Shown: positions 1 through 64,000 of the stretch, piece after piece | Position numbering within the stretch: position 1 is the stretch's first letter | Layout: each line of letters begins with the position of its first letter | Origin: Cetorhinus maximus | Taxonomy: Eukaryota | Assembly: GCF_964194155.1 (NCBI RefSeq) | Contig: NC_135902.1 | Span: forward strand, 48,236,001 to 48,300,000 | Reading direction: 5' to 3' | Length of the DNA: 64,000 nucleotides | The notes under the pieces: generated by a model | Seen by the model: the letters and a program-made list of their open reading frames with translations, nothing else | The model's database searches: none | What the model was told of the DNA's origin: nothing | Program-made: the position numbers and the translations under genes

Positions 1-114
1 ATGGAGGGTGAGTAAAGACCAAGGTTACATGGAGTTTACACCCAGAAACAGCTTCAGTCCGACTGGTCCAGACAATGTTCATACTTCACACGACCAGAAG
101 CAGCGTTTCTGCCA

Positions 115-602
115 AAGCCCCGCCAACCCCCACCGGCCCCCCACCCCCCCAGGCCCCGCCCTCCCTGGTCCCCACCCTCCCCGCCGGCTCCCCCCCCCCC
201 CCCCACCCCCACCCAAAGCCGGCCCCACCCTCCCTGGTCGTCCCCCCCTGCCAGCCCCACCCCCCGCCAGCCCCACCCCCCGCCAGCCCCACCCCCCGCC
301 AGCCCCACCCCCTGCCAGCCCCGCCCCCCACGGCCCCGGCCCCCACTGCCCCCCCTCCCCACTGGCCCCGCCCTCCCTGCCGGCCCCACCCTCCCCTGCC
401 AGCCCCGCCCCCACCGGCCCCGCCCCCGCCGGCCCCGCCCCCACCGGCCCCGCCCCCGCCGGCCCCACCCCCACCGGCCCCGCCCCCACCGGCCCTGCCC
501 CCACTGGCCCCGCACTCCCCGCCCCGCCCTCCCCGCCAGCCCCACCCCCGCCAGCCCCGCCCCCGCCAGCCCCGCCCTCCCCGCCGGCCCCGCCCCCGGC
601 CT
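115..602. repeat. C-rich (G-rich on -) low-complexity tandem repeat in SGSH intron 7
   Basis: Units such as ggccccgcccccacc and gccagccccacccccc repeated. Confidence 0.9.
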
Positions 603-862
603 GTCCAAACCAGGCCCGGTCCAGCAGGGACCCCGGAGCCCAGAGCGGGAGCAGCACCAGGAAGATCCCGGATACTTTTCCTGGTGCTGCCTCTTCCTCT
701 GGACTCCATTGCAGCGTCTTCATGCTCCAGGGACTGGGCGATGTATCCGCCCGCAGAGCCCGGGGGGCGTATTCACCTGGAGGGTCTCGTGGTTTGGGGG
801 GGCTGAACCCCAGTGACTCCTCAGGCAGGGCCACTCCCAACGCGCTCGTCACCACTACATAC

Positions 863-1066
863 CTAGTAAGCTGACGTAGGATTGGCTGACTTGTCCCCAG
901 CGCCCGGTGTGCTCTGGCGAATGCACCAACATGGGCTCCGCGATCCCCGCGTGGTACAGGTTAGTCCGCCCACTGGGAAAGGGGATCCCGTTATCAGAGC
1001 TGTAGATCACCAGCGTGTCGTTGGCATGTCCGGCCTCCCTGAGCTCTCTCAGCACCAGCCCAATCC
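863..1066 (-). CDS. SGSH: SGSH exon 7 ([10 protein letters not shown]...SYVSLL)
   Basis: gcag| acceptor, |gtatgt donor, 204 bp. Confidence 0.96.
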
Positions 1067-2766
1067 CTGCGCACAGTTCCAAGGGAGAAGGGGACAGGAG
1101 TCAGTCAGAAGGAGGCCTTTCAGCCCATTATAGCAGTGCTAGCTCTTTGATATTGCTATCCAGTTAGTCCCAATCTTTGCCCATTACCAGTCGGACCCTC
1201 CCCCACCCCCACCCACCCCTCATGTTTTATTCACCCACACACAATAATTCAACAGCTAATGTGAATAAGATACTGGAGGTGTCCGGAGTGGGGGGGGTCA
1301 GGGTTCACGGGGGGTCAGAGTTCAGCCTGTGCCTGAACTGAGCAGTGTGATATCCCACTGGCTCTGCACTGAGAGGGGGCACTGCAGGGAGTCCAGGAGT
1401 CACTTGGATCCAGCAGGTGGTTTGGGATCCGGATCTACATCTGGGAATCCCCATGGAGTGACATCCCGGCTTCTAGTCACGTTACTGCGTGGGGGGGCTC
1501 ATGTCAAATGAAGGTCGGGAACATGTCACAGGGAGCGGGAGAGACCCCCCCTCCCCTCCCCCGCCCCCGCAGGGACTCAGCTGTGGCTCAGGGGGCAGCA
1601 CCTCCCTCCCCCTGAGCCAGTAAGTCCCGGGTTCGAGTCTGGATGGAGCTCAAATGCACCAAATTCTAGGCCGACGCTCCCCATTGCGGCACTGAGGGAG
1701 CGCTGCCCTGTCAGCGGTGCCGTCTTTTGGGTGAAACGTTAAACCAAAGCCCTTGCCTGGTGTCTCGGGTGGATGTAAAAGATCCCATTTTGAAGGAGAG
1801 CGGGTGGATCCCTCCCTGGCGTCCTGACCAAGATCTACCCTGCGATCAACATGACACAAACAGATTTACCTCTTCATGGGATCTTGCTGTGCGCAGATTG
1901 GCTGCTGATTTTCCTACATTACAGCACTTCAACGGGTTTGCGATGATGCGAGATCAAGAAAGGCGCTATATAAATGCAAGCTCTTTCGTTCCTTTCTAAC
2001 TGTTCCACTCTGCAGGGTTACCAGCCCTACACCTGGCTGTGCCAGATGGTGAGTTTACCTCAGTCTAGACAGCTGATCGCCGAAACCTGGCAAGACTGAC
2101 GGCAAAGAGGAGGCCATTTGGCCCGTTGTATGGGTGCTGTACTATGGCCTTACCTTGGTCTAGACGGCTGATGGTGGTATACTGTGCTGCCAGGTCAGCC
2201 CGGGACGCTGGTGTGTCCGGTACAAAGTAGGGGACCTGAGGATAAAGACACAACAACAGGAAACAGCAGAGATAAGTAGGAAAAGGGATAAAAATTAAAT
2301 GGAATTTCTTCTAACAATTTGGTGGCACAGTCACTTCCAAGGTTCAAGCAGCCTGGGGAGCTGTTTCCGGTGTTAATACTGAGAGAAGCAGTGAGAGGGA
2401 ACCCTCAACACAGTGAGTGACAGACAACAGCCTCTCCACAATGACCCACTCCAGCGAAAACTAACTCTAATTAAATAAACTAAATGATAAGCATTGAACA
2501 ACGGCTCTCAACACAGCAGTGTGGTCATAAAAAGTAAATCCCCTCTCTCCTCCCCCTCTCCCCGGGACTCTGGCTCCCTGTTGAGGCCCCTCTCTCTCTC
2601 TCTCTCTCTCCCCCTCGCCAGAGCTCGAAGGGCACCCCCTCTCTGCAGTGGGAGACCATTCCCCCGGAACCAGCTTCTGTCAGGCACCTCGCCCACAACT
2701 CCCCACTCGTCAGGTGAACATAGGCTGGACAGCATCACAACTGGAGTCTACGTTCATCCAACTGGT

Positions 2767-2802
<36 letters not shown>

Positions 2803-5800
2803 CTCTCGCTCTCACACACACACACACGCATACACACCGGATAGTGAACTGGGGGCGGGAATTGATGCTGATCTCCCACCCCCAGCCCATCGAGACCAGT
2901 CAAGGTGAATAACTTCACCAAAGAGCTGGAGTCAAACAGGAGACTTCCTGGTTCTGAAGGCCACACAGAAGGTGTGTCTGTGTCTGTGCGTGTCAGCGTG
3001 CCTGTGTCTGTCAGTGTGGCTGTGCATGTCCATGTGACTGTGTTTGCCTGTGTGACTGTGTTTGCCCATGTGACTGTGTCTGCCCGTGTGACTGTGTCTT
3101 CCCGTGTGACTGTGTCTGTCTGTGTGACTGTGTCTGCCCGTGTGACTGTGTTTGTCTGTGTGACTGTGTTTGTCTGTGTGACTGTGTTTGCCCGTGTGAC
3201 TGTGTTTGCCCATGTGACTGTCTGCCCGTGTGACTGTTTTTCCATGTTTCTGTGTCTGTGCCTGTCTGTGTGTCTGTGTCTGCTTGTGTGTCTGTCCGTG
3301 TGACTGTGTCTGTCAGTGTGACTGCGTCTGTCCGTGTGACTGTATACGTCCTTGACTGTATGTGTCTGTCCTTGTGACTGTATCTGTCTGTGTGATTGTG
3401 TCTGTCTGTGTGGCTGTCTGTATAACTGTGTCTGCCTGTGTGTCTGTCCATGTGACTGCATCTGTCAGTGTAACTGTGTCCATCCATATGTCTGTGTCTG
3501 TCCGTGTGACAGTGTCTGCCTGCGTGTCTGTGTATGTCAATGTGACTGTCCTTGTGTCTACCAGTATGACTGTGGCTGTTCACGTGACTGTGGCTGTCCG
3601 CGTGACTGTCTATCCAATGACTGTGTGTGTCTGCCTCTATTACTGTGGCTGTCCATGAGACTGTGTAAGTCTATGGGACTGTGCCTGTGTCTGCCTGTAG
3701 GGCTGTGTCTGTCCGTGTGTCAGCCAGCGTGTCTGTGTCTATCCGTGTGTCTGTGTCTGCCGATGTGTCTGTGTCTGTCCATGTGACTGTGTTTGTGCCT
3801 GTCCGTGTGACTACATCTTTCAACGGGACTGTGTCTGTCTGTGTGTCTGTAGGTATGTGTCTGCTTGTAGGACTGTGTCCGTGTGTCTGCCAGCATGTCT
3901 GTGTCTGTCCGTATGACTGTGTCTGTGTCTGCCAGAGCGGCTGTGCCTGCCTGTATCTGTCAGTGTGATTGTTTCTCTGTCTGCCAGTGTGACAGTGTCT
4001 GTGGCTGCCAGTGTGGCTATGCCTATCTGTGTGACTGTGACTCTGTAGGGTGACTGTGCCTGTAGGTGTGACGTTGTCTGTCCGGGTGACTGTGTCACTA
4101 TTCTTACCTTGACCTGCTCTGGTGTGTAAAGCTGCGGCTGCCAGTCTGGGATCCAGCCCATTCCACTCTCCCCATTCCCAAACTTCTCACAGAATGGCCC
4201 GTACTGGGGCTGGGAGTGTCCACACCGGTGTGGGTCGTGGAAGGCGACGTAGAGAAAGAACGGCCTAAAAAAATGAAAAGCAGAGGGGGGTAAACGGGGT
4301 CCCCGAGACACACGGGGAGTCCTGCAGACCCCCAACTTCCCTCCCCCCCCACCCCCGGCCGAGACACAGAGTTCAGACACACTCCCCCTCTCCCCCCCTG
4401 GGGCCACTTTAGGGCCAATGAAACAGGAGGCGTTTGGAGCAGCCCCGCGTTGTACCTGTCTCCGGCCCCACCTTGTACCTGTCTCCGGCCCCACCTTGTA
4501 CCTGTCTCCGGCCCCACCTTGTACCTGTCTCCGGCCCCACCTTGTACCTGTCTCCGGCCCCACCTTGTACCTGTCTCCGGCCCCACCTTGTACCTGTCTC
4601 CGGCCCCACCTTGTACCTGTCTCCGGCCCCACCTTGTACCTGTCTCCGGCCCCACCTTGTACCTGTCTCCGGCCCCAACTTGTACCTGTCTCCGGCCCCA
4701 CCTTGTACCTGTCTCCGGCCCCGCGCTGTACCTGTCTCCCGTGCTGTGCAGGAATTCTCGGACCAGCAGTTTGATTTTAGTGATATTCCTCCCCACTTGC
4801 AGGATAGAATGGTTTTCCTCTGTCTTTGAGTAGTCAAAGGGATAGACAGACTCCGGGCCAACATGCTTCTTCCCGATTATTCCTGAGAAAGAACACACCC
4901 GAACGGTCAAAAATTAACCAGGAGAAACAGCGGAGGGATAATGATCATTCTTGGCAGGTACATACAGATAGGAAAATAAATAAAACTCCAATTGTAATAA
5001 TGATAGAAAACATAGAGCAGGACAGACAGTATCCGCGGAGGAAAAACAGATTAATATTCGCAGCAAAGGGAAGGGCAGTGTGTCGACTGAGGGAGCAACT
5101 TTCAGGAATGTTTTTAAGAGGCGTCACAATTCTCATCTCCACAAGATTAGGAGTAAGTACTTAATAATACATGATAATAGATGGGATGGAGCATGTTATA
5201 CACAGGATAACACACAGAGCAGAGTATGTTACATGTATGACACCACATAGGACAAGAGCATATTACACACAGGATAACATATGGGGCATAGTGTGTTATA
5301 CACAGGATAACACATGAGGAAGGAACATGTTACATAAAGGATAATACACAGGCCAAGAGTATGTTGCATGCAGAATAACACACAGGGAAGACGTGTGTTA
5401 CATGCAGGATAACACATGGGAAAGGAGTATGTTACACGCAGGATAACACAGGACAGGAGCATGTTACATGCAGGATAACACACGGGGAAAGAGCATATTA
5501 CATGCAGGATAACACATGGGGAAGGAGCATATTACATGCAGGATAACACAGGACAGGAGCATGTTACACACAGGACAGGAGCGTGTTACATGCAGGATAA
5601 CACAGGACAGGAGTATGTTACATGCAGGATAACACAGGACAGGAGCGTGTTACATGCAGGATAACACACGGGGAAGGAGCATATTACATGCAGGATAACA
5701 CACAGGACAGGAGCATGTCACACACAGGATAACACACGGCAAGCAATGTGTTACTTGCTGTGAGAGATCGGGAGAGATTGGTGATGCTGTAAACAGAGTG

Positions 5801-8800
5801 AATGTAGAAAGCATTTTTGAAATTGGGACCCAGTGTCCAGTGACAATGTCCAAATCCTTACCTGTCCTGACCTGTGCCTGACTGAGCAGAAACGGTAAAC
5901 TCCTGACGGTGTCGAAGGAATTGAAATGGTGAACAGTCTGGTGTAGTCCGTACATCCCATTCTGATGCTGCAAATCACAAACTTCAGTCAAACAATCATC
6001 CTCCCACGGGAACCTCCAAACCTTTCTCGACTCCATTCAGAGCACCATCTAACCGGCGCAGTGTGTCAGTGACCCATCAGGTGAGGTACTGAGCCCCACA
6101 CACAGCCCAATCTTATTGCCTTGTTTTTAAACCCAGGCTGGCACTATTGCCAGGTCCCCGAAGGTGCCCAGCTCCTGCCCGTCAGCACAATCCTCCCAGA
6201 AGCAGCCAATAAACAGGCGGGAGGAGTGGGCACAGCTAGTGTAGGAAGGAGAGAGCGAGGGCACCTCAAGATGGAGACTTCAAATATCAATATTAAAAAC
6301 TAGTGTGGCCCTCGCTGCCATTGGGGTCCACCTCCAGGAAACTGCCAGGCTTTGACCTCAGGGGGGTGCCCATTGGCTGCCTGTAATATCCTGATGGTGT
6401 CACCAATGTGCCCTCTACTGTCATTTAATTGTTGATAAAAAGTTATTAGCCAATGCCAGCGGGAAGCCAGTACCAGTCATATTTCACCTCCTGCAAGATC
6501 GTTCAAAGGCAGGAACATGTCACGGAGATGCCTCCACGTGGGATTTTCCCATTTTCCCTGTCCTCTCACCTCCACATGGCTAATAAGATTCTGCCTACTG
6601 AGTGCGAGGCTCTTGGGTTTAGTCCACAGACCATGTGGCTGACCATTCACTAACTGGCCTGAGTACTGGCCTCACATTCAGGCCAAGCTTCCTGCACCTA
6701 ATCAGTATCCACAAATCTCCAGCTGGAGAATGTCTGTATGTCTGTGCGTGTGTGTGTGTGTATCACTGTGAGTGCGTGTGCACGTGTGTCACTGTGTGTG
6801 TGCGCATGTCACTCAGTGTGTGTGTGCGTGTGTCACTGTGAGTGTCTGTGTGTGTCTGTGTGTGTGTATCACTGTGAGTGTATCTGTGCGTCTGTCACTG
6901 AGAGTGTGTCTGTGCATGTGTCACTGTGAGTGCATGTGCACGTGTTTCACTGTGTGTGTGCGCATGTCACTCAGTGTGTGTGTGCGTGTGTCACAGAGTG
7001 GCAGTGCATGTGTCACTGTGAGTGTGTATGCACATGTATCACTCAGTGTGTGTGTCTGTGTTCATGTGTCACTGAATGTGTGTTCGTGTGTCACTGAGTG
7101 TGTATGTGCGTGTGTCACTGAGTGTGTATGTGAGTGTGTTACTGAGTGTGTATGTGCGTGTGTCATTGAGTGTGTGTGTGTTCATGTCTCACTGAGTGTG
7201 TGTTCGTGTGTCACTGAGTGTGTATGTGCATGTGTCACTGAGTGTGTATGTGCGAGTATCACTGAGTGTGTATGTGCGAGTATCACTGAGTGTGTATGTG
7301 TGTGTCACTGAGTGTGTATGTGCATGTGTCACTGAGTGTGTATGTGCGTGTGTCGTTGAGTGTGTGTGTGTTCATGTCTCACTGAGTGTGTGTTCATGTG
7401 TCACTGAGTGTGTATGTGTGTGTATCACTGTGAGTGTGTCTGTGTGCGTGTGTCAGTGTGTGTACGCGTGTCACTATGAGTGTCTATGTGCATGTGTCAC
7501 TGAGTGTGTGTGTGTCACTGTGTGTGTGTGTCACTGTGTGTGTGTGCATGTGTCACTAAGTGTGCGTGTGCGTGTGTCACAGTGTGTGTATGCATGTCAC
7601 TGTGTGTGCGTGTGCCACTGAGCACGTGCGTGTCACTGTGAGTGTGTATGTGCATGTGTCACTGAGTGTGTGTGTCACTGTGTGTGTGTGTGTGTCACTG
7701 TGTGTGTGTGTCACTGTGTGTGCGTGTGTCACTGTGTGTGTGTCACTATGTGTGCGTGTGTCACTGTGAGTGTCTGTGTGTGTGTGTGTGTGTATCACTG
7801 AGTGCGTGTGCACGTGTGTCACTGTGTGTATGCGCATATCACTCAGTGTGTGTGTGCGTGTGTCACTGTGAGTGTCTGCGTGTGTCTGTGTGTGTGTGTG
7901 TATCACTGTGAGTGTATCTGTGCGTCTGTCACTGAGAGTGTGTCTGTGCATGTGTCACTGTAAGTGCATGTGCACGTGTGTCACTGTGTGTGTGCGCATG
8001 TCACTCAGTGTGTGTGTGCGTGTGTCACTGAGAGTGGCAGTGCATGTGTCACTGTGAGTGTGTATGCACATGTATCACTCGGTGTGTGTGTCTGTGTGCA
8101 TGTGTCATCGAGTGTGTGTTCGTGTGTCACTGAGTGTGTATGTGCGTGTGTCACTGAGTGTGTATGTGCGTGTGTCACTGAGTGTGTATGTGCGTGTGTC
8201 GTTGAGTGTGTATGTGAGTGTGTCGTTGAGTGTGTGTGTGTGTGTCGTTGATTGTGTGTGTGAGTGTGTCACTGAGTGTGTATGTGAGTGTGTCGTTGAG
8301 TGTGTGTGTGTTCATGTCTCACTGAGTGTGTGTTCCTGTGTCACTGAGTGTGTATGTGCATGTGTCACTGAGTGTGTATGTGCGAGTATCACTGAGTGTG
8401 TATGTGAGTGTGTCACTGAGTGTGTATGTGAGTGTGTCACCGAGTGTGTATGTGAGTGTGTCACCGAGTGTGTATGTGAGTGTGTCATTGAGTGTGTGTG
8501 TTCATGTCTCACTGAGTGTGTGTTCGTGTGTCACTGAGTGTGTATGTGCATGTGTCACTGAGTGTGTATGTGCGAGTATCACTGAGTGTGTATGTGAGTG
8601 TGTCGTTGAGTGTGTATGTGAGTGTGTCGTTGAGTGTGTGCGTGAGTGTGTCGTTGAGTGTGCGTGTGAGTGTGTCACTGAGTGTGTATGTGAGTGTGTC
8701 GTTGAGTGTGTGTGTGTTCATGTCTCACTGAGTGTGTGTTCATGTGTCACTGAGTGTGTATGTGAGTGTGTCACCGAGTGTGTATGTGAGTGTGTCATTG

Positions 8801-11565
8801 AGTGTGTGTGTGTTCATGTCTCACTGAGTGTGTGTTCGTGTGTCACTGAGTGTGTATGTGCATGTGTCACTGAGTGTGTATGTGCGAGTATCACTGAGTG
8901 TGTATGTGCGAGTATCACTGAGTGTGTATGTGTGTGTCACTGAGTGTGTATGTGCGTGTGTCACTGAGTGTGTATGTGCGTGTGTCGTTGAGTGTGTGTG
9001 TGTTCATGTCTCACTGAGTGTGTGTTCATGTGTCACTGAGTGTGTATGTGCGTGTATCACTGTGAGTGTGTCTGTGTATGTGTGTCACAGTGTGTGTACG
9101 CGTGTCACTGTGTGCGCGTGTCACTATGAGTGTGTATGTGCATGTGTCATTGAGTGTGTGTGTGTCACTGTGTGTGTGTGTCACTGTGTGTGTCACTGTG
9201 TGTGTGCGTGTGTCACTAAGTGTGTGTGTGCGTGCATCACAGTGTGTGTATGCGTGTCACTGTGTGCGTGTGTCACTGAGCATGTGCGTGTCACTGNNNN
9301 NNNNNNNNNNNNNNNNNNNNNNNNNNNNNNNNNNNNNNNNNNNNNNNNNNNNNNNNNNNNNNNNNNNNNNNNNNNNNNNNNNNNNNNNNNNNNNNNNNNN
9401 NNNNNNNNNNNNNNNNNNNNNNNNNNNNNNNNNNNNNNNNNNNNNNNNNNNNNNNNNNNNNNNNNNNNNNNNNNNNNNNNNNNNNNNNNNNNNNNNNNNN
9501 NNNNNNNNNNNNNNNNNNNNNNNNNNNNCTGCTGGGACCTGCTCCATGTGTTAGCTCACTGCGCTACAGAGAACTTGTCATCTTCCTTACAGACAAAAAG
9601 CAAAAGCTTTGACCCAACTTTCCAGGGTGTTGTGATCCTTTAAACACCACAGTGAACATTGAGTCAGTGAACGTACCTGTGGTAAGCCAGTTAGAATAGC
9701 TGAGCGACTGGGGGAGCAGCTGCTGACAGATGAGAAGGCGTTTCGGAAGATGAGGCTGCGTTTTGCCAGTTGGTTTAGGTTAGGGGTCCGGATGGCCGTG
9801 TTATTGTACACCTCAGTCTCAAAGCCAGCATCATCAGCTGTCACAGCACACAAGAGGGAGAGATCATCGAAAAGCAGTCATAGTCAATGAGTTCAATCTA
9901 GACTACAGTCACCAGCCACACAACAACAACTTGCATTTATATATAAAGCACCATTAACTCCAGTGCAATGAGTGCCCCACTGGGACTGCTGCACTGTCAG
10001 TGTGCGCCGCACCGTTGGGGATTACTGCACCGTCAGGGAGTGCTACACTGTCAGGGAGAGCCCTTTTTCAGATGAGATAGGCTGCTTTCTCAGGTACCCC
10101 TGATGGACCACACGGCCCCATATGAAGTATCTCCCTGTGAACAAACCAATATTTACTCTTTACCAAGCATTACTAAAACCTCGAGCTCCCTGTTTGTGGG
10201 CCTGTGCTGAAACTGAAAGCCAGGTTTGTTGCTTAACAACAAAGACTACACTGCTCGGGAATCATCTTCCTATGTAATAAGGATGTGAAAGGGGCTATAT
10301 AAATGCAAGTTTCTTTTCTTAGCTGATCCGAGTTGGAGCATCAATGAAGTTCCTACAATTAACCTCAGCATCTTTGAGCTACCAGGGATGTTGGGGGATG
10401 GGGGAGTTTTATGGCGGGGGGAGGGGGAGTAGCGTGGGGCCAGGGATGGCGGGGGGAGGGGGAATAGTGTGGGGCCGGGGAGTCCACTCACACCCCTGAC
10501 TCATGCTGCGTGTGGATCAGGGTGAACTGTAGCAGCTCCTGTAGTCCAACAGCTCTCTGCCATTCCCAGTCTGATTGAAGAACAGGCAGTGGGGCTCGGG
10601 TTTGGCAAGGCCTGTGAGACCCTCGGATCTGCAGCTACATCCGGCTGAGAGATCGTCCTCTAGAAAAGATAAGGCCGAGGGGGGGTGGCCTGATGGAGGT
10701 CTGGAAGATTACAAAAGAGTGGATAGGGTCGACATAGAGAAGATTGTGGGGGTGAAAAGCAGAACTAGGGGCCATCAATAAACGATAATAATTTCAGTCG
10801 GGAATTCAGGAGAATCTTCTGTACCCAAAGAATGGGGAGAATGTGGAGCTCACTCAGAGAGAGAGAGAGAGAAAATGAAAGAAAGACAGACTTGCATTTA
10901 TGTAGAGCCTCACACGACCACCAGCATCTCAAAGTGCTTTACAGCCAATGAAGTACTTTTGAAGTGTGGTCGCGGTTGCAATGCAGAAATTAATTTGCAC
11001 ACAGCAAGATCCCACAAACGTCAATGTGGTGATGACCCAGATAATCTGCTTTTGTTGATGAGGATTGAGGGATAAATATTGACAGGACACCTGGCATAAC
11101 TCCCCTGCTCTTCTTCATGGAATCTTTTACATCCACTCGTGCAGGCAGGTGGGGCCCTCTGTTTAATGGCTCATCTGAAAGACGGTACCCCCAGCAGTGC
11201 AGCACTCCCTCGGTACTGTACCGGGGACTCAAACCTGGGCTTCTCCACTCCAACCCAGGACTGGGACTTGAACCTTGCGATTCGTAGATGTATTTTAATA
11301 AACACATGAGGGGGGGAGAGAGGTTAATCCGATAGGCTGAGACAGAAAGAGGTGGGAGGAGGCTCGAGTGGACCAGCATGGACCGGTTGGGCCGAATGGC
11401 CCCGTTTCTGTGCTGTAAAATACATTGTGATAATTGGGGGGAGGGATGAAAGAAGGAAAGTGTTAATCTTGCCTGCTCACCAATGATTAGGAGGACGTTC
11501 CGCCTCTTCTGATGGGCCCGTGAATGAACAGACCCAAATAGTAACAATACCCAGATTGAGAACAT
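863..11565 (-). CDS. SGSH: N-sulfoglucosamine sulfohydrolase (sulfamidase); gene span of coding exons 1-7, final exon outside the window
   Basis: Seven GT-AG exons join in frame: 11565-11481, 9837-9677, 5967-5862, 4882-4732, 4264-4108, 2235-2154, 1066-863. Signal-peptide-like N-terminus, sulfatase FGly motif CSPSR, and [31 protein letters not shown] match recalled human SGSH. Confidence 0.97.
1575..1995 (+). mobile_element. tRNA-derived Deu-type SINE
   Basis: A/B-box-like head (gtggctcag, ggttcgagtc), core cactgagggagcgctgccctgtcagcggtgccgtc, tail tataaatgcaag. Confidence 0.75.
2154..2235 (-). CDS. SGSH: SGSH exon 6 (VPYFVPDTP...RLDQG)
   Basis: ctcag| acceptor, |gtaagg donor, 82 bp. Confidence 0.96.
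2970..4100. repeat. Degenerate (TG)-rich minisatellite, ~18-bp unit gtgtgactgtgtctgccc
   Basis: Periodic tgtgactgtgt motif filling SGSH intron 5. Confidence 0.9.
4108..4264 (-). CDS. SGSH: SGSH exon 5 ([16 protein letters not shown]...PEQVK)
   Basis: tttag| acceptor, |gtaaga donor, 157 bp. Confidence 0.96.
4450..4740 (-). repeat. 23-bp minisatellite built from the SGSH exon 4 donor junction (12 copies plus the genuine site)
   Basis: gtacctgtctccggccccacctt starts at 4452 and recurs every 23 bp to 4728. Confidence 0.95.
4732..4882 (-). CDS. SGSH: SGSH exon 4 (IIGKKHVGP...HSTGDR)
   Basis: ctcag| acceptor, AG|gtacag donor, 151 bp; phase matches exon 5. Confidence 0.94.
5188..5755. repeat. ~32-34-bp minisatellite (ggagcatgttacatgcaggataacaca...)
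   Basis: Recurrent gttacatgcaggataacac motif in SGSH intron 3. Confidence 0.9.
5862..5967 (-). CDS. SGSH: SGSH exon 3 ([10 protein letters not shown]...QVRTG)
   Basis: cag| acceptor, |gtaagg donor, 106 bp, in frame. Confidence 0.96.
6735..9296. repeat. (TG)-rich minisatellite, ~24-bp unit cactgagtgtgtatgtgcgtgtgt, running into an assembly gap
   Basis: About 2.5 kb periodic tract with higher-order block duplications. Confidence 0.93.
9297..9528. other. Assembly gap (N run)
   Basis: Run of n characters. Confidence 0.99.
9677..9837 (-). CDS. SGSH: SGSH exon 2 (ADDAGFE...[16 protein letters not shown])
   Basis: cag| acceptor, |gtacgt donor, 161 bp, catalytic CSPSR motif. Confidence 0.96.
10885..11230 (-). 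mobile_element. Deu-type SINE (antisense)
   Basis: cttgcatttat tail and cagtgcagcactccctcggtactg core in reverse. Confidence 0.72.
11481..11565 (-). CDS. SGSH: SGSH coding exon 1 ([28 protein letters not shown])
   Basis: ATG at 11565, hydrophobic leader, RNVLLII resembles human RNALLLL; donor G|gtgag. Confidence 0.88.
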
Positions 11566-11759
11566 TCCCTCAAAGCCACAATGTAGCTTTAAACAGAGGA
11601 ACAACTGGCTGAGTTCCACACTCTGCACAATCCCTGATTCTCTACTGTAACAAACCGTGACTGATACCTGAACCACCAGCTCAACGAAGCCGAAACTGAA
11701 TCAATTTAATTTAAAGCGACCCCGTCTCTCTCTCCACCTCCCTCCCTCCCTCTAAAAGT

Positions 11760-11835
11760 CTTCAATTTCCCGGAAGCGAAGGATACATTTTTTTTTTGGT
11801 GGATGGTCACATGAGAGGTGATCACGTGACAAATC
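11760..11835. promoter_or_regulatory. Bidirectional SGSH/SLC26A11 promoter with two CLEAR-type E-boxes and an ETS-like site
   Basis: GTCACATGAG at 11806-11815 and ATCACGTGAC at 11821-11830 (CLEAR consensus GTCACGTGAC); CCGGAAG near 11770; lies between two divergent lysosomal genes. Confidence 0.75.
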
Positions 11836-11920
11836 CCCCTTCCCAGTAGTTCAGAAGCTGGAGATTCTGATCCCGGTTCGATGCTGTAGGAAGTGAGTGG
11901 GAAGCCGGGGAGGGAGGGAG
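11835..11920 (+). other. SLC26A11: Probable non-coding first exon of SLC26A11
   Basis: Consensus donor GAG|gtgagt at 11920/11921 (alternative GAA|gtgagt at 11892/11893) just downstream of the E-boxes; acceptor attcag| at 13126/13127 precedes the ATG exon. Transcription start unknown. Confidence 0.5.
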
Positions 11921-12819
11921 GTGAGTGAGTGGGAATGAAGTTTAATTATCCGGTGAATGATTTTGAGCAGCAGCTTTGCTCTGGGTTTAAAACAGGCCGT
12001 TTACAAAGGGGATTCTTCAATCATTTGCTTGTATAATCTCCCTCTCAGCGTTAGTCTCCTGGGAATTCTAGTTAGCACTTAAAATATTAATGGATTTAAA
12101 ATGTGCAGGGCATTGATTTTTTTTTACCCATTGGAAATGTTTGTTTTTTTCTAAATTTGATAACAATCGTTCTTTCTGTTCACCATATTAACCAGACCTT
12201 GTGTCTTACTGACTTTCTGATCTAACCTGTGTTGATATTAACATGGCTGTAAGTCTGTCTGTGTGTGTGTATGTGTGTGTTTGTGATCTCTCTCTGCCTG
12301 TCTCGGATCTGAAATCCTATCTCTTGCGTTTCCCCTATCGCTTCATTTGTGGTCACTTGTCGGATCCATTCTGAAACCTCGGATTGCTGTAATCTTCCCT
12401 GTATCACTGAGTCTACATCCTGTCTGCACAACCGTGAATCCGACTCCCCCCCCTCTCCCCATCGTCTCTAATGTTTTACCTTGTCCTGACTCAACAAAAG
12501 AGGGAGGGTGCAGGAGGCCGTTCGGCCCATCGAGGCTCTTTTCACCCCTTTCCCCATGTGACTGCAGTCTGTGTTGAGGGTACTCGTGCCCTGAACTGTG
12601 TTGGGGTAGCGACTTGCAAAGATGTATAATTCTCTGTGCACTCCGCATCTCGTCCTAAATCGCTGCTCCCTTATCCTGAGACTGTGACCCCCCTCGAGTT
12701 CTAGGCTCTCCAGTTAGGAGAAATAAGCCTCTGCACCTATCCTGTCCAATTTACTAAAGAATTTTATACTTGGCCTAACTTGAGAGTTGCTGAATTAAAG
12801 AGTCACCATCAACAGGTGC

Positions 12820-13005
12820 ATTCTCCATCACAACGCTTCTACCAATCAGAGTCCACTTGTCAACCAATCAGCGCACTCTTCACATGCGGTATAAATTGTT
12901 GTTTTCCCCTTATATTGGTATTCGTGCAATGTGTCCTGATGAGTGCAAGATGAAAAGCTTCAATGTTTTTTTTTCAGCGATGCTCTTAAGTTCTGTCCTG
13001 CCAAA
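12820..13005 (+). mobile_element. Penelope-like terminal-repeat fragment
   Basis: Similar to 17980-18170: ccaatcag x2, tataaattgttgtt, gtcctgatgagtgcaagatgaaaagctt. Confidence 0.6.
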
Positions 13006-13331
13006 TAACTATTAACCTAACTTGTTAACACCGGATAGTTTGTAATCTTCTGAACTTGCCTTAAGTCTCCTGTGCTGCAACTTTCCAAGTGACTTGTGAT
13101 TTTAAAATCCTCTATTTAACATTCAGGTTCCTTGGGAGGAGCTGAGGTCTCAGCTGACACTCTGTGGAGCCTTCACAATGGGCAACTTGACCGTATCACC
13201 CTGAGGAACTGGTCCCCCCCATCAATTGGGAAAAGTGCTTTGGGAGAGTGAGGCACAACTGAGACTCCGGCAGTGCCAACAGAGGGACGAGCCCTCACCA
13301 CCTGAGACTGGGAGACGAGCCGATCGTGGCA

Positions 13332-13517
13332 ATGGCATCTGTGGTGAGGAAGTGCTGCTCCTATCGCACCTTGAAGAGGAGGTTGCCAATTCTGGCCTGG
13401 ATGCCTCAGTATTCTCTCCAGTGGCTGAAAATGGATCTACTGGCTGGGGTAACTGTGGGGCTGACAGTGGTGCCCCAGGCACTAGCCTATGCTGAAGTAG
13501 CAGGCCTTCCTGTTCAG
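13332..13517 (+). CDS. SLC26A11: SLC26A11 coding exon 1 (MASVVRK...AGLPVQ)
   Basis: ATG 13332 in good context (gcaATGg), upstream in-frame TGA at 13260; donor CAG|gtaggc. Confidence 0.9.
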
Positions 13518-16500
13518 GTAGGCACCTCTCATCTGGGATTAATAATCCAGACTGGCTGAGAGGGAGGGGAGAATGTCTTCGGGGGGGTTTTTTTTAAATT
13601 GTTTTTGTAGTTGATGCCTTTTTTAAAAAAAAAATAGAAAATACTGGAAATAATTCAGCATCTGTGGAGAAAGAAACAGTTAACGTTTCAGAACTCTCGC
13701 AAACTTGCCAGCCATGACTCTGGGTAGCATTCAGGCCTCTTGAGTCACAAAATGGTGGGTTCAAGTCCCAAATCAGGTTTGAGCACATAATCTAGACTGA
13801 CAGTTCAGTGCAGTACTGAGGGAGTGCTGCACTGTCGGAGGTGCCGTTGCTTGGATGAGACGCTAAACTGAAGCCCTGTCTGCCCCCTCTGGCGTAAGGC
13901 ACTCTTTTGAAGAAAAGGGTAGTTCTTGCTAGTGTCTTGGTCAATATTTATCCCTCATTCAACATCACACAGAAAGAAACAGATTATTTAGTCATTATTA
14001 CATTGTTTGTGGGAACTTGCTGTGTGCAAATTGGCTACTTTCCAGCAGTGACTACATTTAATTGGCTGTAAAATGGTTTGTGATTGTTCTGTTTTCAAGG
14101 CAAATTCTTGGTGAGGCAGATGGATAGAGTTAAGTTACAGAATAAACATGATCTAATCAAAAACAGAAGCAGAAATACCTGGAAAAACTCAGCAGGTCTG
14201 GCAGCATCGGCGGAGAGGAGCACAGTTGACGTTTCGAGTCCTCATGACCCTTCAACAGAACTAAGTTTAAAAATAGGAAAGGGGTGAAATATAAGCTGGT
14301 TTGGGGGGGGGGTTTGTTGGGACCAGCAGCCAGTAATAGGTGGAGATAACCAAAAGATGTCACAGACAAAAGGACAAAGAGGTGTTGAAGGTGGTGATAT
14401 TATCTAAAGGAATGTGCTAATTAAGGGTAGAAAGCAGGACAGACAAGGTACAGATAGCTCTAGTGGGGGTGGGGGAATACTAAAAGGGCTAAAAGGTAGA
14501 GATAAACAATGGGTGGAAGTACATTTAAAAATAATGGAAAAAGGTGGGAAAAGAAAAATCTATATAAATTATTGGAAAAAACAAAAAGGAGGGGGAAGCA
14601 ACGGAAAGGGGGTGGGGATGGAGGAGAGAGTTCATGATCTAAAATTGTTGAACTCAATATTCAGTCCTGAAGGCTGTAAAGTGCCTAGTCGGAAGATGAG
14701 GTGCTGTTCCTCCAGTTTGCGTTGAGCTTCACTGGAACAATGCAGCAAGCCAAGGACAGACATGTGGGCATGAGAGCAGGGTGGAGTGTTGAAATGGCAA
14801 GCGACAGGGAGGTCTGGATCATGCTTGCGGACAGACCGAAGGTGTTCTGCAAAGCGGTCACCCAGTCTGCGTTTGGTCTCTCCAATGTAGAGGAGACCGC
14901 ATTGGGAGCAACGAATGCAGTAGGCTAAGTTGAGGGAAGTGCAAGTGAAATGCTGCTTCACTTGAAAGGAGTGTTTGGGCCCTTGGACGGTGAGGAGAGA
15001 AGAGGTGAAGGGGCAGGTGTTGCATCTTCTGCGTGGGCATGGGAAGGTGCCGTGGGAGGGGGTTGAGGTGTAGGGGGTGATGGAGGAGTGGACCAGGGTG
15101 TCACGGAGGGAATGATCCCTACGGAATGCCGCCAAGGGGTGGGTGAAGGGAAGATGTGTTTGGTGGTGGCATCATGCTGGAGTTGGCGGAAATGGCGGAG
15201 GATGATCCTTTGAATGCGGAGGCTTGTGGGGTGATAAGTGAGGACAAGGGGGACCCTATCATGTTTCTGGGAGGGAGGAGAAGGCATGAGGGCGGATGTG
15301 CGGGAGATGGGCTGGACACGGTTGAGGGCCCTGTCAACCAACGTGGGTGGAAAATCTCAGTTAAGGAAGAAGGAGAACATGTCAGAGGAACTGTTTTTGA
15401 AAGTGGCATCATCAGAACAGATGCGACGGAGGCGAAGGAACTGAGAGAATGGGATGGAGTCCTTACAGGAAGCGGGGTGTGAGGAGCTGTAGTCGAGGTA
15501 GCTGTGGGAGTCGGTAGGCTTGTGATGGATATTGGGGGACAGTCTATCACCAGAAATTGAGACAGAGAGGTCAAGGAAGGGAAGGGAAATGTCAGAGATG
15601 GACCATGTGAAAATGATGGAGGGGTGGAGATTGGAAGCAAAATTAATAAATTTTTCCAGGTCCTGACGAGAGCATGAAGCAGCACCGAAGTAATCATCGA
15701 TGTACCGGAGAAAGAGTTGTGGGAGGGGGCCGGAGTAGGACTGGAACAAGGAATGTTCCACATACCCCACAAAGAGACAGGCATAGCTGGGGCCCATGCG
15801 GGTACCCATAGCCACACCTTTTATTTGGAGGAAGTGAGAGGAGTTAAAGGAGAAATTGTTCAGTGTGAGAACAAGTTCAGCCAGATCTCATTGATCTAAT
15901 CAAATGTTGGCTCAGGCTTAATGGGCTGAATGGCCTCCCTCTGCTCCTAAGACAAAGCTGTTCTGTCCTCTATCCTGTATTACCAGCCAGAGAAAAAATG
16001 CTTTTTAAAAAAAAAAACATGTGTTTGATATCTCTCCCTCTCTCTCATCCATGTTTCTGCAGTATGGGCTTTATTCTTCATTCGTGGGCTGTTTTGTGTA
16101 CTGCCTCCTCGGTACCTCCAAAGACATCACTCTGGGTCCAACAGCGATCATGTCCCTCCTCGTTGCTTCATATGCCTATCACAATCCAGTGTATGCGGTG
16201 TTGCTGGCTTTCCTCTGTGGCTGCATTCAACTGGCAATGGGAATCCTGCAACTCGGTAAGAACCTCTCTCAATCCACAGATTCAAGCAATTGCTGTCCAT
16301 TGATCTCTCTCTGCAGAGAGGAGGTAGTCTCTGATAGACCAACTACCTCACAGACCTTGTGACACTGGGTGGGGGAGGAGGGGACATGGATTGGAGAGAT
16401 ACTGTTGCCATATTGGGTATTGGAGTTGAAAGTCAATGACAAGCGAACTCTTAATATTTGCGATTGTCTCAATAGCAACACTGACAGAGCTGTGACCCGC

Positions 16501-19500
16501 CCTGGCTTGGTCAGCAGGATCCTTGCATCGGAGTCCAGTCTGTTGTGGGTTCAAGTCCCACTCCAGAACTAAGGTCTGGGTCAACACTTCCAGTGCAATA
16601 ATGAGGAAGTGCTGCACTGTCAGAGGGAATGTTAAACCATGACCCTGTCTGCCCTGTCAAGTGGACATGGAAGTACCTGTGGCACTATGTTGAAGAGGAG
16701 CAGGAGAATTCTTCCCGCTGTCTGAGCTAACATTTATCCTTTGCCTGTTGTCCGAAGAACAGATTATCTGATTATCACGTTGCTGTTTTGTGGGATCTTG
16801 CTGTGTTCTGACCAGCTGCCACATTTCCCACATCCAATTTGCTTCATTGTCCCACTGTTGCTTTATAGTCATTCTGATGTTGTGAAAGGCGCTTTATAAG
16901 TGCAAATCTTTACATGATGATTGTATTTCCACAACCCTTTCTCTTTGGTCATACTGGTTGGTGCTGGAGTAACAGACCATGGTTGCCAGGAATCCTCTAA
17001 CATTTTGGTTCTGTCAGTTCTTTAATTGCAAATCCAGGTAGTAAACGTTGGCCTGCTATTTGACAGTGGCTTGGGTTCTGCAGCTCCCCTTCCCTGCTGG
17101 ACAATAGCTGGGAATGAGGAATCTTGTAAACTTCCCAAACTTCCTGGTGTCCACCTGGGAAGCGATTGTAGCAATGACCCTTTGCACCTTTTCCTTGCAT
17201 CTGTCCTTATTGCCCAGCTTTAGCGCTTTATTCTTCTCTTGTTCTGTAACACTCACACTTGTTTAACCTCCAGAGTTTACAAACAGAGACCGGACTCTTG
17301 TGTTCTCTCTCCAGCTCAGGGTGCTGGTCAAGATGGCTAAATAATTCTGTTCCCATTTATCCCTAGGTTTCCTGGTTGATTTTATTTCCTATCCTGTAAT
17401 AAAGGGATTCACCTCGTCTGCTGCTGTGACCATTGGCTTTGGACAAGTGAAGGTGAGCAGAGAGTGTGAAGAACTGTGGTTTGATGTTTGATGTTGGCTT
17501 GGCTTTCTGAGCAAAGCAGGGTTAATATTCAGTACGAAGCAGCCCCTGTCTCTGGTTTGATGATGACTCCTCCTGCTGTTTGGACGCTGACTGGGAAATA
17601 TTTTGGGAAGCAGGAGTTCTCTACCATTTTGAGAACTTTAACACCCAATTATCAATATTATTCTCAAGTGGAAGCAGCGAGGGCTGCACTTTCCCTTTAA
17701 CAGCTCTCACCAAATAAACTAACAGCATCTGAATAGAATAGAAAAAGTATTGCTGAAAAAAGACACTGCCTTCGAATCTTTCCATCTTGTACTCGAGACA
17801 ATTCGCAAGGACACCAAGTGTAAAGGGAACAACAGATTGTCAGGCTCACTGTGGCTCACTTACACGTGCTAGAAGCTACATACATTAATACACAGGGCCC
17901 TGCCCTTTGCAGACAGAGAACATGTACACACACAGCATCTTTTTCAACTAAACAAAATAGGCGACAGCCATTCTCTGGTTCATTCTCCATGGCAAAGCCT
18001 CTATCAATTCAGAGTTCACTTGCCAACCAATCAGCACTCTCTTCTTATGCAGTATAAATTGTTGTTCCCTTGACAATTTGCAAGAATACCAATTGTCCTG
18101 ATGACTGAAAGGTGAACAACTTCAGCATTTATCTTTTCAGTAATACTCAACTTCTGTGCTATCAAACAACTATTAGAATAGAGAAAGGAGTGTGATGGAA
18201 TACTCCCCACTTGCCTGGATGAGTACAGGTCCCTCAACACTCAAGAAGCTTGACACTGTCCAGGATAATGCAGCCCACTTGATTGGCACCACATCCACAA
18301 ACACCCTCTCCCTCCCACCACCATCTCACAGTCACAGCAGTGTGTACCATCTACAAGATGCACTGCAGGAATTCACCAAGGCTCCTTTGACAGCACCTTC
18401 CAAACCCACTACCACCTAGAAGGACGAGGGCAGCAGAGAGATGGGGACACCACCACCTGGAAGTTTCCCTCTAAGTCACTCACCATCTTGACTTGGAAAT
18501 ATATCGCTGTTCCTTCACTGTCACTGTGTCGAAATCCTGGAACTCCCCCTCTAACAGCACTGTGGATGTACCTACACCACATGGACAGCAGCTCACCACC
18601 ACCTCCTCAAGGGCAACTAGGGATGGGCAATAAATGCTGGCCCAGCCAGTGAAGCCCACATCCCGTGAATGAATAATAAAAAAAAAAAAATTCTCAATTT
18701 AAAAAAACCAAATTGAAGGCACTGGATCTAATCGGACAATATTTATGTGGATATGGTACATTAAGGGGAGAAAATGACTTCAGGTATTGAGGTGAATCTC
18801 TCCGATATCCCACAGTGTGATGGTGACTTGGTCAGTGTGATTGGCCCTTGCTCCCAAATCTGATTGGAATACTCTGCCACTCTTCACCACATCCAGTGAA
18901 CCCAAATCAAATCTTGCTCTGTTTTGGGCCCCCAAACCCAATCTTTTGAGGTTCTGAGACGATAGTCAGAGAGGTCAAAGTTCTCCCACCTTGTGGACCC
19001 TGTAAAGCTGTTGTGATTCCGTTTGACATCTTTAAACGGATTAAACACATTCTTAGGCAAAAATGCCGTGAGATTTCATAGGATTAAGTGACTTTCCCGT
19101 GAGAAAAGCTCTTGAAATGGACGCAAGGGTTTTCTGGTACAGGCACCAGGCAGCTGACTGGATTTGCTGAATGACCTTTCAACAATCTCTTCACTCAATA
19201 TATGATCTGGGGGGCAGGGAGAGGGCATCCATCTAAGGCAAGGGATTGGGGGAAAAAAAATAACTGCAGCAGGATATGACAGAAAGGAACACTGCCTCCT
19301 TCATCCCAGCTATTTACACTTCTCGTGTGAGTCCAACTAGGACATAGTTACCAGGCGAATGGGAAGTTGGTTGGAGTTGATCCTTTTGCAGGAGGGTGAT
19401 TGGGTGTCAATGTGAACACAGAGCTCACTACCTGATGTGACAAGTAGGAGATGGGGAAAGTTTCTTATCCTTGAGAAATCAAGGGAATTTTATTCCTGGG

Positions 19501-22500
19501 TTACCACCTGCTGTGGCTTGGTAACTAATCTAGCATAGCGGTTATGTCGCTGGGCTAGTAATTCAGAGTCTCTAGTTCAAATCCCATTGTAGCAGCTGGG
19601 AATTTCAGTTATATGAATGAACACGAGTTAGGGGCAGGAGTGGGTCTTGACCCCTCAAGCCTGTTCCACCATTTGATGGCTGATCTGATTGTAACCTCAA
19701 CTCCACATTCCTGCCTATTCATTAACTAAATCTGAAACGCAAAGTCCCAGTAATAGTGACCCATGAACCTTCCAGGTTGTGGTTTTATTTTATTCATTCG
19801 CGGGATGTGGGTGTTGCTGACTGAGCCAGCACTTTTTTTATTGCCCATCCCTAATTGCCCTTGAGAAGGTGATGGTGAGCTGCCGCCTTGAACCGCTGCA
19901 GTCCATGTGGTGTAGGTACACCCACAGCGCTGTTAGGGAGGGAGTTCCCGGATTTTGACCCAGTGACAGTCAAGGAACAGCCGATATATTTCCAAGTCAG
20001 GATGGTGAGTGACTTGGAGGAAAACTTCCAGGTGGTGGTGTTTCCACGCGTCTGCTGCCCTTGTCCTTCTAGGTGGTAGTGGTTGCAGGTTTGGAAGGTT
20101 ATGTCGAAGGAGCCTTGGTGAGTTACTGCTTTGCATCTTGTAGATAGTACACACACTGCTGCCACTGTGTGTTGGTGGTGGAGGGAGAAAGTGTTTAAGG
20201 TGGTGGATAGGGTACAAATCAAGCGGGGCTGCTTTGTCCTGGATGGTATTGAGCTGTTTGTGTTGTGGGAGCTGCACTCATCTGGGCAAGTGGAGAGTAT
20301 TCCATCACACTCCTGGACTGGTAGATGGCAGGCCAGGTTTTGAGGAATCAGGAGGTGAGTTACTCATCACCGAATTCCCAGCCTCCGACCTCTTGTGACC
20401 ACAGTGTTTACATGGCTGCAATATGGGTTTAAAACCCCATCTGGTTCAGTAATGGATGGAAATCTGCTGTCCTTCCCTGGCCTGGCGGGCGTTGCCCTCT
20501 CTGAAGTGACCTAGGCTGCTGCTCCATTTTCCATAGAGCTTCAATGTAACTATTATCCACACGGATGTAACTACTGGAGGCAGCAGTTCACCAGCACCTT
20601 TCCACAGGCAGTTAATGATGGGTTATAAATGCTGCTCCTATTGGTAAAACCTGTATCCTGTGAATGGAATTTTTTTTTTTAATTTAAAAAAAGGAACATT
20701 TGGATTTTGCCAGGGCTGCTGGTTTGACAAAGGGAAAAAGATGAAGGATTGACCCAGCTCACACTCGCGTTGTTCCGGATGGTTTAGTCGGATGGTTTCC
20801 GGGGTGATGGGGTTATTTTGGGAGATTGCTGTGCTGTATCTGAAGCAAGAATGTTTTAGTCTGATTCTCTTTGTTTGATCCAGAATATCCTTGGTCTCCG
20901 TGACATTCCCCGTCAATTCTTCCGCGAGGTTTACTACACGTTCCATAATATTGCAGAGACCAGGTAAGTATTTCAGCTTTATTAAAGAGTACAGCTCCAG
21001 AGGTTCAGTGACTGTGCTATGTAGACTGGAGACCCCAGGTTCAATTCCCTGTACAGACAATGAGGGAGTTGTGTTGCCCTGTGGATGCAGCGCCCCTGGT
21101 CTAGTGAGAGGAGTGTCTCCTGGTTGCCAGAAAGAACTTGCATTTATATAGCACCTTTCACTATCTCATGATTCCCAAAGCACTTTACAGCCAATTAGTT
21201 ACTTTTGAAGTGTTGTAATGTAGGAAAGCGCAAAATCTAAACTGACACTCTGTTGTAGTACTGAGGAAGTGCTGCACTGTTGGAGGTGCTGTCTTTACGA
21301 GATATTAAACCGAGGCCCTGCCTGGTCTCAGGTGGCTGTAAAAGATTCCATGGCATTATTACAAAGAAGAGGAGCAGGGGAGTTCTACCCAGTGTCCTGG
21401 CCAATATTTAACCCTCAATCAACATCACAGAAAACACACTACTTCTTATCACATTGCTGTTAGTGGGGTCTTGCTGTGCACAAATTGGCTGCTGTGTTTT
21501 CCTACATCATAACTGTCGCCGTGCTTTGGATTTCTTGACTGTAAAGCACTTCTGGGACACCATGAGATAATTGCGTGCTCTCCTTTCGTTGTTTATTAGT
21601 GTTGCTTTCTGATTAAAGGGTTGAAGGTTTAGTAATGACAGCGTAAGCACTTTCTGTTCTCCTTTTCTTGCATGGATGCCTCTGCCTTCCTTTCACAATC
21701 TGTGTAGAAACTTGGGTGCAGAAAGGAAATGCCTGATTTTCTGGTGAAAGACTCTGATTTTTACTGGTTGCTGATGCGCTTTGCTGTGTGGATCAGAGGG
21801 TGTCCATGTGGAGAGTTCCTGTATCTCTACCTGACACCAGTGTGTAAGGAAGGTGCAGAATGCGGGCACTTAACCCTCTCCTCCCCTCCCACCCCCCACT
21901 CCACCTCCCCCAGAGTGACATTGGGAGATATCCTCTTGTTTCCTCTTCCCATCCTGGATCTCCCTGCTTAACAGAATATCCCAGGCCAGGAACAGCAGTG
22001 AAAAGAGGGGGGCAGAATGAGCGTGACTGGATTAAAGCAGCTTGTTTCTACTGACTAACCCCGACGATGTGGGGTGGTGTGGGAGTAATGGGCGTTTGAC
22101 AGTAAATGGTAAAAAAAAATGATAGTCAGTGGCTGGTGAATTGGGGTTGTATTGAGTCAGGATCAATACCACAAACTCCAAGCAGGAGATTGAAGAATTA
22201 GTGTCACTCTACAAAATGGAGCACGTTACCACAGTGCACGCCAATCACCGTCTTTTAAGAAGAAATTAGACGTTGAGTTACAGGGAAAGAGCAGGCCTGG
22301 AGCTAGCCCAGACTTAAATGGGCTGAAGGGTCTATCTGTGTGTTGCTATTTCCGTGTGGTGCTTCACTTCACCCTCCACCTTGCTACAGGATCGGTGACC
22401 TCGTGTTAGGCCTGGTCTGTGTCTTGCTGCTTGTGCTGTTGAAGATGATGAAGAACCAGTTTCTGGAAAAATCCGACCACCTGCTGCTCCTCAAAAGGGT

Positions 22501-25500
22501 GTGTTACAACATTGTCAGCTTCACTGGAACAGGTCTGTAAATCATTGCATCCCACTGTTGCCAGAATGAAAGCTCTATCATATCCAACCAGTGATGTTAA
22601 TATGTCCAACTTGTTGAGAGGGGTGGGGGGGGGTTACATCTTCTAATGAATGTTGTGGCATTGGGTGTAGTTCTGGGGCGGGTTTGAACACTGCCCTCAC
22701 CAGCCAAGACGTCTGGCTTAGGAGCCACTACTTCTGAATGATGCCCACTTTTCTACAGGGGCAAGGAGAGTGACACCTTGTTCTGCTGCTGTGCTGACCA
22801 GTGTCTTAGCCACTAACTGAGGAATCTGTGGGGTGGCTAATTGTATTTTGGATTTGAAATAAAAGTCTTTAGATACTGTTGGGCATCTCAATATTTGTAC
22901 ACGCATGGTGTATATGTGTAAACTTTGTGTCTTGTAAGATTCCTAAACTGGAGTCTCCCAGAATGAGTGGTCCCTCGAGCACTATTTGATGACTTGGGAG
23001 AAACCGTCCCTGTTTGCACATGTATAACAAGTGAGAGAAAAGCACAAACCAGAACACGAGAGAGAGAGAGAGAGAGAGATCCTCTGTATAACAAAAATGG
23101 AAAATGCTGGAAATACTCAGCAGGTCAGGCAGCATCTGTGGGGAAGAGAGAGAAACAGTAAACTTTTCAGATCTCTGACCATTCATCAGAAACCTTGTAA
23201 TGTGTGTGTATGTCCTGTTCCAAGAATTGGGCAGTTTTGCAGTTTTTCTGAAGGCTGGCTTTTTCTCTCTGAGGCTTGAATTCAGCAGTGGGGTTTGGCA
23301 GTCAGTGAATTAAACTAAGATTTTTGTAACTTGCTGTGTGTTGGAAAATGTCGTAATTGTATGAAAGGTTTAAGTAACTTGTATATTTTTTTGTTGAATC
23401 AGGGATACTGGTGTTTCTCATTGTGGTCAATACTGCAGAAACAGCACAGAAGTAGTTTTCATTTAAAGGTTACTAATCCTTAAATCGTTCTATTCTGTGT
23501 TGATGATTCATAAATTATAAATCACCACACCATAAAACACAGTCAAAGATTTTAGTCAGTGCCCAGTAATATGTAAGGACTCAGCTAAGGTAAATGCAAT
23601 AACATTTATAAACAATGAGCAAGCTCATCATGTTTGACCCAGAGTCTCCTGTTGTATGAGGGGAGATTGGTTCGACTGGGCTTGTATTCACTAGAGTTTA
23701 GAAGAATGAGGGGGGATCTGATTGAAATGTATAAAATTCTAACAGGGCCAGACAGAATGGATGCAGGGAGGATGTTTCCCCTGGTTGGGGAGTCTAGAAC
23801 CAGGGGCCACAGTCTCGGGATATGGGACAGGCCATTTTCGGACTCAGATGAGGAAAAATTCCACCCTTTTTGAGATGGGGGGAAAAGTGAGGAAACCTCG
23901 TGTGGTTCTTTCACATTCCCACGGACAGGGATTGCAAACTAACCACACACTCTCACACACCCTTTCCTCAACTGATGTCCCCACTACCTCCCCGTCCTCA
24001 CTTCTCCCTCCCCTCATCTGTTAACCCATTTTGTAAAAAAACAAACAAACAAAATAAAAGTTCCCTGAAAACACCAGAGAAGTTTTATTCCAATATTAAA
24101 ACTGGAAACACAAGCCTAGGATTGCACATCACCACGTGTGGGGTTTTAATGTTGTTTCAGCATGATTTTAGAGAGGTGGGAGGGGGTGTAGGGCAAGGAC
24201 ACATAAAAGGGGGGTTCCTGACCATGTACAGTGAAACACCCAGGGAGTGTAGCTCCCCCAAATTCTGCAAACTCCTACCTTGAGAGAGATTGCGCACACT
24301 AGTTGAGAGTACATCAGATTTCTATCAATTCCATTCCTCATTTCGAGGGAAGCTGGTTACAGTAGATTAGTTCTGGCCAATTGGAATTGCTGACTAGCCA
24401 TATGTGTGGCTACAGTGACACGCTTTTATAGTCACATGCACCAATCTTAGTGGAAAATACCCTTCACAAACTCTCAATACAGTGTATGTTTAAAAATCTA
24501 GCATCAGTCAGGAAACCAAGCGCTCAATCAAAAAAAAACACTTAAACTACGGTTGCCAACTCTGCTTTGACATATTACTGGCGATCACATGGCCTTTGGT
24601 CATAGAACCGTAGAAACTAGGAGCAGGAGTAGGCCATTCGGCCCTTTGAAACTGCTCCTCCAGTCAATATGATCATGGCTGATCCTCTATCTCAACGCCC
24701 TATTCCCACTTCCTCTCCATACCCTTTGATGCCCCTAATATCCAAAAAAAAACCCTATCGATTTCTTTCTTGAATATACTCATATACTCAGTGACCCGGC
24801 CTTCACAGCCCTTCGGTAGCAGAGAATTCCACAGGTTGACCATCCTCTGAGTATTTGTTTGTTCTTTTTACAAAATGGGTTAAAGGATGAGGGGAGGGAG
24901 AAGTGAGGATGGGGAGATAGTTGGGGACAACAGTTGAGGAAAGGGTGTGTGAGAGTGGGTGGTTAGTTTGCGATCCCTGTCCGTGGGAATGTGAAAGAAC
25001 CACACGAGGTTTCCTCACTTTTCCCCCATCTTAGAGGGTGGAACTGCATCGACTGCAATGTCAGGCAGGTTAGAGTGTGGGATCTGAGAAAGCAGACGGA
25101 ATGTTTGTAGGTCAAGTTCAAGTAAATAAAAAAAAAATGGAGGAGGAATAGAAGGAGGGGTGGTTTCATCACCAATTGGAACAGAATAAAGTTTTCAGTG
25201 AGTAACCAAATAGCCCCAGAGGGAAGAAAGCGAGAAAGCAAATGGGTAATAAATTGATGTGGAGTTCCCCCTTTTATATTTAAGGACATGTTGTTGGGGT
25301 TTATCTGTAATATCCTTGCTTCCTCTGCAGCCCGGAATGCTGTGATAGTGGTAGCTGCCAGCCTTGTCGCTTACAGCTTTGAAAGTCAAGATCAGCACGT
25401 GTTCACTCTGACAGGAAAAACTGCCCGGGGTCTCCCACCCTTCCGGCTCCCACCTTTCTCGGACACAGCATCCAATGGTACTGTTGGCTTCACTGAGATG

Positions 25501-28500
25501 CTTCAGGTAAGGGTCTCGATCGTAAAGGCAGTCCAATATGAAACCGAACATGATCCAATGATTAAACCGACTGTGGTCCAGTACTAAATACTGCACAATA
25601 TGGAACAGATTTTATACCTCAAATTCCAATATATAATCGACATCGATCCAGATTATCAAAGCAATCTTCCTCCTCTTCCCCTGCACCACCTCCCTGCCTT
25701 TTACAATACAAAAACATTGATGGGATTTTATTTGGACCTTTTGCATTCAGATATAAAGTTTCTAACTTGCAACCCAGTCCTGATTTAAATCAGCTGTTGT
25801 TGAACACAATTGCAACAAAAGCCACACTATATAATTCAGAGTGAAGTGGAATTAACTAGTCATTGCTGGAATAATCGAGGATGAGGCATTGCACAGAGAT
25901 ATCTTTATTTAACTGTTATCTGTAATATGTGGGGAGTGGTTGGCCAGGTTGATTAGACGTCTAGCACACGGATCAGATTAGTGCCAACTGCACAGTGTTC
26001 GATCTGTGTTCCGGCTGGGGTAGATTCCGGGTCTGCCTCGTGGCATTTGGCTGTGGGTCACCTTCGGCCAGAGAACTCAAAGAAAATATCTATAATATCA
26101 TTAATATCACGAGGCTCAGCTGTGTTGTATTAAATGTTTGGATACGCATCGCAGTGAGTTTTAATTGTATATTAATTAGATATTTAATTATATGCAGGCA
26201 GTGGGCATTAATCAGGGTTTCACTTGAGCACATATATAAAGAGATACTGAAAACGTGGTGCGGTTGAGTTAGGAGGTATATGCTTGTAACGTTTAGCTCT
26301 CTAAATAAATATTAGCCTGAGTAAAGATTGGCTCCAAGACTATCCTTCAACTGGCTTTCTGGAATAAGCAGCGGGATCATCAGTGAGTGGGCAGTTAAAC
26401 TGGCCCTGATGTTTATCAATGATTCTCCTGATCTTTCTAGAACTTTGGAGCAGGATTAGCTGTGGTGCCGCTGGTTGGATTTCTGGAAAGTATTGCGATA
26501 GCCAAAGCCTTTGGTGAGTGATCGGCACAAGTAAACCTGCCTTAAGGACCACGAGCAGCCCAGCTCGACCTTGCACAGCTCATTCCACCACTGAGCAGGG
26601 CTGGAGAAAGTAACAATGGCTGGAGGACATTCGGCCCCTCCAATCCCTCCATTACACCAGGTCTGATCTCTACCACTTGGGGGAGAGAATTCCAAAGCTT
26701 CACCACCCTCTGACTGAAGAAATTCCTCCGCGTCTCAGTCCTAAATGGCCTACCTCTCATCCTGAGACTCTGTCCCTTGGTTCTAGACCCCCAACCGAGG
26801 AAACATTCTTCCTACATCTACCCTGTCGAGCCCTATAAGAATTTTGTAAGCTTCAATGAGGTCACCTCCTCCTGTCCTTATAGACTGTAGAGAATACAGG
26901 CCTAGTCTCCCCCAGAGGACAGTCCTGTCATCCCAGGAATCAGGCTGGTGAACCTCCATTGCGCTCCCTCTAAAGCAGATCCTTCCTTAGGTAAGACGAC
27001 GAAAACTGTACACCCTCTGCCCCCAGGTGTGGCCCCTTTATTGCCCCCTTGTCCCAGGCTCTCCCAGACTGGAGGAAATAATAATAATAATAAAAGCAAA
27101 ATACTGCAGATGCCGGAAATCTGAAAACTCAGCAGGTCTGGCAGCATCTGTGGAGAGAGAAACGGAGTTAACGTTTCGAGCTCTGTTTGGCTCTTCGGGG
27201 CTGAAGAGAGGTAGAAATGGGATGGGTTTTATACTGTTGTGAGCGGGTGGAGCAAAATAGAAGGTCAGGGATAGGCGGGAGCTCGGGAGAGATTTGACAA
27301 AGATGTCATGGACTTAAGACAGGGAAGGTTAATGGTGGTGTTAAAGATTAAAGAAGGTGCTGATAGTGGCATAAAGGTTAGACAGTAGAATGTGTTAGTA
27401 GCAGAACAAGGGTCAGTGCTGTGAAAGAATAACAGAAACGAGTAACAGATGGCTGAGTAAGGGGTGTGGTGCAGGGGCGGAGAATTTTTCTACCCTATCA
27501 AATACTGGAATTATTTTACACGCCTCAATCATCCGTCTTCAAAGGAACACAACCAAGGCTTTACAACCTGACCAAAGTTAACCCCCTTCAGGCCTGGTAT
27601 TGTTCTGGTGAATCTGTGCTGGACCCTCAGAAGTCAATGTTACCTCCCTGAGGCACACTGCCCAAACCCACCATGGTCTTTATTCCTGGGATGTGTTGGA
27701 CACGCTGTCAAATACTGGCAGCATTGTTCGCATAGCTTCACCCAGACCGGTTCTGGTATCAGGCAGCGTTCTCTCTGTGAACGCTGTCATTAATGTGAGG
27801 GATCAGTGACCAGGCCAGTAAAGCTGTGACCTGCAGCACTTGTCGAGGGTGAGGGAGACTGGCTGACCAAGACTGAGGCGACTTTGGTCTAAATCGCTTC
27901 ACTCTAGCTCCCTTTTTAACCCGGGAGGATTCGGGTTGTATCTGTCACTCTCCCTTTGAATGACTTCCAAAGATTTAGTACACCTGGGGGTTTTGCTTTG
28001 ATGGATTTTCTGTTTTGCAGCCAGTCAGAACAACTACAGAATCGACCCGAATCAGGAACTCATTGCAATCGGTAAGAGCGGGTGTTATAGTAATAATGTG
28101 GTACAGCTGAAGAAGGGTGGAGTTCCAGGGTGTGTTTATTCGCTGCCTCCTGTTGATAGAAACTGGTGTTGGGCACCCCCTAAGTGAAGAGAGGCAGTGA
28201 ACTCCATGCTAAGGTCTGGTGATTGCTTATTCCCTCACGCAGTGTACCTGAAGCTTTCCCTCGTCCCACTCGAGCAGGACACACCCCACCCACCCTCTTC
28301 CCCCCCCCCTCCCCTGGGAACTTGGTTCGGGTGAAGTTAGTTGTTTTGAGTTTCAGAATTGAGACTTTTCTTCTCTTTCTCTCTTGTACACCTTGCTCCT
28401 GAGACCGAGGGGTGAGGGAGGGGGTGGGGAGGCCCCCCCCCACCCCCGAGGGGTGAAGGGGGACGGTGGGGAGGCCCCCCCCCACCCCCGAGGGGTGAGG

Positions 28501-31500
28501 GAGGGGGTGGCGACGGGGATGTCTCCATTTGGTATTGGAAGCGGCTGGTTTTGTGGCAGTTTCTGGAAAATACCTGACTCCCAGACTCCCTCCCTCGCAG
28601 AATTGACAAGTACTCGGAGTGAGGAAATCTTAAAATCAGATCTTGTCCCCAAAAACCAAAGAAATAAAATACACCTTTAGGGGCAGGAACTGGAACCAGT
28701 GACACTGAACTGGCTTCCGCTGCAGCTCTGTGCAGAGGTGGATATTTTGGGATTCAGGTTTTTACTGCAGCCTGGTGAACCGTGTACAGGAATCCAGGTG
28801 TGTGCACCTGCCTGACTCCCTCCCTGGCTGCCCCCACTCCTTACCCCGTGTCTCTAATGTCCCTAACCTGGGACAGACTTAACCCACCCTCAGTGGTGAC
28901 CCTGTTCTGACCCTGTCTGGTTTTTTTTTGGGTTTCAGGCAGTACGAACATTCTGGGCTCTCTTCTCTCTTCTTACCCAGTAACCGGGAGCTTCGGGAGG
29001 TGAGTCTGAGTTGGAGATGGGGGTGTGGGGGGCCGGTGGGGTGGGGTGGGGTGGGGTGGGATGGGATGGGGAGGGAGGGTCTGAAATGGGTAGGGAGGTT
29101 TGGTCCGGAGTTTGGAGATTTACGCTGCTGGTGCTGTTACAATGGAACCGTTCATCACCAACCCTGGGAGCAAATCCCCTCCCCTCACCCCAAAGTGGGT
29201 AATGGTGGCAGGTAGTTAAGCTGATGCAGGAATAGAGAGAGAGAGAAGTTGATTGGGGGGCGGGGGGGGGGGGGGGAAGGGCACTGAGGTGGGGAGGTGG
29301 TGGGGAAGAGAGCTCTGCTTTAGGGGAGGGGGCCAGTGGGAAGTGAGTGAGCTTTCCACTATTCCCTTAGCAAAGACCACAAGCCTGGGAGGGTGTGCGA
29401 GGTGCCCACTGCATTAACCTGTCCATCGCTCAGGGCCTGTGTTCAGGGCCTGTGTCACAGCTGCTGATCCCGCTCTCTATAGTTCCTGCTGTCATTGGCT
29501 TTTCAAACTCTCTCCCCAGGACTGCTGTGAATTCCCAGACTGGGGTGTGCAGCCCCGCTGGAGGAATAGCCACTGGTGAGTCACTGTTTAAAATATTAAT
29601 TGAAGCCAGTTTGTCCTTTTAGTGCCATCCCTGTCAGCCAGAAATGTGAATGTTTATTTAATTTGTTCTTTTACCTCTCTCTGCCGCTCTCAGGTTCATG
29701 CCGCACATTCTGATTTGTGTGTTTTTTGTTACCAGGGGTCATTGTGCTGCTGTCTCTGGCTTTCCTCACTCCTCTGTTCTACTACATCCCAAAAGCAGCA
29801 CTGGCGGCTGTCATCATCTGTGCCGTCTCCACCGTGTTCGACTTGGGGATTGTTGCCACGCTCTGGAGGGTGAAAAGTAGGTGTTGGCGCGTTTCACTCC
29901 GATCACGTTCCATCGCTCTCCCTCTGTCGGTGCGGTGTGGCTCCTGATTCTCCAGCTAAGAGGCTGTGCGCACAAACCATTCAGTGAATCTCAGCCTGCA
30001 GGCCTAGGACTTGCTGTTGGGCTCAGTGGATCTCTCGCTCCCCTCGGAGTCAGAATGCCAGCGATTCTAACCCTGCTCCAGGCACCTGAGCGCCTAATCT
30101 AGGCCGACCCTCCAGTGCCAGTACTGAGGGAGTGCTGCTGACTGAGGTGTCTGCTCCCCTTTGGGTGTAGGTTAAAAAGCCCCCACTCTCCTATTTCGAA
30201 GGAGAGTAGGAGAGTTCTCCCCGGTGTCCTGGCCAATATCCATCCCTCGATCAACATCACAAAAAGAGTATCCGGCCATTGTCACATTGCTGTTTGTGGG
30301 AGCTTGCTGTGCACAAATTAGCTGCCACATTTCCTACATTACAACTGTAAGAGCACACTTTAATAGTACTTCATTGGCTGTAAAATGCTTTGAGTATCCT
30401 TTTGATTGTGAAAGGCGATATATAAATGCAAGTCTTTCTATTTGTGTGACCAGCTTCTCCCTGAAGCTGCTCTGATTAAGCCTAGTGATACTAGCCTGCC
30501 CTCGTGTGGCTACAATGTGTATTGTTATCTCTATTCACTCCACTTCAACCTTCGCCTGAGTGTTCGGTTTTGCGCTATAGTGACGACCCCTCCTGAACTG
30601 AGGACATCAAATTATCTCAAGCCTTGTTGCTTTATTTTTTCCAGAACTGGACCTGCTGCCTTTCCTAGCATCATTCCTGGGTTGTTTTTGGGAAATCCAA
30701 TATGGAATTCTGGCCGGAATTGCTATATCTGGGATAATTCTGTTTTTTAACATCGCCAGACCTGAAATTAAGGTAATAGTCTGTCAGTAATTTAAATTCA
30801 ACTGTTGAGTGTGCAGGCCAGTGCGTTTCTCTGCCACAACGTGCCCACACCAAAGGGACATTTTTCAATGTGTTTTCCCTGTGGCTCAAGAGTTGATCAA
30901 TGGACTTAACACCACTGGATCAGTGAAGGCTAAATCAGCTGGGCATCCCAGAGCAGATCCATGTCTAGTGACCCCTCCTGAAGTGAGCAATGGGCTTGTG
31001 CCTAACTATGGCGCCTGCCTGTTTCCTATCCCCTCCCTACCCTGGTTGAAAAGCCTGCCAGCGTTCTGTTTAGGCTCATAGAGCATGAGGGGGAGCAGCA
31101 ATTCCCAGAGGTGGTGTCCCATTGCCCTGGGAGAGAGAGAGAGAACACCCTTTACACGAGTAAACCACAAGGTTTTGCGGGGGGGGGGGGGTCTTTATAC
31201 CCCTTTTAAGGCAGAAACCGATTTTGCAGCAAAGCCTTGCTGTGAATCAACTTTTGAGACAAATTTCAGGATTAGCTGATTAAGTTCTCAGGTAAACTGT
31301 CAACAAACTTGTGCAGTGATTTACAGTTTAACCAGATATATAATTGTGTCAAGATCTCTCTCTCTCTCTCTCTCTCTTTCTCCCCTTCCCCCTCCTTGAG
31401 TCTTGTCTTGATCTCCCCTCCGGATGGTCTTTCTCTGCTGCCAAGAAGGGAAACTCGGGATGTTCTTTATTCAGGCTGTTATCCAATTAACCCATCGCCT

Positions 31501-34500
31501 TCAGCCCTGTGAGAGGATACTCACTCCCTGACCAACCACAAATAGTTTATGGAGATGTTGCTAACCTTATATAAAAATACAAATAATGTCCTTTTGCAGG
31601 CCGGGATAGACAGATATTTGGTGTCTCAGGGAATTAAGGAATACGAGGAGCGGGCGGGAAATTGGAGTTGAAGCCCAAGATCAGCCATGATCGTATTAAA
31701 TGGCGGCGCAGGTTCAATGGGCCGTGTGGTCCTATTTCTTGTATCTCGATACTTTTACATGCTGTGGTTCCTTATCTGGTAGAGAAAGACATATCTACTT
31801 TCCATTCTCACATGAGCAGTCTTTCACAGGTTTTGTCCATTTTTGCTCCCTGAATCCCTCCATCTCGGCATCTTTTCTATACTGTGCCCTTTTTCTAAGT
31901 TTTCTCACTAAACTATCCTCCAAAGAAAGGGTATCTAGAAATCAAGCGTTAATAAACTACAGGGTTAGATGTTGGTTTCTAATAATGTTAGATTTTAACA
32001 ATTTAATTAATATTCTGGTTAGTAACCTAATAATCTTACCCCAGCAAGCTTGGGGATCTTATACCCTGTCTTCATAAAGCTGTTTTCCAACAGGGCAGCA
32101 TTGTAATCCAAGGAGGGTCACCAAGTTCCTCACCAACAAACACCCACAGCTGAGTTAGCAACCCAAGGCAGGGAGCTGATCAATCGGAAATCGCACCGTG
32201 GCACAGATTGTTTTGTAAATGTGTCGCTTAACCCTGTATCCAGTAGAACTATGGAGGTTAATGACTTGAGGTTGAAGACGGCAGAATCCTAACCCTCTTC
32301 TTTCTGTGTCTCAGATTTCTGATTACGGTACAGTTGTAGTGCAGTTACAGAGTGGTCTGAATTTCCCTGCTGTTGAACATGTTTGTGACCAGCTGTACCA
32401 GCGTGTGTTTGAAGGTAAGTGGGAACTTCACTGATCCTGGCCGAATCCCTCTACTTCTCCCCTCTCAGTGCAGGCAGGGATTAAGCCAGCTTTAATTCTG
32501 CCAGTTTCCACCCCCCACCCTGTGTGAGGTCCAGTGATTCTGCTGCGTTCAGTATTAGGAATTTCATTCCACATGTTGGTGGCACCAGACGTGCAGAAAT
32601 TGAACAGACCATCTCGGTCCAATCAAATATCCCCAACTATCTAAAACTTCTCTAATAACCCTCAATTGCTTCCTTCCTTAAAAAAGCACTTTCCAGATCC
32701 TTGTTGACTTTGCCAGTATTAATAGCTAAATGTTTGCTTCCCTAGTTAAGCAGAACCTACACCACCCCACCCACCTCAGTTGCCTGTTCCCTTTCCCTAG
32801 TGGGGCCCCCCCTGTTTGCAGAAGTGAATAACTATATTGTTTAGAATCGCTGTACCTCTCCCACACACGTTTTGTTTACACTGGAGAAAAAAAAATTCCC
32901 AGCTCTCTCTCTCTCTTTTTAATCGCTCACATAGTCTGCTTGATCAGCACCCTGTCCATCACCTTAACATTCACTCCCTCTACCAACAGTGCAGTGGCAG
33001 CAGTGTGTGTACCATCTACAAGATGCACTGCAGCAACTCACCAAGGCTCCTTCGACTCCACATGGGAACACCGCCACCTGGAAGTTCCCCTCCAAGCCAC
33101 TCACCATCCTGACTTGGAAATATATCGGCCGTTCCTTCATTGTCGCTGGGTCAAAATCCTGGAACTCCCACCCTAACAGCACTGTGGGTGTACCCACACC
33201 ACATGGACTGCAGTGATTCAAGAAGGCAGCTCACCACCACCACCTTCTCAAGGGCAATTAGGGATGGGCCATAAATGCTGGCCCAGCCAGTGACACCTGC
33301 AAAACCCAAATGAATTAAAAGGTCACAACCATGTGTATAAATAGTTGTCCAATGTTGATCTGTGTGCAAGAACCATACTGATGTGAGTTCTACATCTCCC
33401 TTCAATAGTTATTTGCTCTAAGTGAGGATGTAACCAACAGGATGGACAGGAATCTCTCCCACAAAGAATGCAATGCAGTAAGAGACTCAGAAGTAAGGTG
33501 GGTGGGTGGGGGTGTAGGATCCTCAAGTTGGCAAATGGATTTTTAAAAATTTTCTTTGGCTTTGCCTCAAGTTAAGTTTCACTCGCCCTGAACCAGTTGG
33601 TGAGGAAGAAATCCAAGGTTTTGTATCCAGGACACGTTTCAATACATTGCCCTTGTGATTCACCAGTGTTGTCCAGCGAGGGCTTCAACTGATCAGACCA
33701 GGAAGAACTCCAACCTGAGCCCTGGTTGGTGCTGAATTCCAGCCAGAGACATGGTGAGTGCTGGAAATGGCCATTCTCTTCAAAAAAAAAAGGCAGAGTG
33801 ATGCTCATGCAGTCAAATAGCCCACTCAACACTCTCTGCATGGGAGCAACTGGTTCCACAGAACTACATGCTGACTTGGAAATGGAGGGGGAGAAATTCA
33901 GTAAGAGGCATTCAGATTAATAATCTTGTGGTTTAATGAAGTGTTGCACATTTCCTTCAGTAGCTGTGCCTCCCCGTTCTGTGATCCTGGATTGTCTGCA
34001 CGTCAGCAGCATTGACTACACAACAGTGAACAGCTTAAGGGAGCTGATCCGGACATTTCAACAACAGAATGTGTGCCTGGTGTTCACTCATTTCCAGGTA
34101 CGTGCTCACGAGGCAATCCCAATCCCCGATATATTTTTTAAAATCAGCCCACGACTGGTGGCCATGTCTTTAGCTGCTAGGCTGTGGAAACCCTCCCTAA
34201 ACCTCTCCACCTCTTTCCTCCTTTCTAAGATGGTCCTTATGACCAGCTCTGGGTCACCTGCCCTAACATTTCATGTGGCTCGATGTTGAATTTTATTTGT
34301 TTGCTCCTATGAAGCACCTTGGGACATTTTTCAGTATGTTTACAGACGCAAGTTGTCACAATGCCTGGTGACTTTAATTCTCACTGTGAGCTCTGGAAAA
34401 TTAAACTTCTATTTTGGGCACCAACATTGCACACAATCCGAGGTATGCTCGATGTAAATTTATAACCACTCTTTGCTCAGGTCTCCGACAGCGTGACACA

Positions 34501-36680
34501 GCCTGACGTAGCATTTCGCTGTCAGAGGTGCAGTGATTGACAGTGTGACACAGCCTGACGTAGCACTGCACTGTCAGAGGTGCAGTGATTGACAGTGTGA
34601 CACAGATCGACAGTGTGACACAGCCCTGACGTAGCACTGCACTGTCAGAGGTGCAGTGATTGACAGTGTGACACAGCCTGACGTAGCACTGCACTGTCAG
34701 AGGTGCAGTGATTGACAGTGTGACACAGCCTGACGTAGCACAGCACTGTCAGAGGTGCAGTGATTGACAGTGTGACACAGCCTGACGTAGCACAGCACTG
34801 TCAGAGGTGCAGTGATTGACAGTGTGACACAGATCGACAACGTGACACAGCCTGACGTAGCACTGCACTGTCAGAGGTGCAGTGATTGACAGTGTGACAC
34901 AGCCTGACGTAGCACAGCACTGTCAGAGGTGCAGTGATTGACAGTGTGACACAGCCTGACGTAGCACTGCACTGTCAGAGGTGCAGTGATTGACAGTGTG
35001 ACACAGCCCTGACGTAGCACTGCACTGTCAGAGGTGCAGTGATTGACAGTGTGACACAGCCCTGACGTAGCATTTCACTGTCAAGAGGCGCATTGTACAT
35101 GAATGTAAATGAGATGATGTTGCTGGAGGCGGTGGTGGAAATGTCAAAGCCTTCATTGTAGTAATATCCTTTACTCGGCTTCAAAGATCAGTCCAGGAGG
35201 CAGGCCAAATAACGATCTCCCTTTTCTCGTTTAGCCTAAGATTCTGTCCATACTGACTTCAGCAGAGATCGAAGGATTTAGACACTTTGACAGCACTGAG
35301 ACTGCACTCCATCATCTACATGGTAATGACTTGCTTCCTGATTTTTGGGGTTGTCCTGAGCCCCTCTGCCTGTGGTGATGGGCTGCTTTCTATTGAGACT
35401 CTTGCAATGTGGAGAAACTGGACAAAAGCATGCCCTGTCAGCCCATGTCTGCCTTTTACTCCAGCACATATCTGGCTCATTGAGAGTTTGTCGGTGTGGG
35501 GCTGAGGGGGCAACAGGACTTTTATTTTTGTTTGTCCCCCCACCCCCCCATTTTTTAATATTTGTCCGATTACGTAGTCATACATTTTAACCCGTGACAG
35601 CCTGAGCTTTAATGAGTGAAATTTTATATTTGAAAAATGCTTCTTTGACCAGAAAATGTCATTTATATCTTTGTTTAGAAATTCTTGCCCCTTTTTTTTT
35701 AACCCCTCCCACCCCCACCTGCTTCCTCCCACCATGGTGTCTTGGGATGGGGGACAGCCAGAGGTACCATCCCTCTGGTTCAGTGCCTCCCGTGTACTGA
35801 TCATTCTTTATGCAGGATCCTGGACGTTTTGAGTGTCGGCCTGTGGAGGACCATCAAACCCAATCCTGTCCGTGCCTGGCATCCCCCTCGCTTGCGGTCA
35901 GGGGTGGAGATTTATTTACCTCTCACTTGAGGCCTGTTTATAATTCAGCGCGCGCACCATGGATAGAATCTGGGTTCTTTCTAGTCTGCCTTTTTGTACC
36001 ATGCAGTGTCAGCGCACTCACTTTTGATTCAGAAGGTTGTGGGGCTGACCCTCCATCGAGGGAGCCCTGCATTGTCGGGGGTACCCCTCTTTTGGATGAG
36101 GAGTTAAACCGAGTCTCTCGGGTAAAAGTTCCTTCGAAGGATAGTGGGGAGTTCTTCCTATTGTCATGGTCAGTATTTATCCCTCAATCAACATTACTTG
36201 TTTAAAAAAAATGATCTGCTCATTGCTGTTTGTGGGAGCTTGTTGCACATAAATTGGCTGCCAAATTTCCTACATTATAATAGTTACCCTTAAAGTATTT
36301 CATTTTTGTCCTGACATTGTAAAAGGTGGTATACAAGTTTCTTCCTTCCCTTGCACATGGTGCAGCATACCTACCCAGCCACTGGGGGGAGCTCCCATCT
36401 AAATTTCCTTCCTCCGTGTCCTTCAACGAGCTCTTACCATGTTGTGGGACCGTGTCAAATGGGGACAAAATGATGTAAAATTTATTTTACGCTAATTATT
36501 TGGGAAAACGGCCAAAGCTTCAGAGAGCAGTAAACTGCCAGTCTGGATTCTGGTTACAAACTGAAATGTTTTTGTGTTTCTTTTCCTCTTTTCCCTCTAC
36601 CCTCAGGAGATGACTCCGCACACGACCTGTACGACGATGGGAAACCTCTATTCGGCGGGAACGAGAGATTTTACAGCTAG
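13332..36680 (+). CDS. SLC26A11: SLC26A11 sulfate/anion transporter (SulP + STAS), gene span, ~590 aa
   Basis: 16 GT-AG coding exons join in frame to 1773 nt. Motifs PQALAYAEVAGLP, LGPTAIMS, NQELIAIG, TGSFGRTAVN and STAS IDYT match recalled SLC26A11. Confidence 0.96.
13712..14085 (+). mobile_element. Deu-type SINE
   Basis: gggttcaagtccc B-box and cagtactgagggagtgctgcactgtcggaggtgccg core. Confidence 0.75.
14155..15885 (-). mobile_element. Penelope-like retroelement, 5'-truncated and disrupted (RT C-half + GIY-YIG endonuclease + 3' terminal repeat)
   Basis: ORF pieces AMGTRMGPSYACLF...RYIDDYF (RT), KPTDSHSYLDYSSSHP, and YCIRCSQCGLLYIGETKRRLGDRFAEH...GLN (GIY-YIG); internal stop near 15357 and frameshift near 15135. 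Confidence 0.93.
16063..16255 (+). CDS. SLC26A11: SLC26A11 coding exon 2 (YGLYSSF...GILQLG)
   Basis: ctgcag| acceptor, |gtaag donor, 193 bp. Confidence 0.95.
16500..16910 (+). mobile_element. Deu-type SINE
   Basis: Same head, core and tail as other copies. Confidence 0.68.
17367..17452 (+). CDS. SLC26A11: SLC26A11 coding exon 3 (FLVDFISYPVIKGF...GQVK)
   Basis: cctag| acceptor, |gtgag donor, 86 bp. Confidence 0.95.
17740..18180 (+). mobile_element. Penelope-like 3' fragment of a second family with an inverted copy of its terminal repeat
   Basis: HLHVLEATYINTQGPALCRQ resembles a PLE endonuclease C-terminus; 17745-17836 is an inverted copy of 18060-18150; CCAAT/TATA/CTGATGA tail shared with 12820-13000. 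Confidence 0.65.
18185..18690 (+). mobile_element. LINE 3' fragment (same family as 51243-52690)
   Basis: MEYSPLAWMS...KKLDTVQDNAA; ends aagggcaactagggatgggcaataaatgctggc...atgaatgaataa plus A-tail. Confidence 0.85.
19785..20420 (-). mobile_element. LINE 3' fragment (same family, antisense)
   Basis: Reverse-complement match to 18185-18690. Confidence 0.85.
20884..20963 (+). CDS. SLC26A11: SLC26A11 coding exon 4 (NILGLRDIPRQFF...AETR)
   Basis: ccag| acceptor, |gtaagt donor, 80 bp. Confidence 0.94.
21240..21570 (+). mobile_element. Deu-type SINE
   Basis: gtactgaggaagtgctgcactgttggaggtgctgtc core. Confidence 0.7.
22390..22532 (+). CDS. SLC26A11: SLC26A11 coding exon 5 (IGDLVLGLVC...SFTGT)
   Basis: tacag| acceptor, |gtctgt donor, 143 bp; phases fit both neighbours. 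Confidence 0.92.
23645..23860 (+). mobile_element. CR1-like fragment, upstream half of a copy split by an inversion
   Basis: LGLYSLEFRRMRGDLIEMYKIL...SRTRGHSL; breaks at gatgaggaaaaatt. Confidence 0.85.
23859..25043. repeat. ~190-bp inverted repeat pair (23859-24052 and 24853-25043)
   Basis: ttccaccct...ggaaaagtgaggaaacctcgtgtggttctttcacattcccacggacaggga... is present on both strands; the ORF track shows near-identical RKPRVVLSHSHGQG peptides on + and -. Confidence 0.92.
24602..24852 (-). mobile_element. CR1-like fragment, downstream half of the same copy, inverted
   Basis: The minus strand reads actcagaggatggtcaacctgtggaattctct..., the expected continuation of 23860. Confidence 0.8.
25331..25506 (+). 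CDS. SLC26A11: SLC26A11 coding exon 6 (ARNAVIV...FTEMLQ)
   Basis: ctgcag| acceptor, |gtaagg donor, 176 bp. Confidence 0.95.
26123..26370 (+). mobile_element. Possible solo LTR
   Basis: TGTT...GCA ends, TATATAAA at 26233, AATAAA at 26304, imperfect 4-bp flanks gctg/gcgg. Confidence 0.4.
26441..26513 (+). CDS. SLC26A11: SLC26A11 coding exon 7 (NFGAGLAVVPL...AKAF)
   Basis: ttctag| acceptor, |gtgagt donor, 73 bp. Confidence 0.95.
26615..27030 (-). mobile_element. CR1-like LINE 3' fragment
   Basis: RGRPFRTETRRNFFSQRVVKLWNSLPQ CR1 C-terminal motif. Confidence 0.8.
27090..27460 (-). mobile_element. Penelope-like terminal-repeat/3'UTR fragment
   Basis: aaaactcagcaggtctggcagcatctgtggagagagaaac...gtttcgag is shared with the 14160-14260 end of the PLE; shorter copies at 23090-23195, 42540-42645 and 56325-56460. 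Confidence 0.6.
28021..28071 (+). CDS. SLC26A11: SLC26A11 coding exon 8 (ASQNNYRIDPNQELIAIG)
   Basis: ttgcag| acceptor, |gtaaga donor, 51 bp. Confidence 0.95.
28939..28999 (+). CDS. SLC26A11: SLC26A11 coding exon 9 (STNILGSLLSSYPVTGSFGR)
   Basis: tttcag| acceptor, |gtgagt donor, 61 bp. Confidence 0.95.
29520..29575 (+). CDS. SLC26A11: SLC26A11 coding exon 10 (TAVNSQTGVCSPAGGIATG)
   Basis: ccccag| acceptor, |gtgagt donor, 56 bp. Confidence 0.95.
29736..29876 (+). CDS. SLC26A11: SLC26A11 coding exon 11 (VIVLLSLAF...LWRVK)
   Basis: accag| acceptor, |gtaggt donor, 141 bp. Confidence 0.94.
30010..30440 (+). mobile_element. Deu-type SINE
   Basis: Core plus tataaatgcaagtctt tail. Confidence 0.7.
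30645..30772 (+). CDS. SLC26A11: SLC26A11 coding exon 12 (LDLLPF...ARPEIK)
   Basis: ttccag| acceptor, |gtaata donor, 128 bp. Confidence 0.94.
32315..32414 (+). CDS. SLC26A11: SLC26A11 coding exon 13 (ISDYGTVVVQLQSGLNFPAVE...VFE)
   Basis: tctcag| acceptor, |gtaagt donor, 100 bp; start of the STAS domain. Confidence 0.92.
32935..33320 (+). mobile_element. LINE 3' fragment (same family)
   Basis: ccatctacaagatgcactgcagcaactcaccaagg...aagggcaattagggatggg. Confidence 0.8.
33961..34097 (+). CDS. SLC26A11: SLC26A11 coding exon 14 (AVPPRSVILDC...SIDYT...THFQ)
   Basis: CAGTAG tandem acceptor (start 33961 or 33964), |gtacgt donor. Confidence 0.92.
34487..35085. repeat. 52-bp minisatellite, ~11 copies, with internal hairpin
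   Basis: gcctgacgtagcactgcactgtcagaggtgcagtgattgacagtgtgacaca repeated. Confidence 0.93.
35235..35322 (+). CDS. SLC26A11: SLC26A11 coding exon 15 (PKILSILTSAEIEGFRHFDS...HLH)
   Basis: tttag| acceptor; similar to human PVLRVLLSADLKGFQYFST; donor G|gtaatg inferred. Confidence 0.82.
36000..36350 (+). mobile_element. Deu-type SINE, degenerate
   Basis: tttatccctcaatcaacat...gctgtttgtgggagcttg motif. Confidence 0.6.
36607..36680 (+). CDS. SLC26A11: SLC26A11 probable terminal coding exon (GDDSAHDLYDDGKPLFGGNERFYS*)
   Basis: Long polypyrimidine tract plus cctcag| acceptor, phase 1 matching exon 15, TAG at 36678-36680, AATAAA downstream. Confidence 0.7.
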
Positions 36681-37066
36681 CCGGGATGCACCACGTTTTC
36701 GCCAAGCAAGTGTTGGCCGCTCCACAAACTGTTCAGTCCCATTAACGATTAGTGCAATACGTCAGTGAGCTCTGAGCTGCTTCAGTGGGGCAAGACACAA
36801 TACTGCAACCAGCCCACAGGGAGAGGAGGTCCGTGTGTATCACCCGCATTGATAGAACTGACCCTGAATGGTTTGGGACTCCGTTAAAAAGGACTGGGTA
36901 CATAATCTTGTTGAACATCTTTCAAACCACCGCCCCCCCCCCCACAAATCCTGCTCAGTCTCTTCACTCTGACTTATATTTTTCAAATGTTAACCCACTG
37001 ATTTGTCTGAATCCTTGTGTGTTTTTATATTAGTATAGTATTTAGCACTAATCACCTTAATTAATT

Positions 37067-37072
37067 AATAAA
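37067..37072 (+). terminator. Candidate polyadenylation signal of SLC26A11
   Basis: AATAAA ~390 nt after the stop codon in AT-rich context. Confidence 0.5.
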
Positions 37073-38139
37073 TGAAGAGCCTTTGCCCCATTGTCTGACA
37101 ATGAGAGCCATCAGTTCCTTGCTCTGGGTACAGGCTCTAGAGATCAGAGATTTGATGGAAGGGTTTGCCTTTGGGAGGTTGGGTGAGTGGTGGAACATTG
37201 CAACAAGCAGCCAGTGTCAGACTGGGACAGGAACAGGGACCCATAGATCGGAGATTCCACTCTCTTCAGCCAGAGCAGCTACAGATGTTAATCCTGGTCA
37301 GACAAATCACTTGAGCATAGTGTGTGTTGCTCCAGCCTCTGTCATCTTTCCATACTTGGTAAGAATGCAAGTTTCCTGTGTACTGCAAGATTGCACAGTC
37401 TGCACCCATTGCTACTGAGCATGGCTTTTGTCGTCCATTTTATTCTGATTGTCAAATTGGCAATGACACCTGTACCAGTGCACATTTGCACTCCTGCACT
37501 TTATTTCGCACATTGATTTACCTACACCATTCCCCTCCTAGTCTAGCCATTCTACAGGTTGGTGAGCGGTCAGGGTGCCAGAAATACCAAATCTGACAGT
37601 AGCTGAGGAACAAATTGTTGACCCAAAACATGGTGAGCAAATGAGGGTTCAGCGAAGTTACTTGAGGAATTGTCACTCAGGAAAGGTTAGCACAAACGTT
37701 GGAATTATTAGCTAAGTTCTGTGACAGCTTCACGATCTGGCAGCAGTGACTGCTTTTTACTAGTTTGTCTAAATCAGAGACCATCAGAGCAGCTCAAGGA
37801 TTCTGCACTGTGTAAATATTTAACTTTGTCCTGAAGGAAATTGTAAAGTTTCACTGATTAGGAGAACTTTAGTTCTGTAACTGTTGACGTATTAACAGTC
37901 TAATCGTAAGCCCTTATCCAATCGTAAACCTAGTACACAAGGTGGAAGTTTTTGAAATACTGATCCATTATTTACACAGGGACATTAGCAGCCAGCAGGA
38001 ACTTCTGATCATATCCCACAGGGCTTTTTATTATTGCATGATACTTCTACTAAAAACTATTTACTGAGCAGGATCGGTGTGTAAAGCAGACTCTCCGCCT
38101 CAGTCATTCCAATATTTTATTGCAATTGATTCAACTATT

Positions 38140-38565
38140 TAAAGTACTCCTAGCGTTTCTTGACTCCACGGGGTTAAATTACAAGAAGAGATTACACAAG
38201 CGAGGGTTGCGTTCCCTGGAATTTGGAAGATTAAAGGATTTGATTTGAGTTACATTTTAAGATATTCGGGGGAATAGACTGGGTAAACTTTGTGCTGGTT
38301 GGGGAGTCTAGGATTAGGGGATTATAGTGTAAAGATTAGAGCCAGATGTTTCATGGGTGAAATTGGGGAAACGCTTCTAAACACACAGGGTGGTAGAAGG
38401 TTAGAACTCTTCTGAATGGATTTTGATGCTGGGACAATTAGTGCTAAATCTGAGACTGATAGCTTTCTTCTAACCAAAGGTGTATATGGGGCAAAGGGGT
38501 GAGAGTACATTATCTCACTGAATGGCGCAACAGCTCCGGGTTAAATAGCTTTTTGTTCCTATGTT
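38140..38565 (+). mobile_element. Degenerate CR1-like 3' fragment between the SLC26A11 and ARL16 3' ends
   Basis: ctggaatttggaagattaaagga...ggggagtctaggattagggg...gtggtagaagg. Confidence 0.6.
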
Positions 38566-39540
38566 CTGGTGTGCTTGTGATCAGGATGGTGGATGACTGG
38601 TAAGTCCTTTTTACATTGAAAGTTTTCTGGTAACTGGGCATTACATAGCAGCAGTTTGTGGTTTTAGAAAAGGTACAAGAAAGCTTGGTTTAACTTTAAG
38701 GGATTGAAAGAGGCAGGAGCAGCCTGGGATTCCTTGCTCTGAAGGTGAAGGTACAACTTAATGAAAAGAATCTTGTCCATTTACCAGTCCTCACTGGTGT
38801 CTCTTTGTTGGCACATCCTCTTTCAGAAGAGGACCATTTATCTGCTAATTGTAGTTTATATTGGTTTTAAGTCCAGCTTTGTCCTCTGTCTTTTAATAAA
38901 CGACCAATGGCATCAACCAGTAGTTGATGTCGGCTGAGTTTTGTTTCCATGTGGGATGGGATGACTGGATATGAAAGAACAGCTATTCCTGATTTGGGGC
39001 AGTGTAAAAAGACCAAGCTCCCACCATTATCCTGTAATACAATGTCGCATTGGCTATAATCCCCAGGGACTGAGGCAACATGAAGAAATAGACGAATGTT
39101 ACACTGCAAGTTTTAAATAGATTTTAGTATGAAGAGCTAGAGAAGGTGTTATTTGTGTGGCTGTGGTTTGAGTTGCACAGGGGTGTTGTGTAGTTACCCA
39201 AGCTGTAAATTGGGACCAAATAAATCTAATGTCATTTTTATAATGAAGCTGGAATGGACAATAATTTGATTCTGCTGACACAATTATACTGTTAAATTCA
39301 CCATAACCTCTGTTCTTAATTCAAGTATGGTGAGTTTGAATGATCTGCAGTACAAATCTCTTGCCCTACTCTCGATCGCTGTCCATAATTTACATCTGGA
39401 GTTACAAGGGCAGTGATATTCTCCTTCGTAACAATTGCTTCAAGCCAACCATTGTATCCCACCTGCCTCAATCCATCTCTGGGCTCTCGTGCTCAGACCC
39501 AGTTGGCCAGGATGGAGGGTTCTGTCTGTCTAGTCTGTCT

Positions 39541-39718
39541 TCAAGGTAAGTGTTTGCCCTTGTGATGAGAGTGAAGCCATTTGAAGACCTCGTCCAGTCC
39601 TCTACCATCCCATGCACTAACTTTCAACACGCTGATGTGCTGCTTGGCACAGGCAATGATGTCATCCATCCTGAACAGGCTTTTCATCTCCACAAGGGAC
39701 ATGTAGCAGGAGAGATCA
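39541..39718 (-). CDS. ARL16: ARL16 exon 5 (DLSCYMS...HKGKHLP*)
   Basis: tttcag| acceptor, TGA at 39543-39541. Confidence 0.94.
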
Positions 39719-42700
39719 CTGAAATTAAAAGAAACTTGATTATTCCTATCCATTTAAATATTAATAAGGTGTTGATCCTCACTCAGGAAGCGGTTGTGTT
39801 TGTCTTTAACCACACCTTATCTTTCAACCCAAACTGTTTGTTTTGAGCTTCTACCAAATATTTTACTTTTCAGCCTTTTCATCTGTGTGAGGGATGCTTC
39901 ACAGAATCAGAGTACTTACAGCTCAGAAACAGGCCGTCCAGCCTAGCTGAGCTACTCCTACTCCCCATGAACCTCCTTCCCACCTCTCTACATCTAACCC
40001 GTGTAATGACATCTACTGCACCAGCTGTAAGGTTGGTTAAAGCTCAGGTCAGATGTAGATTAAAGTTCCCTTTCACTCTGCCCAACAATATACCCCTCAC
40101 TCCAAACCTTGGGGTCACAATCCTTATCGTGACATTTCCATATCCATTGTAGTGTGATTCACTGGGACTAACCAGAGTGGGAGCAACTGTGCCCAGAACT
40201 ATCACGAGAAAGGATGGTTTAAAGGAATCAAACCTGTACTATTCCCTAATGGAGAGAAGGGATGGTCATAAAAGCCCTCTATTCTGGACTCAAAGACAGG
40301 CACTGTGAGTACTACATGTTGAGCGCGCACAACCTGAAACAGACTGTGCGGGGTCCATACTTACACCTTGTTGAAGAGAATGAGGATGGAAGTTTGCTGT
40401 AGTTGCTCAGCAGTAAGCACGGAGAGGAGCTGAATGCAGGAGGAGGAAACCTGAGTGGGATTGGCAGCGTCGATCATGAACTAGGAGGAAACATTCACCT
40501 TTTTAGAGGCAGTGTAAAACTCTAGAATCCATGCATCAACTCTAGGGCATGCTGGAGCTGTCTTATCTCATTTGGTGACAGGACTGGCCTGATCTCTGCT
40601 GTGCCTCATGGGGAAATGCCCAAGCACAGGAGAATTGTTTGGGGAATAGGAAACGTGGAGAGTGAGTCAGCTCAGGCTGCACTGTTGAAGCTGTTATACA
40701 GCGGTATTAGCACTCAGCCAGTTCCCTGCCTGCCCTCAGGCAGAGTATGATGAAGGAAACAAATTGCTTTTATTTTAAGGAGGCAGCTATGTTCTGGTTG
40801 TTAAAGAAATAGTGGTACAGTGTTAATGTCATTGTCGGAACCGATCTTAAAACGAAATTAACAGAGTGCAAGAGATTTTTTTCATTGTACTGTGTCTGCT
40901 GGCACTGAAGTAGCTAAACAATGTAAAAGTAGGGCAACAACTTCAGACAAGAATAAACTATTGGTTCATCTTGTCTACATATCTCGTCCTGTTGTGTTTT
41001 CTGGATGTTGCTTCCAGCTAGCTCGTAGCATTCAAATCTGCCAATACTCACTATCACAGCCTCACAGTCTCTGTAGTAACTTGGCCAGATAGGTGCCATG
41101 CAGCCTCCTAATTCTCGAATGGTAATCCTCTTTTTATTAACCATGATATCGGTTAAGTTAGTTCCCACCTGCAGGCAAAGCAGACTGATTAAAAAATACA
41201 ATATCAAACACCCACTGGATATGCTGAGATTATGTTCCAAGACACAGTTGAAAGTGTTAATAATTAACATCACAGTAACGGTTACATAGAATTTCTAACA
41301 CAAACAGACCACTCAGCCAAATTGGTCCAAGCTGGTGTTCATGCTCCACATGAGCCTCCTGCCACCCTGGTTAAAGTGACACTATCCACATCTCCTCCTA
41401 CTCCTGTTCTCATCTTTATCTAGTTTCAATGCAGCAGTGCCACCCACCTGAGTTCGTCCAGATGGTTACACGTTCCACACTCTGGGTTAAATAAGTTTGA
41501 AATGGTATTGGTTAGAATTTGTTTACACTGATCTGGAACTTGTTGCCTATGCGGATGGTGGAAGTGGAGATGATTAATGATCTCAAAAACAAAGTGGATG
41601 GTCATTTGAGTGAAATAAAGTAGCAAAGCTACAGGGGATGGAATGGGGGCATGGGTTCGATGGGCCGAATGGCCTCCTTCAGTGCTGTCAATGCCTATGT
41701 TTGGTTGAATGTTAAACTGGGTGAATAAGTTTTAATATTCTCTGGGCCATTTACATTCTCACTGATTCTTTCTAGATTCTCATTGTAACTTGATCTTTCC
41801 CGAGTTGTTGAGCTCTTTAAGTTCCAGCCCACCTCTTCCAGCACAGGTATGATGTCACCTAATCACCCTATCTTGAGTTACCACAACTCTTTATTCTGCT
41901 GCAGTTCAACAATGCGAGTGGCTTTTCCAATGGCCCTTTTGCCTGCGTTTCCCCGTTTATAACAAGGCAGCATTTGTAATGTATAGATACTAATTGTACT
42001 GAGGTGGCCTCCTCTCTGCTCCTGACACGATGGAGATGATCCAGCAGTCTGCGTGAAAGACAATGGCACTCAGCTGAAGCGACCATGGTGTTGCTGTAAA
42101 GCCACATTGGATAGGGTGAAGGATAGGGACAGGAAGCAGAGGCTCTGTCTTCATGAGTAAGAATCTCGCAGCCTCAACCAACTATTATTTTACACAATGG
42201 ACTGATATTTACTGATATGGTACCAGCCCCAGCTAGAAAGCAGTCCATGCCAGTTCATTAAAAAAGATGAAGAAACTATGGCTGAAGCTGGCTTTCCTTT
42301 ACAAAGATGAAAGATCTACAGGAAAAAGAACAACATTTAAATTGAGTTATTACCCTCTATATAAGTGACAGCTTGCCTCAGAATCGGGTGGTTGTGAGGT
42401 ATTGGCTTCAGCACAAGCTAAGCTGACATGATTTTCGGAGGTGTTGTCTGTCGGACAAGACGTTAAACATAGGTCCTGTACATTCATCAAACACACCAGG
42501 CTGCCTGTCCCAACAATGGACCTAACCGAAACTTGAAGACAGCTCTGAAGAAGGGTCATACGGACTCAAAACGTTAACTCTGTTTTTCTCTCCACAGAGG
42601 TTGTTAGACCTGCTGAGTTTTTCCAGTATTTTCTGTTTTTGTTGTTGAAGAACGTTTCACCTGCTGCACTGTTGTCAACTGAATCCTGTGGCTTCTCCGA

Positions 42701-45700
42701 GTGAGACTGTAAATTTAGTCCCAAGTGTCAGCACTCTCAATTCTGAGTCAGAGGCTCCACTCTCGGCTCATACTTCACTGCAGGGAGCCCTGCACAGTCT
42801 TTCAGGTGCGACTTTAAACTGAGAGCGCGGGAGTTCTATTTTAATGTCTGCCATTTTCCCCTCAATCAGCAAAAATCACTAAAACAGACTTTGTGAACAT
42901 TTAACACACTGCAGTTCATTCACAAATTTGCTGCTGTTTGCCCCAACATTTACAACAAGACTGCTTTCAACAGCACTTCACTGGCCGTGATGCTCTGGGA
43001 CATCCTGAATAACATTAGGAAGAGAAGGCCATTCGGCCCCTCTAGTCTGTTTGTTATATCAATTATATATTTCTTCTATATCATAGCCAGTATTTTTTAC
43101 TGCAGGCTCATCGGTTAGAAACTTATTTTGTGCAAGATCCTCACGGCAAGTAGAGGAATCTTTTGTCCCAATCAACAATATTGCCAACACCTAGGATTTT
43201 ACTCACGTGTCTTGTGATCTGATTGTGCTTCAGGTGGAAAATATAAACACTAAATACAATGTTTAAATTTCCCCCAGAGGTAGAGGTGGATGGGGAAATG
43301 AAAATCCCTAAATTGCAAAGGTTGGCAAAACTGTGCCAGATTGCGATTGATCAAGGTGAAAGTGAGTGTTATCCATCATCCGGACACTCGCTTAGGATGT
43401 TCTAAGGATTACCACTCATTATACATAAAGCTTTAATGCAGGTCTTCTGTTGAACACATTGAAAAGCCAGTCTGAGCGTACCGTGGGCAATGTAGGTGGA
43501 GGCTCTCCTAGTTCATCAGTGCTTTCTTTCAAACTCATCTGTGCATTCCAGTCAAGGATCCAAAAAGGGAAAACATATTTTAAAAATGGAATATCAATTT
43601 TAAAATCGGATAAATTCACATATCACGTTCTGCGAAATACTGATGTCAGTGATGTACCTAAATATTCAAAGCTTGAAAATGACTGGTCCTTCATATAAAG
43701 CTGTTGTCGCTTATACCACTTTTAAGGAGGCTGTAGGTTCTAGTCACTCCAGAGACTTGAACACAAAACTCTAGGCTGACACTCCAGTGCTGTACTGAGG
43801 GAGGGCTGCATTGTCAGAGGTGCTGTCTTTTGGATGAGACATTAAACCTCAACGCCCTGTCTGCTCTCTCAGGTGGGGGTGAAAGATCCCACTGCACTAT
43901 TTCAAAGAGTAGCAGGGGAGATACCTGGCCAATATTTATACTTCAACCAAAGCCGACAACAGATTGTCTGATGCGGTTTGTGAGACTTTGCTGCATACAA
44001 GTTGGTTGTCGCATATCTTACAACCAGTGACTACACTTCAAAAACACTTCATTGGCTGTAAGGTTCTGAAGTTGTGAAAGGTGTTATATAAATGCAAGTC
44101 TTTCTTTAGATTTTTATTGATATTGATCTTTTTATTCCTCCTGCTACAGCGTCTGGCGAGTATAGTTCTCCTCTTTAGTTTTCCATGCCATCTTCCATTG
44201 CCTCCAGTAGGTGACCTCCTCACGGCCCTCCATCAATGGACAAGTATTAAGACACGTGAAAGCAACCAGGGGAGAAAAGAAACCCTTCATTTCTAACTAT
44301 GAGAAGAAACAACACTGTTCCTCCTCATCTTTCAGAGGTGTTAACCCGAGACCCCATCTGCTCTTTCAGGTGCCTGTAAAAGATCCCATTGCACTATTTT
44401 GTAGAGCAGGGAGATTATCCCCAGTGTCCTGGCCAATATTTATCCCTCAATCAACTTCACAAAAACAGATCATCAGGTCATTACAGTGTTGCTGTTTGTG
44501 GGATCCTGCTTTGCACAAAGGAGCTGCCCTGTTTCCTACATTTCGACGGCGACTACACTTGACCTCATTGGCTGTAAAGCGCTTTGGGGCATCCTAAGAA
44601 TGTGAAAGGTGCTATAGAAATACAAAGTCTTTCTTTGTATGCTGTTACTTAAATGCTACTTTACATTTTATTATAGAGCTGTAATAATCTACATACAATT
44701 CAGCAGAGTTTGTCAGACATTTTTGGGTCATATTTATGAAGCAGATCTTTGGTTAGTGGCTCCTATAGTCCAGCAGATTTATCCTATAAGTAGCTGAGTC
44801 AGGAGAGTCCCAGCTCAATCTCTAGTCTGTGTTGAGTTAGCCAATGCCAGGGCTGCAGTAGAAATTCTAAAAAAACATACAAGTTTTAAAAGTATAAAAT
44901 CTGATTAAGTGCAAAAAGCTGTTAAAACGGAGAGAGAAAGTCATGCATTACTTTCATCATTGTAACGTTTAACAGCACAGTGACACAAATAAATTATATC
45001 AATTATAGTGCACACTTTAAAACAACACCTTTCAACCGGAAGAGAAACATATAAAATTGGTCTGGTATTTAAAATCACACAATTTGCATGGCATTTAAAA
45101 ATAATAGTTTGTGGGAAAATTAAAATCACACTCAGCTCAGAACAGTGACTACACTTCAAGACTACTTCATTGACTAAAGCACTTTGGAACATCCTGTGAA
45201 AAGTGTCACATAAAGTCTTTCTATTGAATGGTTTTTTTAAATCTCACTCAGACTGAGTAGTATTTAAAATCTCAGTCGGACTGAATGCTATTTAAAATCA
45301 TCGTCAGACTGAATGCTATTTAAAATCAGTCAGACTGAACGCTATTTAAAATCACAGTTGGACTGAATGTTATTTAAAATCACAGCTGGACTGAATGCTA
45401 TTTAAAATCACAGTTGAACTGAACGCTATTTAAAATCACAGTTGGACTGATGCTATTTAAAAATCACAGGTGGGGTGCTATTTAAAATCACAGTCGGTCT
45501 GATGCTATTTGAAAATCAGAGTCAGGCTGAATGCTATTTAGAATCACAGCCAGACTAAATGCTATTTAAAAACCACTCTCAATGCTATTTAAAATCAGTC
45601 AGAATGAACCATATTTGAACAATCACACAGAGATTGTCTGGTATTTCAGAATCTCACACAATGTGCCTTGTATTTGGAAGTTATTCACTCTTTGTGCTGT

Positions 45701-46284
45701 TTGAAGGAAATTGTATAGTCTCTCGCTGTTTGAAAGATATTGTACAGTCTCTAGCTGTTTAAAGGATATTGTACAGTCTCTGTTTAAAGGATATTATACA
45801 GTCTCTAGCTGTTTAAAGGATATTGTAGTCTCTAACTGTTTAAAGGATATTGTACAGTCTCTAGCTGTTCAAAGGATATTGTACAGTCTCTAGCTGTTTA
45901 AAGGATATTGTACAGTCTCTGTTTAAAGGATATTGTACAGTCTCTAACTGTTTAAAGGATATTGTACAGTCTCTAACTGTTTAAAGGATATTGTACAGTC
46001 TCTAGCTGTTTAAAGGATATTGTACAGTCTCTAACTGTTTAAAGGATATTGCACAGTCTCTAACTGTTTAAAGGATATTGTACAGTCTCTAACTGTTTAA
46101 AGGATATTGTACAGTCTCTAACTGTTTAAAGGATATTGCACAGTCTCTAACTGTTTAAAGGATATTGTACAGTCTCTAACTGTTTAAAGGATATTGCACA
46201 GTCTCTAACTGTTTAAAGGATATTGTACAGTCTCTTGAGCAGCAGAGTTTTGCCGACCCCAGTGACTCCCAGGAGGAGACACAT
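39541..46284 (-). CDS. ARL16: ADP-ribosylation factor-like GTPase 16, gene span, 176 aa
   Basis: Five exons join to 531 nt: 46284-46224, 43540-43482, 41168-41052, 40480-40365, 39718-39541. MCLLLGVTGVGKT P-loop, LGEPPPTLPTVGTNL, RELGGCM (atypical G3) and NKVD match recalled ARL16. Confidence 0.96.
40365..40480 (-). CDS. ARL16: ARL16 exon 4 (FMIDAANPTQ...ILFNKV)
   Basis: cctag| acceptor, GT|gtaagt donor, 116 bp. Confidence 0.94.
41052..41168 (-). CDS. ARL16: ARL16 exon 3 (VGTNLTD...RELGGCMAPIW...EAVI)
   Basis: ctgcag| acceptor, |gtgagt donor, 117 bp. Confidence 0.95.
43482..43540 (-). CDS. ARL16: ARL16 exon 2 (KMSLKESTDELGEPPPTLPT)
   Basis: AC| acceptor with TCCTTGAC branch site; |gtacgc donor; 59 bp. 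Confidence 0.92.
43720..44640 (+). mobile_element. Two Deu-type SINE copies (about 43720-44110 and 44330-44640)
   Basis: Core and tail motifs in both copies. Confidence 0.7.
45225..45610. repeat. ~28-bp minisatellite (gactgaatgctatttaaaatcacagttg)
   Basis: Recurrent gctatttaaaatcacag motif. Confidence 0.9.
45697..46235 (-). repeat. 29-bp minisatellite built from the ARL16 exon 1 / U12 donor junction
   Basis: ctgtttaaaggatattgtacagtctcta(a/g) repeated; 17 aaaggatat cores including the genuine donor, plus 2 degenerate distal copies. Confidence 0.95.
46224..46284 (-). CDS. ARL16: ARL16 exon 1 (MCLLLGVTGVGKTLLLKRLY)
   Basis: gccATG at 46284; ends at the U12 donor |ATATCCTTT. Confidence 0.93.
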
Positions 46285-46439
46285 GGCCCCGGGGAGAGGC
46301 TTTGGCTGATCGACCCAGGGAGGAAGAATGAGTAATAAAGTCTGGTGTAAGATGCTCGTCAATTATTCCAAAGGAAATAAATAAGAAAACATTGTCTTTA
46401 AAATAAAACGGTGTTCAATCCAACTCGAGTAAAGAGGCC

Positions 46440-46720
46440 ACAGCTCCTCAGACGGTTACTTGGCAACGCTAGAGTCGCTGCCCTGTGACGTCATAACAGT
46501 GCGTCCCACCTTTCGCCTGGAATTTTTTAAAATAATAATTATAAATGGCCACCTACCGTTCTCGCTGGACACATTAAACTGGCCCCGACTCTATCCCTGG
46601 TCAACATTTTATTTTTCCGAAACGGATCTTAATCGTGCGCCGGGTCCTTGTGACGTCGTGAAGGGTGCGACCGACCCGCTGTGGCTGCTCCTCGTGACGT
46701 CAGAAACTGGCGACGCCGGC
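46440..46720. promoter_or_regulatory. Bidirectional ARL16/HGS CpG-rich promoter with RFX X-box and CRE sites
   Basis: GTTACTTGGCAAC at 46455-46467; TGACGTCA at 46486-46493 and 46695-46702; TGACGTCG at 46651-46658; ATGs are 528 bp apart and divergent. Confidence 0.72.
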
Positions 46721-46812
46721 CCTGTTTAGGCCCCCGGGGAGTCAGCAGCAGCAGGTTAGGCGGCTCCGGAGCTGCCGGGATTCAGAGGAAAAGGGACCGA
46801 CAACCGGAGAGG

Positions 46813-46849
46813 ATGGGAAAAGGCAGCGGCCCCTTCGAGAGGCTTCTCG
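46813..46849 (+). CDS. HGS: HGS exon 1 (MGKGSGPFERLL)
   Basis: aggATGg start, G|gtgaga donor, 37 bp. Confidence 0.93.
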
Positions 46850-49800
46850 GTGAGAGGCGGGAGCTTCTTCCTCTCTCTAAAACCCCCCCCCACGTCCTCC
46901 CCCATTGTTGTTTCATGGGAGCCGGGCCCGCTCACCGGCCGCCATTTCAGAAACCGAGGCCGAGACCTGGGACTGGAGTCGGGGCTGAGGCCCGGGGTCC
47001 GGGGTCCGGGGTGGAGGTGGAGGTGGGGACGGGGACCCGGGCAGCCGCTGGTGCAGCCTCGCTGGGTTGAGCGTCTGCTCAGAGCCCCAAAGGGTTATTC
47101 ACTGAGTGAGATTTTACCAAATGGTTGGAACCACTTTTGAGTCCCTATTGTATAATCAGCCAGTCTCTGTGTCTCCACAGCGCCCGGTTACAGCTAAACC
47201 TTTCTAATGGGCAGGACTACAGCCCTGAGGAACTGTCTGTGTCTTACAGTGAGGAGGCCTGACTCTGGGGTGGTGGCTGTGTGGGGTGGGTCTGTCTCTC
47301 TCTCTCTCTCTCACTCTGAGGCTGCTCTGATAAAAGAAACTCAATCGAGATAAATCTGAAGCAAGAGCAGTGAATGCTGGAGTCACTCGGGTCTTGCAGA
47401 TCTCTGGAAAGGGCTGACAAATTCACATTGTGTGTGTGTGTGTGGAGCCTTAAACAGAAACATTTGTTTATGATCTTGCCCATATTGTGGTGTTTGGGAG
47501 TTGGGGGGGGGGGCGGTAAACTGACTTGGAGAGGGGAGCGAGTGACAATCGGGGTGATCCCTGTAACAGGATATGTTGGGAATGGGCAGTATAGGGTGAG
47601 AGGAGTTATCCAGGCGATGACGGGGATCTGGAGCTCTGCCTGGAAGTGAGGTAGAGGCATAAACTGTCGTAACACTTTTTTTAAAAAAAACTTTGCTGTG
47701 AACTTGAAGCATCATAACCTACAGGGTTACAGGCCAAGAGCTGGAAAGTGGGATTAGGCTGGATAGCTCGTTTACAGCTGACACTGACATGATGGAGTGA
47801 ATGGGATACATCTTCCATGTTTTGTTTGGACTGATGTTTAAAGCTATATGTGTAGAGCATACAGACTGATCTCTGCTATTGCTTGACGAATCTGTGCTAA
47901 TCTCTCCTTTCACTTGCCCACTCTAAAGCACTTCTCTTGTTAAGTAATTGCCTTTTGTGTTTAATGGGGGAAGAGCTGTCTGTTGCTTTTGTCAGTGATG
48001 CCCTGTACGATTATGTTATTTCAAGAATTCCTGGGACCCAGCGCACCAAAAACATTCAGGTTCAGTGCACGAACCGAGGGATAGATTGAGCGCGATTACA
48101 GAAGACTGGCTTATGTCCCCTGAAGTGTGGGAGGTTAAGGGATGATTTAATTTAGGATTTTGAAAGGAATTGATGGAAGCTTTTTCTGCTTGTAGGGGAG
48201 TGTAGGGCATAATCGTAAAATGGAATCTTATAATGTTTACAGTAATTATTCCATGTTTGTATCAATAACAAAGCAAATTCCTATCACAATAGACCAGGCT
48301 TAAATGGTGTCCATATTTAGCTAGAATCCCTGGGCATGAACTCCATAGGCCCATGTATTAATCCGCCCCCATTTGTCTCATTTATATTACGGATTTGTTG
48401 TCCAGGTAACTAAGAAACCATCCTGTCCTGACCCTGTCTTGAGATTCCCTGCATAAGAAATGAATTAGGAGCAGATTGCAGATCAGCCATTTCATTGGAT
48501 GTTGGGACAGAATCAAGAGGCCAAATGACCTCCTCCTGTCCCCATGTACTTGTGCTTTTTTAAAATTCATTTACAGGAGGTGGGCTTCGCTGGCTAGGCC
48601 AGCATTTATTGCCCTTGAGAAGGTGGTGGTGAGCGGCCTTCTTGAACCGCTGCAGTCCACATGGTGTGGGTACACCCACAACGCTGTTAGGGAGGGAGTT
48701 CCAGGATTTTGACCCAGCGACAGTGAAGGAACAGTTTATGCATTCAGAACCTCATCTTTTGTGTGGCTGTCATTGGCAATATTCTGTCCATCCTCTGGTA
48801 TTGTGGCTTTGTGTAAGGAAGCTCTGTCCCTTGTGCCTGCTGTACATGATCTCTTGTTTTGGGAAGATTTTGAACCAATGCTGTGCCTCCAGCCAGGGGG
48901 AGAGTTAATCTGCTATTGACTCTCCCTTTAGTCAGAGACTGTTAGTTACTCTCTTGGCTGCTTATTGTAGCTGTAAATGAGACTGGAAACAAACCAGCAG
49001 CCAACCTGACTAGACTGAGCATATTATCCAGCGAGTTAAAGAAATTCTGTCTCCACTTGGACTAGATGGATTTTAACGGGCTAGGTTCAATTAGCAAGGT
49101 AGTAACTTTTATTGTCAAATTAAATTTTTACGCTTAAAAGATTTATGATTTAAAAAAATGATGTAGCAATTGGAATATTTTGAATTTCTATTTATAAATG
49201 TGAAATGGTTTAGGGTTTTTTTGAAGATTTATTTTCTTGCACAGCTGTTTTGCTTACTTTTTTTGCTCCTTTCGCTCTGATACTGGAAGTGTGATTTATG
49301 ATGTTTCTCTTACCAGGGTGAGGTTAATGCTTCATGTTCGTTGCCTTTGTGTTTTTCTTCCTGTTCTATGGTAAGCGTAATCAGGTGGAAGGAAATGTAC
49401 AATCGTGCTGCAGAAACTGAGAACTGTGAACCTTTCCCAGCTCTAATTTCGGAAGAGTAACTGACCCATGCGACAACACTCGCTGAGAAATGGGGGGACT
49501 CTGAATCTCGCTGCTACTGCTTCATAGATGTTTCCTTTATCTATTCCAACAGTGGCTCATGAGAAAGGCTGCCTGCATGTCCTAGTGCGAGGAATACTTG
49601 GTTTATCCTTATTTGTGTGTTTAATTTTCTTCTTTTTCTCCCTAAACAGACAAAGCAACCAGCCAGCTACTTCTCGAAACTGATTGGGAATCCATCCTGC
49701 AGATCTGTGACCTGATTCGACAGGGAGATGCCCAGTAGGTGTTTGGGTAGAGAGGTGGAGACAGACTGTGTGTTGTAAAGCAGAGTGTTTTAGCTCGGAC

Positions 49801-52800
49801 GGCGGGTGCAGTGTCATTGCCTGAAGATTATTATTTGTTTATATGCTTACTGATTCTCCCTAAAAAGAGAGAAGGCCTGTTAGCTGAGAGAGAGGGACTC
49901 TTTGAATACGTTCTGTCATTAGCAGATGTAACGTAAAAGCAAGAAACAGAAGAGGAGGAGGCCATACAGCCCCTTGAACCTGCTCCGCCATTCTAGAAAT
50001 CATGGCTGATCTATTATCTCAACTTCTCTTACTCTATCCCTTTATTCTAACAGTCTGTTGATCTCAGTCTTGAATATATTGATTGACTGAGTTCCACAGC
50101 TGTCTGGGACAGTGAATTCCAAAGGGTTCACAACCCTTATCCCAGGACTACAACCCCCAGTTGTAGAGTGTCCGGTCAGGGGTAACAACCTCTCGGCATC
50201 TAACTGTTAACATCGAGCTTTAATTTCAGTGTGTATCTTGTATTCCCAGTGACTGTGAGGAATTGTGTTCTTGACTTTTGAAGGTTAGATTCATTCAGTC
50301 ATTCTAATTCATAAGGGGGAAAGTTATGATTTTATTTTTAACATTGCTGCAGCTCCTCACGAAATGGCTTTGACTGCTGCCCTGTCTCCATTGCTTGAAA
50401 CTTTAATCCTCTTAACTCATGTGTGCTTTGAAAACTGGTCACCAATGTTTCCTGAGGCAGCATGCTTGGCTCGGCAATCATGTGAGACCCTTGCTCGTGA
50501 CTTGTATTCCACCAGAGAGAGGCAGGCGTATACCAGATCAGGAGGTCACAGCTTCGGATCCGAAGGTTCGCAAGGTTGATTCGGATGAACAAATCCATTT
50601 GGACTACATTCTTCCAGAAGACCAATCCCGCTGCCTTCCCATTGCAGCTTCTGGAGCACAATCCCATTCCCGACACCTGCTTCAGCTGGCCAGCTCGCCA
50701 TTGTGGAAAGATGTCTATTGGTCCTACACATTCCCTTCACAACTATTGAGAGTTGGAAGGCATCGGCGGTTACAGCATTGTCGAACAGGGGAGGGCAGGA
50801 CAAGCCAAGTAACTGCAGTTGAGCGGGCAATGGGTGTTGCTCAAATCACTTAACAGTACTCTTGGAAAAAGTTGCACATTTGTGTGTAATGGAGTTAGTC
50901 TGAGGTGGCAGAGCAGGATCGAAGCATTTTGAGGAAGTCCTCGATTAGGTTTTATAGAGGCCGTTGCTTGTTAACATTGGAAGGACTCTCATGGCATAGA
51001 CAAGAAACGGAGGCAGAGAACTGGGATAAAGCAGCAGGACTGAACGGAAACTGGCTGATCATTCCATCTTTACTGCTGTTTCTGGGACACGCAACGACTG
51101 CCACTTTTCCTGCATGACAAGCTTGTTGGTTGTACATGAAATGCTTTGGAATATTTCTGAGGTGTGGTGAGGTGCTGTACAAATACAGACTTGTCTTTTT
51201 ACCATCAAAAAGTTAGTGGGATGCTGGGCTTCATCATAAGTCTTTTTTATTCATTCATGGGATGTGAGCATCGCTGGCAAGGCTAACATTTAATCATCCC
51301 TAACTGCCCCTTGAGAAGGTGGTGGTGAGCTGCCTTCTTGAACTGCTGCAGTCCATGTGGTGTAGGTACACCCACAGTGCTGTTGAGGGAGTTCCAGGAT
51401 TTTGACCCAGCGACAGTGAAAGAACGGTGATATATTTCCAAGTCAGGATGGTGAGTGGCTTGGAGGGGACCTTCCAGGTGGTGGTGTTCCCATGTATCTG
51501 CTGCCCTTGCCCTTCGAGATGGTAGAGGTTGTGGGTTTGGAAGGTACTGCTTAAGGAGCCTTGGTGAGTTGCTGCAGTGCATCTTATACATGGTACACAC
51601 TGCTGCCACTGTGCGTGAGTGGTGGATGGGGTTCATTCAAGCGGGTTGCTTTGTCCTGCATGGTGTTGAGTTTCTTGAGTGTTGCTGGAACTGCACTCAT
51701 CCAGGCGGGGAATATTCCATCACACTCCTGACTTGTGCCTTGTAGATGGTGAACAGGCTTTTGGGGAGTCAAGAGGCGAGCTACTCTCTACAGAGTTCCC
51801 AGCCTCTGACTTACTCTCTAAGCCACAGTATTTATCCAGCTGGTCCAGTTCAGTTTCTGGTCAGTGGTAACCCCCCAGTATGATAGTGGGGGATTCAGCG
51901 ATGGTAATGCTATTGAGTGTTAAGATGCTACGATTAAACTTTCTTTTCGTGGAGATGGTCATTGCCTGGTACTTGTGTAGCACGAATGTTACCTGCCACT
52001 TGTTAGCCCAAACCTGGATATGGTCCAGGTCTTGCTGCATTATATATGGACTGCTTCAGTACTTGAGGAGTCGTGAATGGTGCTGAATATTGTGCAATCA
52101 TCAATGAACATGCCCATTTCTGACCTTATGTTGGTGGGAAGGTTATTGATGAAGCAGCTGAAGATGGTTGGGCCCAGGACACTACCCTGAGGAACTCCTG
52201 CAGTGATGACCAGGAACTGAGATGACCGACCTCCAACAACCACAACCATCTTCTTTTGTGCTAGGTATGACTCCAACCAGCAGAGAGTTTTCCCCCTGAT
52301 TCCCATTGACTCCAGTTTTGCTAGGGCTCCTTGATGCCGCAATCAGTCAAGTGCTGCCATGCTGTCAATATTGCCTCACCTCTTGGATTCTGCTCTTTTG
52401 ACCATGTTTGGACCAAGGTCAGGAGCTGAGTGACTCTGGTGGAATCTGAGCTGAGAATTGGTGTGCAGGATATTGCCTGTTGATGGTACTGTTGACGACA
52501 CCTTCAATCACTTTGCTGATGTTTGAGAATGGACTGATGGGATGGATTGAGTTTGTCCTGGTGGTTTTATGGACAGGACATACCTGAGCAATTTTCCACA
52601 TTGCCAGATAGATACCAGTGTTGTAGCTGCACTCGAACAGCTTGGTTTGGGGCATGGCTAGCTCTGAGCCCATGTCTTCAGCGCTATTGCTGATTTTAAA
52701 ATATATAAAAGTGAGGAAGTGCTGCTGAAGTTGAACAGTGTGCTGGCCTGACCACACTTTCAATTTTGGCTGTCCCATCTTAGAAAGGAGTTTAGCACAG

Positions 52801-55800
52801 ATGTGAGGTGAAGTCATTTCGCTACAAAGAGTGATCGGGTAAAGTAAAAACAAGGTGTTTATAGTGGGAAATCCAGAATAATTTGACGTAATCAACTTAA
52901 GCCTTTTAAAAATGAATCTGTATGCCTAGTGAACTGTGAAAATGAGTATCTATAACCTCACAGCAGTGCTCAATCAGTTGAGGCATTTAAAAAGGGAGTA
53001 GATGTTCACTTGAGAAGTAAGAGTTTTAAGGTATGTGCAGAACGGTGAGATATCGAGATTAAAATAGTAGAACAGCCATGACTAACAAAATGAAGTAGAG
53101 TTGCTGGGCTGAGTGGCCTCCCCCTGTTGCTATGAAACCCTGAGCCTGTATGCTCTAGTATAACTGTTTCATTCTTTGTTTCATTAAGCCCCTCTGCAAG
53201 GGCTATTCCAAGGTGTTTGGTCTCAGCTGAAGAGCCTAGTTTATAAACACTTCAGCCAGGATTTAAAATAATTCCAAATCTCGGGCATGTGAAGTGAAAC
53301 TTTTTAAATGGGTCGGGTTAAAGTGAAATTTCCTATATATAAAAAAGAACCTCTCTCTCTGTTTCTCCCCCACCTGTCATTTTAAAATCCAGGATCAATG
53401 TAAAGCCGCAAGACAATGCTGTATCATTGTAAGAAAATATTGTACCTGGAATGTAAAAGTGTCAGTCATGTGGACTGCACACATTAGTCATGACCACACC
53501 TCCCCATGCTAAAACCATGTCATTGTTTGATGGAGGGGAGATATCTGTGAACAACCTAGAGGGAGGAGAGTGGAGCAGCAAACGATCCATGGTGTCTGAT
53601 TTTTTTTTCTCTGCCAGAATGATTCTGTAAAGTGGCAAGAGATTCGAGAGCGAATCCAAGACAGTGACTTGCATTTAGATAGTGCCTTTAACATAGATGC
53701 CCCAAGGTGCTACCCACAGGTATTATCAGGTGTAATTTGACACAGAGCCAGATTGGGAAAGGTGAGGTGGGTTATGGGGATCACCTTCAAGGAGAAAGGG
53801 AGATGTGATTTAGGGAGGGAATCCCTGAACTTAGGGCTTAGACAACCAAAGCATGGTCCCTGCTGGTTGAGTCCAGGAAATCAGGGAATACATGAGTCAG
53901 GGTTCTCCAGAAGTGTGTGAAGGTCTGGTTTTTGAGATTCAATTCTATGTTTGAATGAATTGCATTTTATGTTGTCTTACAGTAAATGTTTGCATTCTGT
54001 TTACTGAGGGTGCGCAGTGATGATTGATATGAGGGGTGTTGTTGATGCTTGTTCTCACCCTACTATCACTTCCTGAGGAGGGAAGGTAAAGGGTGAATTG
54101 GGCGGGGATGGGGGTGCGGGGCGGGGGAATCTCTAGACAATCCATTGATGCCTTGTCCCATTTCTCCCAAGTATTGAGGAGCTGATCCCAGCTCTGTTGT
54201 TGGTTAGAGACTGAGACAATACATTGCCCCTCAGGATGAGAAGCAAAAAATAAAAACAAACAGCCCAAGTCAGCACTCGTGCTGTTTTCTAGTGCCTCTC
54301 AGTAGCCTGTATCACAGAGAGGTTATTTTGAGCTGGAGGTAGATCACCTGCCCTCTCCTGGGGGTCAACTCCAGAGTAGACGAGGGACCTTTCACAAGGC
54401 AAATCTTCACCCTTCCCCTGGCAGTCATCTGAGACCATTGTGACTTTTATAAATCATCAAAGGGGTGTTTCAGGTCGTGATCTTGTTTTAACTGAAGGTT
54501 GTTTTTTTGTACAGGGCTAAATATGCAGTTGGCGCCATCAAGAAGAAGCTGAATGATAAAAATCCCCATGTGGTTCTTTACACTCTGGAGGTGAGCTTTC
54601 CCCATTACAACACTGAGCTTACTCACAAGGTTTATATGCTGTGAGCCCCATGTGGGTCTGGCATGCTGAGCCATTAGTTGTCTTTGGCTGGTACTTGCCC
54701 TCTAGCGGCTGTCTATGGACAATCTATGGCAATATAATTTACTAGTTGTAATGGATTATTTTGCAGGGTGGTCTTGGAGCTTTACCAGGCTCAAATGGCC
54801 AGTCTGTTTTGCCGGAACTCCGTATTTTCATATTTGTTGCTTGATTCTTCTTCAGGTTTTGGAATCTGTGGTGAAGAACTGTGGCCAAACTGTTCACGAT
54901 GAAGTTGCTAATAAACAAACAATGGAGGAGCTCAAAGAACTATTTAAGGTAACTTGTGCAACTATTTGCACCAGTTTTGAAACAGACTTTTTTGGTGTGT
55001 GTTAGAGTTCAGGGCTCCCTCCCCCCCCCCCCAGCCAATGTCTCAGTTGATAAAGTGCTCTGTTTATTATAGCGGTGGACTGAGCAGGTGCAATTCCTAG
55101 ACTCTGCTGACTCAGCCAGAATGGCAACAACTGAACTCCATATCCATAGATTGAGATGTGAACAAACATACAAATTAGAAGCAGGAGTAGGCCATTTGGC
55201 CCCTCGAACCTGCTCCACCATTTGATAAGATCATGGCTGATCTGATTATAGCCTCTACTATCCTGCCTACCCCCTATACCCTTTGATTCCCTTGTCAGTC
55301 AAGAATCTATCTATCTCTCCCTTAAGAATATTCAATGACCCTGCCTCAACTGCTCCCCGGGGAAGAGAATTCCACAGACTAACAATCCCCTGAGATTAAA
55401 AAAAAATTCTCCTCACCTCCATGTTAAATGAAAGACACCTTATTTTAAAACTCGGTCCCCTGGTTCTAGTGTCTCCCGCAAGGGGAAACATCCTTTCAGC
55501 ATCCACCCTGTCAAGACCCCTCAGGACCTTATATGTTTCAATAAGATCACCTCTCCTTCTAAACTCCAATGGACACAGGTCCAAATTGTCCAACCTTTCC
55601 TCCTAAGATAACACCCCCCACCCCCTCCAATCCTAGGGATCAATTGAGCGAACCTTCTCTGTACCGCTTTTAATATAATTATATCCTTTCTTAAATAAAG
55701 AGACCTAAACAGAACTCCAGATGTGGCCTCATCAATGTTCTGTACAACTGTAGCAAAACTTCCCGACTTTTACATTCCATTCCCCTTCTCCCAGAGTTCC

Positions 55801-58338
55801 TATTCCTCACCCTCTGTAAGTCCAGTCAGCAAATTGCTACTCCTGACAGAAGCCACTCGGTGTGATTATTCTCTGAGAGGTAACTGGCTCTTGTTAAGAG
55901 GTACAGAGGTTGGCCTGAACTTGGGGAATTGGACAGTAAGTATCCAAAGCGTTCAGGAAAGATGGGGGAATAATGCTGAGCAATGGAAATACTAAATGAA
56001 GCTATAAGGAACTGTAATGTCACTCTCAAAAGTAAATAATACAAATGTAATATCTCATTTTAAACAACTTGTCCATAACTAAATAATATAGAAACAGTGG
56101 GTCTGAAGCCATTTTGGCAGCTTATTCATTTTGTATTGATTTCTTGCAGTATAATTATTCTTTTTTCCACTTTGCTCCACTGCTTCACCTTTCCATTTCT
56201 TTACCTTTCTCAAATTCACAAATTGTTTTCAAGTTTAAACTTGGCGAGCTGATAAATCATCGCCTCCCTGCCCCCACCCCATATCCTTTGACTACCATAT
56301 CCCCATGGGTAACAATCAATATAATGCGCTGATCAAGGGTCATCGACCTGAAACATTAATTCTGCTCCCTTCTCCATAGATGCTGCTTGACCTGCTGAGT
56401 ATTTCAAGCGTTTTCTGTTTTTATATCACATTTCCAGCATCTGCAGTGTTTTGCTCCTGTACCCGTCTCTTTGAGATGGTGTCATCCNNNNNNNNNNNNN
56501 NNNNNNNNNNNNNNNNNNNNNNNNNNNNNNNNNNNNNNNNNNNNNNNNNNNNNNNNNNNNNNNNNNNNNNNNNNNNNNNNNNNNNNNNNNNNNNNNNNNN
56601 NNNNNNNNNNNNNNNNNNNNNNNNNNNNNNNNNNNNNNNNNNNNNNNNNNNNNNNNNNNNNNNNNNNNNNNNNNNNNNNNNNNNNNNNNNNNNNNNNNNN
56701 NNNNNNNNNNNNNNNNNNNNNNNNNNNNNNNNNNNNNNNTCTTTTAATGGAGTCTGACTCTGGTTTGGTTAAGCATAGAAATGGTTTGTTGGAAATACCC
56801 ATGTACTGTAGGAATCCACTCACCTCGGCTTCCACATTACAGTGATCTTCTTTTAAGCATGAGACTCCAATTTTCAACTTCCTCTGAAACTTTTTTAACC
56901 TGGATACAATCCCAGATATTTGACAGGGAGGCTCCTGTCTCACATTAGTGTTTAGACAGCATCTACTTCCTGATGATACAATGCATCTTGTGATTATAAA
57001 GTTGCATGGAGATCATCTGACTGAGGCTGAAATTGCTGACACTGCTCAAACTGCTGATGTGATTAAGGTGAGCAAACATTGCAGGATCATTAAACGGCCC
57101 GAAGTTCCAACCTTTTGGGGTTGGTGATTTTTATAGCACTTATTATTATCAGCCTCTGTCATGAATAGCTTTGTACGCAGGTTTACTTCCTCCTGCTAGG
57201 TGAAGCCAAGTAGTTCTAAGCAGTGACACAGCACACAATTCATGAGTGGGCTGACCTGTCTGACCAAATCAACATTCTGTCTTTGAAGTTGTCTAAGTGT
57301 TTGCACTCCTCCTCTCTTCCCCACTCCCATCCTCTTTTGGATGGTTTATATTATATTGTTGTTCAGTCTTAGATTTTAAAACAAAGAACTCCAGATTCCT
57401 TCAAACACCTGAATTTTTACACATAGCTGAGCTGCTTTGCTGAAATAGCTTCTTATTGTTGAAGTAATTTTATTAAATTTAAAAGAAAATACTAAGTTCC
57501 CAACATCCCCCCTGCCCCCCCTCCCCCATTTTCCTCCTTTTCCTTTCTCTTCCCCCACCCTTTCTCCTATTTAAATTGCTTTTACATGACTGAAGTTGAA
57601 TATCTTGCTCATTTATCAGCCCATCTGGAATTCCATTTGCGAGGTGGGGCCCAGATGGTTAGAGTTGACCTCGGGTACAGGGTTGTGATGAAACAAAATG
57701 GCACAGTGAGCGTTCAGTTTAAATTGCTATGAGATTCCTTCCCAGCAGATTCTAAATCTCAATTGTCAGCCCTTTTCTCTGGCTCTGTTAGAACAGAATT
57801 CAGTGATAGGGGACTTTATATTAATGTTGTCTCACTGTAGATGTTACCGAGTTTATTGTCTACCTGGTGCCTCTCTGATACCTTTGGTTTCTGGGAGGTG
57901 CGCATGGGGGACCACGGTTCCCTACCCTGCTGCTTTTGTTACTGTTTCAGTAAGCTTCTGTTCTGTGCTTCACAGAAACAGACAGAGTCTAACGTTCGGA
58001 CCAAGATCTTACAGCTGATCCAGGCTTGGGCTCAGGCATTCCGTAATGAACCCAAGTACAAAGTGGTACAGGACACCTACCAGATCATGAAGGTCGAAGG
58101 TGAGAAAATCTCCACAGCGGATCGCGGCAGCTGTGAATTTACCGACTTCTAAAAGAGTGTCATTAACTTTCCTGCCCTGCCCACCACTCTCCCCTTTTCC
58201 TTCTATACCGGAAGGTGCTGGATCAGGCTGGAGTGCAGTTTCCTGGTTACTCCTTCGAGTGACCAGTCTTATGTGAGTGGTCAGTAGCTATTTAGCTGCG
58301 GGAAACATCATAGTCCAAGTCCAATGCTGGCCTGGCCT

Positions 58339-58371
<33 letters not shown>

Positions 58372-61300
58372 CCCCCCGCACCCCAGCTCCCACAACCATG
58401 CAGTTTCAGTGGATGGGAACAGGGGTAGGCTATTCGACCCACTAGCATTTTGTTAGCTGCAGTAGGTTTTGCCTTTTTAATTCAAATTGCCTGCTCTTTC
58501 ACCATCATCCCTTAATACCCTCCCAAGTGGCATCTATCTTTTTTAATTGATGCTGTAGATACAGGACAGTACATTTCACACAAGGTTGTGAGAATGTGTA
58601 GAGATTTGTGATTAGGGACAAGAGCCTTGACTTGACTTCCACCTCTGCCCATGCTGGGGCCCCCAGACTCCCGACTACCGTTCTGGTTGAGATCAGATCA
58701 ATCAGCAAGGCCAGGGATTGAACCCTGAGCACTCCTAGGCTTTAAGGAGTGTCTTAAAGGAGCAAAGTGAGGCACAGAGGTTTAGGGAGGGTATTCCAAA
58801 ACTGGGGGCCCGGGCAGTTGAAGGCACAGCCACCAAGTGTAGAGTAATTAATATCAGGGATGGTCAAGAGGCCGGAATTAATGGAACGCAGGTACTTTGG
58901 AGGGTTGGGGGCTGGAAGAGATTACAGAGATAGGGAGGAGCGAGACCATGGAGGGGTTTTGAAACTCGGATGAGGATTTTAAAATCAGACTTTGCTCGAC
59001 TGGGAGCCAACGTAGGTCAATCGGCACAGGTGTGATAGTTTGCTGTGAGTTGCAGAGTTTTGGATGACCAGAAGTTTACAGGGGGTAGAATGTGGGAGAG
59101 CAGCCAGGGGTGCATTGGAATAGTCGAGTCTAGAGGTCACTAGAGGGTTTCAGCAGTAGATCCCCAACTATTTATTTGCTCTGCTGTTAGGGTAAGACTG
59201 CTGGATACATGTATTCTTTACTCATATTTAATGAACACCATGTGGAAAAATTAATACCTTATTTATAACATCAACTATACAGAGACTGTGCACTTGGTTC
59301 CTGATCTGCTGCTGACTGATTACTCTAGTTTCTGGTGCTGTTGCCCAAACTTTGAGCTCTACTGTGATTTCTTGGATTTCTGGACAGTTTTGAGCATGAT
59401 TTTCTTTTTTTAATAGGCCTTTGTGCTCACTGTGTAAACCTGCTTTATCATCTTTGTGCACATGACTCCTGATCAGGCTAGAACTACCTCTTTCACTTCG
59501 AGTTCGAGCTGCCCTATAATATTCTCAGGGCATGTGCCCCTTGTAGCAAAGTAAAGTGTGATTGGTAACTAGTTTGGCTTTATTTTAGTATTTGCTTCTA
59601 AAAATAAAACGTGTTTAATTGATTCCCAGTGACTTCTGGCCCCTGATCTAGTTGACCTGCTGTCCTGCCAGCGGTAAAAGTTTTTTTTTAAATTGTGCTT
59701 GTCGACATAAGGGGTCTTTGTCCTGGGGAGTATAATGCATTGCCTCCCAGTGTCAGGGTTACTGTTGTAGCCATGGGCCTGATGGAGAGGGGGAACTTGG
59801 CCTGAGTCAAATTGGATGCCAGGTCCAAAAGACAAATGGATAGCTTGGTAGCCCAATGCCACGCTTTACAAAGTGATGTACCTGAGGGAAACTCAGATTC
59901 CAAGGGGTTTCAGGCCTTTTAATTGTCCTAATTTTGTAGAGCAGGATGGTTAGTTTGGGTGCCAAGTTTTGAGAATGCGTCTTTCTCTTTTACTTTCTGG
60001 TGCCGTGTAGGCAGCACTGCTTAATCTTCTTAGTTTCCCATTTGATAAGTCCAGAGAAAAGATAGAGAGCGGGTTGCCAGCAGGTGGTGAGTCCCGTTCT
60101 TTCACTAGAGCAGAGCCTCCTGATTTTTCGAGAGGATGTGCTATACAAAATATTGTCCCTCAGGCTTCCTTTAACCTGCTGTTTTAAAACACATAATTCC
60201 TCGACTTAAAGACCTCAGTAAATATGGTTGTGTCTCTTTAGGAAAATGATTGTTTGGTTTATTTAACTCAGAAATGCATGCTTCTCCTTTTAGTTTAGTG
60301 CATTACACTGAAGTGATTCTACGGCTTTTGCTTTCAGTTGGCTAATCAGTGCCTTCCTTATAAAGTTTAAGCTGCATGAGAAAGTTTGTAACAAGAAAAT
60401 ACCACTCATCCCCTGCAGTTTGCACTGTTTCTGACTCTCTCTAAAGCCAAAAAAGATTTGCATCTTTTCAGAATTCTCTTGTGTCTTTCAAATGTTCCAA
60501 AGCTCCTCACACAGAATGAGATCTCTGGTGCAGTTCTGTGAGATAGTGGCAACCATTTTGGGTACTGCAAAGGCCCACAGACTACAGTGAGGTAAATGAC
60601 CAGTTGTTTTTTTAATGACTTTGTGTGAGGGTGGAATGTTGCCAGGATGTCAGGAGTGCCCCGAACCGCTAACACCCGCCTGAACCCTGGATCAGGCAGT
60701 GGAGCCTCAGTTGAGCAACTCCAACAATCAGCATTCCCTCAGCACTACACTGAAATGTCAGCCTAGATCATCCATTCAAGCCCCAGATTAGGGCTTGAAC
60801 ATGTCATCTTCTAACTCACTGAACCAAGTTGATACCCTGTTGCACCCCTGCCCCAAAGATAACTGAGCAAAATCTCCAGGATAGCTGCCTTAAAATTTAT
60901 AGTCTCTGTCGTTCGTAAGACATTTCAATGTTTTTTTATGGAAGAGAAACCAGCAACTGAGTTATTAGAAAAGGCTAGAAAAACATGGGCTCTTCAGCCT
61001 TGGCAGGTGGTGACCGAGTGTAGAGAAGTGACGCCTCATCACCAGTGTTGTAGGATTGAGTTATGATAAAGGATTGAAGAAACTCTCTGGGCCTTTGGCC
61101 TTGGAAGGTCCTGACTGAAAGGGAGTTTCTTCATGGTATGTGCTACAGTAAATCTGGAACAGTATTTTAAATTAAATGAAATAAAAGGAGACAGGTTCAA
61201 AAAAGGGCAAGCAAATTTGAAAAATCGATCATCACTTGGAATAGCCTGGGCAAAATGCCTAGAATTATTTAAGGAATAGTTAGATGTTATGCTGAGGTTT

Positions 61301-62807
61301 GGGATTGACTTTTTGGGTGAGCAGAGATAGCTGAATGGCCGCCTTGATTTGGATTGACTTTGTGATGCTTACTTTTTAGACCAGGTTTTTATCCAGAATT
61401 TTGTGATCAGTAACTTTCCAACAGCATTAATCAACATAACTTCTTTTTAAACCAAAAATGAACTTCATCTCCTTTGGAGGACTCTGGGGCATCAATTTTC
61501 AACTTCTCTCCATTCCCTGTTCTGGGGTATTTGCTGAGGTGTGGGTCTGTGCTGCATGCAGATTGATATGCTGCAGATGACACTGAACAGTGGGTGTGGA
61601 GAGTGCAATCCCTGTGTATAATGATTAAGACATGCAGTGCATGTATTTTAATGTTCTGTTTTAATTCTAATATCTTATCACCATTGCAGGGAACACCTTT
61701 CCAGAGTTTAAGGAGAGCGATGCCATGTTTGTTTCTGAAAGGGTAAGAGGCGTCAATACCAGTCTTTCCTTTATTTGGAGTTGATATAAATTCTTTAACA
61801 AGTCAAATGAAGGCAAGGTGGATGGTGCTTCCTATGTTATAAATGCTGGGCACTTTGTAAGCAAATGTTAATGTTGGTGAATTCACCACAACAAACACTC
61901 TTCCTTGAGTCCATATTCACTGTGGGGAAAATTGGGCAAAAATATCAGAAGAGCGTTTTTTTTTAAACCTATGATGTGTGCAGGATTTATTTTCCATTGA
62001 ATATTGTACTAACAATGCCTGCACCTAGTTCCTGTGGTGGTGAGAGGTGGTGAGGAGTGGTCACCGCTGTTTAGAAGAAAGCAGGGTTGGATTTCCATAG
62101 CACCTTTGGCAACTGCTAATGAAGCACTTTTGAAGTATTATCACTGTTATAATATAGGGAAGGTGACAGCCAGCTTGTGCATGGTGAGAAAACCCTCCCT
62201 CAAGTCCATAGTATGCTAAGGGTTTTTTGTCTCTATCTGCAGGCTCCTGATTGGGTAGATGCTGAAGAATGTCACCGGTGCAGAGTGCAGTTTGGTGTGG
62301 TAACAAGGAAAGTAAGTTCATCCTCAGCCTTTCCTGTGGATCGGGATATTTTTATTATTGTTCCACGATCAGTCATAACATGCGAATCTCATCGAATGAA
62401 TGGTTAAGATGTTTTGGCAGCCTTTAAACAAGGCTACTGTTGGGGATGTATTCGATCAAAAGAACCTGATTTCTACAACATATTTAATTATTGCTTCATA
62501 ACCTATAAAAATACCTCTGGAGCATAGTCACTGTTGTAAGGTAGGGTAACATGGCAGCCAGTTGTGAACAGCAAGATAAATAACTGGATTGTCTGGTTTT
62601 TAAGCGCACAAACATTTGTCAAATTGAGCAATGCTGGATTTTATTAATTCAATACTGTTCTATTTTTGACTCTGTTTGACAGCATCACTGTAGAGCATGT
62701 GGCCAGATCTTCTGCGGGAAGTGTTCCTCCAAGTCCTCCACGATCCCCAAATTTGGGATTGAGAAAGAAGTCCGAGTTTGTGAGCCATGCTTTGAGCAGC
62801 TGAACAA
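46813..62807 (+). CDS. HGS: Hepatocyte growth factor-regulated tyrosine kinase substrate (Hrs, ESCRT-0), exons 1-8, 3'-partial
   Basis: Eight GT-AG exons in frame. VHS domain (KATSQLLLETDWESILQICDLIRQGD...) and FYVE domain (WVDAEECHRC, RKHHCRACG, RVCEPC) match recalled human HGS. Confidence 0.97.
48560..48735 (-). mobile_element. Short LINE 3' fragment (same family)
   Basis: gcatttattgcccttgagaaggtggtggtgag...gacccagcgacagtgaagg. Confidence 0.75.
49650..49734 (+). CDS. HGS: HGS exon 2 (DKATSQLLLETDW...GDAQ)
   Basis: aacag| acceptor, |gtaggt donor, 85 bp. Confidence 0.95.
51243..52690 (-). mobile_element. CR1-clade non-LTR retrotransposon fragment (RT + 3' end), degenerate
   Basis: LESMGIRGKTLCWLESYL...GVPQGSVLGPTIFSCFINNL...FIDDCTI; 3' end shared with copies at 18185, 19790, 32935 and 48565. 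Confidence 0.9.
54515..54590 (+). CDS. HGS: HGS exon 3 (AKYAVGAIKKKLNDKNPHVVLYTLE)
   Basis: tacag| acceptor, |gtgagc donor, 76 bp. Confidence 0.95.
54856..54948 (+). CDS. HGS: HGS exon 4 (VLESVVKNCG...KELFK)
   Basis: ttcag| acceptor, |gtaact donor, 93 bp. Confidence 0.95.
55165..55790 (-). mobile_element. CR1-like LINE 3' fragment (second family)
   Basis: LEFRRRGDLIETYKVLRGLDRVDAERMFPL...TRG typical of the CR1 ORF2 C-terminus. Confidence 0.85.
56488..56740. other. Assembly gap (N run)
   Basis: Run of n characters. Confidence 0.99.
57976..58099 (+). CDS. HGS: HGS exon 5 (KQTESNVRTKIL...MKVEG)
   Basis: cacag| acceptor, |gtgaga donor, 124 bp. Confidence 0.95.
58738..59160 (-). mobile_element. 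L2-like LINE 3' fragment
   Basis: tttaaggagtgtcttaaaggag...gaggtttagggagggtattcca...gttgaaggcacagcc; related pieces at 53660-53900 and 34190-34350. Confidence 0.55.
60450..60835 (-). mobile_element. Deu-type SINE, degenerate (antisense)
   Basis: cagcattccctcagcactacactg core in reverse. Confidence 0.55.
61690..61742 (+). CDS. HGS: HGS exon 6 (NTFPEFKESDAMFVSER)
   Basis: tgcag| acceptor, |gtaaga donor, 53 bp. Confidence 0.95.
62243..62311 (+). CDS. HGS: HGS exon 7 (APDWVDAEECHRCRVQFGVVTRK)
   Basis: tgcag| acceptor, |gtaagt donor, 69 bp. Confidence 0.96.
62683..62807 (+). CDS. HGS: HGS exon 8 (HHCRACGQIFC...EQLN)
   Basis: gacag| acceptor, |gttagt donor, 125 bp. Confidence 0.95.
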
Positions 62808-64000
62808 GTTAGTAACTTTGGTCTTTAACCAGGTCTGAAGTCCTACAGATTATGTGCAGGGACGGCCAGTTAGATTTCATTAAAGGATTCACTGTGCACT
62901 CGAGGGCCTCCTGTTTCACCCCTCTCTACAATTGTCTAGTATCTGGATGATGCTGAGTTAAGGTAAGGCACTTCTTTTGGGGGAGGGAGGGGAGAGCTCC
63001 TGAGTAAAGTCAACTCTCAAGATGCTGCATACAGACTGGAACCTGTCAAATAAGAGTTGAGGTTCAGCCTTGCTATTCTGAATGTTACAAAGGAAGGTAC
63101 GTAAACCCTTGGAGTTATTCCTGGTTGACATAAAACTCACGACTTGGAAGCAGCTTAGAAGCAATCACTCCTCCCCATCATGTGGCGTCATTGGATAGCT
63201 CATCTGGACAATCCTGTCACCATCTTCATTTGTATCATCACTTCAGGAAACTTTACCCACTAGTGTGTGTTAGTCAACAGGAAATGAAAAGGGTCATCAG
63301 GCATGACTCTTATTTTGTTTTTCTCCTCCTCCTGGCTGGGGACACCATAACCTCCCCCCGCCCCCCCCACTCTGCTCAATGTGATTCAGAGTTGGAACTG
63401 AAGAGAGAGGGGCAGGAGCCTATGTGCAGTCTCAGCCTACTACACTGAGCATTACACACTGAGCATTACTCGCTGTGCTGTGATGATGTTACATTTTTTA
63501 GTAATATACTAGTAAATTATCTATGGTTTTGCTCACAGTTGATTGATAAATTCAGTGTTTTTATCTATGCAAGGTGGTGACAGTGGGAGTAAATGTTCAG
63601 AAACATGCTCCACAGAGCCACATGGTGCCTGGAGCCTGCAACGGGAGCAGTTGACATACCAAAACTGAGCGGCAGCATTGCAGCCATTGCAAAGGCTAAT
63701 GTCGATGTAAAAATGTAACTTAAAAACTAACAATGGGAAGTGAGATTAGTGAGTAGAGAGCACATGCTCTACATCACTATTTCATCAAATATTGATGGTC
63801 TTAAAAATGGCCATTCTTTATCTGGCTTGGCATATTTGATGATGGACCTTTGGAAATGGCTGTGGGTAGAATGCAGTCTAAAAAAAAAGAATAAAGTACA
63901 TTTGAATCATGTACAGGTGTTCAGAGTTCACACGTCCACATGTCAGTTGACCTTATCTGCATAAAAACTATTGTTTTATTGCCCACTTCCATAGCTGTTG

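Follow-up and report, generated by a model that had tools for sequence, protein, structure and literature searches.

The stretch of DNA analysed here, referred to as the window, comprises 64,000 nt of the basking shark genome (Cetorhinus maximus, contig NC_135902.1). On its minus strand it carries ARL16, a small GTPase gene of the Arf family, and a minisatellite that begins across the junction of exon 1 and intron 1 (Table 1). Both the gene and its first donor had been correctly named in the first-pass annotation, and the product spliced from this donor was identical to the public basking-shark ARL16 (P0001) at 176 of 176 residues. Judged by the U12 consensus letters for donor (RTATCCTTT) and branch site, the 2683-nt intron 1 is an AT-AC intron of the U12 type, as proposed: it starts with AT, ends with AC at 43541, and combines an RTATCCTTT donor with a branch site near its 3' end. 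Donor and branch site are the features by which introns of the U12 type are defined (PMC3584512). A single CCTTRAY branch-like site was found in intron 1 (at 43557), i.e., one U12 branch site for all donors.

Table 1. Positions of ARL16 features and of the donor-spanning repeat within the window.
Feature	Position	Strand	Evidence
29-bp minisatellite, ~19 units (12 nt exon 1 end + 17 nt intron 1 start each)	45697..46235	-	
Genuine U12-type donor ATATCCTTT, unit 1	46215..46223	-	P0001 identity; relative C RNA contig
16 extra intact ATATCCTTT cores, units 2–17	45761..46194	-	Predicted U11 duplex of units 2 and 13 equals that of unit 1
Decayed end units (two), with cores ATATCTTTC and ATTTCCTTC	45697..45752	-	Weaker predicted U11 duplex
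Second minisatellite, 28-bp, 12 copies, 82% matches, same intron behind the array	45235..45571	.	
Coding part of ARL16 exon 1, with P-loop motif; ATG at 46284	46224..46284	-	
ARL16 exon 2; in-frame ATG at its third base	43482..43540	-	
ARL16 exon 3	41052..41168	-	
ARL16 exon 4	40365..40480	-	
ARL16 exon 5, coding part up to stop	39541..39718	-	
AC acceptor of intron 1	43541..43542	-	
U12-type branch site TCCTTGAC, 8 nt upstream of the terminal AC	43551..43558	-	
U2-type acceptor upstream of exon 1, a pyrimidine run followed by a CAG that ends at 46306; 82 nt ahead of the U12 donor	46306..46330	-	Use suggested by public model P0011
Upstream alternative exon, coding part; GTAGGT donor follows at 46556	46557..46607	-	Public isoform P0013

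The 5' part of the gene can be assembled in more than one way. The U2-type acceptor lies 111 nt ahead of unit 2, and the exon between this acceptor and the U12 donor measures 82 nt (46305–46224). The public model P0011 agrees with the sequence at this acceptor in 42 of 44 residues, and both differences match letters in run X10. According to the reading frame, use of the acceptor leads to the full-length protein and not to an unproductive product. The public basking-shark isoform P0013 joins the upstream alternative exon in frame to exon 3 and skips exons 1 and 2. Public models that lack exon 1 or cut into it were also found in more distant sharks (P0016, P0021, and P0022).

TRF, which returned 72 rows for the window, described the array with a period of 29, 18.9 copies, and 92% matches. 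Recounting confirmed that each unit consists of the final 12 nt of exon 1 and the initial 17 nt of intron 1; unit 1 straddles the junction, and the donor is repeated into the intron. The 17 intact cores counted in the first-pass annotation were recovered by exact matching (ATATCCTTT from 46223–46215 to 45769–45761), and its two decayed copies at the far end were confirmed. Shuffling predicted 0.41 matches to ATATCCTTT across the whole window, in which three further matches lie outside the array. The first intron base of the decayed end units is 45740 and 45711, respectively, and the exon-end variant among the units, previously noted as TGCACA, reads TGTGCA. A 26-nt piece of the unit had 11 exact matches in the genome, all 11 within the ARL16 array; a dispersed repeat family was rejected because the array unit was found at one locus. 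The 28-bp minisatellite behind the array is unrelated to it and is likewise restricted to a single locus. As predicted previously, use of any downstream donor would introduce a premature stop: all 18 later donors lead to a stop at codon 24, 23 codons past the AUG. This stop is a by-product of intron bases +9 to +11, so every copied unit carries it.

The first-pass annotation described an unchanged core amid variation elsewhere in the unit. This holds as a description, but the difference did not exceed chance: among the distinct variant alleles of units 1–17, none fell into the core and six outside of it (p = 0.11, a test of low power with six events), and for all 19 units the numbers were three and nine (p = 0.46, with 31% expected in the core). 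In neither set of units, thus, was the 9-nt core significantly protected. We also estimated how often such arrays arise by chance. Minisatellites of a similar kind numbered eight in the 200 kb sampled and were found in 3 of 20 stretches, which translates into 0.45–0.93 U12-donor-spanning arrays expected per genome (95% range 0.12–1.83), an estimate that uses 700–800 minor introns (PMC3584512) and does not allow for any selection against exon-end arrays. Arrays of at least three ATATCCTTT or GTATCCTTT cores gave 40 matches in the genome outside ARL16, compared to 43 for reversed controls. Ten other core-array loci, inspected by eye within ~1.5 kb, revealed no clear combination of coding exon, U12 branch site, and acceptor. 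Branch-like words occurred at two of the ten, namely C5 (within an inverted repeat) and C10 (neither AC nor AG among the 22 nt inspected). Beside two of these arrays, four open frames had no Pfam match above cut-off, and one open frame beside such an array had no match among solved structures.

DNA runs of two relatives, with flanks diverged by ~5%, contained repeated units with intact cores at the ARL16 locus; in one relative, the same flank follows the repeated units. The array has thus persisted through ~5% flanking divergence. Copy number can be gauged only roughly from the depth of repeat pieces, whose ratios reached ~3 in both relatives compared to ~7 in X1 (read share of only ~65% for X5 and ~83% for X10), a rough hint that the relatives have shorter arrays. 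In X1, the depth of repeat pieces relative to single-copy sequence was 3.8, 6.7, and 6.9, while the assembly predicts 4, 7, and 7; as X1 may be the source sample, this agreement is a consistency check only. On the RNA level, a contig of relative C covers 46473–46223 and continues with exon 2, reflecting splicing at the first and most upstream donor (46224); this evidence consists of one contig from a relative with a seemingly shorter array, and contigs drop rare forms. The stretch compared with other runs (46149–46900; 4 of 24 listed runs) reaches from exon 1 through unit 3 only, which kept any record from spanning the array or linking one of the later units to exon 2. Units 2–3 (46149–46200) were not covered in RNA run X15, a gap that carries no weight because contigs drop rare forms.

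Structure predictions placed the openness of 15 of the 16 extra cores at 0.17–0.50 and that of the remaining one at 0.02, compared to 0.31 for unit 1 and a median of 0.04 for the stretch. With U11-like genes of the same genome, units 1, 2, and 13 were each predicted to form a duplex of 7 bp (−6.5 to −6.6 kcal/mol), compared to −2.6 and −4.0 kcal/mol for the decayed cores ATATCTTTC and ATTTCCTTC. Since the predicted openness of the extra cores is about that of the real donor, and units 2 and 13 match unit 1 in their predicted pairing with U11, U11 binding is plausible. A masking RNA structure that hides the later donors was rejected, since the fold of exon 1 plus ten units was no more stable than shuffled sequence (z = −1.65, with 8 of 100 shuffles doing as well).

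Taken together, we consider the array probably a tolerated passenger, a repeat produced by slippage or unequal exchange and spliced mostly at its first copy, by analogy with the VNTRs of human F7, LMNB2, and PDGF. A neutral slippage product, mentioned as an alternative in the first-pass annotation, is now the best-fitting reading. The array would have originated by slippage or unequal exchange over the exon 1/intron 1 junction. The coding exon and the donor would keep unit 1 unchanged while newer units copy it, which would leave the near end perfect and the far end decayed, and copy number would drift from lineage to lineage. Being transcribed earliest and defined across the exon, the first donor would prevail; rare use of a later donor would end at the codon-24 stop and be lost as noise. 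Several observations speak against the passenger reading. Selection could also explain the persistence of the array in the relatives, all 16 extra cores in units 2–17 are perfect and the core test is low-powered, the first-site rule was shown for U1-type donors only, and the predicted openness of the extra cores makes U11 binding plausible.

Given extra cores that appear accessible to U11 in the predictions and a U2 acceptor 82 nt upstream, the array may influence isoform choice. One unlikely form of this idea is a lineage-specific landing pad for U11 that has grown from a working minor-intron donor, with copy number (~19 here, apparently fewer in the relatives) setting the balance between full-length ARL16 and P-loop-less or stop-containing forms. 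We regard as rather unlikely a USSE-like enhancer, in which U11/U12 on the extra cores would strengthen definition of the 82-nt exon and favour the upstream U2 acceptor and full-length GTPase over the P-loop-less skip isoform, in which the upstream exon is joined to exon 3, with copy number tuning the ratio. The USSE is known to work through exon definition, together with a U2 acceptor that lies upstream (PMC8329584 and PMC5473595). The distances from the acceptor to units 1 and 2 resemble those at SNRNP48, the skip isoform P0013 is on public record, the predictions give open cores that pair with U11, and the array is common to three species. However, an 82-nt exon ahead of a donor is ordinary exon geometry, models lacking or cutting exon 1 extend to more distant sharks, and core constraint was not detected. 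Furthermore, the RNA contig of relative C runs through the U2 acceptor from 46473, so exon 1 was not entered via the acceptor in that form.

A further possibility is a poison-donor or decoy array, in which the downstream copies would either vie for the one branch site and its AC or hold up U11/U12 on the pre-mRNA, so that part of the transcripts gain the codon-24 stop or stay nuclear and copy number sets ARL16 output. The stop behind all 18 later donors and the shared branch site would fit, as would the use of two downstream copies in IFI6 and CBS (PMC1557585), the nuclear retention of RNPC3 RNA by U11 on the USSE (PMC5473595), and the response of human ARL16, a minor-intron gene, whose splicing shifts upon ZCRB1 reduction (PMC13216214). 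We nevertheless judge this unlikely. Splicing in the relative C contig occurred at the first donor, the stop follows from the copied intron bases, and U12 introns are described as showing almost no alternative splicing (PMC3584512). Nor is a feedback loop evident, since ARL16 does not belong to the spliceosome. The earlier proposal that the array acts as an NMD decoy found no support, and AUG-proximal stops can substantially evade NMD (PMC3273812).

Titration of scarce U11/U12 particles in trans, slowing other minor introns, could draw on minor snRNPs being ~100-fold less abundant than major ones (PMC3584512) and on 17 predicted binding sites per transcript, but this earlier suggestion is weak on numbers and very improbable: when U4atac was lowered another 10-fold, U12 splicing showed no apparent change (PMC3584512), the short-lived pre-mRNA of one gene would offer few sites compared to 700–800 minor-intron genes, and ten other loci with arrays of the same cores show no sign of a role. 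Equally remote is an array invented or inflated by the assembler, tandem repeats being a known source of assembly errors (PMC6868369) and the whole array being spanned by no compared record, since variants are interleaved across units, the X1 depth ratios agree with the assembly (as a consistency check only), and two other species carry repeated units, one with the same rear flank.

Even if neutral, the ARL16 array lends itself as a natural test of donor choice by the minor spliceosome, given 17 identical donors that share a single branch site. It could also show whether unused U11 sites next to a genuine donor behave like a USSE, with the relatives and their apparently different copy numbers as a built-in dose series. 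If the extra sites alter isoform balance, USSE-type control can arise in one step from repeat expansion. The landing pad, if true, would be the third USSE-like regulator and the first outside the minor spliceosome's own genes, seen during its formation.

Among known systems, the USSE of SNRNP48 and RNPC3 shares with ARL16 the tandem U12-type 5' splice sites able to pair with U11, a pairing that is predicted for ARL16, and a U2 acceptor at exon-definition distance, 80–115 nt upstream, a spacing taken from the SNRNP48 candidate of this genome and, for ARL16, from an acceptor whose use P0011 suggests. This candidate comprises two USSE-like sites ~94 and 113 nt behind a U2 acceptor, 19 nt apart with an unrepeated spacer, whereas ARL16 has 17 sites in a copied exon/intron unit. 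As described in the sources cited, the USSE is not used as a donor, activates the upstream U2 acceptor, resides in minor-spliceosome genes, is conserved from plants to vertebrates, and yields unproductive RNA (PMC8329584, PMC5473595, and PMC3584512). In contrast, unit 1 of ARL16 is a working splice donor, and the host does not encode a U11/U12 di-snRNP protein. As to conservation, the array is shared with two relatives at ~5% divergence, and the low-powered test gave no significant protection of the core. The 'super-USSE' reading of the first-pass annotation is therefore not supported, given the working donor, the small GTPase host, the copying of the whole 29-nt unit, and the lack of detectable core constraint.

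The main texts searched described no U12 donor spanned by a minisatellite, and shark ARL16 did not appear in them; within the passages searched, PMC10078293 mentions neither U12 nor CBS, and PMC1874599 contains nothing on duplicated U12 donors.

Donor-spanning minisatellites are known at donors of the major spliceosome, and those of IFI6, CBS, LMNB2, and PDGF are of the U2 type. They have been described for F7, IFI6 (6-16), CBS, LMNB2, and PDGF, with use of the first site only in F7, LMNB2, and PDGF and of the first three in IFI6 and CBS (PMC1557585). Unit length, copy number, and junction origin of IFI6 (25 pseudo-sites), CBS intron 13 (15–20 units), LMNB2, and PDGF are comparable to ARL16 (PMC1557585); two later copies are also used in IFI6 and CBS. 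For ARL16, first-donor use was seen in relative C. The closest likeness is to the 37-bp VNTR of F7 intron 7 (Borensztajn et al. 2006, PMC1557585), in which unit 1 also straddles the junction ahead of identical pseudo-donors, use was observed at the first donor, and no predicted fold conceals the later copies. F7 differs in having a U2/U1 donor and 5–9 units, compared to a U12 AT-AC donor and 19 units in ARL16, and its pseudo-sites were proven functional by mutation, while the extra sites of ARL16 are known from sequence and prediction. The ARL16 array is best read as a U12 counterpart of the VNTRs that span donors in human F7, CBS, and IFI6, one without precedent in the searched literature.

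At the boundary of exon 1 and intron 1 of ARL16, we recovered the tandem array with its 17 exact copies of ATATCCTTT, the 9-nt core of AT-AC U12 donors, as counted and placed by the first-pass annotation; only its variant TGCACA had to be corrected, to TGTGCA. By shuffling, 0.41 such cores are expected per window, and three more were found outside the array. Unit 1 consists of the final 12 nt of the coding exon and the initial 17 nt of the intron, and the far end is formed by two decayed units. A 26-nt piece of the unit gave 11 matches in the 3.99-Gb genome, all within the array. The unit-junction inverted repeat is predicted to fold as a short hairpin that leaves the donor core mostly unpaired, and on this model may have aided slippage. 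Coordinates are collected in the table.

Positions of the ARL16 array, associated features and other core-bearing loci (window coordinates; the last three rows are cut stretches of the same genome, with contig positions)
Feature	Position	Strand	Details
Array	46235-45697	minus	29-bp period, 18.9 tandem copies
Unit-junction inverted repeat	from 46194-46211 on	minus	ACAGT...ACTGT around 5 nt, at every unit junction
Second minisatellite, same intron	45235-45571		28-bp, unique in genome
Intron 1 end	43541		AT start, AC end; 2683 nt
Branch-like site, intron 1	43557		CCTTRAY, only one
Upstream exon	46607-46557	minus	in-frame ATG, GTAGGT donor
Upstream acceptor	46306 (end)		CAG
Head-to-head neighbour gene	46813 onward	plus	start ~530 nt from ARL16 ATG
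USSE-like candidate	L081:3775-3910 (G000:C4 ~13.34 Mb)	minus	behind zf-U11-48K exon
Minisatellite with cores	L052:4613-5456 (G000:C25 ~30.42 Mb)	minus	37-bp, 22 copies, 19 intact ATATCCTTT cores
Array with cores	L015:1490-2850 (G000:C5 ~118.82 Mb)		21-bp, GAG/GTATGA (U2-like) and ATATCCTTT

Exon 3 as query retrieved ARL16 proteins (top match 97% identity), and the product belongs to the Arf family in Pfam. The five exons joined via the first donor were identical to P0001, the public basking-shark ARL16 isoform X1 (176/176), and nearly so to the corresponding part of a second public model, P0011 (173/176). All 18 later donors led to a stop at codon 24, supplied by intron bases +9 to +11, in agreement with the earlier claim that any downstream donor brings a premature stop. 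The upstream exon matches the start of P0013, a 153-aa form without P-loop in which this exon is spliced to exon 3. Public models from more distant sharks (P0016, P0021, and P0022) likewise bypass the minor intron, by differing routes. Joined to the upstream acceptor, the same exon matches 42 of 44 residues of P0011 (200-aa form), and both mismatches agree with letters in run X10 from a related species (relative C); a U2 acceptor therefore likely lies 82 nt before the U12 donor. The neighbour gene presumably is HGS; in an RNA contig of run X15 (relative C), its first exon is joined at 46849 to its next exon. Human ARL16 is reported among the minor-intron genes with splicing changes upon ZCRB1 loss (accessible text of PMC13216214).

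Among 24 listed runs, four contain most of the gene and represent a single sample, which may be the source of the assembly; others come from relatives B and C. Four runs were aligned to 46149-46900, comprising exon 1 and units 1-3. In X1, ratios of repeat-piece to single-copy depth were 3.8, 6.7, and 6.9, against predictions of 4, 7, and 7 from the assembly, a consistency check without independent weight, as the sample may be the assembly's source. The long contigs of X5 (relative B; 31 differing letters in 679) and X10 (35 in 682) stop at the end of unit 1, at 46209 and 46206, respectively. Five short contigs from relative B lie on the units: some match 27-30 nt perfectly, core included, and one lacks 4 nt. 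Relative C yielded two, plus a third in which 50 nt of units lead into the window's own post-array flank. Since repeated units occur in both relatives, where the first-pass annotation had suggested looking, the array is common to the three species and older than their split. Depth ratios of ~3, a rough guide, suggest that the relatives may have shorter arrays. One X15 contig reads straight through the upstream acceptor, spans 46473-46223 and then runs into the start of exon 2. As the X15 contigs are spliced, they represent RNA, and the first donor is thus used in relative C, as seen in one contig of a kind blind to additional later-donor use.

The first-pass annotation had described the core as intact while the rest of the unit varies. 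Counting distinct alleles, we found 0 core and 6 outside variants in units 1-17 (p = 0.11), and 3 and 9 in all 19 units (p = 0.46), i.e., no significant core protection over 19 units of one array, at low power. A genome-wide search for three cores at 19-49-nt spacing gave 46 matches at 8 loci for ATATCCTTT, 15 of them at ARL16, and 9 matches at 3 loci for a second core, GTATCCTTT. Reversed-core controls gave 21 and 22; without ARL16, this amounts to 40 matches versus 43. Inspection of ~1.5 kb on either side of the 10 other loci revealed no clear coding U12 donor. The L052 minisatellite lies ~200 nt past an apparent short first exon whose donor reads GTGAGG, not at the donor itself, and no branch-like site follows within 4.6 kb. 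The L015 array recurs in each arm of an inverted repeat of ~300 bp; before the left arm lies a 71-nt open stretch behind CAG, and no protein match was found for this locus. Of twenty 10-kb stretches, 3 contained minisatellites of comparable period and quality, 8 in all; two of these 3 had been chosen near the window. With 700-800 minor introns, a human/mouse figure (accessible text of PMC3584512), a crude estimate gives 0.45-0.93 expected donor-spanning arrays per genome at U12 donors (95% range 0.12-1.83). A single such array is therefore explicable without selection.

We consider the array probably a tolerated repeat with splicing from the first donor. Alternatively, the extra cores could act locally through U11. 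In the genome, 41 U11-like sequences exceed the Rfam cut-off, probably mostly pseudogenes or extra copies. For the best 3 of the 41, an identical 7-bp duplex is predicted on units 1, 2, and 13 (-6.5 to -6.6 kcal/mol), and pairing with the decayed units is predicted to be weaker (5 of 19 units covered). Local folding predicts an unpaired probability of 0.31 for the unit 1 core, 0.17-0.50 for 15 of the 16 extra intact cores and 0.02 for the remaining one (stretch median 0.04); the overall fold was not unusual against shuffles (z = -1.65). These predictions make U11 binding to the extra cores plausible. That such binding enhances splicing is unlikely in our judgement, and that it poisons splicing slightly more doubtful still; the proposed diversion to NMD is weakened by a stop only 23 codons from the AUG (accessible text of PMC3273812). 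Titration of minor snRNPs, also proposed, is disfavored, as U12 splicing was reportedly insensitive when U4atac was reduced 10-fold (accessible text of PMC3584512). As a tolerated repeat or otherwise, the array is of value mainly as a natural test of minor-spliceosome donor choice.

In the accessible texts, the USSE comprises tandem U12 5' sites that bind U11 without donor use. The element activates an upstream U2 acceptor, renders RNA of SNRNP48 and RNPC3 unproductive, and is kept across plants and animals (PMC8329584, PMC5473595, PMC3584512). The shark genome contains a USSE-like candidate. Its pyrimidine-rich U2 acceptor is followed by 8 nt and GTGAGT and then, ~94 nt past the acceptor, by GTATCCTTT and ATATCCTTT; these two sites are 19 nt apart, and the spacer between them is not repeated. 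The candidate's gene is likely SNRNP48. In the ARL16 array, unlike the USSE, unit 1 is itself a donor and the host is not a spliceosome gene; for these two reasons we do not class it as a USSE. The proposed "super-USSE" is thus not supported as a class assignment. A partial USSE-like action could still hold; its sign would be expected to be productive, since the upstream acceptor feeds the full-length reading frame. Among known cases, the VNTR in intron 7 of human F7 comes closest: its unit 1 spans the junction, later identical donors are functional yet silent, and only the most upstream donor is used; the first copy only is likewise used in the LMNB2 and PDGF VNTRs, and two further copies also in those of IFI6 and CBS (accessible text of PMC1557585). 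Literature searches on minisatellite/VNTR donors, competing or duplicated U12 donors and ARL16 in shark, which lacked most subscription papers and supplements, returned no U12 donor-spanning array. The ARL16 array shares the anatomy of the F7 class, with unit 1 across the exon-intron junction, and differs in its U12 donor; it is a real feature and a new form of a known type of donor-spanning repeat.
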